A stretch of 64,000 nucleotides of DNA from an uncultured Chloroflexia bacterium (GCA_963720755.1 CAVRGP010000006.1:64001-128000); one strand, 5' to 3'; positions 1 to 64,000 are shown, numbered from the stretch's first letter. The notes: generated from the sequence alone by a model not told the origin. Translations and numbers: made by a program.

Positions 1-2228
1 AACTTGTCCGAGGTCGTGAAGGCGTCCTGGACGTAGATCATCCGCCCCGAGTCGTCGATGACGAGGTATGGGTCCTTGTCGAACAGAAGGAACGGGGCGA
101 TCCGGCTGATCCGATCGTCGAGCGATCGGTGGAACAACAGCTGGCTGTCGCGGGTCACCTGGTCGCTGATGAGCAGGTTGAGGTCCCGGAACCGGAGGGC
201 GAACAGGAGCCGTTGGAAGGTCGTGTCGAGCGGGATCCCGGTCGTCCCGGTCCAGCGCGTCTGGGGGCCGGATCCGCCGGTGGAATCATCGCCGGTCGGG
301 TAATCGAACTCGTCCTGCTGCGCACCGACGACGAGGTAGTTGCTCGGCCGCTCACCGAAATAGATCCTGGGCTGGGTGATCGTCGGGGTCCCGGGGACCG
401 AAACCGGCGGCAGATTGCCGATGAACAGGCGCGGCTGCCCCTCGTTCGTGACTTCGTTCACCGGGACCATCGCGGCCCCGAAGCCATGGGTGTAGACGAT
501 CCGCTGGTTCACCCAGCCCGTGGCGCTCGGGTTCTGCTCCAGCCACAGCTCACGGGCGGACAGCATCACCTGGCGGGGGACCCCGTCGATGGTGTACCGA
601 TCCGTGTCGACGTCGGTGAAGTCGTAGTACTTGCGGACGGTCTGGAGTTGATCGAGTGTCTTCTGCAGGGGTCGGTAATCCCACAAACGTGCGCTCCGGA
701 ACGTATCCGCCTCTGACGTGATCTGCGCCTCGGTCAGGATCTGGTCGCCCTTGAACGGGATATCGGTCCAGTCCCCGAGGTCGTAGGCGAGACGGGTCAT
801 CGCGATGTTGTTGCTGACGTACTGCGCTTCCTGGGCGTTCTGGTTGGGCGTCACGGAGAATCGCTGGATGGCCTCCGGATAGACCCGTCCGACGATGATC
901 GAGGCGAGGAACCAGACGGCGATCGTGAGCCCGAGCGGCCAGATCACCCTCGTGAAGGCGCCACCGACGAGGAACGCGGCGGCCAGCCCGGAGATGACCG
1001 TCAGGATGTCGTACGCGATGAACTGGGCGTTCTGGTCCGTATAGCTGACACCCGTTGCCAGCCCCCGGTTGCTGTACACGAGCTCGAGCTTGTCCAGCTG
1101 ATAGCCGAAGGCCACCGACAGCAGGAACAGCCCGCCGAGGATCGCGAGATGGACCCTCACGGGGGTGGTGAACACGAGGCTGCCATGCGAGGCGCCGATG
1201 AGGTAGCGGGCCAGGGTCACGATCAGGGCGGCCACGACCAGGGTATTGAAGAGGCCCTGGACGAGCCGCAGGAACGGCAACTCGAACAGGAAGAAGCCGA
1301 TATCGCGGTTGAAGACCGGATCGGTCACCGTGGCCGTGGGCGAGAACGGCACCCGATGGATCCACAGCAGCACGGTCTCCCACGCCCCGGACATCGAACC
1401 CCCGATGAGCAGGGCGATGAAGATCGCCACGCCACCGAGCGCCCAGCCGGCGAGCGGTGTGAGATCCGGCAGGTCGCCCATCTCGAATGTGACCGCCTGT
1501 CCGTCCCGCCCGCCACCGACACCGCCGCCGAATGGGGGGCGGCCACCGCCAAAGGCCGATCGTGATCGACCGCGCCCTTCGTCGGCGGCACGAGCCGCCT
1601 CATTGAACCGGGACACGATGGAGCGCAACCCGCCGCCGGTGCCGTCATCCACAGGCGCCATCCGGCCCGCGAGCCAGATGTTGCCGAGGAGGACGACGAG
1701 GGCAAGGACGAACGCACCGACGCCGAGACCGAAGGTGGCGATCAGGCGGGTCCAGAAGACCGAGTCGAAGGACACGCTCTTGTACCACTCGGCGTCCGTC
1801 CAGAGGTCGAGCCCCACGCTGAACAACAGGAAGATCGCGACGACGACCAGGATCGCGACGGTCAGGCCGATCCGGCGACCGGCTCGAGCGGCCCGGCCCG
1901 TCCCACCGTCATCGGGACCTCCGGGCCCACGTCGGCGCGGCGGGGGCCCACCACGCCTTCGGCCGGCCTCGATCGGGATCGGGACGCCTTCGACGTCTTC
2001 GGCGTCTCCGTCGGACTCGACCGACTCGTTGCCGATCGCCTCGTCGCCGTCGACCGTTTCGGGTTCGCCCGCTTCGTCGTCGACCGCTTCGTCCTCGATC
2101 ACGTCATCGTCGTCAGGGCCGTCGTCGGGACGACCTTCATCGCGTCGATCGGCGTCCGGGTCGCGCCCGCGCGCCAGCGCCTCCCGCTTGCGGAGTTCCT
2201 CCATGAAGTCGTCGAAAAGGTCGCGCAT
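1..2228 (-). CDS. UPF0182 family membrane protein (3' partial, runs off window)
   Basis: Read manually from ATG 2228: acidic N-terminus, then LDLWTDAEWYKSVSFDSVFWTRL, DPVFNRDIGFFLFELP and DKDPYLVIDDSGRMIYVQDAFTTSD. Absent from the ORF track because the stop is outside the window. Confidence 0.9.
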   Translation of the reverse strand, partial: MRDLFDDFMEELRKREALARGRDPDADRRDEGRPDDGPDDDDVIEDEAVDDEAGEPETVDGDEAIGNESVESDGDAEDVEGVPIPIEAGRRRGGPPPRRRGPGGPDDGGTGRAARAGRRIGLTVAILVVVAIFLLFSVGLDLWTDAEWYKSVSFDSVFWTRLIATFGLGVGAFVLALVVLLGNIWLAGRMAPVDDGTGGGLRSIVSRFNEAARAADEGRGRSRSAFGGGRPPFGGGVGGGRDGQAVTFEMGDLPDLTPLAGWALGGVAIFIALLIGGSMSGAWETVLLWIHRVPFSPTATVTDPVFNRDIGFFLFELPFLRLVQGLFNTLVVAALIVTLARYLIGASHGSLVFTTPVRVHLAILGGLFLLSVAFGYQLDKLELVYSNRGLATGVSYTDQNAQFIAYDILTVISGLAAAFLVGGAFTRVIWPLGLTIAVWFLASIIVGRVYPEAIQRFSVTPNQNAQEAQYVSNNIAMTRLAYDLGDWTDIPFKGDQILTEAQITSEADTFRSARLWDYRPLQKTLDQLQTVRKYYDFTDVDTDRYTIDGVPRQVMLSARELWLEQNPSATGWVNQRIVYTHGFGAAMVPVNEVTNEGQPRLFIGNLPPVSVPGTPTITQPRIYFGERPSNYLVVGAQQDEFDYPTGDDSTGGSGPQTRWTGTTGIPLDTTFQRLLFALRFRDLNLLISDQVTRDSQLLFHRSLDDRISRIAPFLLFDKDPYLVIDDSGRMIYVQDAFTTSDK

Positions 2229-2257
2229 CCAGCGGCGAGTCTACCTGCCGCGGCCGT

Positions 2258-2716
2258 TCAGGGCCGATGGAGCCCCTCGATGGCGCGGACGAACCCGTCG
2301 AGGACCGTGTCGGCGAGTTCGTTCGGACGCATCGCCGCGGCCCGTGCGGGCTCGAACCGGAATGCGCTCCGGATCGCCAGCGGGACGCGCCATGGATGAA
2401 GCGGATCGTCCGGCGGGGCCACCAGGCCAAGACGCATCTGGAGCCGCCCGCCATCCTCGAGGATCAGACCGGAAAGCGCCCCGCTGAGCGCCGGGCCGAG
2501 CCTGGCCAGCGGCGGGTCCGGCGGCGGCCCGGCGGTCGGGGCCACATCCCGGAAACACACCACGCCTTCGTCATCGACGACCCAGACGACGGCCAGCCAC
2601 CAGCCATCCGGCGCCCCGGATGGTCGTCCCATCCCCGCACGGTAGGTCGTGTCGCCGGCCCGGACCGGGCGCTCACGGAGATACGACGGACCGGGTGGCG
2701 GCAGGCGTTCGGGCAT
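2258..2716 (-). CDS. hypothetical protein
   Basis: 152-aa ORF, co-oriented and tightly packed with its neighbours; no recognisable motif. Confidence 0.6.
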   Translation of the reverse strand: MPERLPPPGPSYLRERPVRAGDTTYRAGMGRPSGAPDGWWLAVVWVVDDEGVVCFRDVAPTAGPPPDPPLARLGPALSGALSGLILEDGGRLQMRLGLVAPPDDPLHPWRVPLAIRSAFRFEPARAAAMRPNELADTVLDGFVRAIEGLHRP

Positions 2717-2732
2717 CGGGTCGGCGTGCGGG

Positions 2733-3461
2733 TCAGGCCGGCCCGGGATCCTCGGGCTGAGGAGGAGCGGGGTCGGACGTCATGGCATCCACCCGGGCCT
2801 GGAGTTCGGCGATCTGCGCCTCGAGTTCGCGTCGCATCCGCTCGCGCTCCGCCTCTGCCTCTGCCTCCGCTGCCGCTGACTCCGCGCCTGGCGCGGGTGG
2901 AGCGTCGACGGCAACGGCATCGCTCGGCTCGGTGGCGACCTCGGCAGCCTCAGGTTCCACGACCGGCGCCGTCGGATCGGCCGTGGCAGGTCCACCCGCG
3001 TCGACGACCGCCTCGGTCGCCTCGTCGGGCGTCTCGGCCGTCGCTTCGAGGGCCAACTCGTCCGTCGTCTCACGCATCCCCAATTCGACCAGGGCGTCCG
3101 CGGCGATGGCGGCCGCCTCGGCCTGCAGGTCGGCCAGTTCCGCCTCAAGTTGCAGGCGGAGGATCTCCTGCTGGACGGCCAGATCGGGCGGCGCCACGGC
3201 CAGGGCTTCTGCCTTGGACGGGACGTCGTCAGCGTAGTCTCCGCTGATCCACGACAGCAGCCGACTCCGAGGTCGCGCCTTGATCTCGGGGCGCGTGGCG
3301 CGCACGTCCACGCTGGTCAGCCCGGGCATATCCGATTCGTCGGTCGGGATGAGTTGCGCACCACACGATGGACAATCCGCCATCGTCGGCTCAAGGGTCG
3401 CGGAGCACCACGAGCAGACCAGGTCCGGGGATCGGTCGGAAGACTGGGTCGATTGGGCCAT
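2733..3461 (-). CDS. zinc-ribbon (CxxC...CxxC) protein with coiled-coil and acidic regions
   Basis: CSWC-x9-CPSC near the N-terminus, coiled-coil-like segments, TACGAT 7 nt before the ATG. Confidence 0.7.
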   Translation of the reverse strand: MAQSTQSSDRSPDLVCSWCSATLEPTMADCPSCGAQLIPTDESDMPGLTSVDVRATRPEIKARPRSRLLSWISGDYADDVPSKAEALAVAPPDLAVQQEILRLQLEAELADLQAEAAAIAADALVELGMRETTDELALEATAETPDEATEAVVDAGGPATADPTAPVVEPEAAEVATEPSDAVAVDAPPAPGAESAAAEAEAEAERERMRRELEAQIAELQARVDAMTSDPAPPQPEDPGPA

Positions 3462-3527
3462 GGGCGAAATCGTACCGCGTCGCCGCGCGCTGACGATGGC
3501 CCATCCGTCATGGGACGGGCAGGACGG

Positions 3528-5324
3528 TCACTCCCATTCGATCGTCGCCGGCGGCTTCGAACTGATGTCGTACACCACACGGTTCACACCCGGGACTTCG
3601 TTGACGATCCGCGAGGAGATCTTGCCCAGCACGTCATACGGCAGCTTGGCCCAATCGGCGGTCATGCCGTCCTCGCTGGTGACCGCCCGGATGGCGACGA
3701 CGTTGGCATACGTCCGCCCATCACCCATGACCCCGACCGAGCGGACCGGGGTGAGGATCGCGAAGGACTGCCACAGACTTCGGTACAGCCCGGCGCCCTT
3801 GATCTCATCGATGACGATCCAGTCCGCCTCGCGCAACGTGTCGAGGCGGGCGGCGGTCACCTCCCCGATGATCCGGATCGCCAGGCCCGGGCCCGGGAAC
3901 GGTTGCCGAAGGACCATCGCTTCGGGCAACCCCAGCTCCAGGCCGACCTTGCGGACTTCGTCCTTGAACAAGTAACGAAGTGGTTCGATCAACTGGAACC
4001 GAAGGTCGGCCGGAAGGCCGCCGACGTTGTGATGGGTCTTGATCTTCTGGGCGGTCTTGGTCTCGGACGTGGCCGACTCGATAACGTCGGGGTAGAGCGT
4101 CCCCTGGGTCAGGAAGTCGATGCTGCCGAGCCTGGCGGCTTCCTCCTCGAAGACCCGGATGAATTCATCGCCGATGATCCGCCGCTTCTCTTCCGGATCC
4201 TCCACGCCGGCCAGCCGGGCGAGGAACCGCTCGCGAGCGTCGACCATCACCAGGTTCATCCCGAGATCGCGCTCGAAGGTCACCCGGAGCAGTTCGGACT
4301 CCTTCTTGCGCATCAAGCCGTGATCCACGTAGATGCAGGTCAGCCGATCACCGACGGCGCGGTGGACGAGGGCCGCGGCGACGGCCGAATCGACCCCGCC
4401 GGACAGGGCGCAGATGACGAGGCCGTCCGAACCCGTCCTGGCGGCATGGCCGTCGACACGCTCACGGATCCCGGCGACCGTGGTATCGATGAAGTTGGCG
4501 GCCGTCCAGGTCGGGTCGATCCCGGCGATCCCCACGACGAAGTTGCGGAGGACCTGACGGCCGCGAGGCGTGTGGACGACTTCCGGATGGAACTGGATCC
4601 CATACAGGTCGCGGTCCGGCGCGGCCAGCCCGGCGTACGGCGAGGAATCGGACTGCGCGGTCGCGTGGAACCCCTCGGGCAGGCGGGTGATCGAGTCCCC
4701 ATGGCTCATCCAGACCGGCTGGTCGCGATCGAGATCGGTGAACAGGCCGTCCTCGGCCGTGATCGTGACGTTCGCCGGACCGTACTCGCGCCGGTCGGCC
4801 GGGAGCACGTCACCGCCGAATTCGAGCGCCATCAGCTGGGCCCCGTAGCAGATCCCGAGGACCGGTATCCGGCCCGACCAGATGGCCGGATCCGGACGGG
4901 GCGCATCGGGGTCGTAGACCGACATCGGTCCGCCAGACAGGATGATGGCTCGAGTGCCGCGCCGTTCGAGCTCCGCCAGCGGCGTGTCGTGCGGCAGTAG
5001 CTCGGAATAGACGTCGAGTTCGCGGACACGGCGCGCGATCAGCTGCGCGAACTGGCTACCGAAATCGAGGACGGCGACCGTCGGCGTGGTCGTCGCGCCA
5101 GCCGGCCGATCATCGGGCGAGCGGGCGGGTGACGGTGCCTTCAGGGCGGTCTCGAGATAGACCTCGACCTCGGCGTCATCGGGGGCCAGGACGCGATGTC
5201 CGGCATTGGCCTGCTCCCCGTGGACGGTCTTGCCCCGTTGTCTGGACTCGTCGGGCACGGGATCGTCCGTCCCCTCGCCGCTCCCGGGAGCGGGTTCCCC
5301 TGTCGTGTCGGTCGCCTCGGTCAT
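3528..5324 (-). CDS. guaA: GMP synthase (glutamine-hydrolysing) with ~80-aa N-terminal extension
   Basis: [37 protein letters not shown] and C-terminal [10 protein letters not shown]. Start at ATG 5324 is uncertain. Confidence 0.97.
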
Positions 5325-5417
5325 CGGTCGATGCCGCCCTCCCCTGCGTTCAGGACGCCAGTGTACGGGACGACCCCCGGGCACCGGGCGATCCACCGGG
5401 TACCCTGCGAGCCTGGC

Positions 5418-5801
5418 TCAGCCACGGTTGCGCATCGCCTCCGCCGCCATCGCGAAGTACGCATCCAGCTCGGTCGCGACGTCGGCCTCAGGTCCGAGCT
5501 CGGCGATCGCCGCCCGCATGTGGACGAGCCATCGATCGCGCTCGCCCGGACCGATCGCGAACGGCGCATGACGCATCCGCAGCCGCGGGTGACCACGCTC
5601 CTGGTCGTAGGTCGACGGGCCGCCCCAGTACTGGATCAGGAAGAGGGTCAGACGATGTCGCGCCCCGGCCAGATCGGGCTCCGGATACAACGGCCGGATC
5701 GCCTCGTCGTCGGCGACGCCGTCGTAGAACCGACTGACGAGCCGCTCGAAGAACGTCGTCCCGCCGGCTCGCTCGTACAGAGTCGGTCCGTCGCTGGTCA
5801 T
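5418..5801 (-). CDS. group II truncated hemoglobin (GlbO-like)
   Basis: TLYERAGG...FY...FLIQYWGGPSTYDQERGHPRLRMRH; ATGA overlap with the upstream gene. Confidence 0.92.
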   Translation of the reverse strand: MTSDGPTLYERAGGTTFFERLVSRFYDGVADDEAIRPLYPEPDLAGARHRLTLFLIQYWGGPSTYDQERGHPRLRMRHAPFAIGPGERDRWLVHMRAAIAELGPEADVATELDAYFAMAAEAMRNRG

Positions 5802-6256
5802 CGCTCGAGCCGGAACCTGAGCGCCTCGAGGTCGAGGGCAGCCGCGCGCCGGGCCTGTGGCGCGACCATCGATTCGAACATCCGATAGCGCAACGGCAGG
5901 CCGACCCGGACCGACCAGCGAAGCCGGGTCCTTGGCCCGTCCTCCGCCAACCCATCGGCGACGAGCACGGCATCGATCTCGATCGTCACGCCGTCGACGT
6001 CCCGGCCCCGGAGGCCGAAGGCCGCATCGGTCGCCAGAACGGTCACCGCACCGTCGAGCAGGGTCGATCGTCCGGCGACCGTCTGGGAGATCCGCAGCCG
6101 TGACCCGGCGGCGATCGGCCCGGCGTCGAGTCGTTCCACGCCGGTGATCCCGGAGGCGATCAGCCAGGCCGGCCAGCGCTCGACATCGGTCAGGGCCGTG
6201 AAGACATCTGTCGGCGGGCGTGCGATCGTCGTCTCGATCTCGACCGAGATCGTCAT
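5798..6256 (-). CDS. SRPBCC/polyketide cyclase-like protein
   Basis: VEIETTIARPPTDVFTALTDVERWPAW N-terminal signature; ATGA overlaps at both ends. Confidence 0.85.
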   Translation of the reverse strand: MTISVEIETTIARPPTDVFTALTDVERWPAWLIASGITGVERLDAGPIAAGSRLRISQTVAGRSTLLDGAVTVLATDAAFGLRGRDVDGVTIEIDAVLVADGLAEDGPRTRLRWSVRVGLPLRYRMFESMVAPQARRAAALDLEALRFRLER

Positions 6257-6615
6257 CGTGGCCGGCTCGTGTCGGGGGCCAGCCGGATCCGGAAGCTCGG
6301 ACCGCTGCCCAGGCTCTCCGCCGGCGTCCCATAGTGGATGATCAGCGCCGCGACCGCCCGCCCGTGGTCGGCCCGCTCGAGGAGTTCGGCGACGCCATCG
6401 AACGCGCGCGAACCGATCGTGACCCGGCAGGCGGGATCCTCGACCAGGTTGGCGGCCCAGGCGCTGTCCGACGCCCCGGAAGCGACGAGGATCGCGCTCG
6501 ACGGCGCGGCCGGATCGTCCACGTATCCGACGGTCACGGTGCGCACCGTGCCGGACCGGCGACCGCGAGTCTCGATCCGGGCATATCGGCCGGACGCGAC
6601 GAGCTCGGCATCCAT
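6253..6615 (-). CDS. deazaflavin (F420)-dependent nitroreductase-family protein
   Basis: IETRGRRSG...W..NL..DP motif; own RBS AGGAGG before ATG 6615. Confidence 0.8.
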   Translation of the reverse strand: MDAELVASGRYARIETRGRRSGTVRTVTVGYVDDPAAPSSAILVASGASDSAWAANLVEDPACRVTIGSRAFDGVAELLERADHGRAVAALIIHYGTPAESLGSGPSFRIRLAPDTSRPR

Positions 6616-6635
6616 CGCCTCCTGATCGGAAGGGA

Positions 6636-7833
6636 TCAGCGGCTCCGCTGCCAGGACTTGCCTTCGGTCTGGGTGGACGGCGCGTAGACCATCTCGACCC
6701 GCTGCATGTCGCGGATCGATCGGGCCCCCAGCGCAGCCATCGACTGGCGCAGGGCGCCGACCAGGTTCTCCGATCCATCGGTCACGTGGGCGGGGCCGAA
6801 CAGGATGCGCTCCAGCGACCCGACCGTCCCGACCTTGATCCGGGTCCCGCGCGGGAGGGTCGGCGACGGGTGCCGCCATCCCCCAGTTCATACCCCGGCC
6901 GGGAGCTTCCTCGGCTCGCGCCAGTGGCGAACCGATCATCAACGCATCGGCCCCTGCCGCGATGGCCTTGGCCAACTCGCCACCCCGGCGCATCCCGCCG
7001 TCCGCGACGACCGGGACGTAGCGGCCCGTCTCGGCGAAATAGGCGTCGCGGGCGGCGGCGACGTCGCTGATCGCGGTGACCTGCGGGACCCCGATCCCGA
7101 GGACCTCACGGGTCGTGCAGGCGGCGCCAGGGCCGACGCCGACGAACACCGCGGCGGCTCCCTGCTCCATCAAGGCGAACGCCGCCTCGGCGTTGGTCGT
7201 GTTGCCGACAGCCACCGGGATGGGCAGCTCGCGCGCGAAGTCCGCGAGCGACAGCGGCTCGTACTCGGTGGCGATGTGACGCGCCGACGAGACCTGGCTC
7301 TGGACCAGGAACAGGTCCGCGCCATGGTCGGCGCAGTACGACCCGAACCGGCGGGCGACCCCGGGCGTCGCGGCGACCGCCGCCGGCGACCCGAGCTGGT
7401 GGATCTCGTCCAGCCGCCGAGCGATGAGTCCTTCGCGGATCGGCTGCTGGTACACCTCGGCGAGGACGGCCTGGACATCGGCGTCGGCGGCGGTCGCGAT
7501 CCGCTGGAGGATCGTGTCGGGCTCGTCGTAGCGCGTCTGGACGCCCTCGAGGTTCAGGATCGCCAGACCACCGAGCCCGGCGAGCACGCCCGCGAAGGCC
7601 GGATCCACGACGGCGTCCATCGCCGAGGCGAGGATCGGGACCCGGAGCTCGATGCCGGCGAACGACTGGGACAGCTCGACGTCACTGGGCTCGATCGTGT
7701 CGGTGCCCGGGGCGAGCGAGACGTCGTCGAACCCGTAGGTCGGACGGATCGTGTCCACCTTCGAATGGAAGACCCGGCGCAAGGCGGCCGTCGCGATCCC
7801 CGGGTTCATTGGCGCTGCGCTTCGGTCGATCAC
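6636..7833 (-). CDS. guaB: GuaB3-family IMP dehydrogenase-related protein (apparent +1 frameshift at 6868-6870)
   Basis: YGFDDVSLAP, SAMD, GVGPGAACTTR and ADGGM motifs. Removing one base at 6868-6870 restores PSPTLPRGTRI...LRQSM...TEGKSWQRSR* ending at 6636. Confidence 0.88.
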
Positions 7834-7881
7834 GTGGCCCTCCTGTGCCGCCTCACGAGGGCTGCCGGCCCTCCGCCGAGT

Positions 7882-8418
7882 CTACCAGCGCGTCAGCTTC
7901 GGCGACCGGTGGTCGGATTCGGCCCGGTCGCCCGACAGGGTGAGCTCGAACCAGGCGGCTCGCTCCGGCTCCGACAGGTCGTCCCGGATCCGCTCGATGG
8001 CCGTCCGGTAGCCGGGCCAGATCACCTGTTGATGCGCCTCGTCCAGATCGTGCCAGCGGAGATCGTCATGCTCGGCGGACAGGTGTGCCTCAGCCTCGGG
8101 ACGGAGGCGAACGGCGAAGACGGCTGCGGTCACGATCGCGTCGTAGGACGGCTCATGGAACTGGTTGACCAGGTCGAGATCGTAGAACGCCTCGATCGCA
8201 TCGGGTCCGAACCCGGTCTCCTCCCGGAGTTCCCGGAGCGCGCCGGCCGTCACGCGTTCTCCCGGTTCGAGCGTGCCGGACACGCACTGCCACAGGCCGG
8301 GCAGGATCCGTCCGGGCGCCCGGCGCAGCAGGAGGATCTCGGGACGCTCCACGTCACGGGCGGTCAGCCCGACCCGGAAGACCCAGCAATCGACGATATC
8401 CGGTCGGAACGGGCTCAT
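7882..8418 (-). CDS. NUDIX hydrolase
   Basis: Nudix box GTLEPGERVTAGALRELREETGF plus SAEH. Confidence 0.92.
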   Translation of the reverse strand: MSPFRPDIVDCWVFRVGLTARDVERPEILLLRRAPGRILPGLWQCVSGTLEPGERVTAGALRELREETGFGPDAIEAFYDLDLVNQFHEPSYDAIVTAAVFAVRLRPEAEAHLSAEHDDLRWHDLDEAHQQVIWPGYRTAIERIRDDLSEPERAAWFELTLSGDRAESDHRSPKLTRW

Positions 8419-8461
8419 CGCATCGAACCTGCGGGCGGGTCCGGTCGTTCGATGTGGCGGG

Positions 8462-8791
8462 TCACAGTCGCTCGAAGCGTTCGACCGGCATGACGAAGAC
8501 CGTCGCGCCGCCGACCTCCACCTCGAGCGGATACGGCATGAAGAACTCGCCAGGTTCCATGATCGGCGGCATCGGGTTCATGACCTGGGTGCGGGAGGTG
8601 CAGTTCGCCCGGACGATGCCGATCACCTCGTCGACGTCACCGTCCTCCACGCCGAGGATGATCGTCGCGTTGGATTGCTTCAGGAACCCGCCCGAGCTCT
8701 GGAGACGGGTCGCCCGGAATTCCTTGTCGAGCAGGGCAGTGACGAGAGCGCCGGCGTCCTCGCTGTGGACGATGGCAACGACAAGCTTCAC
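8462..8791 (-). CDS. darA: cyclic-di-AMP receptor DarA/PstA (PII-like)
   Basis: 109 aa: MKLVVAIV..ED, RATRL.SSGGFL...NAT, VEVGGATVFV; lies near tmk as in other bacteria. Confidence 0.92.
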   Translation of the reverse strand: MKLVVAIVHSEDAGALVTALLDKEFRATRLQSSGGFLKQSNATIILGVEDGDVDEVIGIVRANCTSRTQVMNPMPPIMEPGEFFMPYPLEVEVGGATVFVMPVERFERL

Positions 8792-8903
8792 GGGCGGAGT
8801 ATCGACGCCGAGCGTGTCCCGGGTCAATGCATGGCCCTCGCGGCGGTCGAGGCGTGGCCGTCGCGGTGTACGATGCGTCCCCTACCTAGCGCAGGAGTCC
8901 GCC

Positions 8904-9923
8904 GTGCCCGACGACCGACAACCCAGCGATCCCAGGCTTGCCATCTCCGCGGCCATCGAGGCTCTCGCGACAGGGGTCGATCTCGAAGTGATCCTCGACG
9001 GGATCCTGGCAACCGCGGTCGGCGCGACACGATCCGCGATGGCCGCCATCGTCGTCTCCGATCCCGACCGGCAGGGCCTCCAGATCATGGCCTCCAGCGG
9101 GATGGACGCATCGGCCGTCAGTCGCCTGTCGGATGAGATCGGCGATCCCGCCCATCCGTTCGCGACCGCAGCCATGCTGCGCGAGACGACCTTCGACCGA
9201 GCGGCGACCACGCCGGACGGCGCCGCCTTCGTCGGCGCCTACCTTCCGTTGATGGTGACGACCGGCGGTGTGGAGGCTTCGATCGGGTCGCTCGGCCTCG
9301 GCTGGCCAGGGCCTAGAACCCTCGACGACCCGGAGCGCGAGCTGCTGACCGCCATCGCCTCACTCGCGGCGATCGCCATCGATCGGGCGCGACTCGCATC
9401 CACCGCGGCCGAACGGTCCGAATGGTTCGAGCGGATGGCGCACACCGATCCGCTGACCGGCCTGGCCAACGAGCGGACGGTCGGTCGCATCCTCGAGACC
9501 GAACTCGCCCGCGCTGCACGGCAGGGCGGCGAGGTGTCGTTCGCCATCCTCGACGTCGACGACTTCCAGGCGACCAACCTCGAAGGCGGCCACGACGCCG
9601 GCGACGACGTCCTCCGCCGGGTCGCTGCGGTCCTCGCCGAATCGGTCAGGCTTGTCGACACCGTCGGTCGGATCGGCGGGGACGAATTCGTCCTGATCGC
9701 GCCCGGCGCGGCCGGGACCGTCGTCGCCGAGCGAGTCCTGGCCGGGATCGCGGCGCTGCCGGCGGTGGCCGGCCGGCCGATCACCGTATCGGCCGGGGTC
9801 GCTCGCTTCCCCGCCGACGGGGCGGACGCCCAGGCGCTCATCGCGGCGGCGACAGCTGGCCTGGAGCGAGCCCGAAGCGACGGCCGTGGCAAGGTCGGCT
9901 CCGCGTTGGGCGCGGACGCCTAA
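8904..9923 (+). CDS. GAF-GGDEF diguanylate cyclase
   Basis: GAF-like N-terminus, TDPLTGLAN, DVDDF, RxxD (RLVD) I-site and intact GGDEF; RBS AGGAG before GTG 8904. Confidence 0.92.
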   Translation: MPDDRQPSDPRLAISAAIEALATGVDLEVILDGILATAVGATRSAMAAIVVSDPDRQGLQIMASSGMDASAVSRLSDEIGDPAHPFATAAMLRETTFDRAATTPDGAAFVGAYLPLMVTTGGVEASIGSLGLGWPGPRTLDDPERELLTAIASLAAIAIDRARLASTAAERSEWFERMAHTDPLTGLANERTVGRILETELARAARQGGEVSFAILDVDDFQATNLEGGHDAGDDVLRRVAAVLAESVRLVDTVGRIGGDEFVLIAPGAAGTVVAERVLAGIAALPAVAGRPITVSAGVARFPADGADAQALIAAATAGLERARSDGRGKVGSALGADA

Positions 9924-10567
9924 CCCACCAGCCCGTCGACGGCGGCAGCAGCGGCAGCAGCCACAAGGTCCGCCGAGGCCGCAGCGTCGATCACCACGAA
10001 CCGGTCGGGTTCGGCGACAGCCAACTCGAGGAACCCGGCGCGCACGCGACGGTGGAATGCCAGATCGAATTCAGCCTCGAACCGAGTCACGTCGTCGGGC
10101 GCCTTTCGGGCGAGGCCATCCTCGACGGGCAGGTCGAGCAGGATCGTCAGATCGGGCCGCAGACCGTCCGTCGCGGCGGCTTCGAGCAGGCGCAGCTCGG
10201 CGAGCGGGATCCCGGCGCCGTACCCCTGGTAGGCCAGGGTGGAGTCGGCGAACCGGGCGCACAGGACGGTCCGGCCGGCCGCAAGTGATGGACGGATCAC
10301 CTCGGTCACGAGCTGCCGGCGGGCTGCGCTGAACAGGAGGGCGTCGGTCAATGGGTCGGTCGCGGCTGCTGCATCGGTCCTGGCCAGGATGACCTCGCGG
10401 ATCCGTTCACCGAGCCATGTCCCGCCCGGTTCCCGAGTCACATGGACGTCGAGGCCGATCCGCTCGAAGTGCGCAGCCAGTGCCGTCGCCTGCGTCGTCT
10501 TCCCGGCGCCCTCCGGTCCTTCGATGGTGATGAACCAGCCGCGGGACGGCGTGCCAGGGCGAGTCAC
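9920..10567 (-). CDS. tmk: thymidylate kinase
   Basis: FITIEGPEGAGKTTQ, TREPGGT, RFADSTLAYQG and PDLTILLD. Confidence 0.95.
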   Translation of the reverse strand: MTRPGTPSRGWFITIEGPEGAGKTTQATALAAHFERIGLDVHVTREPGGTWLGERIREVILARTDAAAATDPLTDALLFSAARRQLVTEVIRPSLAAGRTVLCARFADSTLAYQGYGAGIPLAELRLLEAAATDGLRPDLTILLDLPVEDGLARKAPDDVTRFEAEFDLAFHRRVRAGFLELAVAEPDRFVVIDAAASADLVAAAAAAAVDGLVG

Positions 10568-10627
10568 TGATCGAGTGTAGCCGACCCGTCGGCACCGGCC
10601 GATCGCCACTTGGCCGAAGATACGCCC

Positions 10628-12211
10628 GTGCTGTCGGATCGCAGGATATCGATCACTGGTCGGCGACGGCTTGCCCTCGCCGGGCCGGCCCTCGCCCTGC
10701 TGTTCCTTGTCCCGGCCGTCGTGTCCGCCCACCCGTTGGGCAACTTCACCGTGAACCACTACGCCGGGGTCCGTGTCGAGCCCGATCGGATCCTCCTCGA
10801 TGTGGTCATCGACCAGGCAGAGATCCCGACCTTCCAGGCTCGGCTCGGGTTCGACCTGGACGGCGATGGCGAGGTATCAGATGCGGAGACCGATGCCGGT
10901 CGCCTGACCGCCTGCGCCGCCCTCGCTCCCGACCTCCGACTCGAGATCGACGGCGTGCGCCAGAGCCTGGACCTGGCAGCGGCCGGTCTGAGCTTCCCGC
11001 CCGGCGTCGGCGGTCTGTCGACGATGCGGATGGTCTGCGAGTTCGAAGTGCACCCGGTCGGTGGGTTCGACCCCGGGGCGCGGCTGACCTTCACCGATGC
11101 GTTCGCCTCGGATCGACTCGGCTGGCGTGAGATCGTGGTCGGCGCTTCAGGCGTGACGGTCGCCGGGGTGGCTGGGCCGTTGCGATCGACCAGCCCATCG
11201 GACCGATTGACCCACTACCCGACGAACCTGCTGGCGAGCGCCCTCCACGACACCGATGTCGCTCTGACCGTCACGCCCGGTGGACCCTTCGCACCAGTCC
11301 CTGCCGTCCCGGACGCGCGACCCGTGATCCCGGAACCGACGGCGGCGCCGCAGGGCCACACCGCCGAGACGCCGCGACCGAGCGCATCGGCGGCGGCGGC
11401 GGTCATCGGGGCGACCGGCGCGGTCCCAGGTGGCGTCTCGATCGACGACCTGCCGACCATCTTCCGATCGGCGGATCTGTCGCCGTTCGTCCTGCTCGCG
11501 TCGATCCTGACCGCGGCGGTGCTCGGCGCCGGCCACGCCTTGACGCCCGGCCATGGCAAGACGCTCATGGCGGCATACCTGGTCGGATCCAGTGGGCGGC
11601 CCATCCATGCCGCCGGGCTCGGTCTGTCCGTCACCTTCGCCCATACCCTGGGGATCCTGATCCTGGCCGCGCTCGTGGTCGGCGCCCAGGGTGTCCTGCC
11701 GGCGGACATCGTGGCGACCGCCGCCCCGCGCGTGGCAGCGATCTCGATCATCCTCATCGGCGGCTGGATGCTGCTCGCGGAAGGTCGGCGCCGGTGGAGC
11801 TCGCGGAGGGCGAGGGCCGATGCGTCCGCCGCGGGACATCCTCACGCTGGTGGTGGACACACCCACCCGATACCGGGCGCGCCGACCATCTCGTGGCGCG
11901 GCCTGTTCGCCCTTGGGCTGGCCGGCGGCATCGTCCCGTCGACGAGTGCGCTCCTCATCCTGCTGGGATCGATCGCCGCGGGTCGGCCGGCGTTCGGGTT
12001 CGCCCTCGTCGTGGCCTTCGGGCTCGGGATGGCGGTCGTGCTCGCCGGCATCGGATCCGGGATCGTGATGGCTCGAGGACGCCTCGCCCGGCTCCCGGTC
12101 GGCCCAGGACTCGGTCGAGCCAGCGAATTCGTCCCGCTCGCGGCAGCCGTCCTGGTGCTCGGATTCGGGTGCTACCTGATGGCACAAGCCGTCACCGGGA
12201 CGACGCTCTGA
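10628..12211 (+). CDS. RcnA/NiCoT-like nickel/cobalt transporter with N-terminal extracytoplasmic domain
   Basis: Signal peptide followed by AHPLGNFTVNHY, HALTPGHGKT, HT.G and a His-rich loop. Start is 10610 or 10628. Confidence 0.85.
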   Translation: MLSDRRISITGRRRLALAGPALALLFLVPAVVSAHPLGNFTVNHYAGVRVEPDRILLDVVIDQAEIPTFQARLGFDLDGDGEVSDAETDAGRLTACAALAPDLRLEIDGVRQSLDLAAAGLSFPPGVGGLSTMRMVCEFEVHPVGGFDPGARLTFTDAFASDRLGWREIVVGASGVTVAGVAGPLRSTSPSDRLTHYPTNLLASALHDTDVALTVTPGGPFAPVPAVPDARPVIPEPTAAPQGHTAETPRPSASAAAAVIGATGAVPGGVSIDDLPTIFRSADLSPFVLLASILTAAVLGAGHALTPGHGKTLMAAYLVGSSGRPIHAAGLGLSVTFAHTLGILILAALVVGAQGVLPADIVATAAPRVAAISIILIGGWMLLAEGRRRWSSRRARADASAAGHPHAGGGHTHPIPGAPTISWRGLFALGLAGGIVPSTSALLILLGSIAAGRPAFGFALVVAFGLGMAVVLAGIGSGIVMARGRLARLPVGPGLGRASEFVPLAAAVLVLGFGCYLMAQAVTGTTL

Positions 12212-12248
12212 GCCGAGGATATCGGCGCTCTGCTAGGCTCCGCGACGC

Positions 12249-13697
12249 ATGCGAGACCTGACGGAACGCGCCCTCGACACCGCTTCATCGCGGGGGGCCG
12301 CCTATGCCGACATCCGGGTCGTCCGCCGGCTCGAGGAGAGCATCGCCATCAAGACCGGCCGGGTCGAGGGCGTCGCCTCCGGTGAGACCGAAGGGTTCGG
12401 GGTCAGAGTCCTCGTCGACGGGGCGTGGGGGTTTGCCGCGTCGCACATCCTGACCACGGCAGAGGCCGATCGGGTCGCCGCCGAGGCCGTCCGGATCGCC
12501 CGAGCGAGCGCCACGGCCCTCCGCAACCAGGTGATCCTGGACGACCGTCCGCCGGCCCACGGGACGTACGAAACGCCGATCGAGGTCGACCCGTTCGCGG
12601 TCCCGCTCGAGACCAAGATCGCCGACCTCCTTGCCGCCGACCAGGCCACCGCCGCGGTCAAGGGGATCGCCTTCACCGAATCGAGCTATGCCGCCCAGCG
12701 CGAGTGGAAGACCTTCGCGGCCACGGACGGCAGCCTGACCGAGCAGACGATCACCCACGTCGGGGCCGCGATCGAGGCCAACGCCGTCGATGGCGACGAG
12801 CATCAGCGCCGGAGTTACCCCGACTCGGGCGGTGGCTGGCAGGCGGCCGGCTACGAGTACATCCGGAGTCTTCGCCTGGCCGATCGGGCGGAACCGCTTG
12901 CCTCCGAGGCGGTCGAATTGCTGACCGCGCCGCAGTGCCCATCCGGGCGGTACACGATCGTGCTCGACCCGAGTCAGCTCTATCTCCAGGTCCACGAATC
13001 GTGCGGGCACCCGACCGAACTGGATCGCGTCTTCGGGACCGAGGCGTCGTATGCCGGAACGAGCTTCCTGACGACCGACAAACTCGACGAAGGCTTCCGC
13101 TACGGCTCGGACCTGATCGACATCGTGGCCGATGCGACCGCGCCCGGTGGGATGGGCACGTTCGGCTGGGACGACGAAGGTGTCGCCGCTCAGTCGGTCC
13201 CGCTCATCCAGAACGGCATCCTCGTCGGCTACCTGTCCAGTCGCGAGACCGCGCCGCGGATCGGGCGGCAGAGCGGCGGGGCGATGCGGGCCGATGGCTG
13301 GAACCGGATCCCACTCATCCGGATGACCAACATCAATCTGCTGCCGAAACCGGGGATGAGCCTCGATGACATCGTGACCGATACGGACGATGGCCTGTAC
13401 CTCGCCTCCAACCGCTCCTGGTCCATCGATGACCGCCGACTGAACTTCCAGTTCGCGACGGAGGTCGCCTACGAGATCAAGGGCGGGAAGAAGGGACGGC
13501 TGTTCAAGAACCCGACCTACACCGGGATCACCTACGAATTCTGGCGTTCATGTGACGCGGTCGGCGACGAGTCGAGCTACGTCATGCTCGGCACACCCAA
13601 TTGCGGCAAGGGCGAACCGGGCCAGACCGGCCATGTCGGTCACGCCGTACCGGGTGCACGATTCCGGAACGTCCAGGTCGGTGTCGGCAAGTGGTAA
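12249..13697 (+). CDS. tldD: TldD metalloprotease subunit
   Basis: HESCGHPTELD (HExxGH), DDEGV, RMTN and CGKGEP. Confidence 0.92.
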   Translation: MRDLTERALDTASSRGAAYADIRVVRRLEESIAIKTGRVEGVASGETEGFGVRVLVDGAWGFAASHILTTAEADRVAAEAVRIARASATALRNQVILDDRPPAHGTYETPIEVDPFAVPLETKIADLLAADQATAAVKGIAFTESSYAAQREWKTFAATDGSLTEQTITHVGAAIEANAVDGDEHQRRSYPDSGGGWQAAGYEYIRSLRLADRAEPLASEAVELLTAPQCPSGRYTIVLDPSQLYLQVHESCGHPTELDRVFGTEASYAGTSFLTTDKLDEGFRYGSDLIDIVADATAPGGMGTFGWDDEGVAAQSVPLIQNGILVGYLSSRETAPRIGRQSGGAMRADGWNRIPLIRMTNINLLPKPGMSLDDIVTDTDDGLYLASNRSWSIDDRRLNFQFATEVAYEIKGGKKGRLFKNPTYTGITYEFWRSCDAVGDESSYVMLGTPNCGKGEPGQTGHVGHAVPGARFRNVQVGVGKW

Positions 13698-13712
13698 ACG
13701 GACGCTAGGGCG

Positions 13713-15065
13713 ATGCACGACGACCGAGCCCAGGACGCGCTCGCGCTGGCACAGGCCGCACTGACGGCGGCGCTCCGCGATGGCGTCACGGAAGCCGAGG
13801 CGTTGGTCATGGCGGACGACCAGGCGCTGACCCGTTTCGCCAACAGCGAGATCCACCAGAACGTCGCCGAGACGAACGTCGCGATCAACTTGCGTGTGGT
13901 CGTCGGCAAGCGGGTCGGGGTCGCTTCCTCCGGACGGACCGACGCCGACGGCCTCCGGCGACTCGCCGAGTCCGCGACCGCGATCGCGCGTGTCGTCGAG
14001 GAGCTTGACGATTGGGGTGGGCTGCCCGGACCGACCGAGATCCGCGACGTGCCGGCGGGCTACAGCCGAGCGACCGCCGGGGCCAGCCCGGAGTTCCGTG
14101 CCGAAGCCGCCCGCGCGGTCATCGCTGCAGCCGATGCCGCCGGGGTCACCGCCTACGGCTCCTTCGCGACCGGCCTCGAATCGATCGCGGTCGCCAATTC
14201 CAGGGGCGTCAGGGCGGCCTCGACCCGGACGACGTCACAGTTGATCACGGTCTCGATGGGCCCGGCCGGAGGGACCGGCTACGCCGAGACCGCAGCGGTC
14301 GATGCCGCGGCGATCGATGCCGCCGCGATCGGCCGCGAGGCGGCGGGCAAGGCCAGGGCGTCCGCGAATGCCGTCTCGATCGAACCCGGCGATTACCCGG
14401 TCGTTCTCGAGGAGTACGCCGTCGTCGACCTCGTCGACTACCTCGGCTACCTCGGCTTCTCGGCGCTGGCGGTCCAGGAGGGTCGGAGCTTCGCCGAGCC
14501 CGGGCGCCGGATCGGCAGCGACCTGGTCACGATCCGCGACGATGGCCACGATCCGGCCGGTCTCCCGCTCGCGTTCGACTACGAGGGCGTGGCCAAGCAG
14601 CGCGTCTCGCTCGTCGAGCAGGGCGTCTGCCGGGACGTGGTCTATGACAGCCAGACCGCCGCTCGAGCGGGCGTGCCGTCCACCGGTCATGGTCTGCCGG
14701 CCCCGAACCCGTGGGGCCCGTTCCCGCTCAACATGGTCATGGAGGCCGGTTCGGCGTCACGCGACGAACTCATCGGCGGCCTCGACCGCGGCCTCCTGGT
14801 GACGCGGTTCCACTACACGAATCCGGTCCACCCGAAGCTCGCGATCGTGACCGGGATGACCAGGGACGGGACGTTCCTCGTCGAGGGCGGCCAGATCGTC
14901 GGACCGGTCCGGAACCTGCGCTACACCCAGAGCTACCTGGACGCGATGCTCGGCACCGTCGCGGTCGGGCGCGACCGGAAGACGCTCAAGGGCTTCCTGG
15001 GTGGCGTCGTCGTGCCCGCCATCCGGGTCGATGGCTGGACGTTCACCGGGGGCACCGAACACTAG
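13713..15065 (+). CDS. pmbA: TldE/PmbA family protein
   Basis: TRFANSEIHQN, FDYEG, TGHG and TGMTRDG; no HExxH; follows tldD. Confidence 0.88.
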   Translation: MHDDRAQDALALAQAALTAALRDGVTEAEALVMADDQALTRFANSEIHQNVAETNVAINLRVVVGKRVGVASSGRTDADGLRRLAESATAIARVVEELDDWGGLPGPTEIRDVPAGYSRATAGASPEFRAEAARAVIAAADAAGVTAYGSFATGLESIAVANSRGVRAASTRTTSQLITVSMGPAGGTGYAETAAVDAAAIDAAAIGREAAGKARASANAVSIEPGDYPVVLEEYAVVDLVDYLGYLGFSALAVQEGRSFAEPGRRIGSDLVTIRDDGHDPAGLPLAFDYEGVAKQRVSLVEQGVCRDVVYDSQTAARAGVPSTGHGLPAPNPWGPFPLNMVMEAGSASRDELIGGLDRGLLVTRFHYTNPVHPKLAIVTGMTRDGTFLVEGGQIVGPVRNLRYTQSYLDAMLGTVAVGRDRKTLKGFLGGVVVPAIRVDGWTFTGGTEH

Positions 15066-15078
15066 TCGGGACGGCCGC

Positions 15079-15241
15079 GCCTGGGCCGAGTGCCTGGTTG
15101 GGCGCCTGGGCCGCGTGCCTGGTTGGGCGCCTGGGCCGCGTGCCTGGGCCGCGAGCCTGGTTGGGCGCCTGGCCGCGTGCCTGGGCCGCGTGCCCGGTTG
15201 GGCGCCTGGCCGCGTGCCCGGGCCGCGTGCCTGGTTCGCGT
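15079..15241. repeat. composite minisatellite of 13 units (12-13 bp)
   Basis: Units GCCTGGGCCGCGT (A) and GCCTGGTTGGGC (B) interleaved irregularly. Confidence 0.9.
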
Positions 15242-15432
15242 GCGACGCAGGCCCAGCTCGAACCTGGCAGAAATCCCACCCACAGAACGGTATGGCAAGT
15301 CATCGGGCCACCGGCGCGGTCTCGGGGCCGACCATGGTGCGGTTTCGAGCGTGGGCAACGGGATCCGACTCCACTCCGCACCGCTGACACCCCGGCCAAT
15401 CACCCATAACGTTCTCCGGGTGAACATCTCGC

Positions 15433-15528
15433 CAGGCTGCGGGCCGGACGTGTTGTCAGGCTGCGGGCCCGACGTGTTGTCAGGCTGCGGGCCGGACGTG
15501 TTGTCAGGTCGCGGGCCGGACGTCTTGC
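15433..15528. repeat. 4 x 24-bp tandem repeat
   Basis: CAGGCTGCGGGCCGGACGTGTTGT at 15433, 15457, 15481 and 15505 (last copy degenerate); no spacers. Confidence 0.92.
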
Positions 15529-15597
15529 CATGTCGCGAACGACACGAACCGCACGCGCCCCGCAAGGTTTCGAAACGTTAGCCGCGTCGCTGGACAT

Positions 15598-15614
15598 TCT
15601 CAGGAAACCCTCAG
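15598..15614 (+). promoter_or_regulatory. candidate OmpR-family (MprA-box-like) direct repeat upstream of moxR
   Basis: TCTCAG-N5-CCTCAG with 11-bp period. Confidence 0.4.
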
Positions 15615-15690
15615 AAAACTCCGCGAACGTCGAGGAACACCCACACGCTTACCTGCGTGTCGACGCCCTCAACGCACCTCGGAGACATTC

Positions 15691-16734
15691 ATGACCGACT
15701 CGTCCTCGACCGCCAAGCCTTCCCAGACCGACCTTCGGGCGCTCCCCGACCCGGCCGATCCGCGCGCCACCGCCGAAGCGATCATGTTCGAGATCCGGCG
15801 CATCATCGTCGGGCAGGACGAGATGCTCGAGCGGATCCTGGTGGGCCTGCTGAGCGGCGGCCACCTCCTGCTTGAAGGCGTCCCGGGTCTGGCCAAGACA
15901 CTGACGATCAAAACCCTGGCCGACATCCTCGGCGGCACGTTCAAGCGGATCCAGTTCACCCCGGATCTCATGCCGTCCGACCTCGTCGGGACCCGGATCT
16001 ACCGTCCCGATCAGGGCGGCTTCGAAGTCGAGCCCGGCCCCGTCTTCGCCAACTTCCTGCTCGCCGACGAGATCAACCGGGCCCCGGCCAAGGTCCAGTC
16101 CGCTCTCCTCGAGGTCATGCAGGAGCACCAGGTCACGATCGGCCACGAGACGTTCAAGGTCCCGACCCCATTCCTCGTCCTGGCCACGGAGAACCCGATC
16201 GAGGCGGAGGGGACCTACCCGCTGCCCGAGGCCCAGGTGGATCGGTTCATGCTCAAGATCCTGCTCGACTACCCGAACCCGACCGACGAGGCGCAGATCG
16301 TGGCTCGATCCCTCGTCCCGCCCGCGCCGTCTCGCGAGATCCTCGATCCGGCCGGCCTGCTCCGGCTCCAGCAGACGGTGTCGGAGGTGTACGTCGACCC
16401 GCGACTGATCAGCTATGCGGTCGGCCTCGTCGAGGCGACCCGCAAATTGACCTATTGGGGCGCGCCCGAACTCGAAAGCTACGTCTCCTACGGGGCGAGC
16501 CCGCGAGGCTCGATCAACCTCATCCACGGTGCTCGAGCCATGGCCCTGCTCCATGGCCGCCGCTACGTCCTGCCGTCGGACATCAGCGCCCTCGCGCCCG
16601 ATGTCCTTCGCCATCGACTGGTGATGAGCTACAGCGCCCTGGCCGACGGGATCACGCCGGACGCGGTCATCCAGCGAGTCCTCCAGCTCGTCCCGGCACC
16701 GCGCCTGGAGATGGCGATGGAGCCGACTGCGTGA
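15691..16734 (+). CDS. moxR: MoxR family AAA+ ATPase
   Basis: EGVPGLAKT, RIQFTPDLMPSD, LLADEINRAPAKVQSALLE and YPLPEAQVDRF. Confidence 0.95.
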   Translation: MTDSSSTAKPSQTDLRALPDPADPRATAEAIMFEIRRIIVGQDEMLERILVGLLSGGHLLLEGVPGLAKTLTIKTLADILGGTFKRIQFTPDLMPSDLVGTRIYRPDQGGFEVEPGPVFANFLLADEINRAPAKVQSALLEVMQEHQVTIGHETFKVPTPFLVLATENPIEAEGTYPLPEAQVDRFMLKILLDYPNPTDEAQIVARSLVPPAPSREILDPAGLLRLQQTVSEVYVDPRLISYAVGLVEATRKLTYWGAPELESYVSYGASPRGSINLIHGARAMALLHGRRYVLPSDISALAPDVLRHRLVMSYSALADGITPDAVIQRVLQLVPAPRLEMAMEPTA

Positions 16735-17708
16735 CGGTCGCTACCCCCGCCGCGCGCCCGGCTTCGGACCTCGCCCGCATCATCGGTCGCGAACGGACTC
16801 CGGCCCGACCCGGACCCGGCCCCATCGCCGACCGGCTCGTCCGTCAACTCGAGCTCAGCCTGGACCGTCGGGTCGGTGGCCAGATGAGCGGCGACCACCT
16901 CGGGGTCGGGCACGGCGCGGGCATGGAGCTCGACCGGATCCGTCCGTACGAGCCCGGCGATGACGTCCGCAGGATCGACTGGAACGCCACTGCCAGGACG
17001 CTGGTCCCACAGGTCCGCGAGGACGTGCCGGATCGACAGGTCACCGCGTGGCTGCTGCTGGATCACTCCCCATCGATGCACTTCGGCACGCACGATCGAC
17101 GGAAGACCGATGTCGCTGAGGGTGTGGCGCTCGTCGTCGGTCGGTTCGCGGCCCGCCGGGGCAATCGACTCGGCATCGTCACCTTCGGCGCCGGTCGAGA
17201 GACGGTCACGCCGCCCGCCGGAGGCCGCCTGGGCATGCTCGGACTGTTGCGGGCCGTCGCCACGGAGCCACCCGAGGAGGGCCACGGACCCACCTCGCCG
17301 GCCCGGGCGCTCGCGCTCGTCGGCGCGATCCGGACGACCCCCGGCGTCGTGATCGTCGTGTCCGACTTCCGCGGCCCACGTGACTGGATCCCGGCCCTCA
17401 CAGAGATCGCGGGACGGCATTCGGTCGTCGCACTCGAGATCGTGGATCCGCGGGAGGACCAGCTCGTCGATGTCGGCGAGCTGACCCTGGTCGATCCGGA
17501 GACGGGCCGATCACTCCGCGTGGACACCGGTGATCATCGGCTCCGAGCTGCCTTCGACGAGGCGGCGACCGAGGATCGCACGTCACTCTCCCGCGCCTTC
17601 CGCCGACTGGCCGTCCGTCACCTCCGGGTATCGACCGACGGGCCGTGGCTCCCGACCCTCGCCCAGGGCTTCACCCGCAATCCAGAACGCACAGGACGAA
17701 CGGCATGA
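16731..17708 (+). CDS. DUF58 domain protein
   Basis: RPYEPGDDVRRIDWNATAR, D.SPSM.FG and VSDF; GTGA overlap with moxR. Confidence 0.92.
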   Translation: MTVATPAARPASDLARIIGRERTPARPGPGPIADRLVRQLELSLDRRVGGQMSGDHLGVGHGAGMELDRIRPYEPGDDVRRIDWNATARTLVPQVREDVPDRQVTAWLLLDHSPSMHFGTHDRRKTDVAEGVALVVGRFAARRGNRLGIVTFGAGRETVTPPAGGRLGMLGLLRAVATEPPEEGHGPTSPARALALVGAIRTTPGVVIVVSDFRGPRDWIPALTEIAGRHSVVALEIVDPREDQLVDVGELTLVDPETGRSLRVDTGDHRLRAAFDEAATEDRTSLSRAFRRLAVRHLRVSTDGPWLPTLAQGFTRNPERTGRTA

Positions 17709-18757
17709 CCTTCCTTCAACCAGAACTCCTCCTCCTCGGCCTGCTGCTGATCCCGATCGCGGTGGCCTTCTACCTCTGGGCGCAGCGTCGCCGGACGCGG
17801 TATGCGGTCCGGTTCACCAATCTGGACCTCCTCGCCAACCTGGCTGCGAAGCGACCCGCCTGGCGACGGCATCTCCCACCCCTGCTCTACCTGGGCGCGA
17901 TCGCCGCGCTCCTGATCGGGCTCGCCCGGCCGACGATGGTCGTCCAGGTGCCGCGCGAGGACGCCACGGTCATCCTGGCGATGGATGTCTCGGGCTCGAT
18001 GCGCGCGACCGATGTCTCGCCGACCCGACTCGATGCCGCCAAGGCCGCCGCGCTCTCGTTCATCGATCAGCTGCCGGACAACATCCGGGTCGGGATCGTG
18101 TCGTTCGCCTCGGAGCCGACCACCCTGGTCAGCCCGACCAGCGACCGCGAACAGCTCAAGGCCGCGATCGACGGGCTGACCGCCCGTGACGGAACGGCCA
18201 TGGGCGATGCGCTCATGCAGGTCCTCGACGTCGCCGAGCGGATCCAGGCACAGGGGGCGGAAACACCGGACACGTCGGCCACGCCGACGCCGGCCGCCAC
18301 ACCCGGAACATCGCCCGTGCCGGGCTCCCCGGCCGATCAGCCGTCCGGGCAGCCACTCGTCGCCGCGATCCTCCTGTCGGACGGGGCGAATTCGACCGGC
18401 CAGACCGAACCGCTCGATGCCGCGAACCGGGCCAGGACCCTCGGCGTCCCGATCTACACGATCGCGCTCGGTACGCCCAGTGGCACCGTCCAGGTCCGCA
18501 ACGATTTCGGACAGATCGTGACCCTGGACGTCCCGCCCGACACCCAGACGCTCCAGGCGATCGCCGATACGACTGGCGGGACCGCGTTCGATGCGCCGAC
18601 CGCCCAGGACCTCGCCAGCGTCTACGACCATCTCGAGTCCCGGGTCGGGTACACGGAGGAGCGCCAGGAGGTCACCTACGCACTGGTGGCGGCCGGGCTC
18701 GTCCTGGTCCTGGTCGGGGCCGGGATGTCGGCGGTGTGGTTCGGCCGGCTGCCGTAG
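17705..18757 (+). CDS. BatA-like vWA domain membrane protein
   Basis: N-terminal TM, LARP, MIDAS DVSGSM, TAMGDAL, LLSDG and a C-terminal TM. Confidence 0.92.
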   Translation: MTFLQPELLLLGLLLIPIAVAFYLWAQRRRTRYAVRFTNLDLLANLAAKRPAWRRHLPPLLYLGAIAALLIGLARPTMVVQVPREDATVILAMDVSGSMRATDVSPTRLDAAKAAALSFIDQLPDNIRVGIVSFASEPTTLVSPTSDREQLKAAIDGLTARDGTAMGDALMQVLDVAERIQAQGAETPDTSATPTPAATPGTSPVPGSPADQPSGQPLVAAILLSDGANSTGQTEPLDAANRARTLGVPIYTIALGTPSGTVQVRNDFGQIVTLDVPPDTQTLQAIADTTGGTAFDAPTAQDLASVYDHLESRVGYTEERQEVTYALVAAGLVLVLVGAGMSAVWFGRLP

Positions 18758-18774
18758 GGAGTACGCTCCGGCTC

Positions 18775-20052
18775 ATGACGCTGCACCGGACATTCGACCC
18801 TCAGGCGCTCCGAGCGGAGTTCCCGGCGCTCGCCCGCCGGCAGGATGGGCAGGAGGTCGTCTTCCTCGACGGGCCGGGCGGCACGCAGGTCCCGCAACGC
18901 GTCATCGACGCGGTCGTCGGCTACTACCGCGATTCGAACGCGAACGACGGCGGGGCATTCGCGACGAGCCAGGCATCGGTGGCGATCGTGGGCGAGGCCC
19001 GCGCAGCGATCGCCGACTTCGTGGGGGCCGCCAGCCCTGACGAGATCAAGTTCGGCCAGAACATGACCAGCCTGACCCTCCATCTCGGTCGATCGATCGG
19101 CGCGACGCTTGGCCCCGGTGACGAGATCGTCGTCACGACGCTGGACCACGAGGCCAACGTCAGCCCATGGCGGGCGATGGCCGCCGACCGCGGGGTGACC
19201 GTCCACACGGTCGACATCCATCTGGACGACTGCACGCTCGATCTCGAGGACCTGGAGTCGAAACTGTCGTCGCGGACGAAACTTGTCGCCGTCGGCTATG
19301 CCAGCAACGCCGTCGGCACGATCAACCCCGTTGCGGAGATCGTCGCCCGGGCGCATGAAGTCGGCGCCCTCGCCTTCGTCGACGCCGTGGCCTTCGCGCC
19401 CCATGGCCCGATCGATGTCCAGGCGCTGGATACGGACTTCCTGGCCTGCTCCGCCTACAAGTGGTTCGGGCCACACCTGGGCATCCTGTATGGCAAAGCC
19501 GACGCGTTCGATCGACTACCGACCTACAAGGTCCGGCCGGCCCACGACCGATGGGAGACCGGGACCCAGTCCTTCGAGTCGATCGCCGGCGCCTGCGCGG
19601 CTACCGACTACCTGCGAGACGTGGGCCGCGAGTACGGCGATGTGGCCGGGGCTCCGGGGGCTGCCAGCGCCAGCGAACGACGCCGCGAACTGGTCGCCGC
19701 CATGGTCGCGATCGCCGCGTACGAACGGACGCTCGTCACCCGCCTGGTCGAGGGGCTTGTGACGATCGCTGGCGTCTCGATCCACGGCATCACCGACGAT
19801 TCCCGCTTTGACGCCCGGGTGCCGACCGTGTCGGTCTCGATCGATGGGGTACCGCCGCGGGTCGCCGCCGAGGCCCTCGCGCGCGACGGCATCTACGCCT
19901 GGGATGGCGACTTCTATGCGACCGGGCTGATCGAGCGCCTGGGCAAGGCGGATGCGGGCGGCGTCCTCCGCCTCGGGCTGGTCCACTACAACACGGTCAC
20001 GGAGGTCGATCGGACGATCGACGCGCTGACCCGGATCGCTGGCCGAGCCTGA
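18775..20052 (+). CDS. cysteine desulfurase-like PLP enzyme (class V)
   Basis: FLDGPGGTQVP, DHEAN, SAYKWFGPH and ETGT; WDGDFYA replaces the Cys motif, as in the desulfurase-like subfamily. Confidence 0.9.
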   Translation: MTLHRTFDPQALRAEFPALARRQDGQEVVFLDGPGGTQVPQRVIDAVVGYYRDSNANDGGAFATSQASVAIVGEARAAIADFVGAASPDEIKFGQNMTSLTLHLGRSIGATLGPGDEIVVTTLDHEANVSPWRAMAADRGVTVHTVDIHLDDCTLDLEDLESKLSSRTKLVAVGYASNAVGTINPVAEIVARAHEVGALAFVDAVAFAPHGPIDVQALDTDFLACSAYKWFGPHLGILYGKADAFDRLPTYKVRPAHDRWETGTQSFESIAGACAATDYLRDVGREYGDVAGAPGAASASERRRELVAAMVAIAAYERTLVTRLVEGLVTIAGVSIHGITDDSRFDARVPTVSVSIDGVPPRVAAEALARDGIYAWDGDFYATGLIERLGKADAGGVLRLGLVHYNTVTEVDRTIDALTRIAGRA

Positions 20053-20058
20053 CGGTCC

Positions 20059-20505
20059 GTGGCGCCTCGACCCTCCGTCCGGAGCCGGCTCGCCCGTCCG
20101 TTCGATCCGACCGAGCTGCGCCGGATCAAGCGACTGTGGGTCCGCCACTCCATCGCGGAGGACGCGCGTGACATCGACGGGCTGATCGCGACGCTCGCCG
20201 AGGATTGCGTCTACGAGATCGTGCCGACCGGCCAGCGTTGGGACGGTCATGCCGGAGCCCGCGCCTTCTATACGGAACTCTTTGCGGCCTTTCCCGACAA
20301 TGCCTTCGCCCTGTCGGAGATCGTCATCGGACCGCAGGGAGCGTTCGAGGTGGCGACCCTGACCGGCACGAACACCGGGCCGTGGGCGGGGGTCCCTCCA
20401 TCCGGCCTCGCGGTCGCGCTGGAGGTCATCATCCTGTTCCCGTGGGATCCGGTGACGGAACGCTTCACCGGCGAGCGGATCTGGTTCGACCGAGGATCCG
20501 TCTAG
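20059..20505 (+). CDS. SnoaL/NTF2-like ester cyclase family protein
   Basis: H..AE...D.DG..AT...DC, F.AFPD, GT.TG.W.G and ERIWFD. Confidence 0.8.
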   Translation: MAPRPSVRSRLARPFDPTELRRIKRLWVRHSIAEDARDIDGLIATLAEDCVYEIVPTGQRWDGHAGARAFYTELFAAFPDNAFALSEIVIGPQGAFEVATLTGTNTGPWAGVPPSGLAVALEVIILFPWDPVTERFTGERIWFDRGSV

Positions 20506-20539
20506 GGGCCGCCCCGGCCAGATCCAGTCCTGGACACCA

Positions 20540-23407
20540 CTACCAGGCGGCGAACGTCCAGATCCCCGGATCGGGCTCCGGTTCACCCTCACCGATCTCG
20601 GCGAACAGCGCGACGGCGCGCTTGAGGTGCTCCATCGACTCCTCCTGACGGCCCGAGCCATGGAGGATGTCGGCGAGGTGGTTCTCGACCGCTGCCTCAA
20701 GGTGCCGGTCACCGATCCGTCGACACGCATCGATCGCGCGGGTCGCGTCCGTTACCGCGTCGTCCGTTGCGCCGGCGGCCCCGAGCGTGAGGCTCATGGC
20801 AGCGTTCGCAGCGATCCAGGCGGTCGGGTCCGGATCGTCTGCTGCGAGCTGGAGGCTTCGCTCGAGCGCATCCCGGGCACCCGCCAGATCGCCTCGCGCC
20901 TGGGCCACCAAACCGACCAGGCGCTCCGCCCGGCCGCGCAGATGCGGATCACCGACACGATCGGCGGCGGCGAGTGCCTCGGCAGACAGCGTCGCGGCGG
21001 AATCGAGTTCGCCGGCCCGAAGCGCCACGACCGTCCTCTCGGCGAGGGCAGCCGCCCGCAGGACGTCAGGGATGGCTCCGGTCGCCAGGACCGCATCGAG
21101 GTGGCTGGCCGCTGCCATGAGATCGCCGCGACGACGATGGACGCGACCGAGGGTGATCTCGATCTCGGGCAGATCGGTCCCTTGGGCGAGGGCGGCCGCG
21201 GTCTCGAGTGCGGTGATCGCAGCCGGGTACTCCCCGAGGCGGGCGTGGAGCTCGCCGATCCTCGCATGCAGCAGCGGGCGACCGACGTAGCCGAGCGCGA
21301 TGGCCGCCGCCAGGAAGTCGATCGCCTCCTGATTGGCGAAGACCGCCTCCGCCCGGTCCGCCGCCTCGACGAATGCCTCGGCGGCTTCCTCGGGCCGCCC
21401 TGCGGCTCGTTCGTGTCGGGCGATCAGGGCGTGTCGGGCAAGATCGTCCAGGCTCGAGACACCATGGCTGAGGCGCAACGCCTCGGCGATCCGGCGATGC
21501 AGCAACCGCCGACGCGCCTGGCTGGTTGCCTCGTACACGACGTCGCGGATCCGGCCATGGGCGAAGTCGTACCGAACGGACAGCGCGGCGCCTTCAGGCA
21601 TCTCGCGAACGAGGCCGCGCCGGACGACCTCGTCCATCGCTTCCACGGTCTCCTCTTCCGACCGACCACTAGCGGCCCGGACCGTCGCGAGATCGAACGA
21701 CCGGCCGATCACGGCCGCCGCCGTGAGGATCTGCGCGGCCGTCTCACTCACGGAGCCGACCCGTTCACGCAACAGCGCGTTGATCCCTCGGGGCATCGAG
21801 CCGCTCGTGGGGTCGGCGCTGGCGAGCGCTGCGACCACATGCAGCGGCACCCCCTCCGAATCCGCGGCGAGCGCATCGATCAGGTCATCCGCTGGATCTT
21901 CGTCCGGTCGCGTCGCTCGGAGCATCGCCGCGATGTCGTTCCGTTCGAGGCGCCCGAGCGTGATGTGGGTCGAAGACGGCAGGCTGGCCAGGTCCGCTGC
22001 CGTGGCCTCGCCGCCAGCAGTCAGGTCTTCGCGTCGCCATGCGACGAGGAGGAGCATCGGGCGACCGGCCAGACGATGGGCGAGGTATTCGATCGCTTCG
22101 CGGGTCGGATCGTCCGCCAGGTGGAGGTCGTCGATCCAGATCAGCCCGGGCGTTTGCCCGCTGACGAGGACCGAGAGCGCCACCACGATCGCATCGAGCA
22201 GACGGACCTTGGCGCTGGCGCGATCGACGCTGCTCGCACCAGTCGCACCCCCGACCCGGAGCGGAGCCGGCAGACTGATCAGGCGGCCCAACTCCCCCCG
22301 GGCGGTCGGGTCGAGCGAGGCGAGCCGCTTCAGCCCATCGGGGTCGGCGATGCCCGCCTGGAGGAGCTGTGCGATCGGACCGTAGGCGATCGCGCCTTCC
22401 CCCTGGTACCCACGGGCGGCCAGCACGTTGCTGCCGCCGGCGCGGATCGTGGCCGCGGCAGCATCGCCAAGGCGGGTCTTGCCGATGCCGACCTCGCCTT
22501 CGAGCATGACGATCCGACCATCGACCACGGCTCCGTTCCATGCCGATCGGATCATCGAGAGTTCCCGCTCACGGCCGATGATCGGCGTGACAGTGGCTGC
22601 CGGGATCGCACTCCCGTCGCTGGCAACGCTCGCCTCGGCCGACGTGGCGACGACGACTCGCGATCGCTCGTCGGTCAGGCGCCCTTCGCGGACCGAGTCG
22701 TACAGCTCGCTCGTTTCCCGCAATGGGGCCACACCGAGCTCGCGGTCGAACAGGGCCACGAGCTCCCGATACTGGCGGATCGCCCCCGTCCGATCGCCGG
22801 CGAGCGCGAGTAACTCGATGAGGCGTCGCTGGCCGAGCTCGTCGAGCGGGTCGAGATCGACCCGGCGTCGGGCTGCCTCGATCGCCCCGTTGACGTCGCC
22901 GCCCGAGAAGCGGGCGGCCGCGAGCCGCTCGTAGAGGTTGCCGAACAGGCGCTCCGTCCGGGCGGCCGTGGCCGCCTGCCAATCGTCGAACGCCGGGCTG
23001 TCACGCAGCGCGAACCCCGCCAGGAACGGTCCGCGGATGAGCCCCACGGCCGACTCGAGGTCGGAGATCCGTTCGGACGTCGCGAGTCGCTCGACCGAAG
23101 ACAGATCGACATCAGTTCTCGCAACGTCGATGGCGACCCGCGTCCGCTCGATGATGAGACCAGGGTCGCCGACGGCGGACCTGAGTGCCGAAAGCGTTCG
23201 GCGTAGCGCGCCGCGGGCAGACTCATCGTCCGCATCCGGCCAGAACATCGCAGCGAGTTCGTCCCGCGCGAATGGGCGGCCCTCGGCAGCCACGAGAGCC
23301 ACGATGGCCATGGCCTTGCGGGTGTCGACCGAGATCGGACGACCATCCACGCTCACTTCCAGTGGGCCGAGGAGGCGGATGGAGAGAGTGTTCGCTCGGC
23401 GGGTCAC
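20540..23407 (-). CDS. AfsR/SARP-like regulator (wHTH-BTAD-AAA ATPase-TPR)
   Basis: IRLLGP...RDELAAMFWPD...LRRTL, BTAD DPLDE, GRERE, Walker A GEVGIGKT, IDDLHLAD, FAH and a TPR-like tail. GTG 23407 has TACCGT 6 nt upstream. Confidence 0.9.
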   Translation of the reverse strand: MTRRANTLSIRLLGPLEVSVDGRPISVDTRKAMAIVALVAAEGRPFARDELAAMFWPDADDESARGALRRTLSALRSAVGDPGLIIERTRVAIDVARTDVDLSSVERLATSERISDLESAVGLIRGPFLAGFALRDSPAFDDWQAATAARTERLFGNLYERLAAARFSGGDVNGAIEAARRRVDLDPLDELGQRRLIELLALAGDRTGAIRQYRELVALFDRELGVAPLRETSELYDSVREGRLTDERSRVVVATSAEASVASDGSAIPAATVTPIIGRERELSMIRSAWNGAVVDGRIVMLEGEVGIGKTRLGDAAAATIRAGGSNVLAARGYQGEGAIAYGPIAQLLQAGIADPDGLKRLASLDPTARGELGRLISLPAPLRVGGATGASSVDRASAKVRLLDAIVVALSVLVSGQTPGLIWIDDLHLADDPTREAIEYLAHRLAGRPMLLLVAWRREDLTAGGEATAADLASLPSSTHITLGRLERNDIAAMLRATRPDEDPADDLIDALAADSEGVPLHVVAALASADPTSGSMPRGINALLRERVGSVSETAAQILTAAAVIGRSFDLATVRAASGRSEEETVEAMDEVVRRGLVREMPEGAALSVRYDFAHGRIRDVVYEATSQARRRLLHRRIAEALRLSHGVSSLDDLARHALIARHERAAGRPEEAAEAFVEAADRAEAVFANQEAIDFLAAAIALGYVGRPLLHARIGELHARLGEYPAAITALETAAALAQGTDLPEIEITLGRVHRRRGDLMAAASHLDAVLATGAIPDVLRAAALAERTVVALRAGELDSAATLSAEALAAADRVGDPHLRGRAERLVGLVAQARGDLAGARDALERSLQLAADDPDPTAWIAANAAMSLTLGAAGATDDAVTDATRAIDACRRIGDRHLEAAVENHLADILHGSGRQEESMEHLKRAVALFAEIGEGEPEPDPGIWTFAAW

Positions 23408-23437
23408 CGCGTAACGGTACTGGACCGGTGCCAGATC

Positions 23438-23457
23438 TCGTAACGATGTCCGAACGA
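23438..23457 (+). promoter_or_regulatory. candidate operator/activator site 1 (11-bp-period direct repeat)
   Basis: TCGTAACGATGTCCGAACGA; 18/20 identical to 28356-28375. Confidence 0.6.
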
Positions 23458-23478
23458 TGGATGTGGATGATGCGCGAG

Positions 23479-23631
23479 ATGGGATCGAGTCAAGCCGCTG
23501 TGAACCCGCCGCGGGCGGCCGCCCCGCGGGCGGCCGCCCCGCGGTCATCGCCAACGCCGTCGGTCGCTCTGGCGTTCGCCGTCTCAGGCCTCGTCGTGAG
23601 GGTCGGCGCGATCCGGGCGGACCGCCGGTGA
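23479..23631 (+). CDS. putative 50-aa small protein
   Basis: ATG 7 nt after GATGAT; PRAAA repeated; hydrophobic C-terminus; TGA overlaps the GTG of the next gene. Confidence 0.35.
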   Translation: MGSSQAAVNPPRAAAPRAAAPRSSPTPSVALAFAVSGLVVRVGAIRADRR

Positions 23632-24739
23632 GCCGGGGCCGTCTCGCATGGGCGATCGCCATCGTCGACATCGTGGCGATCTTGATCGTGAGCGTGGTCG
23701 ACCCGAACCTCGACGGAGCTTCAGGCCTCCTGTATGCGGTTGGGATCGCCTCGTTCGTGCTTGTTGGAGCGTTGTTGCGCTCGCGCGTCCCCGACAATCC
23801 GATCGGCGGACTCCTGATCATCGCCGGAACCCTGCTCGTGGTGTCTGTGAGCATCGGCACCTACTCGGATCTCGCGGTCCTGCGCACTCCGCCGTGGCCC
23901 GCGGCCAGCCTCGCCCGAACGATCGGTGACGCGACGTTCATCTACCCGTTCGCGATCGCCTTCATCGGGATCCCGCTCGTGTTCCCGGACGGCCATCTGC
24001 CGTCGCCACGCTTCCGATGGGTCGCCTGGCTCGCGATCGCTGACGGGGTCGCCTGGGCTTCAGGAGCGCTCCTCTCGACGCCGACCGACGGCTTCGTCCT
24101 GATCGCAACGATCGTGAGCTTCAGCGGCGCCATGATCGCCGTCGGGCTCCGGTTCCGACATGGGAACGCCGTTGAGCGCCAGCAGGTCAAGTGGCCCCTG
24201 GCCACGGCGGGTTTGGGTGTCTTGGCCCTCGCAGGGAGCTTGTTCACGGTCGAGGTGTCCCCGGACCTCTCCAACGCCTTCGACATTGTCGGCATCCTGG
24301 TCTTCTTCGCCTTGCCGGTGGTGATCGGCACAGCCATCCTGCGCTATCGGCTGTACGAGATCGACCGGATCGTGTCCCGGACGATCGGCTATGGCCTGGT
24401 GACCGGGGTGCTGGTGATCGTCTTCGCCGGTGCGGTCATCGCCTTCGAGGCGATCCTGGCCGGGGTGACCGATACCGGTGGGGAGACCCTTGCGGTAGCC
24501 GGTTCCACGTTGCTCGCGTTCGCCCTGTTCCAGCCGTTGCGGCGGCGGGTCCAGCGGGCGGTCGATCGACGGTTCGATCGGAGCCGCTATGACGGGGAGC
24601 GGACGAGTGCCGCGTTCAGTCCGAACGCTTGCGCGATGAGGTCGACCTGGCCACGGTCACCGCCGATCTCGATGCCACCGTCCGGGGTGTCATGGCACCG
24701 ACCGCGATGAGCGTCTGGCTGCGGGGGGCGGGGCGGTGA
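23628..24739 (+). CDS. multi-TM receptor-like paralog 1 (2-nt insertion at 24621-24622)
   Basis: R.P.N.IG, FPDG.LPS.R and AILRYRLYEID. Removing CC restores LRDEVDL...SVWLRGAGR* with GTGA overlap into paralog 2. Confidence 0.8.
24333..24726 (+). repeat. conserved 3' block, copy in paralog 1
   Basis: Near-identical to 25516-25907 and 27914-28305. Confidence 0.95.
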
Positions 24740-25920
24740 GGCGGAGACGCTGGCCGTGGCTTGTCGCGCTCGTGGCAATGGCCACCTTCATCGTCGCCTC
24801 AGGGGTGGATCCGAAGCTAGATGTGAGTGCGAACGCACTCTTCTTCAGTATCGTCGTGGCCTGCGGCTTCGTCGGCGCGCTTCTGATGACCCGCGCGCCC
24901 GGCAATAGGATCGGCTCCCTGCTGCTGACCTCGGGGATCATGTTGACCGCAGGCGTGACCCTGTCGACGTACTCGGAGCTCGGGTCTGGGTCCGTGCCGA
25001 TTTGGACAGGCACCGCTGTGGCCGGCTTGCTTGCCGACACCTTCTATATCTACCCGGTGATCATTGCTCTGATCGGCATCCCGCTCATCTTCCCGGATGG
25101 CCACCTCCCGTCCCGGCGATTCCGCTGGGTCGCCTGGCTCACGATCCTGGCGATGGCCGCCATCACGATCGCGGCGGTGTTGTATCCCGGTGAGGTTGGG
25201 AAGACTGGTTTGGACAACCCCCTGGGGATCCCCGCCCTCGTGCCAGTCTTCGATGCGCTCAACAACTTCGCGGATCTCACCGCGCCCATCGGGTTCGGCG
25301 GTGCCCTGGCTGCCGTCTGGATTCGGTTCCACCGAGGTGATCCGATCATCCGCGAGCAGATCAAGTGGTTGCTGGCCACGGCCGGCGTGGCCGCAGTCGC
25401 GTTCCCGACCGCCTTCATCCTTTCCCTGGCGGCCCCCGAATTGGAGGGGTTGGCCAGCGGGCTGTTCCTGCTCGGGTTCGTGGCCATGCTGGCCCTGCCC
25501 ATCGCCATCGGCATCGCCATCCTGCGCTATCGGCTGTACGAGATCGACCGGATCGTGTCCCGGACGATCGGCTATGGCCTGGTGACCGGGGTGCTGGTGA
25601 TCGTCTTCGCCGGTGCGGTCATCGCCTTCGAGGCGATCCTGGCCGGGGTGACCGATACCGGTGGGGAGACCCTTGCGGTAGCCGGTTCCACGTTGCTCGC
25701 GTTCGCCCTGTTCCAGCCGTTGCGGCGGCGGGTCCAGCGGGCGGTCGATCGACGGTTCGATCGGAGCCGCTATGACGGGGAGCGGACGAGTGCCGCCTTC
25801 AGTGAACGCTTGCGCGATGAGGTCGACCTGGCCACCGTCACGGCCGATCTCGATGCCACCGTCCGGGGGGTCATGGCACCGACCGGGCTGAGCGTCTGGC
25901 TCCGGGGCGAGACCCGATGA
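24736..25920 (+). CDS. multi-TM receptor-like paralog 2
   Basis: Same motifs as paralog 1; ends RYDGERTSAAFSERLRDEVDL...SVWLRGETR. Confidence 0.88.
   Translation: MRRRRWPWLVALVAMATFIVASGVDPKLDVSANALFFSIVVACGFVGALLMTRAPGNRIGSLLLTSGIMLTAGVTLSTYSELGSGSVPIWTGTAVAGLLADTFYIYPVIIALIGIPLIFPDGHLPSRRFRWVAWLTILAMAAITIAAVLYPGEVGKTGLDNPLGIPALVPVFDALNNFADLTAPIGFGGALAAVWIRFHRGDPIIREQIKWLLATAGVAAVAFPTAFILSLAAPELEGLASGLFLLGFVAMLALPIAIGIAILRYRLYEIDRIVSRTIGYGLVTGVLVIVFAGAVIAFEAILAGVTDTGGETLAVAGSTLLAFALFQPLRRRVQRAVDRRFDRSRYDGERTSAAFSERLRDEVDLATVTADLDATVRGVMAPTGLSVWLRGETR
25516..25907 (+). repeat. conserved 3' block, copy in paralog 2
   Basis: 392 bp; about 14 differences from the paralog 4 copy by manual count. 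Confidence 0.95.
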
Positions 25921-27119
25921 GGGCAGGGGCGTCACGCGGAGAGGCGGCGATGGTGCGGGGTCAATCGACGGCCATCGGCGTACTGGCAGGTGGCGCCATC
26001 CTGCTGGCCACGATTGCGACGATCACGCGAATGGCGCAGGACCCGTCGACCCGGATCCTCAGCCTCGTGTTCCTCGCCGCGACAAGCGCCTACCTCATCG
26101 TCGGGTGGCTCATCATGGTGCGGCGGCCCGGCAATCGTGTGGGGCCGCTCGTTCTGGGGCTCGGCCTTCCGATCGCCGGCTACGTCACGCTGGACGCCTG
26201 GATCCGACAACCGGACACGCCGCCCGGTGTCGAAGTGGCTGCCCTGACGGTCAGCGTCCTCGACGGTCCCATGTTCCTCCTCGTGGCGATGCTCTTCCTC
26301 GTCTTCCCGGACGGGCGATTGCCCTCGCCACGGTGGCGTTGGCTGGTGGCGATCGACGCCGTGGCCGTGGCCTATCTGATCCTCGGCGTCGCGCTCCGGC
26401 CGGGACCGTTTCCCTACTACACGTGGCTGGAAAACCCGCTGTACCCACCGCCGAACGCCGTCTCGACCATGTGGGAATTGGTCTACGGCCTGGTGGTCAT
26501 CTGCGTCGGGATCGCCGCACTCTCACTCTTCGGTCGATGGCGACGTGCGGGAGTCGTGGAACGGGCGCAACTCAAGTGGGTGGCCGCCGCCGCCGCGGTC
26601 GTCGCCACGGCGATGTTCAGCTACGGGGCGGGAGCCGGACCGAGCCAGTATTCCGACGTCGGCGATCTGGCCGTCGGGCTCGCCCTGACCCTGTTCCCCA
26701 TCGCCATCGGGATCGCTGTCCTGCGCTATCGGCTGTACGAGATCGACCGGGTCATCAGCCGGACGATCGGCTGGGCCCTCGTGACGGGTGTGCTGGTGGG
26801 AGCGTTCGTCCTGCTGGTCCTCGGACTGACCAGGGTGCTGGAACCGCTCACCGGTGGCAACACCCTGGCGGTTGCCGGCTCGACCCTGATCGTGGCCGCG
26901 CTGTTCGCACCCGTCCGCCGACGCGTCCAACGCGCCGTCGACCGACAATTCGACCGGTCCCGCTACGACGGCGAGCGACTGCTGGCCGACTTCACCGAGC
27001 GTCTGCGCGATGAGGTCGACCTACCGACCATCAGTCATGAGGCGCGGGCGACGGTCGATGCGGCGGTCCGGCCGGTCAGCGTCGGGTTGTGGCTACGGGA
27101 TCCCGGGGGCGAGTCGTGA
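25917..27119 (+). CDS. multi-TM receptor-like paralog 3 (more diverged)
   Basis: RRPGNRVG, FPDGRLPSPRW, AVLRYRLYEIDR and LRDEVDL...VGLWLR; ATGA overlap. Confidence 0.88.
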   Translation: MRAGASRGEAAMVRGQSTAIGVLAGGAILLATIATITRMAQDPSTRILSLVFLAATSAYLIVGWLIMVRRPGNRVGPLVLGLGLPIAGYVTLDAWIRQPDTPPGVEVAALTVSVLDGPMFLLVAMLFLVFPDGRLPSPRWRWLVAIDAVAVAYLILGVALRPGPFPYYTWLENPLYPPPNAVSTMWELVYGLVVICVGIAALSLFGRWRRAGVVERAQLKWVAAAAAVVATAMFSYGAGAGPSQYSDVGDLAVGLALTLFPIAIGIAVLRYRLYEIDRVISRTIGWALVTGVLVGAFVLLVLGLTRVLEPLTGGNTLAVAGSTLIVAALFAPVRRRVQRAVDRQFDRSRYDGERLLADFTERLRDEVDLPTISHEARATVDAAVRPVSVGLWLRDPGGES

Positions 27120-28327
27120 GCGAGGCACGAGTCGAGACGAGGGCCGAGCGCTCCCTTGGCCTGGCCGGCCGCGTCACCCTGATCGGGCTCCTTGCCGCGG
27201 GCACGATCCTGGCGACCTTCGATCTGATCACGCTCGGGTTCTTCGTGTCGTATGCGACCGTCGGTGCCTACCTGATCTTCCGCCGGCCGCGGAACACGAT
27301 CGGCTGGCTACTGCTGGCGATCGGGTTCGGGTTCATCGGGACATCGGTGCCACCCGATCTCGATGTCGGCGCGTTGGTCCGCGGCAACGGGACAGCCCGC
27401 GATCTCCTCATCGCCTGGCTCAACGGCTGGGCAGGATCCGCCGGATTCGTCGGCTTCCTCGCCCTGATGATCCTGTTCCCGTCCGGTCGCGTGCCGTCCG
27501 GACGCTGGCACCGTCCGGCCATGGCGGTCCTGGCCATCGGGGTGATCGTCGTCGTGCTCGCAGCGACGGCACCGACGATCACGTTCAGCACTGATGGCGC
27601 GAACGACATCACCCTGAAGAACCCGGCCGCGCTGCTGCCGGGCCTGCCGATCTGGGATCTCCCACTCCTGTCGAACGGCATCGTCATCGTCATCCCGATG
27701 CTGGTCGGCGGGGTCGTCTCCATCCTGGTTCGGTATCAGCACTCGACCGGAACGCTCCGACTCCAATTGCGGTGGCTGGTGGCGGCGGCCGCGTTCATGG
27801 TCGTCGCGATCCTGTTCGGACTCGGCACGCTCGCGTTCGTGAACCGCGGAGCCGTCTTCGCCTGGATCCCGGCGGTCATCGCCTACCCGACGATCCCCAT
27901 CGCCATCGGCATCGCCGTGCTGCGCTATCGGCTGTACGAGATCGACCGGATCGTGTCCCGGACGATCGGCTATGGCCTGGTGACCGGGGTGCTGGTGATC
28001 GTCTTCGCCGGTGCGGTCATCGCCTTCGAGGCGGTCCTGGCCGGGGTGACCGATACCGGTGGGGAGACCCTTGCGGTAGCCGGCTCCACCCTGCTCGCGT
28101 TCGCCCTGTTCCAGCCGTTGCGCCGGCGGGTCCAGCGGGCGGTCGATCGACGGTTCGACCGGAGCCGCTATGACGGGGAGCGGACGAGTGCCGCGTTCAG
28201 TGAACGCTTGCGCGATGAGGTCGACCTGGCCACGGTCACCGCCGATCTCGATGCCACCGTCCGGGGGGTCATGGCACCGACCGCGATGAGCGTCTGGCTG
28301 CGGGGTGACCGAGGGAAACCCGCATGA
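27116..28327 (+). CDS. multi-TM receptor-like paralog 4
   Basis: RRPRNTIGW, FPSGRVPS.RW and the conserved C-terminal block; GTGA overlap. Confidence 0.88.
   Translation: MSEARVETRAERSLGLAGRVTLIGLLAAGTILATFDLITLGFFVSYATVGAYLIFRRPRNTIGWLLLAIGFGFIGTSVPPDLDVGALVRGNGTARDLLIAWLNGWAGSAGFVGFLALMILFPSGRVPSGRWHRPAMAVLAIGVIVVVLAATAPTITFSTDGANDITLKNPAALLPGLPIWDLPLLSNGIVIVIPMLVGGVVSILVRYQHSTGTLRLQLRWLVAAAAFMVVAILFGLGTLAFVNRGAVFAWIPAVIAYPTIPIAIGIAVLRYRLYEIDRIVSRTIGYGLVTGVLVIVFAGAVIAFEAVLAGVTDTGGETLAVAGSTLLAFALFQPLRRRVQRAVDRRFDRSRYDGERTSAAFSERLRDEVDLATVTADLDATVRGVMAPTAMSVWLRGDRGKPA
27914..28305 (+). repeat. conserved 3' block, copy in paralog 4
   Basis: 392 bp, near-identical to the copies in paralogs 1 and 2. 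Confidence 0.95.
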
Positions 28328-28355
28328 CATCACGAGTCCCGCACATCAGACGACT

Positions 28356-28375
28356 TCGTAACGATTTCCGGACGA
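28356..28375 (+). promoter_or_regulatory. candidate operator/activator site 2
   Basis: TCGTAACGATTTCCGGACGA, followed after 8 nt by CAACAT. Confidence 0.6.
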
Positions 28376-28387
28376 CCGCACCGCAAC

Positions 28388-30064
28388 ATGAGGCCCGAGA
28401 TGAGCGAAGTGACCCGCCCGATCCGCCGCCTCCTTGGTCGAGGTGACCGCGTCGTCGACATGCCACCCCCGCCGGCCGAGCAGGCTGCCGACGCGGACGT
28501 CCAGCTCGCCGGCGTCGGCGAACCCGCGTCCGACACCGGACCTGTGGCCAACTCGATCACCGTCGACATCCCCGAATCGGACCCGCTCCTCGCATACCTT
28601 CAGGCTGCCCCCGGTCCGGTGGATCTCTCCCGGTTGGAATTGGATACACCGGCCGTCAGAAACATGCGCGATGCAGGCGTGGCCCTCATCGTCCCGCTGG
28701 TGTCGCAGGGCGAACTCATCGGCACGCTCAACCTCGGCCCGCGACTTTCCGAGCAGGACTATTCGACCGACGACCGGCGCCTCCTGACGACGCTCGCCGC
28801 GCAGGCCGCACCGGCGATCCGGGTCGCCCAGCTCGTCCGGGAACAGGCCGCCGAGGCGGCAGAACGGCAACGTCTCGAACAGGAGATGCGGGTCGCCACG
28901 CTGATCCAGCAGCAGTTCCTGCCGCGCGAGTTGCCGAAGCTGCCGCAGTGGCAGATCGCCGCCTACTACGGGCCTGCGCGAGCCGTCGGCGGCGACTTCT
29001 ACGACTTCATCGAGATGCCCGACGGCCGGATCGGGATCGCCGTTGGCGACGTGACCGACAAGGGTGTCCCGGCGGCCCTCGTCATGGCCCGGACCCACTC
29101 GGTCCTCCGCGCCGAGGCATCCCGGAGCGACTCGCCGGGGGTGATCCTCGAGCGGGCCAACGAACTGCTCTGCCCGGAGATGCCGGCGCGCATGTTCGTG
29201 ACCTGTCTGTTCGCCATCCTCGAACCGGAAACCGGCCGGATCGTGATGGCCAATGCCGGCCACAACCTGCCGTACATCCGCACCGACGAGGGCGTCATCG
29301 AGCTCCGTGCGACCGGGATGCCTCTTGGCCTGATGCCGGCGATCCACTACGAGGAGACGGAAGGCATCATCGCCCCCGGCAACAACGTCCTCCTCTACTC
29401 GGACGGCCTCGTCGAGGCCCACGATCCGAGTCAGGCGATGTACGGCTTCCCGCGACTCCGGGACGAGATGGCCGTCGACGACGCCGGCAGTGAACTGCTC
29501 GACCGGCTGCTCGACACGCTGCATGCATTCACCGGAGCCGATTGGGAGCAGGAAGACGACATCACCCTCGTCACACTCCACCGGGCCACAGGTGTCGCCG
29601 AGGACCCCGATGGTGACGCGGTCGGCCCGACCGCGATCACGGAGTTCTCGATCCCTGGCGAAGAGGGCAACGAGCGCCTGGCCATGGATCGGGTGGCGGC
29701 TGCGGTCGCCGACCTGGGTCTCTCGCCGGCCCGCCTCGAACGCTTCAAGACGGCCGTCAGTGAGACCGCGATGAACGCCATCGAGTACGGCAGCCAGGGC
29801 CGCGCCGAGATCCCGGTCGACATCGTCGTGGAGACGACGGCCGACTCGATCATCGTTCGGGTCACAGACCGCGCCCTGTCGGGTGGCGTCCCGACCGAAC
29901 CCGAGGCTCCGAACATCGAGGCGAAACTCGCGGGCGATCAGAAGCCGCGCGGGTGGGGCCTCTTCCTGATCAAGAACATGGTGGATTCGATGGACGTGAC
30001 CACCGATGGGACGACCCAGACCGTCGCCCTGACGATGGCACGCGAGGAGCACGACGATGGATGA
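28388..30064 (+). CDS. partial-GAF + SpoIIE/PP2C phosphatase + RsbW-like HATPase fusion
   Basis: VPLVSQGELIGTLNLG...LL..LAAQAA, VGGDFYD, GDVTDKG, NAGH, LYSDG, EDDIT, then SE..MNA.EYG and GWGLFL. Start is 28388 or 28400. Confidence 0.92.
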   Translation: MRPEMSEVTRPIRRLLGRGDRVVDMPPPPAEQAADADVQLAGVGEPASDTGPVANSITVDIPESDPLLAYLQAAPGPVDLSRLELDTPAVRNMRDAGVALIVPLVSQGELIGTLNLGPRLSEQDYSTDDRRLLTTLAAQAAPAIRVAQLVREQAAEAAERQRLEQEMRVATLIQQQFLPRELPKLPQWQIAAYYGPARAVGGDFYDFIEMPDGRIGIAVGDVTDKGVPAALVMARTHSVLRAEASRSDSPGVILERANELLCPEMPARMFVTCLFAILEPETGRIVMANAGHNLPYIRTDEGVIELRATGMPLGLMPAIHYEETEGIIAPGNNVLLYSDGLVEAHDPSQAMYGFPRLRDEMAVDDAGSELLDRLLDTLHAFTGADWEQEDDITLVTLHRATGVAEDPDGDAVGPTAITEFSIPGEEGNERLAMDRVAAAVADLGLSPARLERFKTAVSETAMNAIEYGSQGRAEIPVDIVVETTADSIIVRVTDRALSGGVPTEPEAPNIEAKLAGDQKPRGWGLFLIKNMVDSMDVTTDGTTQTVALTMAREEHDDG

Positions 30065-30389
30065 CCACACGTTCAGCGCTGAGATCGTCGAGATCGCAGG
30101 CGGGGTCCAGGTCCGGATGACCGGCGACCTCAACGGTCGGGCCGACGAAGCCCTTGCCGGGGCCTACACCGGAGTGTCCGCGCTCGACACGAAGAACGTC
30201 AGCCTCGACTTCCACCACGTCGGCTACATCAACAGCACCGGGATCGCCCTGATCGTCCGGCTGCTGGCCGAGGCTCGGCGAGATGGTCGAACGGTCCAGG
30301 CGATCGGTCTGACCGACCACTACCAGGAGATCTTCCGGATCACCCGTCTGTCGGACTTCATGGAGATCGTCGAAGGAGACGCAGCATGA
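30057..30389 (+). CDS. STAS anti-sigma-factor antagonist 1
   Basis: GDL..., LDF..V.YINSTGIALI and IFRITRL. Confidence 0.9.
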   Translation: MDDHTFSAEIVEIAGGVQVRMTGDLNGRADEALAGAYTGVSALDTKNVSLDFHHVGYINSTGIALIVRLLAEARRDGRTVQAIGLTDHYQEIFRITRLSDFMEIVEGDAA

Positions 30390-30733
30390 CCGCCACCGTC
30401 ATCGAACTCGACCAGGATGGTGCCGCCGCCATCCTCCACATCTCGGGTGACATCACATCCGCCAGCGAGGGCGACCTGATGGCGGCCTACGGCCTGGCGA
30501 CCGAGAACGGGGCCTCGGCGGTCATCCTCGACTTCAGCAAGCTCGAGTACATGAACAGTGGTGGCATCGGCCTGTTGGTGACGCTCCTTGTCCGGGCCCA
30601 GCGCAGTGGCGGGCGCCTCGTCGCGATCGGCCTGTCCGACCACTACCGGCAGATCTTCGAACTGACCCGCCTCGATGAGGCGATCGAGATCCACGACGAC
30701 CAGGCCACGGCGATGGCAGCCGCGACCGCCTGA
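30386..30733 (+). CDS. STAS anti-sigma-factor antagonist 2
   Basis: GDI..., LDFSKLEYMNSGGIGLL and IFELTRLD. Confidence 0.9.
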   Translation: MTATVIELDQDGAAAILHISGDITSASEGDLMAAYGLATENGASAVILDFSKLEYMNSGGIGLLVTLLVRAQRSGGRLVAIGLSDHYRQIFELTRLDEAIEIHDDQATAMAAATA

Positions 30734-30767
30734 CCCGGGTGAACCCGGAGGATCGAGGAGACACACG

Positions 30768-31594
30768 ATGGTCGAGATGCAGGACACGTCCCCAGCCAGC
30801 ACGGAAGCCACCGAGACGCCGCCTCCAGCCGAACCGGTCGTGCCGGCTCCGGTGGTACCGGCTCCAGCCGCAGCTCCGGTCAATCGCGATGCCGCGAACT
30901 GGGCTCGCCCGTCGATCGGCTGTCGGCCGCCGGCGTCACCGGCGCGAAGGACGACGCCGTCACGGGCAAGCGAGTCTCCGGTCCGCTCCAGGGGTTCGGC
31001 CAGCTGTGGCAGAAAACCTTCAGCGTCCGGCTCGAAGGCGTCGACCAGTCGCCAGAGAAGGTGATCGCGACCTGGAAAGCGCACTTCCCTGAATACTGGC
31101 CGAAGGGCCAGCGGTTCTACGCACCCCTGTCGGGGATCGCCCCCGGCGAGGTCGCCCTCCTCGAGATCGAGCCACTGCCCGGGGCACCGGTTCGCCTGTC
31201 CACGGGCGTCCTCGTCCTCTACGCAGATGACGAGTCGTTCACCTTCATGACCCCCGAAGGCCATACCCTATCGGCATGGATCACCTTCTCGGCCCATCAG
31301 GTGGACGGCGTCACGGTCGCCCAGGCCCAGGCACTCGAGCGACCGTCCGATCCATTCGACGAGTTCGCCTACATGGTCGGCGGCAATCGCCAGAACAACA
31401 AGTTCTGGCAAGGGACCTTGCGCAACCTCGCTGCTCAGCTCGGCGTGGCAGATCCGGTCGTCGAGACCCAGAGCGTGTGCATCGACCGGAATCGCCAGTG
31501 GCGGTATTGGCGGAACGTCCGCAACAGCGCCACGGTTCGAGGCGCCCGACGCACACTGACGGCTCCGGTCCGCAAACTGACCGGCCGGGGGTGA
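30768..31594 (+). CDS. hypothetical protein (apparent -1 frameshift at 30908-30910)
   Basis: RBS GAGGAG before ATG 30768. Adding one base joins NWARP to VDRL...GPLQGFGQLWQKT...VIATWKAHF (ORF 31061-31594). Confidence 0.7.
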
Positions 31595-31607
31595 GGCCCC
31601 GCATCCG

Positions 31608-33047
31608 GTGACGGTGCGGAGCGAGTCCAGCCAGATCGACGCGATCGTCGTCGGAGCAGGACCAAATGGCCTGGCGGCGGCGATCACCCTGGCCCGCGCC
31701 GGGCGATCGGTGCGTGTGTACGAGGCCGCGGACACGATCGGCGGCGGCACGCGGACCATGGAGCTGACGCTACCGGGGTTCCGCCACGACATGTGTTCGA
31801 CGATCCTGCCCCTCACGATCGCGTCCCCGTTCTTCAAGACGATGGACCTGGCCGCGCGGGGCGTGGAGGTGGTCCATCCGGACGCACCGGTCGCCCACCC
31901 GCTCGACGGCGGCCGCGCTGCCGTGCTGGAGCGGTCCGTCACCGCCACGGCGGACGGATTGGGCGAGGACGGACGCGCCTGGAAACGATTGTTCGGGCCA
32001 CTCGCCGGCGACGCGGGCAAGATCGGGTCGGAGATCCTGCGTCCGGTCATGCACGTTCCCCGTCATCCATTGGCTCTCGCTAGGTTCGGCCTCCCGGCAC
32101 TGCGGTCGGCCGAAGGTCTCGCTCGTAGCCGGTTCGACGGAGACGATGCCCGCGCCCTGTTCGGTGGGATCGCAGCCCATGCCATGCTCCGTCTCGATCG
32201 TCCGTTGAGCGCCTCGTTTGGACTGGTCCTGGCAACGTATGCCCACGCGGTCGGCTGGCCGATGATCCGGGGCGGGGCTGACGCGGTGGCAGGGGCCATG
32301 GCGGCCGAGCTCCAGGAACACGGCGGGGACATCGTCACCGGGCAACGCGTGGATGACATCGCCGAGCTTCCGCCCTCGCGGGCGGTCCTCTTCGATACGA
32401 CACCTCGGCAGCTCGTCGCCATCGCCGGCGACCGGCTGTCGGGGCGCACTCGGTGGCTGGCTCAGCGGTTCCGCTACGGTTCGGGCGTATTCAAGGTCGA
32501 CTGGGCCCTCGATGGGCCAGTGCCGTGGGCGGCCGAGGGTCCGCGCCGCGCGGCCACCATCCACCTCGGCGGCACGCTCGACGAGATCGCCGCTTCTGAG
32601 GCGGATGTCGCGGCCGGTCGACATCCGGATCGACCCTATGTGCTGTTCGTGCAGTACGCTCCGTGGGACACGACGCGAGCCCCGGCAGGCAAGACGACCG
32701 CATGGGCGTATTGCCACGTGCCGTCAGGTTCCGGCGTCGACATGACGGACCGGATCGAGGCCCAGGTCGAGCGGTTCGCTCCGGGGTTCCGCGATCGGAT
32801 CCTGGCGCGTGCCGTTGCGGGGCCTGCCGCCATCGAGGCGCACGATGCGAACTACATCGGCGGCGACATCATCGGCGGGATCCAGGACATCCGCCAACTC
32901 ATCTTCCGACCGTGGCCCTCACTCGATCCCTACCACGTCGGCGCGGGCCTCTACCTCTGCTCCTCGTCCACACCACCCGGTGGGGGCGTCCACGGGATGA
33001 GCGGGATGCTTGCCGCGAACTCCGCCCTGCGCCACGAGCTGCGCTGA
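31608..33047 (+). CDS. phytoene dehydrogenase-like FAD-dependent oxidoreductase
   Basis: VVGAGPNGL, GGG.RT.ELTLPGF.HD and LCSSSTPPGGGVHGMSG. Confidence 0.9.
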   Translation: MTVRSESSQIDAIVVGAGPNGLAAAITLARAGRSVRVYEAADTIGGGTRTMELTLPGFRHDMCSTILPLTIASPFFKTMDLAARGVEVVHPDAPVAHPLDGGRAAVLERSVTATADGLGEDGRAWKRLFGPLAGDAGKIGSEILRPVMHVPRHPLALARFGLPALRSAEGLARSRFDGDDARALFGGIAAHAMLRLDRPLSASFGLVLATYAHAVGWPMIRGGADAVAGAMAAELQEHGGDIVTGQRVDDIAELPPSRAVLFDTTPRQLVAIAGDRLSGRTRWLAQRFRYGSGVFKVDWALDGPVPWAAEGPRRAATIHLGGTLDEIAASEADVAAGRHPDRPYVLFVQYAPWDTTRAPAGKTTAWAYCHVPSGSGVDMTDRIEAQVERFAPGFRDRILARAVAGPAAIEAHDANYIGGDIIGGIQDIRQLIFRPWPSLDPYHVGAGLYLCSSSTPPGGGVHGMSGMLAANSALRHELR

Positions 33048-33102
33048 CCGAGCCACTGCAGGTGGTCGAAGCCGGGCCGCCGCCGGGTCGATAATGTCGG
33101 AC

Positions 33103-34203
33103 ATGAGGACTCGGATCGTGGACGGTCTGGCGGGCCTCGATGCGTTGCGCGACGGTTGGATGCGGCTCGAGCAAGGGGCGGTCCTCCCGATGCAGCAGTT
33201 CATCTGGTCGCGGGCGGGTGCGGCCACATTCACGTCCGATGCCGAACTCCGGGTCATCGCGCTCGATGATGGGAATCGAACGGTGGCGATCGCGCCACTG
33301 ATCTACCGAACGTCCAGCGCCCGCCTCGAATGGCTCGGCGTGGCAGAGCTGTACGAACCGATGGATGCTCTGTACGAGAGCGAGGATGTGGTCCCCTTGC
33401 TGGCGGCGGCCATCGTCGATCTGGAACTACCCATCTTCCTCCGCCGGATCCCGGTCGCCTCGCCGCTCACGGATGCCCTCGCGAGGGCCTATCGGTCTCG
33501 TGGGACGTCGATCTGCCGACCCGACAGCGCGTGGCCAACGATCACGTTGGATGATGCCTGGGCGGATCCGGAGAGCAAGTTTCGCGCCCACCGTCGCGCC
33601 TATCTGCACCGCGCGCGCCGGATCGCGGAGGAACTCGGAACCGTCGAATCGGAAGTCCTGACCCCGACGCCTGAGAACCTTCCGCCACGGCTGGAGGAGG
33701 CCATCGCCGTTGAAGCGTCCAGCTGGAAGGGCAGGACCGGCACCGCGCTCGAGTTGGATCCGATCCGAGGCGCCTTCTACCGCCAGTATGCGGCGGCCGC
33801 GGCGGCGCAGGGCACCCTGCGTCTCTGCTTTCTCCGCATCGACGGGCGAGCCATCGCGATGCAGTTGGCGGTCGAGTTCGCCGACGCCTTCTGGCTCCTG
33901 AAGATCGGCTACGACGAAGCGTTTGCGGCTTGCTCTCCCGGCAACCTCCTGATCCGCGAGACGATCAGCGCAACGGCACAGCGCCATGTTGGTTCGATCG
34001 CATTCCTCGGGGCGGTCGAGCCCTGGAAGGAGGAGTGGACCCACGAGCAGGATCCGTGCGTCGTCCTCCGTGGATACCCGTCAGGTCGTCGGGGCCTGCG
34101 GCGACTCACGACCGACTTGGCTGGGGCTGGCCGCAGGCGACTCCCCTTGTCGGGCCGAACGGACAGAGAAGCTCGGGCACGGGACCGCGGCGATCACGGG
34201 TGA
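33103..34203 (+). CDS. CelD/BcsL-like GNAT acetyltransferase
   Basis: L.IDGR.IA, LKIGYDE.FA..SPG.LL and G...WK..W. Confidence 0.8.
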   Translation: MRTRIVDGLAGLDALRDGWMRLEQGAVLPMQQFIWSRAGAATFTSDAELRVIALDDGNRTVAIAPLIYRTSSARLEWLGVAELYEPMDALYESEDVVPLLAAAIVDLELPIFLRRIPVASPLTDALARAYRSRGTSICRPDSAWPTITLDDAWADPESKFRAHRRAYLHRARRIAEELGTVESEVLTPTPENLPPRLEEAIAVEASSWKGRTGTALELDPIRGAFYRQYAAAAAAQGTLRLCFLRIDGRAIAMQLAVEFADAFWLLKIGYDEAFAACSPGNLLIRETISATAQRHVGSIAFLGAVEPWKEEWTHEQDPCVVLRGYPSGRRGLRRLTTDLAGAGRRRLPLSGRTDREARARDRGDHG

Positions 34204-34448
34204 GCGCATGGTCGAGGTCCACGGACAACCTTGCGAAATGTTCACCCACGGACCGCTATGCCAACTCAGGCGGGCCAAATGCCTTTACTTGGAGCGAGTT
34301 CCGCCGATCGGTTGCCTCGGCTGAGCGCGAACCGGCGGCGGACAGGCGACCGCCGCATACCGGCGCTGAGGCGGACCTGCCCTAACGGTCTACCCATGAG
34401 AGTCCTGCCAGGTGCGCGGCTGCGGGTCACGTCGGCCCGGCCCTCTCG

Positions 34449-35204
34449 TCAGGCCGACAGCTGGCGCCGGAGCCAGAACCCGAACACCAGCGCCCCGACG
34501 GCTGGCACCACGGACAGCGCCATCAGGAGTAACAGCATGACGACGATGACGACCCGGACGTCCTCGACCGAGGCCTCGACCACGCCCGACCGCAGTCGCT
34601 CGGCCAGAACGGCGGTGCTGTCGCCAAGCTGACCGAGCGACGCTGCGTTGGCCTCCAGTGATGCCTGATTGGTGGCCAGTCCGTCGGCGATCGACGTGAG
34701 CCGCGAGTCGAGCCCTTCGATCGAGCCCGCGATGCCATCCACCGCGCCCGCCGCGGGACCGAGCGGCGAGACGCCCAGGATGTTGACGGCGCTGAGTACG
34801 TCGCGCAGCGTCTCGAGGTTGGTTCGGACCCCGATGATCGTATCGGCGGCGGCCGCGACCGACGCCTGGGTCCGGTCGAGCGTGACCGAAAACGTCTGGG
34901 CCGTGGACGAGGCGTCGTGGAGGACCTGGGCCGTCCGCTCCAGCGTCGTCGCCAGCGGATCCATCGACGCCGCGACCCGTTCACCCGCCGCGTCGATCCG
35001 ACCATTGACCCAGACCAGAGTCCCCAGCCCGATGAACGCCACGACGAGCCCGATGATCCCGTAGGCGATCAGCCCGCGACTCAGGCGATGGAGGCCACGC
35101 CGGAGATCGAGCTGTGGTGGGGCGGTCTCGGGTGGGGCCCCGCCCGGCGCGACCGGCGGCGTGGTGGGCACCGGCCCGTAGTCCTCGGTCGGCGAATCGC
35201 TCAT
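34449..35204 (-). CDS. 2-TM membrane protein with helical extracytoplasmic domain
   Basis: Hydrophobic segments at both ends, heptad-like middle; ATGA overlap. Confidence 0.7.
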   Translation of the reverse strand: MSDSPTEDYGPVPTTPPVAPGGAPPETAPPQLDLRRGLHRLSRGLIAYGIIGLVVAFIGLGTLVWVNGRIDAAGERVAASMDPLATTLERTAQVLHDASSTAQTFSVTLDRTQASVAAAADTIIGVRTNLETLRDVLSAVNILGVSPLGPAAGAVDGIAGSIEGLDSRLTSIADGLATNQASLEANAASLGQLGDSTAVLAERLRSGVVEASVEDVRVVIVVMLLLLMALSVVPAVGALVFGFWLRRQLSA

Positions 35205-35965
35205 CCATCCCACTCCACGACGTCACCGATCGCGGTCGGCACGGTCCGGACATCGGGGGCGAGTTCGGCCGCGTACTCGACGAACGCGGCCGGCGGCTCG
35301 ACGAGCCGTTCCGGAAAGACTCGTCCGAGCGCGTGGGGCCAGTAGGTGCCCCAGTGGATCGGCGTCGCCGCCCGCGGCCGGATCAGGCGCAGGGCCATCG
35401 CGGCGCGGAATGGGTCGAGATGCAGGCCCCGGCCCAAGGTCGGACCCCAACCCCAAACGGGAAGGAGCGCGAGGTCGATGGGCTCGCCGAGTTCGCCCAT
35501 GCCGGCGAACAGATCCGTGTCCCCGGCGAAGTAGATCGTCCGACTGCCCCGGATCACGAAGCCCAGGGGCGGGGCGGTCGGACCGAGCGGCGGCCGATAC
35601 CCGGAATGGACGGCCGGGACCGCACGGATCACGACTCCGCCGACCGACGTCGCGTCGGCGACCGCCATCTCCCGGACGTCGGTGAAGCCGGCGGACCGCA
35701 TCCAGGCTCCCGATCCGGCGGGAACGAACATCGGCACATCGCGCCCGAGGCTCCGCAACGACGGGACATCGAGGTGGTCCCAGTGGAGGTGCGAGATGAG
35801 GACGGCGTCGATGCCGCGCAGCCGGTCGCGACGCGGCACGGGCTCGACTCGTCGCAATGGCCCGACTCGGGCCCGGGTCACCGGATCGGTCACCAACCGG
35901 ATCCCGTCGATCTCGATGACGACCGTCGAGTGGCCGATGAAGTCGAGAGCGACGGGCTCGGTCAT
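35201..35965 (-). CDS. MBL-fold metallo-hydrolase
   Basis: GHST, TDP, SHLHWDH, YFAGDT and PIHWGT. Confidence 0.92.
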
Positions 35966-38067
35966 CGCCAGCCGGTTCGGGCAGCGTCCGGATACAGGCG
36001 GACCCGCCGGTACGGCTCGCGGCCACGCGACCGTGACACGAGATTGGCCCGCTCCGCCATCTGGTGCTGGAGTCGGCGGATGTACGCGTTCTGGGGCGAC
36101 AACTCGATCGCCTCCGACGACGACAGGACGGACTCGATCGCGTCCTCGGTCTCGCGCATCGCCGCCTCGCGTGGGTCGATCTCGAGCGAGAAGATCGAGG
36201 TCAGGCTCGACTGCATCTGCGGGATCGTGTTGCTCTTGAGCACGTAGATCGGCATCGCTCGATCCTCGGCGTCGCGAAGCAGCGGGGTCTTCTGCTTGTA
36301 TTCGTTGCGGAGGGTCATGACCACGTCCGCCTCGTCCACGTCCCGGGCGATCACGACGGGCAGTTGCAGGTCGCGAACCGCCTGCTCGAGCCGCTTCCGG
36401 CTGATGCCCTGGGGGAGGACCCGCAACGTCGGCAGCGGCGACCCGCCGGGTGTCAGCACGGTCGTGCCGTCCGGACCCTCCTCGGCCCCCAGTGGCAGGC
36501 GATCGAGATCGTCGTCCTCCAGATCGTCGGCGTTGACCGGACCGGTGCCGTCCTCGGCGCGCATCGCGTTGAGGGCCTTGCTGGCCTGGTCTCGCCACGC
36601 CTTCTGGCGCTCCAGCTCACGGGCCTCGCGAGCCCGGGTCTCGGACGCGGACAGGGCCGCTCCGCGCTCGAGCGGGCCTCGATCCGCGATCTCGCCGGCA
36701 ACGAATGGATCCTCCGAGCCGGCGACCTCGCCACGGCTGCCGGCCGGTCTGCGCCCGCTGGGCGACGGCGGGGAGGCGAACCGTTCACCGGGGATCGTGC
36801 CGGCCCAGCCACCCTCCGATGTCGTGCCCCGGGTGGCGGGCTCACGCCCGGAACCGCCTCGCGAAGCCCGCCAGCCCCCAGTCGCCCCAGGCCGATATCC
36901 GGGCCTGGCGCCGCCGCGATCCGCTTCCCGATAGCCGCCGTTTCGATACGCCCCTTCGCCGCGCCAGCCCGGCTCCATCCGCCATGGCGTCCCGGCCCCG
37001 ACCAGGCCGGCGAACCGTTCGGCGCCGAGTTGCTCGCGAGGCGACGGGCGCGGCCGGCCCTGGCTCCGATGGACGCCCTCCTCGTCGCGCCAGCGAAGTT
37101 CCGGAGCGACCTGATCGCCTCGGAGCATCGCATCGATCGTGTCGGCGACGTCCGCATGGACGACCACGCGCTCGCGATCGACGATCTCCACGATGACATC
37201 GAAGGTCGGTGGTGCCTTGCGTTCCAGGACGCTCTTCTGGGTCCGCCGGCGGCGCGCCTCCTCGTCGCCGAGGGTCACGCTCTGGATCCCGCCGATCAGG
37301 TCGGACAGGGTCGGATTGAGCATCAGGTTGTCGAGGTTGTTGCCGTGCGCCGTCCCGATCAGCTGGACTCCGCGCTCGGCGATCGTCCGGGCCGCCTGTG
37401 CCTCGAGTTCGGTCCCGATCTCGTCGATGACGATGACCTGGGGCATGTGGTTCTCGACGGCTTCGATCATCACCTCGTGCTGCAGCGATGGCGTGCGGAC
37501 CTGCATCCGGCGTGCCTTGCCGATCGCCGGGTGCGGGATGTCGCCATCGCCCGCGATCTCGTTCGAGGTGTCGACCACGACGACGCGCTTGCCCATGTCG
37601 TCGGCGAGGACGCGCGCCGCCTCGCGCAACATCGTCGTCTTGCCGATGCCCGGGCGACCCATGATCAGGATCGACTTCCCGGTCTCGACGAAGTCGTTGA
37701 TGATCTCGATCGTTCCGTAGACGGCGCGACCGATCCGGCAGGTCAGCCCGACGATCTTGCCGTTCCGATTGCGGATGGCGCTGATCCGATGGAGCGTCCG
37801 CTCGATGCCTGCGCGGTTGTCGTCGCCGAACGTCCCGATGTGCTCCACGACGAAGGCGATGTCGGCCTCGGTGATCTCACGATCCAGCAGGCTCACCTCC
37901 GAATCCGGGAAGCGCGCCTCCGGGCGCCGGCCGAGATCCATGACGACCTCGATCAGCGCGTTCCGATCGGGCAGGGCGTGGACCGCAGCCACGATCTCCG
38001 GGGGCAGCGACGCGAGCAGGGCATCGAGATCGTCGATCGACTCGCGCGGGCGTTCGTCGGATCCCAT
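35962..38067 (-). CDS. Ycf45/SpoIIIAA-like AAA ATPase with C-terminal R3H domain
   Basis: [34 protein letters not shown] and RRLQHQ. Start is 38067 (GGAGG RBS) or 38079. Confidence 0.9.
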
Positions 38068-38078
38068 CCTGACCTCCA

Positions 38079-39143
38079 TTAGCGGACGCCGGCCGGCACG
38101 AGGGCCGGTTCGGCGACGCGGACGAGGGTTTCCTTCATCAGCAGATTGACCCTGGCGACCGATCCGAAGCCGGCCTCCTCCAGGCGACGGTCGATCGGCG
38201 ATTCGTAGGTCCGGACCGGCGCGATGACGCCGTGATCATGGCGGTGGTCGCCCTTCGACGTCTGGGCCGCGATGGCGCCCAGGCCGTAGTCGACGAGGTC
38301 CGTCACGTCGACCTCGGGGCGGGCCATCACCCTGAGGTAGTGGGGCTGGTCCTCCTTGGCCACGCCGATCTGGAGGAAGCCGTCGAGCTGCGTCCCGTCC
38401 GGGCCGCCATCCGGCGACGTCTGGACGAATCCCTCGACATCGGCGAACCGGAGGATCGGCGTGAGGCTGGATCTCGGCACGCGCCAATGCGAGCCCTGCC
38501 GCTCCCAGTCGGTCAGCCGGATGGCCTCGAGCCGGGCGACCGGGGCCGGCGTCACTGCGGAATAGAGTCGTGCCAGCGGCAACGCGTCGAGGCTATCCGT
38601 GGGCCGGATCCGACAGGCGGCCGCGCGATCGTCGGGCCAGGGCGCCGGCAGCGCCTCGCCGGGCGCGCGGAACAGGACGTGTTCCTCGCCGTAGCGCATG
38701 AAACCGGCCTGCATCAGCAGCTCGACGTTGCCGTCGGCGTCGGCGCAGGCGACATGGAATCGCGCGGCAGCGCGTTTGGCCCCCTCGCGCAGGAGCTGCT
38801 GCACGAGCCGGTACCGGATGTCGCCCGCGTTGGCCATCCCGACCGCGTCGAGCTCGACGATCGTCCACTCGTCCCGAACGTTCTCGCGTTCCACGCGGAC
38901 CAGACCGGCGATCCGGCCGTCCTCTTCGTAGACGAACATGAGGTCATTCGGTCGGAAGGCGCCGAGCGGCAGTCGGAACAGGCTGAATACCCCGATCGGC
39001 GGACCGTTGACCGGGAGGCCAAGCGAGCGCGTCTCGGCACCGTCGGACTGGCACAGCCGCGACAGCTCGCCGAGGGCGGCCAGATCGGTCAGGCGGGCGG
39101 CCCGGACCTTGCCGGAGCTGCGCGGCTGGCGAAGCGTGGTCAT
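38079..39143 (-). CDS. hypothetical protein, probable tandem GNAT-like folds
   Basis: [21 protein letters not shown] and two 'AGF' motifs; coupled to pdxT. Confidence 0.65.
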
Positions 39144-39796
39144 CGGTCGGCTCGATGGTGATGCGCTGCGCGTTCGCGGCGAGTCGGGTGCCGGCGCCGG
39201 CCGGAACCCTCGGCGGGGTCGTCGTACTCGGCAGCCATGGTGGCGACGAGCCGGTGGAACCGGGTCTCCCCCGCGAGCTCCGGATGGAACGCGGTCGCGA
39301 CGATGTTCCGTTGACGAACCGCGACGATCCGTCCGTCGTCAAGGCGAGCGAGGATGTCGACATCGGGACCCGTTCGCTCGACGATCGGTGCCCGGATGAA
39401 GACGGCGTGGACCGGGGTGTCGCCGAGGACCGGGACGATGAGGTCGGCCTCGAACGATTCGAGTTGGCGGCCGAATGCGTTGCGGGCCACGGTCACGTCA
39501 AGAAGCGGAAGGATCGGCGGCTCGCCACCGGAGATCTCGGCGGCCAGGACGATCATCCCGGCGCACGTCCCGAAGATCGGCGCACCGCGCTGGGCCAGGT
39601 CGAGGATCGGCCCGCGGAGGCCCCAGCGGTCGATGAGCTGGCGCATGGTCGTACTCTCACCGCCCGGCAGGATGAGTCCGCCCACCCCATCGAGGTCGGC
39701 CGGCTCGCGCACGCGGACACCAGCGACGCCGATCGCTTCAAGCGTATCGAGGTGCTCGCGGAACGCCCCCTGGAGGGCCAGGACGCCGATCCTCAT
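39140..39796 (-). CDS. pdxT: PLP synthase glutaminase subunit
   Basis: MRIGVLALQGAF.EH, PGGEST, GTCAG, FIRAP and FHPEL. Confidence 0.96.
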   Translation of the reverse strand: MRIGVLALQGAFREHLDTLEAIGVAGVRVREPADLDGVGGLILPGGESTTMRQLIDRWGLRGPILDLAQRGAPIFGTCAGMIVLAAEISGGEPPILPLLDVTVARNAFGRQLESFEADLIVPVLGDTPVHAVFIRAPIVERTGPDVDILARLDDGRIVAVRQRNIVATAFHPELAGETRFHRLVATMAAEYDDPAEGSGRRRHPTRRERAAHHHRADR

Positions 39797-39827
39797 GTCA
39801 TGGTCGCCAGCGAGGTCGTCGGTCGCC

Positions 39828-40715
39828 CTACCAGCCGCGCACCGCGAGGCGATCCTGCTCGGCGATCTCCTCGAGGGCGATGCCGCGCATCGGGGCTCCC
39901 AGGCCCTTCGAGACTTCGGCGATCTTCTTGGGATCGTCGAAGAAGGTCGTCGCCTGGACGATGGCGTTCGCCATCCGGGCCGGATCTTCGCTCTTGAAGA
40001 TGCCCGATCCGACGAAGACACCCTCGGCGCCGAGCTGCATCACGAGCGCAGCATCGGCCGGCGTGCTGATCCCGCCGGCGACGAAGTTGACGACGGGCAG
40101 CTTGCCGTCGGCCGCGACGCCGCGGACCAGGTCGTACGGGGCACCGAGATCTTTGGCCGCCACGAACAGCTCGTCGTCGCGCAGGCCCTGGAGCCTGCGG
40201 ATCTCGGCCAGGACATCGCGCAGCTGGCGAACCGCCTCCACGATGTTGCCGGTACCGGCCTCGCCCTTGGTCCGCATCATCGCGGCACCTTCGTTGATCC
40301 GACGGAGCGCCTCACCGAGATCGCGGCAGCCACACACGAACGGCACCTTGAACGCGTGCTTGTCGATGTGGTTGCGCTCATCGGCCGGGGTCAGGACCTC
40401 GGACTCGTCGATGTAGTCGACGCCGAGGGCTTCTAGGACCTGGGCTTCGACGAAGTGACCGATGCGTGCCTTGGCCATGACCGGGATGGTCACCGCGTCC
40501 ATGATCCCCTCGATCATCGAGGGATCGGACATCCGGGCGACCCCGCCGTCCTTTCGGATATCGGACGGGACGCGCTCCAGCGCCATCACGGCGACAGCGC
40601 CGGCATCCTCGGCGATCTTGGCCTGGTCGGGCGTGACGACATCCATGATGACGCCGCCCTTGAGCATCTGGGCAAGGCCCTTCTTGGTGGCCCAGGTGGA
40701 CGTCTCGACGGTCAT
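39828..40715 (-). CDS. pdxS: PLP synthase lyase subunit
   Basis: [26 protein letters not shown] and RTKGEAGTG. Confidence 0.97.
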
Positions 40716-40859
40716 GTGGGTGGGATCCCTCTGGTTCCAGGCGCTCGGGTCGCCGGCCGGGTCTGGCCCCGGGGTCGTCGCCCGTTCGAGTCGGCCGAGC
40801 CCCTCGCGCGCGTCGATTATGGCACGACGATGCACGAAGGCCCGAGCTGGGCGCTCGGC

Positions 40860-41630
40860 TCAGCGGGCGACGGTCCGCACGACGCCCGACATCAGCTTGG
40901 TCGCCCGGCGGGCGGCCGTTGGCGACAGGCGGGACAGGGTTTCGACGAGGTCCACGACGTCGTCGTCGGGAAGGCCGCCCAGCAGGTCGAACAGGCGCAG
41001 GATCGTGGCGTCCGGGATCCGGCCCAGAAGCTGCAGCGACCTCTCGAGTTCCCGCGGTTCCACTTGCGGGAGCAGCCCGACCGCTCGGTCGAACAGCCGG
41101 ACGAAGACGAGGAACGCCGACAGCCAGTCCCGGAGGCCTTGAAGTTCGAGATCTCCCGGGTTCGCCTCGAGCGCCAGGGTGGCCTCACGTTCCTTCACCT
41201 CGAGGACCGCCACGATCGGGTCACCCTCGCGCACCTTGCGCTCGGCGACGACGCGACCGAACCACTGCCAGTGATCGCCGACCGCCAGGTAGGCGACGCC
41301 AGCGGGGCCGCGCCGACCCACACGGCGAGGCTCGGGCACACGCTCCACGATGCCCCACGACTCCGCTTCGGCCAGGGCCATGCTGGCTGCGCGATGGCTG
41401 AGTCCGAGCGCTTCCCGAACCTCGCGTTCGGTCAACGGCTCCTGCCGGGCCATCAGATAGGCCTGAACACGGGCGATCGCCGGGGTCACGCCCCATGCGG
41501 TGCCCATCGACCCCCAGGCCTCGGCCAGTTCTATCCGGATCGACTCGGCCGTAGCCGATCCGCCATCGCCGGATGCGACTCGACGATCGTCCGAAAGAGG
41601 CGCCTTGACAGTAGCGAGTTTGAGGTCCAT
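40860..41630 (-). CDS. GbsR/MarR-family transcriptional regulator
   Basis: WG.MG..WG......RV..YL, L...E....L.LS....SM.L..L/A..WGIV. Confidence 0.75.
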   Translation of the reverse strand: MDLKLATVKAPLSDDRRVASGDGGSATAESIRIELAEAWGSMGTAWGVTPAIARVQAYLMARQEPLTEREVREALGLSHRAASMALAEAESWGIVERVPEPRRVGRRGPAGVAYLAVGDHWQWFGRVVAERKVREGDPIVAVLEVKEREATLALEANPGDLELQGLRDWLSAFLVFVRLFDRAVGLLPQVEPRELERSLQLLGRIPDATILRLFDLLGGLPDDDVVDLVETLSRLSPTAARRATKLMSGVVRTVAR

Positions 41631-41671
41631 AACTTGCTATGCCAGAGTAGCACGTGCTGAGGTGCCCGTAG

Positions 41672-42142
41672 ATGCGGTCGAGAGATCCGCGCGGTGCGTG
41701 GATCGGCGCGTTCGCCGGTCTGACCCCGACGCTCATGTTGTTCGCCTGGCTCCAGATCACTGGCTGGTCCGGCGATGCTAGCCAGCTGGCGGTCGCGATA
41801 TTCCTGCTCGGTGCGGTGGCCGTCGCTGCGGGTGTGATCGTCGGGCCGCGGCTCGGTGCCGGCATCAGGGCCAGCCTGGTCGGGGTTATCGCCTACGCAC
41901 TGGTCGCCTGGTCGATCTATGTGCCGGTCGGCGTCATCGCTTCGACCGTTGGAGGGATCGCAGACGGGACGCTTCAGGGTGTGGCGGCGATCGTCGGCAG
42001 CGTCGTCGGCTACCTCGCCTATGCGCTCGTGACCAGCCTGTACGTCTGGATCTTCCTCGTCCCGTTCGGCATCGGATGGATCCTCACGGTTCGCATCCTT
42101 CGAGCGGTCCGTCGGACGCCGCCCGACCGAGTCAGTGCCTGA
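41672..42142 (+). CDS. hypothetical membrane protein
   Basis: About 4 hydrophobic segments. Confidence 0.65.
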   Translation: MRSRDPRGAWIGAFAGLTPTLMLFAWLQITGWSGDASQLAVAIFLLGAVAVAAGVIVGPRLGAGIRASLVGVIAYALVAWSIYVPVGVIASTVGGIADGTLQGVAAIVGSVVGYLAYALVTSLYVWIFLVPFGIGWILTVRILRAVRRTPPDRVSA

Positions 42143-42581
42143 GTCTGAAATTCCACCAACGGCAGTTACCCGGTCGAGCGGCGATACGGACTCGGCGCGG
42201 GTCGCGCGGGGGAGGCGGAGGACGTGGGTGGTGTCCTGGCTCCTCGGGATCGCGCTGGGGATGTTCGCGGGTGGAGGGATCCTCGTGGCCGGGGTGTTTG
42301 GGCTCCTGCTCCTGGTCGCCTCCGTCGTGTGGGCAGCACGTGAGCGGGCGCGTCCACTCGGGCTCGGCGGCCTGCTCATCGGGCTTGGAGCAGGGAGCGG
42401 CGGGCTGCTCGTGCTCGCGAACGCGCGATGTGCGGCCTCGAACGTGACCGCGTCGGACCACTTCTCCGGCTGCGTCGCCCCGGATCTCACACCGTGGTTC
42501 GTTGCCGCCGCGGTATCGGCGGTCATCGGAGTCGCGGTGTCGTTGCTTGGGATGGCTCACACGGAGTTGCGATCCTCCTGA
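42135..42581 (+). CDS. hypothetical membrane protein
   Basis: Hydrophobic, with a Cys pair in a loop; overlaps the previous stop. Confidence 0.6.
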   Translation: MPESEIPPTAVTRSSGDTDSARVARGRRRTWVVSWLLGIALGMFAGGGILVAGVFGLLLLVASVVWAARERARPLGLGGLLIGLGAGSGGLLVLANARCAASNVTASDHFSGCVAPDLTPWFVAAAVSAVIGVAVSLLGMAHTELRSS

Positions 42582-42635
42582 CCTGTTCATGAATCGTTCC
42601 GGGGCGTCAAGGTCCATCCGTCTATCCTCGTCGGC

Positions 42636-44252
42636 ATGACCGTCCTGCGCAGCCGGCTCGACCCTGCCACCACCGAGACGCGCGCGAATCACGATGCGAT
42701 GGCGTCGCTCGTCGACGACCTGCGGGCGCGCCAGGCCGCCGTGTCCGAACGTGGCGCGGGCGGCGACGACCGCTCGATCGCACGGCATCGCGAGCGCGGC
42801 AAGCTACCCGTCCGCGAACGGATCGAGCGACTGATCGACCCGGGCTCCGCCTTCCTCGAGCTGTCCCCGCTGGCCGCGACCGGTCTCTATGACGACGACG
42901 CGCCCGGCGCGGGGATCGTCACGGGCGTGGGCCGGGTCGAGGGCACGACGTGCGTGATCGTGGCCAACGACGCGACCGTCAAGGGCGGCACCTACTACCC
43001 GATGACCGTCAAGAAGCACCTCCGGGCGCAGGAGATCGCCCTCGAGAACCAGCTCCCGTGCATCTATCTCGTCGACAGCGGCGGGGCGTTCCTGCCGCTG
43101 CAGGCCGACGTCTTTCCCGATCGCGACCACTTCGGCCGGATCTTCTACAACCAGGCTCGGATGTCCGCGGCCGGGATCCCCCAGGTCGCGCTGGTCATGG
43201 GTTCGTGCACGGCCGGCGGCGCCTACGTTCCGGCGATGAGCGACGAGACCGTCATCGTCAAAGGGACCGGCACGATCTTCCTCGGCGGCCCGCCGCTGGT
43301 GAAGGCCGCCACCGGGGAAGAGGTGACGCCGGAGGACCTGGGGGGCGCCGAGGTTCACACCCGCCGCTCGGGCGTGGCCGATCACGAGGCTCTCGACGAC
43401 GACCATGCGCTGGCCCTCGGACGCTCGATCGTCGCCAACCTCAATCGGAAACCGCCCGCCGCACCATGGGACCGACGGGCGCCGGAGCCTCCGGCGGTGG
43501 TTCCAGCCGGCGACGACCGTGCCGCGTCGCTCTACGCGGCCGTGTCGCTCGACGCGCGTCGACCCATCCCGGTGCGCGAACTGATCGCTCGACTCGTCGA
43601 CGGCAGCCGGTTCCACGACTTCAAACCGCTCTACGGGGAAACGCTCGTGACCGGGTTCGCGCACATCGATGGCTATCCGGTCGCCATCCTGGCCAACGAC
43701 GGGATCCTGTTCAGCCAGTCCGCCCTCAAGGGCGCCCACTTCATCGAACTCGCCTGCCAGCGGCGGATCCCACTCGTCTTCCTCCAGAACATCACGGGGT
43801 TCATGGTCGGGCGCGAGTACGAAGAGGCGGGGATCGCCAAGGATGGGGCCAAGCTGGTCACCGCGGTCGCCTCGGCCGAGGTGCCCAAGTTCACCGTCCT
43901 CATCGGCGGGTCGTTCGGGGCCGGGAACTACGCCATGGCCGGCCGGGCGTACCAGCCGCGGTTCCTGTGGTCGTGGCCCAACAGCCGGATCTCGGTGATG
44001 GGCGGCCCCCAGGCCGCACGCGTCCTGTCCACGGTCCGCGGCGGGTTCGCGTCGGACGGCGAACGCGATTCCTTCGAGGCACCCATCCTCGAGACGTACG
44101 AACGCGAAGGGTCGCCGTACTTCGCGACGGCCCGGCTGTGGGATGACGGGGTCATCGATCCACTCGATACCCGGCGGATCCTGTCGATGGGCATCGAGTC
44201 CGCGCTCCATGCCCCGATCCCCGAGACGCGCTTCGGCGTGTTCCGGATGTGA
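42636..44252 (+). CDS. liuB: methylcrotonyl-CoA carboxylase beta (carboxyltransferase) subunit
   Basis: [34 protein letters not shown] and [11 protein letters not shown]...FGVFRM. Confidence 0.93.
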
Positions 44253-45019
44253 CCGCGCTTCGAGCGGCTCGGTTCTCGATCGCGCCGGTCCGAAGTCTCG
44301 GTCTCGAGCATCCGAGCGAGATCGATGTCACCAGCGTCGGCGTCCTGGAGGATCGCCGGTTCTTCCTTGCCGATGACGCCGGCCGGCTGGTCGACCGGCT
44401 CGTCATCCCGGGGCTGGTGCAGATCGAGGCCCATACCGATCCAGACGGGCGCCAGCTTCGACTGACCTTTCCCGACCACGAAACGGTCGACGGGGACGTC
44501 CAGCTGGGAGATCCCGTCGAGGTTCCCATCCATGGCCGGACCGGGGTCGGGCACATCGTCGTGGGGCCCTGGGCCGAGCCGCTCTCCGCGTTCGCCAAGC
44601 GGACGATCCGACTCATCCGCTGCGACCGGCCAGGCGGCACCCGCGATGGCAACCCAACCAGCCTCGTGACCGACGGTTCGATCGAGGAATTCGTCCGCCA
44701 CAGCGGTGTCGATCGGGTGGATGCCCGACGGTTCCGGATGCTTATCGAACTCGAAGGCGGCGCACCCCGGGAGGAGGACTCCTGGATCGGACGCTCCATC
44801 TCGATCGGTGACGCCATCCTCGCCGTCACCAGGCCAGACGCCCGGTGCGCGATCACGACCCAGGACCCGGACACCGGCGAACGGGACCTGGACACGCTCC
44901 GAACGCTCATCGCCTACCGCGGCCTGCGCGATGGGAAGCACGCTGACTTCGGCGTGCTCGCGGACGTGGCGAAGCCCGGGCGCATCCGGCTCGGCGACGA
45001 GGTCGCCGTTCTCGACTAG
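44249..45019 (+). CDS. MOSC domain protein
   Basis: PV.SL, DRRF, RRFR...E, ED.W and RC.ITT.DP.TG. Confidence 0.88.
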
Positions 45020-45492
45020 GAAGGGACCGGGGCGCTCGCGAACCGGCGGACCGTCACCACCCACACGGCTGCGCCCACGGCCACGAGCGGGGCGATGGCG
45101 ACCGCGGCGGACTCACCCGCCCGCAACACCGGGCCGGCCAGATCGGCTCCGAGCAGCGCCCCGAACACGAACGCGCCGATGACCAGCGAGGTCACGGCCG
45201 CCACGGGACCCCCAAGACCGAAGGCGACGCCCGCGACGACCGCGTCGATCCGTGAGCCGATGGTCGTCGGGGCGAGTCCGGCGCCCAGGAGCGCGACACC
45301 CGGGAGCCCGAGCGCAACCACGATCATGGCGATGTCCCGCGGAACCTTGTCGTCCATCGGGGCCAGGGCACCGAGCGGCAGGTAGACGATCGCGGCCAGC
45401 AACGCCCCGCGCCGGGCAGCGCGGATCATCGTCAGCCGGCGACCGGTCTCGTCGGGCCGCCAGTTCGGCGACCACGGGTTGTCGGGTCCCAT
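45016..45492 (-). CDS. hypothetical membrane protein
   Basis: About 4 hydrophobic segments. Confidence 0.6.
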   Translation of the reverse strand: MGPDNPWSPNWRPDETGRRLTMIRAARRGALLAAIVYLPLGALAPMDDKVPRDIAMIVVALGLPGVALLGAGLAPTTIGSRIDAVVAGVAFGLGGPVAAVTSLVIGAFVFGALLGADLAGPVLRAGESAAVAIAPLVAVGAAVWVVTVRRFASAPVPS

Positions 45493-45560
45493 CGAGGCAG
45501 CCTACGGCCGGGCGGGTCGACCCGGTAGGGGTACGTCCGGCTGGTACCTGGGGCGACCCA

Positions 45561-46307
45561 CTACGGCTCGACGATCCAGTGGCAACCGAGCAGGTCCGCT
45601 TCGTGCGCCTCCCGGCCGGGGACGGCGAGCCGGATGGTGACATCCGGGGCTCCGACGCGTGGACGCGGCCGGATCCGCACGATCTGCGGGCCGATATCGG
45701 CGTCGCGGGCGCCGCGCCCGAGCAGCGACGGGCGGAACCGCAGATCGAGCGTCGAGAGGAAACGCAAGGTCGTTCGGGCGACGTCATCGACGGCGAGTTC
45801 GATCGCCGTGAGTCGGGCCCGGTCGGCCGATCGGGCTGCGCGCTCCTCCGGGGTCCACTCGGCGCTCGCCACGTCGTGCTCGATGACGAATGGCGGGAGA
45901 TCCGGGCCGAGGGCCGGCGGCGCGGCCAGGCGCCACCGGACGACGCGGCCATCTGGACGGATCCGCTCGCCGGTCTCCGCCGCGGAGACGTCGGAGCCAG
46001 CCGCCCGAAGACGGTCGACATCGGCCTCGATGGCATCGGATGCCAGTGCCCAGGTCGCCAGTCCGCCGCCGTCCTCGAGGGCGCGTAACGTCGGTCGCCC
46101 GACCCACGAGGCCCGCGCCAGCTCGGGATCGAACACGCCGATCAGTTCCAGGTAGGAATCGCCCAGCCAGATGAGACGGTTGAACGTGCCAAGGCGGTCG
46201 TGGCGTCCGCCGCCGCCTGCCGTCAGGCCGAGCTCCGCTGCCAGGGCATCGACGGCCGCGTCGGGATCCGGGACGGCGACCACCAGGTGGTCGATGCCGG
46301 TAAACAT
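45561..46307 (-). CDS. VOC/glyoxalase_3 family protein
   Basis: IDHLVVAV.D, GGRH...GT.N.L, YLELI and PF.IE. Confidence 0.88.
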   Translation of the reverse strand: MFTGIDHLVVAVPDPDAAVDALAAELGLTAGGGGRHDRLGTFNRLIWLGDSYLELIGVFDPELARASWVGRPTLRALEDGGGLATWALASDAIEADVDRLRAAGSDVSAAETGERIRPDGRVVRWRLAAPPALGPDLPPFVIEHDVASAEWTPEERAARSADRARLTAIELAVDDVARTTLRFLSTLDLRFRPSLLGRGARDADIGPQIVRIRPRPRVGAPDVTIRLAVPGREAHEADLLGCHWIVEP

Positions 46308-46349
46308 GGCCAGAGCGTAGCGGGTCGAGTGGGTCGCTAGGATTGGCCG

Positions 46350-47174
46350 GTGAGCGGTATCGCGGAAGAGCACCTGCGGGTCGAGCGAACCGGGCCGTCC
46401 GGCGTGGTCGCCCGGGTGACCCTGGCCCGTCCTGCGGTCCACAACGCCTTCGATGCGACCCTGATCGCCGAGCTGCGCGCGACGTTCACGAGGCTGGCCC
46501 GCGAGGAACCAGCCGACCTGCGGGTGGTCGTGCTCGCCGGGGATGGTCCGTCGTTCTGCGCCGGCGCCGACCTCGGATGGATGCGCACGGCCATGGCACT
46601 CGAGATCGAGGCGAACGAGCAGGACGCGATGGCCATGGCCGACATGTTCGAGACCATCGACACCTGCCCGGTCCCCGTCATCGCCCGCGTCCATGGGGCG
46701 GCCCTCGGAGGTGGGATGGGCCTGTGCGCCGTCGCCGACCTGGTCATCGCCGAATCGGGCACCCGATTCGGGTTCACGGAGACGCGTCTCGGGATCCTGC
46801 CGTCGGTCATCGGCCCGTTCGTGATCGCCAAGATCGGTGAAAGCCACGCCCGGGCGCTGTTCCCGGGCGGTCGCCGATTCGATGCCACCCGGGCTGCCCG
46901 GATCGGCCTGGTCCACGAGATCGCCGAAGGCGAGGAAGCGCTGGACGCGGCGGTCGCCGGTGCGGTCGACGACATCCTGGCATCGGGTCCGACGGCCACC
47001 CGAGCGGCCAAGGCGGTCATCCGCGAGGTGCGTGGCCTCGGCCATGGTTCGGCCAAGTGGCACACCGCCCGCGTGATCGCCCGACAACGGACGACCGAGG
47101 AGGCGCAGGAGGGGTTTCGGGCCTTCACCGAGAAACGACGTCCCGCCTGGGCGCCCGACGAGCGAGATCGCTGA
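46350..47174 (+). CDS. liuC: enoyl-CoA hydratase (methylglutaconyl-CoA hydratase-like)
   Basis: HNAF, FCAGADL.WM, GAALGGG.GL and ETRLGI.P; sits in the liu cluster. Confidence 0.85.
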   Translation: MSGIAEEHLRVERTGPSGVVARVTLARPAVHNAFDATLIAELRATFTRLAREEPADLRVVVLAGDGPSFCAGADLGWMRTAMALEIEANEQDAMAMADMFETIDTCPVPVIARVHGAALGGGMGLCAVADLVIAESGTRFGFTETRLGILPSVIGPFVIAKIGESHARALFPGGRRFDATRAARIGLVHEIAEGEEALDAAVAGAVDDILASGPTATRAAKAVIREVRGLGHGSAKWHTARVIARQRTTEEAQEGFRAFTEKRRPAWAPDERDR

Positions 47175-47181
47175 GCGCCAG

Positions 47182-47685
47182 ATGGTCGCCCCGACGATCG
47201 CCTGCGTCGGCTGTGGTGCGCTCGTCGACGACGTGGACGGGCCGACCCATCGATACCTCGGGGCGTCCGCGGGATGCTGGGCGGTGTACAGCCCGCTGAC
47301 CGTCGCGAACCTGGCCATCCCGATGCCCGAAGGCGCACTGACGGTCGATGCCTACGCCGTCCAGCATCCCGGCGTGGAAGGCCCGCAGTCCACCCCGTCC
47401 GTGTGGATCCACCTCATCACGCTCCAGCTGGTCCTGGAGGATGGGTGGCGGCCGGACCAGGCGATCCGGATCAGGAAGCTCGCAGCGGACGCGTTCGATC
47501 GATGGCCGTGGCTCGAGCCACCGAGGTCGATGGGACCGGTGACGGTCGTCGATCTCGCATCGGCCCCGGCGAGCGACGTTGCCGGTGTCGGTTGCGCCTG
47601 GGTCGACGGCGCATGGGCGGCGTGGGCGGGACACCATCAGTCCGTCCGGGCGCAGGCGGCGCGACTCGTCGCGGGACTCGACTAG
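47182..47685 (+). CDS. DUF5946-like protein
   Basis: CxGCG, GP.HRY...S.GCW, VDAYAVQHP and HL. Confidence 0.7.
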   Translation: MVAPTIACVGCGALVDDVDGPTHRYLGASAGCWAVYSPLTVANLAIPMPEGALTVDAYAVQHPGVEGPQSTPSVWIHLITLQLVLEDGWRPDQAIRIRKLAADAFDRWPWLEPPRSMGPVTVVDLASAPASDVAGVGCAWVDGAWAAWAGHHQSVRAQAARLVAGLD

Positions 47686-47747
47686 CCGGGCGTCGTCGGC
47701 CATCCGAGTGGCGCCCATATGCGGCATGTGCGACGATCGCGACATCA

Positions 47748-49796
47748 ATGCGCGATGAATTGAGCCCGAGCCAGGCAGCGGCGCGGATCGGCACGACGAC
47801 ACGGACGGTCCAACGGTGGATCGGGACGGGTCGACTGCCTGCGCGACGCGTCGGTGGACGCTGGCGTGTCGCGATTGACGCGATCGACGCGTTAGTGGAG
47901 ATCGCGAGCGCGGATCAATCGGCCCAAGCCCGGGCCCGGACCGATCGCGGCGTGCCGCCCCGCCCCATCCGAGCGGTCTTCATCGCCAACCGCGGTGAGA
48001 TCGTCACCCGCATCACGCGGACATGTGACCGTCTCGGGATCCGTGCGGTCGCGGCAGTGATCGATGGACCCGACGCAGTCGACCTCCTCGACATCGACGG
48101 CGTCGTGGCTGCCGCACGTCGGGCGGAAGCCGACGCGATCCATCCAGGCTTCGGGTTCCTGGCCGAGAACGCGGCGTTCGCCGAGGCCGTACAGGTCGCC
48201 GGGTTGACCTGGATCGGGCCCCCTGCGGCAGCGATCCGGGCGATGGGCGACAAGGGCGCCGCCAGGCATCTAGCGGCAAGCCTGGGCGTGCCGATCCTGC
48301 GGGGCTACGACGGCGACGATCAGACCGACGGAGCGCTGGCGACGGCGGCGGCGGCGATCGGCTATCCGATCCTGATCAAACCCTCGGCCGGCGGTGGCGG
48401 CAAGGGGATGCGCGTGGTCCGGGAGGCCGGCCGGCTCGGCGACGCGCTCGACGCCGCCCGTCGCGAGGCGTCGAGCGCATTCGGCGACGAGCGGCTCATC
48501 CTCGAGCGGCTCGTCGAAGGGGCCCGTCACGTCGAGATCCAGGTCCTGTTCGACGCACACGGCACCGGGATCCAGCTGGGTGATCGCGATTGCTCGATCC
48601 AGCGGCGACATCAGAAGATCCTCGAGGAGTCCCCCTCGCCGGCCGTCGGGGCACCGCTCCGGGAGCAACTCGGCGAGGCAGCGGTCCGTCTCGCCGGTGC
48701 CGTCGGCTATGTCGGTGCCGGGACCTGCGAGTTCCTGGTGGATGACCACGGCGAGCCAGCGTTCCTCGAGATGAACACGCGCCTCCAGGTCGAGCACCCG
48801 GTGACCGAGCTCGTGACCGGCCGCGATCTGGTCGCCGACCAGCTGTGGATCGCCGCCGGCGGCCGACTCGACGATCCGGCGCACGGGATGGGCGGCCACG
48901 GGATCCCGGGCGGGCACGCGATCGAGGTGCGCCTGTACGCGGAGGACGCCGAGGATGGCTTCCTGCCGGCGACCGGAAGGGTCGAGGCGTTGGGCTGGCC
49001 CGTCGGCGACGGTGTCCGGGTCGATCCCGGGATCGAACTCGGCACGGAGATCGGCGGGCGCTTCGATCCGATGCTCGCGAAGATCATCGCCTGGGGGCAG
49101 GATCGGGCAACGGCCCTGGAACGCCTCACCTCCGCGCTCGACGACACGCTCGTCCTCGGGATCGTGACCAACCTCCGATTCCTCAGGTGGCTCGTTCGTG
49201 AGCCGGTCGTGCGATCTGGTCAGACCCGGATCGACACGCTCGATCGCATCTGGCCCCCCGACGACTGGGCCGAGCGCGTCGCGATCCCCGAGGACGCGTG
49301 GCGTGAGGCGGCGACGATCGTCGCATCCGACGGCCCCGGCGATCCCTGGGCGGGCGGCTGGCGGCTCAATGCGGCACCATCGGTCCGCCTGGCGACCGGC
49401 GGTCTCGTCCGATCCGTCCCTGCCACGGGTCGGGTCGACGCCTGCGCCGCCGTCCGTGTCGGCGCGACCGTCCACCTGGACCTCGCCGGACGAAGCACGC
49501 CCTTCACGGTCCCACCGCCGCCCGACGTCGACATCACGGCCCGGGCGGCGATCGCGCACGGCGTGGTCGGCTCGGGCGGGCCTGTCGAGCTGATCGCACC
49601 GATGCCGGGCGCGGTCCTGCGCGTCCATGCCGGTCTCGGGTCGATGGTCGAGATCGGTGACCCGGTGGTCACGCTCGAAGCCATGAAGATGGAGCACGTC
49701 GTGGCCGCACCGTCGCCCGGTCGTGTCACGGAGATCGGCGTCCACCCGGGTGACCAGGTCACTCGCGGGCAGTCACTGGCGATCATCGAGCCCTGA
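47748..49796 (+). CDS. liuD: acyl-CoA carboxylase alpha subunit (biotin carboxylase + BCCP) with N-terminal excisionase-type HTH
   Basis: LSPSQAA.RIG....TVQRWI..G.LPA.R.GG.WR, then IANRGEI, HPGFGFLAEN, GGGGKGMR, EMNTRLQVEH and EAMKME. Confidence 0.9.
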   Translation: MRDELSPSQAAARIGTTTRTVQRWIGTGRLPARRVGGRWRVAIDAIDALVEIASADQSAQARARTDRGVPPRPIRAVFIANRGEIVTRITRTCDRLGIRAVAAVIDGPDAVDLLDIDGVVAAARRAEADAIHPGFGFLAENAAFAEAVQVAGLTWIGPPAAAIRAMGDKGAARHLAASLGVPILRGYDGDDQTDGALATAAAAIGYPILIKPSAGGGGKGMRVVREAGRLGDALDAARREASSAFGDERLILERLVEGARHVEIQVLFDAHGTGIQLGDRDCSIQRRHQKILEESPSPAVGAPLREQLGEAAVRLAGAVGYVGAGTCEFLVDDHGEPAFLEMNTRLQVEHPVTELVTGRDLVADQLWIAAGGRLDDPAHGMGGHGIPGGHAIEVRLYAEDAEDGFLPATGRVEALGWPVGDGVRVDPGIELGTEIGGRFDPMLAKIIAWGQDRATALERLTSALDDTLVLGIVTNLRFLRWLVREPVVRSGQTRIDTLDRIWPPDDWAERVAIPEDAWREAATIVASDGPGDPWAGGWRLNAAPSVRLATGGLVRSVPATGRVDACAAVRVGATVHLDLAGRSTPFTVPPPPDVDITARAAIAHGVVGSGGPVELIAPMPGAVLRVHAGLGSMVEIGDPVVTLEAMKMEHVVAAPSPGRVTEIGVHPGDQVTRGQSLAIIEP

Positions 49797-49844
49797 CGAC
49801 ACACATTCAGGTACGCTCCCGTACATCCGATCCCCGAGGAGCCG

Positions 49845-50042
49845 ATGGACAAGCACGAAACGGCGCCGATACCCCTGCCACAGACCCGAGTCGAACTACT
49901 CGCCCTCCACCGCGAGACGCGTCGTCGCCGGAATGCGGCGGCGCACGGTAGTCCGGACCATGTCGCGGCGATCGACCTGCTCGGCCGGATCGAGGTCGAG
50001 GTCGCCCGTCTCGAGCGGGCGATGGACCCGCCGCTCGTCTGA
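49845..50042 (+). CDS. small hypothetical protein
   Basis: 65 aa, RBS GAGGAG, helical character. Confidence 0.6.
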   Translation: MDKHETAPIPLPQTRVELLALHRETRRRRNAAAHGSPDHVAAIDLLGRIEVEVARLERAMDPPLV

Positions 50043-50072
50043 TCCGACCCGGCGACCCCGACTGACACTGCC

Positions 50073-50996
50073 ATGACCGAACACGTCCGCGTCTACGAGG
50101 TCGGTCCACGCGACGGTCTCCAGAACGAGGCGACGCCGATCCCGACGGCGGTCAAGGCCCGGTTCATCGAGCTGCTGGCCCGGGCCGGTCTGCGCGAGAT
50201 CGAAGCGACGAGCTTCGTGTCCCCCAGCGCGATCCCGCAGCTTGCCGACGCCGACGCCCTGCTGGCCGGCCTGGACCGCACGACGGGCGTCCGCTATCCC
50301 GTCCTTGTCCCGAATCTTCGTGGCCTCGCGCGAGCCGAGACGGCCGGCGCCGATGCGGTCGCGGTCTTCACCGCGGCGACCGATGCCTTCACGGCCAGGA
50401 ACATCGGGATGACCGTGACGGAATCGCTGGCGGCCTTCGCGCCGGTCCTGGATCGGGCCAGCGAGCTCGGCTGGTGGCGCCGTGGCTACGTGTCGACCGC
50501 GTTCGGCTGCCCGTACACAGGAGGGGTGCCTCCGGATCGGGCCGTCGAGGTCGCCCTGCAACTCCTCGAACTCGGTGTCGACGAAGTCTGCTTCGGCGAC
50601 ACCATCGGGGTCGGCGTGCCGGGCCAGGTCGCGGCGTTGACCGGTCTGGCCGTCGAAGCGGGACTTCGACTCGACCAGATGGCATTCCACTTCCACGACA
50701 CGCGGGGGACGGCTCTGGCCAATGTCGCCGCCGGATTGGACGCGGGCGTCCGTTGCTTCGACTCGTCGGCCGGCGGCACGGGTGGCTGCCCCTATGCGCC
50801 GGGCGCGGCCGGGAACCTCGCGACGGAGGACCTCGTGTACTTCCTCGATGCGTCCGGCTGGGAGTCAGGGGTCGCCCTTGACGGCGTGCTGGCAGCCGCG
50901 CGATTCATCGCCGATGCACTCGGGCGGCCGCTGACGACCAAGGTCGGGCAGGCCGGCGGGTGGGATCCGACGACCGGCAAGGCGACGTTCCGGTGA
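50073..50996 (+). CDS. liuE: hydroxymethylglutaryl-CoA lyase
   Basis: EVGPRDGLQNE, FGCPY, DTIG, HFHDT.G and GGCPYAPGA.GN.ATED. Confidence 0.95.
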   Translation: MTEHVRVYEVGPRDGLQNEATPIPTAVKARFIELLARAGLREIEATSFVSPSAIPQLADADALLAGLDRTTGVRYPVLVPNLRGLARAETAGADAVAVFTAATDAFTARNIGMTVTESLAAFAPVLDRASELGWWRRGYVSTAFGCPYTGGVPPDRAVEVALQLLELGVDEVCFGDTIGVGVPGQVAALTGLAVEAGLRLDQMAFHFHDTRGTALANVAAGLDAGVRCFDSSAGGTGGCPYAPGAAGNLATEDLVYFLDASGWESGVALDGVLAAARFIADALGRPLTTKVGQAGGWDPTTGKATFR

Positions 50997-52348
50997 CCGA
51001 CACCCGCACTGGCCGGGTCGACGCTGGTCGATCGCTCCGAACGATCGCGCCCCGCAGCACGCATGCCGCCTGGCGACCCGATCCCGACCGGCGTGACCCG
51101 ATCGCCATCCTTGAGGAGACGGCGACCACGCGCGTACCGGAACTCGTCCCGTTCCGGTATGGGCGGATGGCGACTTCGCCGTTCGCCTTCCTGCGCGGCG
51201 CCGCCGCGGTCATGGCCGCCGACCTCGCTGCCACCCCGATGACCGGCCTCCGGGTCCAGGCGTGCGGCGACGCGCACGTCGCGAACTTCGGCCAATTCAA
51301 GACCCCGGAACGGCGCCACGTGTTCGACATCAACGACTTCGACGAGACCCTGCCGGGCGCCTGGGAATGGGACGTGAAGCGGCTCGCCGCCAGTATCGAC
51401 CTCGTGGCTCGGATCCGGATCGACGACCCGGCGGTCCGACGGGACATGGTCGCCTTCGTAGTGCGCAGCTACCGGGAGCGATTGCGCAGCTTCGCCCAGC
51501 TTCGCGTCCTCGACCTCTGGCATGCCCGGATCGGCATCGACGACGTCCTCGCCCATTTCCCGGCCCGCTATCGCCCGCTCGTCGAGCGCGATCTGGCTCG
51601 CTCCCGGGCACGGAACCATGGACGCGCCATCGAGAAGCTCACCAGGCGCGTCGGCGACCACCGACACTTCATCGAGAACCCACCGCTCATCGTCCGTCTC
51701 GAGCGGACGGGATTCGACATGGACGAGGCGCTCGGGCTCCTCGAGAGTTATCGCGCCTCGCTGACGGACGATCAGCGCGCCCTCCTCGATCGGTTCGAGC
51801 TCGTCGAGGTGGCCCGCAAGACGGTCGGGGTCGGGAGTGTCGGGACTCGCTGCTGGGTCGCCCTGTTCGAAGGTCCCGACCACCCGCGCGGCGATGCGAT
51901 CGTCCTGCAGGTCAAGGAGGCCGGACCATCGGTCCTCGAGCCCTATCTCGGGCGGGCGACCCTCCCCCACCACGGCCAGCGCGTCGTGGTGGGGCAGCGG
52001 TTGACCCAGTCCGCCAGCGATGGATTCCTCGGCTGGGCGACCGGGCCAACCTCGGGCCGTCACTACTACGTTCGCCAGCTCTGGGACGCCAAGGGCCAGG
52101 GCGACACCGAGACGATGGACCGCTCGAACCTGACCCACTACGGCGCGTTGTGCGCCTGGGCTCTGGCTCGCGCCCATGCGCGCACCGGTGACGCCGTGGC
52201 GATCACCGCCTACATGGGCCGCGGGCAGACCTTCGACCGGGCGATCGCCGAGTTCGCGTCGCGCTACGCCGACCAGAGCGAACGGGATCATGCGGCACTC
52301 GTGGACGCCATCCGTGACGGCCGGATCGAAGCACGGACGGATCCGTGA
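50993..52348 (+). CDS. DUF2252 family kinase-like protein
   Basis: RYGRM..SPF.F.RG, CGDAH..NFG, FDINDFDE, GVGSVG and ARAHAR.GD. Confidence 0.9.
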   Translation: MTDTRTGRVDAGRSLRTIAPRSTHAAWRPDPDRRDPIAILEETATTRVPELVPFRYGRMATSPFAFLRGAAAVMAADLAATPMTGLRVQACGDAHVANFGQFKTPERRHVFDINDFDETLPGAWEWDVKRLAASIDLVARIRIDDPAVRRDMVAFVVRSYRERLRSFAQLRVLDLWHARIGIDDVLAHFPARYRPLVERDLARSRARNHGRAIEKLTRRVGDHRHFIENPPLIVRLERTGFDMDEALGLLESYRASLTDDQRALLDRFELVEVARKTVGVGSVGTRCWVALFEGPDHPRGDAIVLQVKEAGPSVLEPYLGRATLPHHGQRVVVGQRLTQSASDGFLGWATGPTSGRHYYVRQLWDAKGQGDTETMDRSNLTHYGALCAWALARAHARTGDAVAITAYMGRGQTFDRAIAEFASRYADQSERDHAALVDAIRDGRIEARTDP

Positions 52349-52385
52349 GCCGCACGATCCGGACGTTCTGCTATCGTCCGGCGAA

Positions 52386-52901
52386 ATGGACGGTGTCGTA
52401 CTCGTTCTGAACCAGAACTACGAGCCGCTCAACGTCTGTAACCTGCCTCGCGCCTTCCGGCTGGTCTTCGGCGAGAGGGCGGAAGTGATCGAATACGACC
52501 ACCAGGTGATCCGGACGCCGCGGACCGAGTATCGCGCGCCCTCCGTCATCCGCCTCCAGCACATGATCAGACGCCCGCGCCCGCGAGTGAAGCTGTCCCG
52601 CCGCGAGATCTTCGCCCGCGATCGGCACACCTGCCAGTACTGCGGCCGCCAGGCCCATGACATGACCCTCGACCACATCGTTCCCCGTCATCGCGGCGGC
52701 GGACACACGTGGGAGAACCTCGTGACCGCGTGCAAGACGTGCAACCACCGCAAGGGTGGCAAGACGCTGGAAGAGGCGCGTCTCCGCCTGCTCCAGCAGC
52801 CGCACGAACCGCGAAGCGACATCTACGCATTGTTCAAGTCGTATCTCGCCGACGAGAACAACGAAGCCTGGCGCTCGTACCTGTTCCTGGGTCGCAACTG
52901 A
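52386..52901 (+). CDS. HNH endonuclease (McrA-like)
   Basis: VLVLN..YEP, RD..TCQYCG, DH.VP...GG..WEN.V.AC..CN..K. Confidence 0.92.
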   Translation: MDGVVLVLNQNYEPLNVCNLPRAFRLVFGERAEVIEYDHQVIRTPRTEYRAPSVIRLQHMIRRPRPRVKLSRREIFARDRHTCQYCGRQAHDMTLDHIVPRHRGGGHTWENLVTACKTCNHRKGGKTLEEARLRLLQQPHEPRSDIYALFKSYLADENNEAWRSYLFLGRN

Positions 52902-54265
52902 CGGGCACGCCGGCCGGGCTCGAGGCATTGATCCCGGGCGCTGTCCGCGACCTGCTCGCTGGCCTGTGGTCCGCGGGCCATGCGGCCTACCTGGTCGGTG
53001 GGTCGTTGCGCGACATCATCCTCGATCGACACCCCGCCGACTGGGACCTCGCGACCGACGCGCTCCCGGATCGGGTGACGGCACTCTTCCCGGGTGCGGT
53101 CTACGAGAACCGATTCGGCACCGTCACGGTCCGGAGATCGGGCGAGACCTTCGAGATCACGACCTTCCGGACCGATCACGACTACGCCGATCATCGCCGC
53201 CCGGATCACGTCGAGTTCGGCGACTCGATCGAGGCCGACCTTGCCCGTCGCGACTTCACCGTGAACGCGATGGCGTGGGGCGCCCGACCCGGGGAGTCGC
53301 CTGCGTTCCTCGACCCGCAGCACGGTCTGGCGGACGCGCGGGCGAGGATCCTGCGGGCGGTCGGGGAACCGCGCGCCAGGTTCGAGGAGGACGCCCTGCG
53401 GATGATCCGAGCGGTCCGACTTGCCGCCGCGCTCGAATTCGGGATCGACGCCGGGACGCTCGCCGGGATCCAGGCGATGGCCGACCTGGCGGCCAACCTG
53501 TCCGGCGAGCGGATCGCCGCGGAGCTGACCAAGCTGCTCGCCGCCCCCGTCCCGTCGATCGGCCTTCGACTGTGGAGCGACACGGATCTCCTGATGCCGA
53601 TATCACCGGAGCTGGCGGCGCAGCGCGGGATCCCCCAGAACAAGGTGCCCGGCGAGGACCTCTGGGATCACACCTTGCGGTCCGTCGACGCGGTGCCCGC
53701 CTCTCGGCCGATCGTCAGACTGGCGGCCCTGCTCCACGACATCGGCAAGCCAGCGACCTCCGCGGATGGCCACTTCGTGGGACACGACCTGGTCGGTGCC
53801 GAGCTCGCCGGCCAGTTCCTCGATCGGTTGCACGTCGCCCACGCGACTCGCGATCGGGTCGTCGGTCTCGTTCGGAACCACATGTTCAGCTACGAGTCGA
53901 ACTGGTCGGACGCGGCGGTCCGTCGGTTCATCCGCCGGATCGCTGCCCTCGGCCCGGGTGCCCTGGAGGAACTGCTGGAGCTGCGGGCGGCCGACAACGT
54001 CGGGTCGGGGCTGCCGGCCGAAGCCGGACGGCTCGATGAGCTGCGAGCCAGGGTCGACGCCGAATCCGCCGCAGGCTCCGTCATCGACCTGCGCGGCCTG
54101 GCGATCGACGGCAGCGACCTGATGACGGTGGTCGGCGTCGAGCCCGGACCGCGTCTCGGTGCCATGCTGGACGACTTGCTGGAGCGTGTCATCGTCGATC
54201 CGTCGCTGAACGATCGCCAGACACTGTTGGACATCGCCCGGTCGATGACGACGGAGGAACGATGA
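52898..54265 (+). CDS. cca: CCA tRNA nucleotidyltransferase with HD domain
   Basis: [31 protein letters not shown] and LLHDIGK. Start uncertain (CTG 52898 or TTG 52928). Confidence 0.9.
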
Positions 54266-54852
54266 TCGAGTTGCTGCTCCAGGCGGAACGAGCCCTGTCG
54301 GTCGGGTTGCTCGACCGAGCCGAAGCCCTCTACCGCCAGGTCGCGACGGCCGACCCCCGGAATTCGATCGCGGTCGTCGGATTGGCACGAGTCGCCCTCG
54401 ATCGGAACGACGACGTCAGGTCTCTTGAACTCGCGCGCCAGGCGCTGACCATCGATCCGGAGAATGCGGCCGCGCAACGCATGGTGGCGCGCCTCGAGGA
54501 GGTCCTCGAGTATCGCCACGCGAGCGAGGTCGTCGCCGAGCCTGTGGTCGTGGTCGAGCCTGAGCCTGAACCCGAGGTCGTCGCCGAGTCCGCGGTCGTG
54601 GCGGAACCCGCGGTCGTGGCGGAACCCGCGGTCGTGGCCGAGCCGGAGCCTGCTGTCGAAGTCGCGCCGCCCGAACCTGAGCACGTGCCGGAGCCCGAGC
54701 CCGAACCTCGGCCGGAGCCGGAGGCGGAGGTCGAACCCGAGCCCGAGCAGAACGATCCGCTGGTGGTGGCCTCCCCGGCGACACAGGCGTCACCCTTGCC
54801 GCGCTGGCGCTCGTTCCTCGATCGACTGCTCCGGCGTCTCGGGCGTCGCTGA
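54262..54852 (+). CDS. TPR protein with Glu/Pro-rich linker
   Basis: TPR-like N-terminus (A..LY.Q....DP.N, AL.IDPEN); AVVAEP x3 and EP repeats. Confidence 0.75.
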
Positions 54853-54896
54853 CCGTTCGGTTCGCTGATCCCGGCCATCGGTGTACCGTCCGCGCC

Positions 54897-55781
54897 ATGC
54901 CGGACATCACCATCCGTCGAGCCGAGACCGATATCGACCTGGCGGCGTGGAACCGAGTCCGGCGGATCGTCCTCCCCGACGAACCCGTACCGACCATCAA
55001 CCAACTGCGGGCGGCCGGCCCCGACCGCCTCCATCTCATCGCGGAGATCGGCGGCGAGACGGTCGGCCACGGTTTCGCGAGCGATTCGAGCCTCGCCGAT
55101 GGGTTCGCCATGGTTCGGATCCTCCCGGGTCAACGTCGACGCGGGATCGGGAGCGCAGTCCTGCGCGCCGTCCTCGACCTCCAGTTGGCCGCCAGACGTC
55201 GAACGGTCGCGTCACATGCTCAGGACGACGGCGCGATGGCATTCGCGGCGCATCATGGATTCGTGGAGGTCGATCGCCAGATCGAACTGGTTCGTCCGGT
55301 CGCTCCCGGCGAGCCCGAGCCCCCGCCCTATCCCGGTGTCGAGTTCGCGACGATCGCCGCCCAGCCCGACCTGCTGGGTCGCGCGTACCCCCTTGCCCAG
55401 CAAGGTCATTCGGATCTCGCCCTGGCGACGGGACCGGCGAGGATCACCCTCGACGACTGGCTCGGGGAGGAGGCGACCCTGCCGGGTGGCTCGATGGTCG
55501 CTCTGGTCGATGGCGAGGTCGTCGGGTATGCCGGGCTCACCGCCTGGAACGACGATGAGTCGCGCGCCGAGAACGGCCTGACGGTGGTGGATCGCGCCTG
55601 GCGCCGCAAGGGTCTGGCGACCGCCCTCAAGCGTCGGCAACTCGCGTGGGCGTCGGCCAACGGTATCGTCGAACTCGTGACCTGGACCCAGCAGGGCAAC
55701 GACGCGATGCGCCTCGTCAACATGCGACTTGGCTACGCGACCCGCTCGATGACCCGGACGGTCCGCCGCGACCTGCCGTGA
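54897..55781 (+). CDS. tandem GNAT acetyltransferase
   Basis: RRRGIG and TVV...WRRKGLA.ALK...N..M...N..LG. Confidence 0.88.
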   Translation: MPDITIRRAETDIDLAAWNRVRRIVLPDEPVPTINQLRAAGPDRLHLIAEIGGETVGHGFASDSSLADGFAMVRILPGQRRRGIGSAVLRAVLDLQLAARRRTVASHAQDDGAMAFAAHHGFVEVDRQIELVRPVAPGEPEPPPYPGVEFATIAAQPDLLGRAYPLAQQGHSDLALATGPARITLDDWLGEEATLPGGSMVALVDGEVVGYAGLTAWNDDESRAENGLTVVDRAWRRKGLATALKRRQLAWASANGIVELVTWTQQGNDAMRLVNMRLGYATRSMTRTVRRDLP

Positions 55782-55868
55782 ACCTGGTCGACCTGTCCTC
55801 CTGCACTGGGCTCAGCGGACGGTATCAGGCGCGAAGCGGCAGCAGAGCGCACCGCGTATCGTTCGGTC

Positions 55869-56864
55869 ATGACGAGGATCCTGGTCACCGGCGGGGCCGG
55901 CTATGTCGGTTCGGTCTCGATCAATGCGCTCCTCGATGCGGGCCACGAGGTCGTCGTCCTCGATGACCTGACGACCGGCCATCGCAGCGCCGTCCCCGCG
56001 GGGGCGACGCTCAGCGAGGGCACCTACACGGACCAGGCGGCCACGACCCGCCTGCTCGCGGATCAGCGCATCGAGGCCATCCTTCATTGCGCGGCGCGCT
56101 CACTGGTCGGCGAATCGATCGCGGACCCGTCGAAGTACTACCGCGACAACGTGGCCGGGGGCGTCGCACTCCTCGAGGCAGCGCGCGCGACGGGCGTGAA
56201 CCGGATCGTGTTCTCCTCGACCGCAGCGGTGTATGGCGCTCCGGACGTGACGCCGATCCCGGAAGACGCGCCGCTTCGCCCGATCAATCCGTACGGTGAG
56301 TCGAAGCGCACTTTCGAGACCGCCCTTGCCTGGTACGGGCGGGCGTACGGACTGCGCAGCGTGAGTCTTCGATACTTCAACGTGGCGGGCGCGACGGACA
56401 CGCTCGGTGAGATGCACGACCCGGAAACGCACCTGATCCCGAACGTCCTGGCGGCGGCCGAAGGACGGCGCGACTTGACGGTCTTCGGCGACGATTACTC
56501 GACGCCGGACGGGACGTGCATCCGCGACTACATCCATGTCAGCGACCTGGCCGACGCCCATCTCCGCGCGATCGACGCCACGGCCCCGACGGATGGGCGG
56601 ACCGACGAGCCACTCGTCTGCAATCTCGGCAACGGCGGAGGGTTCTCGGTCCGCGAGATCGTCGACGCCGCGCGGACGGTCACGGGCGGCGAGATCCCCT
56701 TCTCGGTCGGTTCACGACGTGCCGGCGATCCGCCCGTCCTCGTGGCCAGCTCGGCGCGCGCTGCCGAGGTCCTCGGTTGGCGACCGCAGCAGCCGACGCT
56801 CGAGCAGATGGTCGGCTCGGCTTGGGCCTGGCGCCGCCGACACCCGACCGGCTATCCGGACTGA
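55869..56864 (+). CDS. galE: UDP-glucose 4-epimerase
   Basis: TGGAGYVGS, SSTAAVYG, YGESK, LRYFN and TPDGTCIRDYIHV.DLA. Confidence 0.95.
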   Translation: MTRILVTGGAGYVGSVSINALLDAGHEVVVLDDLTTGHRSAVPAGATLSEGTYTDQAATTRLLADQRIEAILHCAARSLVGESIADPSKYYRDNVAGGVALLEAARATGVNRIVFSSTAAVYGAPDVTPIPEDAPLRPINPYGESKRTFETALAWYGRAYGLRSVSLRYFNVAGATDTLGEMHDPETHLIPNVLAAAEGRRDLTVFGDDYSTPDGTCIRDYIHVSDLADAHLRAIDATAPTDGRTDEPLVCNLGNGGGFSVREIVDAARTVTGGEIPFSVGSRRAGDPPVLVASSARAAEVLGWRPQQPTLEQMVGSAWAWRRRHPTGYPD

Positions 56865-58183
56865 CCTATCAGCTCGCCCGATCCGGCCCAATCGTCGCGG
56901 ACCGGCCATACCAGCCACAATCCGATGAGCATGGTCGCCAGCAGACTCAGGACCGCGACCTGGTACGCCCCGCTGCCCATCGAGTCGAGCAGCAGGAACA
57001 GGATCAGGCCGTACAGCAACTGCCCGACGACCTGCGAACCCTTGCCGACCAACCCGTAGATCCCGAAGAACTCGCCGATCATCTCGGGTGGCGACAATCG
57101 CACCATGAGCACGCGATCTGCGACCTGCACGCCACCGAGCCCGGAGCCGAGGATCGCCCCAGCCACGAGGAACAGCGGCAACCCGGACGGGCCGAAACCG
57201 ATCGAGATGCCGCCCAGGACCAGCCCGACCGCCCAGGAGATGAGGACGACGACGAGGGTCCACTTCGGTCCTCGGCGGTCGACCGACAGGCCCCAGACGA
57301 AGCTCATCGCGATCGCGACCAGGGTCAACAGCAGCAGGACCAGGACACTCGTCTGATCGGTCAGGCCCATCGCCTTCACGGTCACGACACTCATGACCAC
57401 GATGACTGTGTTGACCGCGTCCGAATAGAAGAATCGGCCGACCAGGAAGCGCCCCAGGCCGGGCACCGATCGAGCGTGCGCGATCGACCGGCGCAGCTGA
57501 CCGAACGAATCGCGGACATCGGCTGCGCGGATGGACGGTCCGCCGGACACACGCGGTTCGTGGACGAACACGAAGATCGGGACCGCGAACAGGGCGAAGA
57601 GGAGCGCGGTCACCCGGAAGCGGTCGACCACCGGGATGTCCAGCAGGAAGATCAGCAAGCCGACGAAGACGGTCCCGCAATAGCCGATGGCGGTACCCAA
57701 ACCGGATAGCTTCCCCCGGGTCGCCGGGTACCCGACCGTCTTGAGCGTCGCGTCGTAATAGATGAGGGCGGCCTGGTAGGCGAAGTTCGCCACGATGAAC
57801 AGGAGCAGCCCGATGACCGGCGGCAGATCCGCGATGAAGAACGTCGCGCCGATGCACAGCGCCGTGAAGAACAGGAGGAACGGCATCCGGCCGGGGCCTC
57901 GATCCGACAGGGCCCCGAGGATCGGCGAGACGAGCGCGTTGACCCCGACACTCGCGACGACCGCGATCGACAACAGGGCGTTGCCGTCCCGCTCGCCGAA
58001 CTGGGCGTCGTTGACCAGGTACAGGCCGATCGCCCCGGACACCACGGCGAACGAGAAGATGGTGTTGGCGAAGTCGTACAGCGCCCACGAGGCCGGCACG
58101 ATCGCCCGGCCGCTGGGGGTCAGCCCGGCCAGGCCGCGCCCGGACCCGGACCCAGGACCGCGGGACGGGGCGGCACTCGTCAC
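56852..58183 (-). CDS. MFS transporter (UMF1/Atg22-like)
   Basis: SWALYDFAN, P.LGA.SD, YY.A.L and EFFG.Y...GK. Confidence 0.88.
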   Translation of the reverse strand: MTSAAPSRGPGSGSGRGLAGLTPSGRAIVPASWALYDFANTIFSFAVVSGAIGLYLVNDAQFGERDGNALLSIAVVASVGVNALVSPILGALSDRGPGRMPFLLFFTALCIGATFFIADLPPVIGLLLFIVANFAYQAALIYYDATLKTVGYPATRGKLSGLGTAIGYCGTVFVGLLIFLLDIPVVDRFRVTALLFALFAVPIFVFVHEPRVSGGPSIRAADVRDSFGQLRRSIAHARSVPGLGRFLVGRFFYSDAVNTVIVVMSVVTVKAMGLTDQTSVLVLLLLTLVAIAMSFVWGLSVDRRGPKWTLVVVLISWAVGLVLGGISIGFGPSGLPLFLVAGAILGSGLGGVQVADRVLMVRLSPPEMIGEFFGIYGLVGKGSQVVGQLLYGLILFLLLDSMGSGAYQVAVLSLLATMLIGLWLVWPVRDDWAGSGELIGQSG

Positions 58184-58223
58184 CGGCCGATGATAGCGGC
58201 GCCGGGACGGGTAGGATTTGCCG

Positions 58224-58922
58224 ATGGCACAGGACGAGCGCGTCTCGCGCGACGACCCGCATCAGGTCATCGAGACTCTCCGACCCCAGGAGTTCGGCAC
58301 CGGTTCACCGGCCAACGTCATCGATCCGATCATCGAACCGCTGTGGATGGGCGTCCGGGCACTGGCCGCCGTCAGCGGCGACGGCGCTCGACTGATCGAC
58401 GACGAAGCCGGCCCGGTCGAAGGGATGGCGGCCATCGTCGATGCCCTGGTCGACGGCCTGCGGGCGACCGGCCTGGTGGTCGATGGCGTCGTGACGAAGC
58501 AGGCGATCGGGCACGAGGTCGCCGTCTACGAGTGGTCGTCAGAGACGCCGTCGCTGGGCTCGCTCATCGGGCTGCGACGGAACCGGGCGAACGATACCGC
58601 CGCGCTCCGCGAGGAGGCGCTTGAGGCGATCACGTTCGAACCGGACGATCCGATCGCGTTCGTGGCCACGGACCTCCTGTGGCTCGACGGCACACCTCTG
58701 CTTGACATCCCGCTCCTCGAACGCCGCCGCCTGCTCGAGTCCGTGCTGGTCGAGTCGGACTCGGTCCGTCACGGGATCCACGTCCGTCCCCCACTCGGAT
58801 CCTGGATCGGGTCATGGCGCGCACAGGGCTTCAGCGGCCTCACCTACAAGGCCGCCAACAGCCGCTACCGGCCCGGTGAAGTGAACCCGGACTGGGCCGT
58901 GGGAGGGATGCCGCGCCGCTGA
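58224..58922 (+). CDS. ATP-dependent DNA ligase adenylation-domain-like protein, degenerate
   Basis: EPLWMGVRA (KxDG lost), VVDG, TDLLWLDG..L...PL.ERR.LL and GL..K...S.Y.PG...W. Confidence 0.75.
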   Translation: MAQDERVSRDDPHQVIETLRPQEFGTGSPANVIDPIIEPLWMGVRALAAVSGDGARLIDDEAGPVEGMAAIVDALVDGLRATGLVVDGVVTKQAIGHEVAVYEWSSETPSLGSLIGLRRNRANDTAALREEALEAITFEPDDPIAFVATDLLWLDGTPLLDIPLLERRRLLESVLVESDSVRHGIHVRPPLGSWIGSWRAQGFSGLTYKAANSRYRPGEVNPDWAVGGMPRR

Positions 58923-58940
58923 GGGTGGTAGGGTTCTGGG

Positions 58941-60308
58941 GTGCCAGAGACAACCCTGACACCGGCCATCCGCGATGAGATCTCGCGACTCGGTCGGGCC
59001 GACATCATGGTCGGCATCCCCAGCTTCAAGAACGCTGCGACGATCGGATACGTCGTCCGCGCGGCCCAGGCTGGACTCGTCCAGTACTTCCCCGACCTGC
59101 ACCCGATCGTGGTCAATTCGGACGCTGGCTCACCTGATGGGACGGGTCGCGTCGTGGTCGAGACGGAGCCGCCGGACTACGTGGAGCAGATCCTGCTCGT
59201 CCGGCCGACCAACCGGCTCGAGCGGGTCAGCCTGACCTACCCGGAGATCGACGGCGTCGGTGGCAAGGGCGCCGCCCTGCGCACGATCTTCGAGATGGCC
59301 GACGCCCTCCAGGTCCAGGCCCTCGTCGTGGTCGACAGTGACCTGCGCAGCATCGTCCCGGAGTGGATCGAGCTGCTGGCCGGACCGATCCTGAAGGGCG
59401 GCTACGACTTCGTCGCGCCGCTCTACGCACGGTACAAGTTCGACGGCACGATCACCAACACCGTCACCTACCCGCTGACTCGAGCGCTCTACGGGCACCG
59501 GATCCGACAGCCGATCGGCGGCGACTTCGGCGTCTCGGGCGATCTCGTCAAGCACTATCTCGAACTCGACGACTGGACGCCCGAGATCAGCAAGTTCGGC
59601 GTCGACATCTGGATGACGACGTCGGCGATCACCGCCGGTTACGCCGTGTGCCAGACGCGACTCGGGGCCAAGATCCACGACCCGAAGGATCCCGGGTCGG
59701 ACCTCGGGCCGATGTTCCGACAGGTCGTCGGGACGATCCTCGAGCTGGCGAATCGCTACCCCGAGCATTGGCTGTCCATCCACGGCAGCCACGACGTCCC
59801 GGCCTACGGCTTCGAACGGATCATCGAGCCGCCGCCGCTGGAGGTGAACACGCTTCGACTCCTGTCGGAATTCCACGCGGGCTCGCTCACGCTGGCTGAG
59901 ACGTGGGCGCACATGCTCGCACCGGCAACGCTGGAGACCGTGCTGGAACTGGCGGCCGAAGCCGGTCGGCTGGGTGACACCGCGGTGAACCGTCTCGGTC
60001 TGGGCGGGGACGTCGCATCGACGACTGCGACGACCCTCGAGATGGCCGACGCCGTCTCCACGTTCCACTTCCCGGACGACCTGTGGGCCCGGGTCGTGTA
60101 CGACCTGATCATCGCCGCCCGCGATCCGCGACCGTCGCTCGAGGCGATCGTCGCCGCCCTCGTGCCGATCTACTTCGGCCGCGTCGGCAGCTTCGTCATC
60201 GAGAACCGCAACGTCACGACAGACCAGGCCGAAGAGCGGGTCGAGCGCCAGGCCCGTGAGTTCGAACTGCTCAAGCCGTACCTGGTCGAGCGCTGGAACG
60301 CGTCCTGA
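58941..60308 (+). CDS. GT-A glycosyltransferase, glucosyl/mannosylglycerate synthase-like
   Basis: GIPSF.N..TI, D.GS.DGT, GKG, DSDL, RQPIGGDFG and FGVDIWMT. Confidence 0.85.
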   Translation: MPETTLTPAIRDEISRLGRADIMVGIPSFKNAATIGYVVRAAQAGLVQYFPDLHPIVVNSDAGSPDGTGRVVVETEPPDYVEQILLVRPTNRLERVSLTYPEIDGVGGKGAALRTIFEMADALQVQALVVVDSDLRSIVPEWIELLAGPILKGGYDFVAPLYARYKFDGTITNTVTYPLTRALYGHRIRQPIGGDFGVSGDLVKHYLELDDWTPEISKFGVDIWMTTSAITAGYAVCQTRLGAKIHDPKDPGSDLGPMFRQVVGTILELANRYPEHWLSIHGSHDVPAYGFERIIEPPPLEVNTLRLLSEFHAGSLTLAETWAHMLAPATLETVLELAAEAGRLGDTAVNRLGLGGDVASTTATTLEMADAVSTFHFPDDLWARVVYDLIIAARDPRPSLEAIVAALVPIYFGRVGSFVIENRNVTTDQAEERVERQAREFELLKPYLVERWNAS

Positions 60309-62290
60309 TGGCCCCCAAGACACCGCTGCCGACGAGGGTCCTGATCCCGGTCGCCAACCCGATGACCGCCGAGGAACTCGTTCGCCTCGGGGTCGCCATG
60401 CTCGACGAACGGTCGGGCGAACTGTCGGCGCTCGGGATCGTGGAAGTCCCGGAGGGGATGCCGCTGTCCGAGGGGGCGACCCGCGCCCGCCATGCCCGCC
60501 GATTGCTCCAGCGGGTCCTGGACTTCGCCCCGGACGGCGCAACCATCCACCCGATCGTCCGGATCGGCCGGCATGCCGCGGAGGGCATCATCGAGGCGGC
60601 CGCCGAGCAGGAGGCGGAGCTCATCATCTTCGGTTGGGGAGGTCGCGCGGCCGGCGGCCGGGCGGGCAGCGGTCCGACCATCTTCTCGTCGACGATCGAT
60701 GAAGTCGTCCGAGACGCGCCCTGCGACATCGCGGTCGTCAAACAGCGCGGTTACAAGCCGATCCGGCGCGTCCTCGTGCCCGTCCGCGGCGGACCTCACG
60801 CGGAACTCGCGCTCCATTTCGCCGACGCGATCGCCCGCCACCACGGTGCGAAGGTCGTCGTCCTCCATCTCGTCCCGCCCGGCATCACCCTGGCGGTCCG
60901 CGCTCAGGCGGAACGGGCGCTCGCGTCGTTCGTCAAGCAGCACATCAGCGGTGAGAGTGAGGCACTCCTCCATGAGGCGCCGAACGTCCGCAACGCCATC
61001 CTCAAGGAAGCGGAGAGCGCGGACCTCGTGGTCATGGGCGCCTCGGCCCCGACCGGCAACGCCGACGGCGAGAGCTACCTGTTCGGTGCCCTGCCCGAAG
61101 CGATCGCGGCACGGGCCAAGCCGAGCGTCATGGTCGTCAAGACGCGCGAGGCGGTCGAGCGGGCGACCTTCGAGCAACTGGCCGCACGGGCCGAGACCCT
61201 GGCCGCCGCCGATCGAGCCGCCGAGGAAGCTCGGGCCGTCCCGATCCGGGTGGAACGCTGGTTCGGGGAGTCGAATTTCCACCACTCGGAGTTCGCCGAC
61301 CTGCGCCGCCTGGCCACCCTGAAGGAGAAGCAGAACCTGACCGTCAGCCTCGTCCTGCCGACCCTCAACGAAGAGGAGACGATCGGGCCGATCGTGCGCC
61401 GGGCGCTCCGCGAGATGGTCGGTCGCGTGCCGCTCCTCGACGAGGTCCTCGTCATCGACTCGGCGTCGACCGATCGGACCCGGGAGATCGCCGAGGCCGA
61501 GGGTGCCCGGGTCGTGCAGCACCCGGACGTCCTGCCCCGCTACGGGTCGTTCGCCGGGAAGGGTGAGGCCCTCTGGAAGTCCCTCTTCGAGACGAGCGGC
61601 GACATCATCGTCTGGGCCGACACGGACGTGAAGCACTGGCATCCCCGGATGGTCTACGGCACCCTGGGCCCGCTGCTCCACGAACCCCGCCTCCAGTACG
61701 TCAAGGGCTACTACCAGCGGCCGATCGTCGAGGGCGGTGTCCTCAAGGAGGGCGGTGGCGGCCGGGTCACGGAACTGGTCGCGCGGCCGCTGATCAACCT
61801 GTTCTTCCCGGAACTGTCGGGCATGATCCAGCCGCTGGCGGGCGAATATGCGGGGCGGCGGACCCTGCTCGAGTCGATCCCGTTCTTCACCGGCTATGCG
61901 GTGGAGATCGGGCATCTCATCGACACCACCGAACGGGTCGGGATCGAGGGACTCGGCCAGGTCGACCTGGAGCGCCGGATCCATCGCAACCAGGAGCTCG
62001 AGGGTCTGTCGCGGATGTCGTTCGTCATCCTCCAGGCGGTGATGAAGCGGCTCGAAGAGCGACGCAAGGCCCGGTTGTTCGCCGAGCTTGGCTCGACCAT
62101 GAAGCTGCCGCGATCGGGCAAGGGCCGGCTCTCGCTCGAAGTCATCGAATTGGCCGACCAGGAACGTCCGCCGATGAACCGGATCCCCGAGTACCTCGAG
62201 CGACGGCGGCCGGCGGACGGGTCGGCCGATGACGCGACACCCGCGACCGACCGACCCAAGCCCCGTCGGCGACGCACGCCCGCGTCGTGA
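60308..62290 (+). CDS. gpgS: USP-USP-glucosyl-3-phosphoglycerate synthase fusion
   Basis: Two USP domains (RVL.PV, APCDIAVVK, DLVVMGA), then LPTLNEEET, GKGEALW, GGRVTELVARP, QPLAGEYAGRR and R.HRNQ.L..L..M. Confidence 0.9.
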   Translation: MAPKTPLPTRVLIPVANPMTAEELVRLGVAMLDERSGELSALGIVEVPEGMPLSEGATRARHARRLLQRVLDFAPDGATIHPIVRIGRHAAEGIIEAAAEQEAELIIFGWGGRAAGGRAGSGPTIFSSTIDEVVRDAPCDIAVVKQRGYKPIRRVLVPVRGGPHAELALHFADAIARHHGAKVVVLHLVPPGITLAVRAQAERALASFVKQHISGESEALLHEAPNVRNAILKEAESADLVVMGASAPTGNADGESYLFGALPEAIAARAKPSVMVVKTREAVERATFEQLAARAETLAAADRAAEEARAVPIRVERWFGESNFHHSEFADLRRLATLKEKQNLTVSLVLPTLNEEETIGPIVRRALREMVGRVPLLDEVLVIDSASTDRTREIAEAEGARVVQHPDVLPRYGSFAGKGEALWKSLFETSGDIIVWADTDVKHWHPRMVYGTLGPLLHEPRLQYVKGYYQRPIVEGGVLKEGGGGRVTELVARPLINLFFPELSGMIQPLAGEYAGRRTLLESIPFFTGYAVEIGHLIDTTERVGIEGLGQVDLERRIHRNQELEGLSRMSFVILQAVMKRLEERRKARLFAELGSTMKLPRSGKGRLSLEVIELADQERPPMNRIPEYLERRRPADGSADDATPATDRPKPRRRRTPAS

Positions 62291-63450
62291 CCGGCCGACC
62301 GGCCACGGTCCTCATCGCGCCCGACTCGTTCAAGGGCTCGCTGACCTCGGTCGATGTCGCCCAGGCGCTCGCCGACGGCTGGCGCCGGGCCCGGCCCGAG
62401 GACACGATCCTGCTCTGCCCGCTCGCGGATGGAGGCGAAGGCACCCTCGAATCGGTCGCCGGGGCGGGCGGCTGGGATTGGCAGGAGATGATCGTTGCCG
62501 ATCCCCTGCACCGACCGGTCCGGGCCCGCTGGCTGCGGTCGTCCGATGGCACGCGGGCCGTCATCGAGATGGCCGAATCCTCGGGCCTGTCGCGTGTGGC
62601 TCCACCCGATCGCGATGCCGTCCACGCGACATCGACCGGACTCGGCGAGCTGCTGGCCGCGGTCGCGGCTTCCGGGGTCGGCGAGGTCATCCTCGGGATC
62701 GGCGGGAGCGCCACCACGGACGGCGGACTCGGGATGCTCGTCGCGCTCGGGCTGGACTACACCCCACGGACAGAGGCGAGCAGACCGCCCCGGGGGATCC
62801 CGGCCGATCTCGCCGGCGTCGACCCGACCGGGCTGGCCCCGGCGCTGGCTCACGTCCGGCTGTCCGTCGCCTGCGACGTGACCAACCCGCTCCTCGGTCC
62901 GGACGGCGCGGCCGCTGTCTACGGCCCACAAAAGGGAGCGACGCCGGACCAGGTCGTCGATCTCGATGGCCGGATCGGCCACCTGGGCGACTTGCTGGAT
63001 CGAGCCCTCGACTGGCCTGTGTCGCTGCGTGACCAACCGGGGGCCGGTGCGGCGGGCGGCGTCGGATTCGCGCTGATGGCGATCCAGCGCTCGTTCGCGG
63101 CATTCGCGCTCCGTCCGGGTGTCGATCTCGTGATGCACGCGACCGATTTTGACGCGCGACTCGCCCGCGCCGACCTGGTCATCACCGGCGAAGGGCGGAT
63201 CGATGCCCAGACCGCCTTCGGCAAGACGGCGCTCGGCGTGGCCAGGCGATCGCGGACGGCCGGCGTTCCGTGTGTCGCCGTCGGCGGCGGCGTGGAACCC
63301 GAAGGGGTCGAAGCGCTGGCCGCGGTCGGGGCGATCGCGGTGCCGGTCATCGAGGGCCCGAGGTCGGTCGAGGCGGCGATGGCGGCCGGGCGGGCGCCCC
63401 TGGAACGGACCGGCGAACGGCTGGCCCGGCTCATCGCGCTCCAGGTCTGA
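62287..63450 (+). CDS. glxK: glycerate kinase (GlxK/GarK class)
   Basis: IAPDSFKGSL, ADGGEGT, GGSATTDGG, YGPQKGA, GAAGG and TGEG..D.QT..GK. Confidence 0.93.
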   Translation: MTGRPATVLIAPDSFKGSLTSVDVAQALADGWRRARPEDTILLCPLADGGEGTLESVAGAGGWDWQEMIVADPLHRPVRARWLRSSDGTRAVIEMAESSGLSRVAPPDRDAVHATSTGLGELLAAVAASGVGEVILGIGGSATTDGGLGMLVALGLDYTPRTEASRPPRGIPADLAGVDPTGLAPALAHVRLSVACDVTNPLLGPDGAAAVYGPQKGATPDQVVDLDGRIGHLGDLLDRALDWPVSLRDQPGAGAAGGVGFALMAIQRSFAAFALRPGVDLVMHATDFDARLARADLVITGEGRIDAQTAFGKTALGVARRSRTAGVPCVAVGGGVEPEGVEALAAVGAIAVPVIEGPRSVEAAMAAGRAPLERTGERLARLIALQV

Positions 63451-63646
63451 CCGAGGCGAATCGCGGCCGGACCCGACGGGACGGCGTCAAGACGGCCAAA
63501 CGTCCCGGTCACGAACTTCCGGCGCTCGCGGGCACCGGGCTTCCGTGCGCGGTCCCGTGGGCGCCGGGACCAATGTCTCATTGTCGCCCCGTGACGTGAC
63601 CGGCAGGATTTCGCAATCTCCCGCAATCATCCAGGGAAGTGAGATC

Positions 63647-64000
63647 GTGCCGAGCCTTCGTACACCCGGAACTCAGACCCGGCGATCCCGCCGTCGACCG
63701 CGCTCGCGTGGCCAGGCGCTCGTCGAATTCGCCCTGATCCTGCCGGTCTTCCTCCTGATCCTGTCAGGCGTGCTCGACTTCGGGTTCATGCTCTACTCGC
63801 GGATGACCGTCATCAATGCGAGCCGCGAGGGCGCCCGGCTGGCCGTGACCGCGGCCGACCCGACGACCATCCCGAGCATCGTCAAGGGCCAGGTCCTGGC
63901 GGTCTCCGGCGGTCTGGTCAAGTCCGACGTGGCGATCGCCACGTCGTGCGTCGCGATCGTCTCACCGTCCTGCAGCTGGAACACCAAGACGTCCTCGCAG
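63647..64000 (+). CDS. tadE: TadE/TadG-like pseudopilin (3' partial)
   Basis: RGQALVEFALILPVFLLIL.G..DFG......NASREGAR, read manually. Confidence 0.88.
   Translation, partial: MPSLRTPGTQTRRSRRRPRSRGQALVEFALILPVFLLILSGVLDFGFMLYSRMTVINASREGARLAVTAADPTTIPSIVKGQVLAVSGGLVKSDVAIATSCVAIVSPSCSWNTKTSSQ

What the first reader, a model, noticed from the sequence alone, without database searches (positions are those of the whole stretch)
23628..30064. Candidate split-GAF plug-in receptor system: four membrane sensors carry the start of a GAF domain, one phosphatase carries the rest
Seen: four translationally coupled multi-TM paralogs all end with (R)YDGER...F.ERLRDEVDL...(helix)...P...(S/G).WLR and have no output domain. 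The next gene starts with a disordered segment and then ITVDIPESDPLL...LIVPLVSQGELIGTLNLGPR...Y..DD..LL..LAAQAA before its PP2C domain. Established: GAF domains begin helix-helix-strand ('..DL..L......' then a strand) and end 'VPL..GE.IG.L...L..LA.Q'; sensor kinases with an 'ILRYRL.DID' TM module commonly carry the whole GAF. Inference: the receptors supply alpha1-alpha2-beta1 and the phosphatase supplies the remainder. Any of the four receptors could then complete the fold in trans and feed one shared output. This would also explain why the C-terminus is far more conserved than the sensing N-terminus.
Basis: partly seen in the sequence, partly recalled or inferred. Interest (0 to 1): 0.88.

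Follow-up and report, generated by a model that had tools for sequence, protein, structure and literature searches.

The report
Split GAF domain links receptors to phosphatase
A row of membrane sensor genes each ends with the first helix and strand of a GAF domain, and the next gene, a phosphatase-kinase, starts with the rest of that domain, so the two probably snap together to pass signals on; this arrangement recurs across several soil bacterial phyla.

Summary
Three of the four receptor paralogs end in frame with the conserved tail. The first carries a 2-nt insertion, which may be an assembly error.

The interpretation passed every computational test I could run.
- **One continuous domain in fused relatives.** On P0210, receptor 4 aligns to residues 41-395 and the phosphatase to 398-746. 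Pfam GAF covers 370-491 end to end, so the gene boundary lies inside the GAF.
- **The phosphatase's GAF is incomplete.** Modelled alone it lacks helix 1 and strand 1.
- **A complex model passed.** It scored ipSAE 0.65 against 0.00 for the best control. It places the receptor strand against the phosphatase's last GAF strand and helix 1 against its last GAF helix.
- **The split is old.** All 12 congeneric loci have separate receptor genes, 11 in a different frame from the phosphatase.
- **The split is widespread.** Of 78 loci from Chloroflexota, Actinomycetota and others, 44 hold both parts. 213 receptors stop a median of 5 residues after the tail.
- **Presence and absence coincide.** 16 congeners have both parts, 7 have neither, and one has only a weak, tail-less receptor-like match.

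Binding is predicted, not shown, and a coevolution test gave no signal. Three literature searches found no description of this arrangement.

The parts
23439..23456 (+). Copy of the conserved DNA motif (CGTAACGATGTCCGAACG, 2 mismatches to the copy before the phosphatase), upstream of the receptor array
23628..24739 (+). Receptor paralog 1. Multi-TM module plus tail. A 2-nt insertion near 24621-24622 puts the tail (ERLRDEVDL...WLRGAGR) in another frame. The ORF as called runs 23457-24710.
24736..25920 (+). Receptor paralog 2 (394 aa), intact. It ends 5 residues after WLR.
25917..27119 (+). Receptor paralog 3 (400 aa), intact and the most divergent copy. ATGA overlap with paralog 2.
27116..28327 (+). 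Receptor paralog 4 (412 aa from GTG 27089; the GTG at 27116 gives a GTGA overlap with paralog 3), intact
28142..28306 (+). Cytoplasmic tail of paralog 4 (residues 352-406): connecting helix, GAF helix 1 (about 383-394) and GAF strand 1 (about 397-405)
28357..28374 (+). Conserved DNA motif CGTAACGATTTCCGGACG, 26-43 nt before the likely phosphatase start (ATG 28400). Candidate promoter or operator.
28388..30064 (+). Phosphatase-kinase fusion (558 aa; likely true start ATG 28400, 554 aa): disordered N-terminus with a conserved TRPIRRLLGR motif, partial GAF, long linker helix, PP2C, RsbW-like HATPase_c_2
28550..28837 (+). Partial GAF (residues 55-150): everything after strand 1, ending in the VPLVSQGELIGTLNLG hairpin and the last GAF helix
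29018..29584 (+). PP2C/SpoIIE phosphatase domain (residues 211-399)
   Evidence: E 7.8e-49, profile 1-191 of 192
29675..30034 (+). HATPase_c_2, an RsbW-like anti-sigma kinase domain (residues 430-549)
   Evidence: E 3.3e-18
30057..30389 (+). STAS anti-sigma-factor antagonist 1 (110 aa); overlaps the phosphatase stop by 8 nt
30386..30733 (+). STAS anti-sigma-factor antagonist 2 (115 aa); 4-nt overlap with STAS 1

Best explanation
**What it is.** This is a partner-switching signalling operon whose input domain is a GAF domain split between two gene products.
- Each of several tandem, roughly 400-aa, about 10-helix membrane receptors ends in the cytoplasm with a connecting helix, GAF helix 1 and GAF strand 1, and then stops.
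- The next gene encodes a soluble protein that begins with a disordered tether. It then carries only the remainder of the same GAF, continuous through a long helix with a PP2C phosphatase and an RsbW-like kinase domain.
- Two STAS (anti-sigma antagonist) genes follow.

**Shown here.**
- The two pieces are collinear with one GAF in fused relatives.
- The cut falls at the same point in hundreds of receptors.
- The split is conserved and co-inherited across genera and phyla.

**Inferred.**
- A receptor tail docks on the phosphatase and completes the fold. Strand 1 pairs antiparallel with the last GAF strand, and helix 1 packs on the last GAF helix.
- This tethers the phosphatase to the membrane and restores the path from receptor helix through the GAF to the coiled-coil linker and the PP2C switch. 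That path controls PP2C phosphatases with covalent sensor domains.
- Different receptors, whether in the array or elsewhere in the genome, compete for or share the single acceptor. Several inputs thus set the phosphorylation state of the STAS proteins and hence an unidentified sigma or anti-sigma target.
For: **Complementary, abutting homology.**
- par4 residues 34-405 align to the fused P0210 at 41-395 (35% identity, E 7e-39).
- Phosphatase residues 47-395 (554-aa numbering) align to P0210 398-746 (61% identity, E 4e-138).
- Pfam GAF covers P0210 370-491 (profile 2-133 of 133), P0209 365-484 and P0005 511-646. Each match starts at the tail-homologous helix.

**Fused relatives exist in two forms**.
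- Short-linker: P0209, P0210.
- Long-linker: P0002-P0008, which keep the split phosphatase's N-terminal motif internally.

**Structure models.**
- The phosphatase alone lacks helix 1 and strand 1; residues 1-54 are disordered.
- Fused P0209 models helix 364-379 and strand 384-388 within one confident domain. Block-mean pLDDT is 90 or more over residues 361-500, apart from 75 for the loop block 391-400.

**Complex model.**
- ipSAE was 0.65, 0.62 and 0.69; the best of 3 controls was 0.00.
- The mark was reached by 58 of 80 solved complexes and 2 of 110 mismatched pairs.
- The runs agree in at least 87% of their contacts, and partner pLDDT is at least 68.
- Contacts: receptor 397-406 with phosphatase 110-117; receptor 383-394 with 128-151; phosphatase 55-61 also touches.
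- The tail's pLDDT is 69-70 with the phosphatase and 32 when the phosphatase is replaced.

**Age of the split.** In 12 of 12 congeneric loci the phosphatase is preceded by 3-6 separate receptor genes. The adjacent one is in a different frame in 11 of 12.

**Breadth.**
- Of 78 loci, 75 have an intact stand-alone receptor, 45 have a tail-less acceptor and 44 have both.
- 213 receptor ORFs stop a median of 5 residues (maximum 29) after the tail profile.
- The loci include a cultured Kribbella isolate (L088).

**Phyletic pattern in the genus**.
- 16 genomes have both parts and 7 have neither.
- One has only a weak, tail-less TM match.
- 16 genomes of the sister family have neither.

**Orphan receptors.** All 10 genomes with a receptor locus lacking a nearby phosphatase encode a split acceptor elsewhere, at 54-82% identity.

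**One acceptor here.** The window's own genome has 6 receptors and one acceptor.

**A large family.** Of the 150 best representatives, 141 are 433 aa or shorter and none is longer than 654 aa.
Against: - No binding experiment exists.
- The complex model may pass because the joined object is a GAF, a fold with many solved structures. A pass shows likeness to that fold, not that these two chains bind (tool caveat).
- A direct Pfam or NCBIfam scan of the receptors finds no GAF.
- A Mantel-type test for coevolution between tails and acceptors beyond phylogeny gave nothing. The partial rank correlation was 0.008, and 456 of 999 permutations reached it.
- 31 of 78 loci have receptors with no intact acceptor within 10 kb. 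Two multi-copy arrays, L053 and L085, have room downstream but no acceptor.
- The tail identity inside this window is largely a gene-conversion tract.
- No sigma or anti-sigma target and no ligand are identified.
Confidence: 0.6

Rival explanations
1. The split is real and conserved, but the tail does not dock on the phosphatase. The receptors are autonomous membrane proteins whose C-terminal helix and strand serve their own oligomerisation. The phosphatase's partial GAF is closed by a homodimer swap or works as a degenerate dimerisation module. Any coupling runs through other surfaces, for example the conserved N-terminal TRPIRRLLGR peptide binding receptor loops or the membrane.
For: - There is no coevolution signal between tail and acceptor.
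- Many single orphan receptors lie far from any acceptor.
- The conserved N-terminal motif is unexplained by the GAF-completion model, and it made no contact in the complex model, whose interface starts at residue 55.
Against: - The cut is at the same residue range in 213 receptors.
- Tail and acceptor abut within 2 residues on fused relatives, inside one Pfam GAF.
- The tail is modelled as disordered without the acceptor (pLDDT 32) and ordered with it.
- All 10 orphan-bearing genomes tested keep an acceptor.
- Presence and absence match in the genus.
Confidence: 0.3
2. The fourth receptor and the phosphatase are really one gene. The product is broken here by a nonsense mutation or a sequencing error, or is made as a fusion by stop-codon read-through, since the two are in the same frame with a single TGA between them.
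For: - par4 and the phosphatase share a frame and are separated by one TGA (28325-28327) with no other stop.
- The same holds in L033 and in 4 of the 44 loci with both parts: L088, L097, L114 and L115.
- The assembly has at least one suspicious indel, in par1.
Against: - In 11 of 12 congeners the adjacent receptor is in a different frame from the phosphatase.
- In 40 of 44 broader loci the two are not separated by a single in-frame stop.
- The phosphatase has its own conserved start (M-x-x-L-T-R-P-I-R-R-L-L-G-R), preceded by GAGG and by a conserved upstream DNA motif.
- At least 120 clusters of 447-585 aa are called independently.
- Same frame is expected by chance in one case in three.
Confidence: 0.03
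3. The receptor array is a set of decaying duplicates of the N-terminal half of an ancestral fused sensor-phosphatase, with no function of their own.
For: - par1 is frameshifted in the assembly.
- Several relatives' loci show fragments and frameshifts.
Against: - Intact ORFs of constant length with conserved motifs occur across phyla.
- The genes have translational-coupling overlaps.
- The frameshift-rich loci also have frameshifts in the phosphatase itself, for example L033, L034 and L035. That points to assembly quality rather than decay of the receptors.
Confidence: 0.03

Closest known systems
Single-chain TM-GAF-PP2C(-HATPase_c_2) sensor phosphatases (metagenomic proteins P0209, P0210, P0213, P0222, P0002-P0008; source names 'serine phosphatase RsbU / anti-sigma regulatory factor')
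   Same: - They have the same membrane module with the R-Y-R-L-x-x-I-D helix and the same RRFxRxRYD connecting helix.
- The GAF, PP2C and (in most) RsbW-like domain are the same.
- Identity to the window's phosphatase is 45-61% and to its receptors about 30%.
   Different: They are one polypeptide with a covalently continuous GAF. Here the chain is cut between strand 1 and the rest, and the receptor half is multiplied.
Rv1364c of Mycobacterium tuberculosis (PDB 3ke6)
   Same: - PP2C and an RsbW-like kinase domain sit in one chain and act on a STAS domain.
- It is the best structural match of the fused relative's model (Foldseek E 5.1e-12).
- It is the second-best sequence match of the window protein (E 7.8e-11).
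   Different: Per passages of PMC12143880, Rv1364c has a complete soluble N-terminal PAS sensor and a fused anti-anti-sigma domain. It has no membrane receptors and no split domain.
RsbT-RsbU activation of the Bacillus subtilis general stress response, and the coiled-coil linker model for PPM phosphatases (Baral et al., eLife 2025, PMC12143880; abstract and passages seen)
   Same: - A separate partner protein binds the N-terminal regulatory part and linker of a PP2C and switches it on.
- GAF, PAS, REC and HAMP sensors are proposed to act through a dimeric helical linker.
- The window protein has such a continuous helix at 127-177.
   Different: RsbT binds a fully folded N-terminal domain. Nothing in the passages read describes a sensor fold shared between two chains.
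SiaA/SiaB/SiaC of Pseudomonas aeruginosa (PDB 6k4e; NCBIfam NF038263)
   Same: A PP2C partner switch. It is the best PDB sequence match (E 4.2e-11) and the top NCBIfam hit (E 3.3e-12, far below the cut-off).
   Different: The match covers the PP2C domain only. From memory, not from a call: SiaA's sensor part is covalently attached.
Donor-strand complementation in chaperone-usher pili (recalled, not from a call)
   Same: An incomplete beta-sheet fold in one protein is completed by a strand from another protein.
   Different: That is a structural assembly system in the periplasm, not a signalling switch, and it has an Ig-like fold rather than a GAF.

Membership tests
GAF domain (Pfam PF01590 / PF13185 / PF13492) | One chain matches the profile over its whole length (helix 1, strands 1-2 ... 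last hairpin, last helix) | tested here: not met
   - The phosphatase matches only profile 81-133 of 133 (PF01590), 86-135 of 136 (PF13185) and 78-127 of 129 (PF13492).
- Its model lacks helix 1 and strand 1.
- The receptors give no GAF hit at E 0.1 or better.
GAF domain (Pfam PF01590), receptor tail plus phosphatase N-terminus taken together | The two pieces together cover the profile without overlap | tested here: met
   - By way of the fused relative P0210: GAF profile 2-133 lies on residues 370-491.
- par4 ends at P0210 395 and the phosphatase starts at 398.
- The complex model puts strand 1 next to the last strand and helix 1 on the last helix.
PPM/PP2C phosphatase, SpoIIE type (PF07228) | Full-length profile match above the gathering score | tested here: met
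   E 7.8e-49, 166.7 bits against a cut-off of 25, profile 1-191 of 192. PDB relatives are 6k4e, 3ke6, 3es2 and 5mqh.
RsbW/SpoIIAB-like anti-sigma kinase domain (PF13581 HATPase_c_2) | Profile match above the gathering score | tested here: met
   E 3.3e-18, 66.4 bits against a cut-off of 27.4, profile 9-126 of 127. The NCBIfam RsbW and SpoIIAB equivalog models are hit only below their cut-offs, so it is a domain relative, not an equivalog.
Partner-switching module (PP2C + RsbW-like kinase + STAS antagonist + sigma factor) | STAS antagonist genes adjacent | tested here: met
   There are two STAS genes, PF01740 at E 5.3e-08 and 4.5e-15. TIGR00377 scores 59.2 bits against a cut-off of 53.45 for the second gene.
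Partner-switching module (PP2C + RsbW-like kinase + STAS antagonist + sigma factor) | A cognate sigma factor or other target of the kinase/anti-sigma domain | not tested
   No sigma factor gene was seen among the ORFs of 20.5-33 kb. The rest of the window and genome was not searched for one.
HisKA_7TM (PF16927) membrane sensor module | Pfam profile match | tested here: not met
   No hit at E 0.1 or better for any of the four receptors. There is only a language-model neighbour at 0.83, below the tool's 0.9 lead threshold.
PrsK-type XrtA/PEP-CTERM histidine kinase (TIGR02916) | Equivalog score of 300 bits | tested here: not met
   - par3 scores 11.3 bits (profile 3-346) and the phosphatase 17.8 bits (profile 410-478).
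- This is of interest only as weak, complementary coverage of a TM-GAF-kinase model.

The most novel reading that the evidence does not exclude
Natural protein-fragment complementation serves as a wiring principle in bacterial signalling. Interchangeable membrane receptors, encoded in arrays and as orphans, each carry a 'plug' made of GAF helix 1 and strand 1. The plug completes the 'socket', a GAF lacking those elements, on one shared phosphatase-kinase. New inputs can then be added by duplicating only a receptor gene, and several signals are integrated by competition for a single acceptor. The same logic would assign a function to a very large family of unannotated ~400-aa membrane proteins in Chloroflexota and Actinomycetota.
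Probability: 0.5. Interest if true: 0.9.

Novelty: new variant of a known kind. Interest (0 to 1): 0.8.

Why it matters
- **A new coupling mode.** Sensor domains in bacterial signalling are regarded as covalent modules. A sensor fold shared between a receptor and its effector would be a new way to connect inputs to outputs. It would also explain how many receptors can feed one pathway without each carrying an output domain.
- **A testable role for an unannotated family.** It gives a hypothesis for a large family of 'hypothetical' membrane proteins. There were 20930 representative hits at E 0.001 or better and 3796 at E 1e-30 or better, though an unknown share of these are fused forms.
- **A natural split-domain pair for engineering.** The pair has known fused controls, which could be useful for engineered protein complementation and modular biosensors.
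- **A tractable organism.** A cultured Kribbella isolate carries the full arrangement of five receptors plus an acceptor (L088), so experiments are feasible.

Tried and rejected
**Nonsense mutation or read-through of a single gene.** Considered because par4 and the phosphatase share a frame across one TGA. Rejected on the frames in relatives: 11 of 12 differ, and only 4 of 44 broader loci are single-stop in frame.

**Complete GAF hidden in the phosphatase's N-terminus.** Rejected by the model.

**Other acceptors in the own genome.** A search with the partial GAF found only the phosphatase itself plus weak hits in ordinary multi-GAF frames.

**Coevolution of tail and acceptor.**
- There was no signal: partial correlation 0.008, with 456 of 999 permutations at least as high.
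- Tails are simply well conserved: 48% identity between loci against 33% for the TM part, and 60% against 38% within a locus.

**Read check of the par1 frameshift.** It was inconclusive.
- Only contigs were available.
- All contigs crossing the site lack the 2 nt but look like the par2 and par4 copies.
- 10 further pieces were not shown.

**Foldseek of the fused model against the PDB.** It returned only PP2C entries and says nothing about the GAF.

**Protein Atlas.** The neighbours are all 'hypothetical protein'.

**Literature.** Three full-text searches found no paper on a split, incomplete or trans-completed GAF. The hits for 'split GAF' are a psychiatric rating scale. Supplementary files were not consulted.

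**Not done.** The P0001, P0206 and P0208 'fusions' show the marks of frameshifted gene calls and were not used as evidence. Only par4 was tested in the complex model, since one job was allowed. par2, par3 and the orphans were not.

Full report
**What is in the window**

On the + strand lie four tandem paralogous genes for multi-helix membrane proteins:
- par1, 23457/23628-24710
- par2, 24736-25920
- par3, 25917-27119
- par4, 27089/27116-28327

They are followed by a 558-aa gene (28388-30064) and two small genes (30057-30389, 30386-30733).

Pfam gives nothing above threshold for the four membrane proteins. For the 558-aa protein it gives:
- SpoIIE/PP2C at 211-399 (E 7.8e-49)
- HATPase_c_2 at 430-549 (E 3.3e-18)
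- GAF hits restricted to the last third of the profiles (PF01590 positions 81-133 of 133, at residues 92-144)

The two small genes are STAS anti-sigma antagonists. The output side is therefore a partner-switching set: a PP2C and an RsbW-like kinase in one chain, plus two STAS proteins.

**Check of the observation**

par1 does not, as assembled. A 2-nt 'CC' insertion at about 24621-24622, relative to par2 and par4, shifts the frame. The tail is still readable in the other frame down to TGA 24737-24739.

Contigs of four public soil runs show no copy with the insertion, but those crossing the site look like the par2 and par4 copies. Whether par1 is broken or the assembly is wrong stays open.

The gene junctions are 4-nt overlaps (GTGA, ATGA, GTGA), which fits translational coupling.

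The last ~420 nt of par1, par2 and par4 are 97% identical as DNA, while par3 is 74-80% identical. Inside this window the 'conserved C-terminus' is therefore largely a gene-conversion or recent-duplication tract. It also covers the last membrane helices.

**Is the tail the start of a GAF, and the phosphatase N-terminus the rest?**

Longer relatives of the phosphatase's N-terminus include single-chain proteins of 980-1138 aa with the same membrane module, GAF, PP2C and HATPase_c_2 (P0002-P0008). Longer relatives of the receptor include P0209 and P0210, 782 and 756 aa, with a very short linker.

On these fused proteins Pfam GAF aligns end to end:
- P0210 370-491, profile 2-133
- P0209 365-484
- P0005 511-646

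The match begins exactly at the helix homologous to the receptor tail.

By BLASTP, par4 34-405 aligns to P0210 41-395, and the phosphatase (554-aa numbering) 47-395 aligns to P0210 398-746. The two window proteins thus abut within two residues on a fused relative, 26 residues into its GAF.

Histidine kinases with the same membrane module (P0228, P0233, P0234) also carry a compact but continuous GAF.

**Structure models**

- AlphaFold2 of the window phosphatase (40-row alignment, mean pLDDT 84.1) leaves residues 1-54 disordered. For the GAF region it gives two short helices, a two-strand hairpin (100-106, 109-116) and a long helix 127-177 that runs into the PP2C. There is no helix 1 and no strand 1.
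- AlphaFold2 of fused P0209 (mean pLDDT 84.6) gives the same elements preceded by helix 364-379 and strand 384-388. Confidence is high except in the loop after strand 1.

**Complex model**

The model used phosphatase 1-175 with par4 345-412.
- ipSAE was 0.65, 0.62 and 0.69, against 0.00 for the best of three controls.
- The mark was reached by 58 of 80 solved complexes and 2 of 110 mismatched pairs.
- The runs agree in at least 87% of their contacts, and partner pLDDT is at least 68.

The contacts are those of a GAF:
- Receptor 397-406 pairs antiparallel with phosphatase 110-117.
- Receptor helix 383-394 lies on phosphatase helix 128-151.
- Phosphatase 55-61 touches the receptor as well.

The tail is ordered only with the phosphatase (pLDDT 69-70, against 32 when the phosphatase is replaced).

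Caveat: the joined object is a GAF, a fold with many solved structures. The pass may reflect that likeness and does not show binding.

**Is the split real and old?**

par4 and the phosphatase share a frame with one TGA between them, which raised the possibility of a broken or read-through gene. Relatives rule this out as the general state.
- In 12 of 12 loci from other species of the genus, the phosphatase and STAS genes are preceded by 3-6 separate receptor genes. Each stops 1-15 residues after WLR, and the adjacent one is in a different frame in 11 of 12.
- The phosphatase orthologs begin with a conserved M-(T/S)-E-L-T-R-P-I-R-R-L-L-G-R, followed by a variable linker.
- At least 120 clusters of 447-585 aa (111 of them 538-558 aa) at 73-81% identity exist in public data. 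A few are named 'ATP-binding SpoIIE family protein phosphatase' from Candidatus Limnocylindrales or Chloroflexota. That places the window's organism.

**Breadth and co-occurrence**

The receptor is a large family.
- The representative search gave 20930 hits at E 0.001 or better.
- Of the 150 best, 141 are 433 aa or shorter and none exceeds 654 aa. Matches mostly run to within a few residues of the C-terminus.

A scan of one genome per species returned 78 loci from these groups:
- Limnocylindria, Thermomicrobiales, Rubrobacteraceae, Thermoleophilia and Acidimicrobiia
- other Actinomycetota, including Kribbella sp. VKM Ac-2569
- MAGs labelled Acidobacteriota and Gemmatimonadota

I scanned these loci with local profiles for the membrane part, tail, GAF remainder, PP2C and HATPase.
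- 75 loci have at least one intact stand-alone receptor.
- 45 have a tail-less acceptor gene.
- 44 have both.
- None has tail and remainder in one frame.

These loci were picked as best matches to a stand-alone receptor, so the zero fused count is partly by selection.

213 receptor ORFs stop a median of 5 residues (maximum 29) after the tail profile.

Eight loci with two or more receptors lack an intact acceptor.
- In L049 the acceptor is present in frameshifted pieces.
- In L068 and L112 the array runs into the locus end.
- L053 and L085 have room downstream but no acceptor.
- The other three (L063, L070, L084) are loci of 2.6-13.4 kb. I did not check whether their arrays reach the locus end.

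In the genus:
- 16 genomes have both the phosphatase ortholog and receptors.
- 7 have neither.
- One (G024) has only a weak, tail-less membrane match.
- 16 small genomes of the sister family have neither.

Kin are not independent, so this is a pattern, not a statistic.

Ten of ten genomes with an 'orphan' receptor locus encode a split acceptor elsewhere, at 54-82% identity and in frames of 189-769 aa.

The window's own genome has six receptors (four here, two elsewhere) and one acceptor.

**What speaks against**

- There is no experiment.
- No GAF hit comes from the receptors alone.
- No coevolution signal between tails and acceptors appears once PP2C and membrane-domain similarity are factored out.
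- Many single receptors lie far from the acceptor.
- The conserved N-terminal peptide of the phosphatase is unexplained. It persists inside the long-linker fused forms but makes no contact in the model. It may be a second docking element.

**Most likely mechanism**

*Shown:*
- The homology of both pieces to one GAF.
- The constant cut point.
- The conservation and co-inheritance of the split.

*Inferred:*
- Receptor tails complete the acceptor's GAF in trans.
- This tethers the phosphatase to the membrane and re-creates the path from receptor helix through GAF and helical linker to the PP2C switch. Baral et al. propose that path for PPM phosphatases with covalent GAF, PAS, REC or HAMP sensors (PMC12143880; abstract and passages seen).
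- The kinase domain and PP2C then set the phosphorylation of the two STAS proteins.
- Several receptors share or compete for the one acceptor.

The ligand, the sign of regulation and the downstream sigma factor are unknown.

**Novelty**

Three full-text searches found no description of a split or trans-completed GAF. The receptors' nearest Atlas clusters are all 'hypothetical protein'.

The components (PP2C, RsbW-like domain, STAS, GAF) are known. The conserved division of the sensor fold between multiplied receptors and one effector is new as far as I could find. I file it as a new variant of a known kind, with a bolder reading kept open in the section on the most novel reading.

Noticed in passing
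window 28357-28374 and 23439-23456; G000:C6:190268-190285; loci L041-L118 upstream of the phosphatase start: - A conserved DNA motif, CGTAACGAT(T/G)(T/Y)CCG(G/A)ACG, lies about 28-39 nt before the ATG that my script took as the phosphatase start, in many lineages from Chloroflexota to Kribbella and an Acidobacteriota MAG.
- A strict regular expression hit 13 of 36 loci. By eye most of the others carry a CGTAACG core, and Rubrobacteraceae have two tandem cores.
- In the own genome, matches with 3 or fewer mismatches number 11 against 1 for the reversed control. They include sites upstream of par1 and of the orphan receptor at C6:190325.
- It is a candidate shared promoter or operator of the system.
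   Followed up: partly
window 24315-24741, 25498-25922, 27896-28320: The last ~420 nt of par1, par2 and par4 are 97% (300-nt block) and 90-91% (119-nt block) identical as DNA, while the 5' parts are only 44-53% identical as protein. This indicates concerted evolution or gene conversion among array members. par3 is outside the tract.
   Followed up: partly
window 28400-28450 (phosphatase residues 5-20); internal in P0002, P0003 and P0008: - A basic N-terminal peptide (TRPIRRLLGR) is conserved in split phosphatases.
- It is also found inside the long linker of fused relatives, still preceded by a Met. Those fusions therefore look like re-fusions of a receptor gene with a split phosphatase gene.
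- Short-linker fusions (P0209, P0210) lack it.
   Followed up: partly
G000:C11:854713-855849 (L003) and G000:C6:190325-191524 (L004): Two further stand-alone receptors lie elsewhere in the same genome. Both end just after WLR, and neither is followed by a phosphatase.
   Followed up: partly
window 20540 to about 23350, minus strand: A large regulator with BTAD, AAA_16 and TPR domains (AfsR/SARP-like architecture) is transcribed divergently from the receptor array. No link to the system was tested.
   Followed up: no
window 28325-28387; L088 13428-13430: In the window and in the Kribbella locus, the last receptor and the phosphatase are in the same frame across a single stop codon. The same holds in L033, L097, L114 and L115. 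It is about as frequent as chance allows, so it was not pursued as recoding.
   Followed up: yes
P0002, P0003, P0005, P0008 (N-terminal ~200 residues): The long fused relatives carry an extra N-terminal segment with a weak cupredoxin-like Pfam hit (PF13473, E 3.6e-4 on P0005, below the cut-off) ahead of the membrane module.
   Followed up: no
loci L030, L033, L034, L035, L043, L049, L100, L103: Several relatives' loci show frameshift-like breaks in both receptors and phosphatase. This suggests indel errors in those assemblies and bears on how much weight the par1 frameshift deserves.
   Followed up: no
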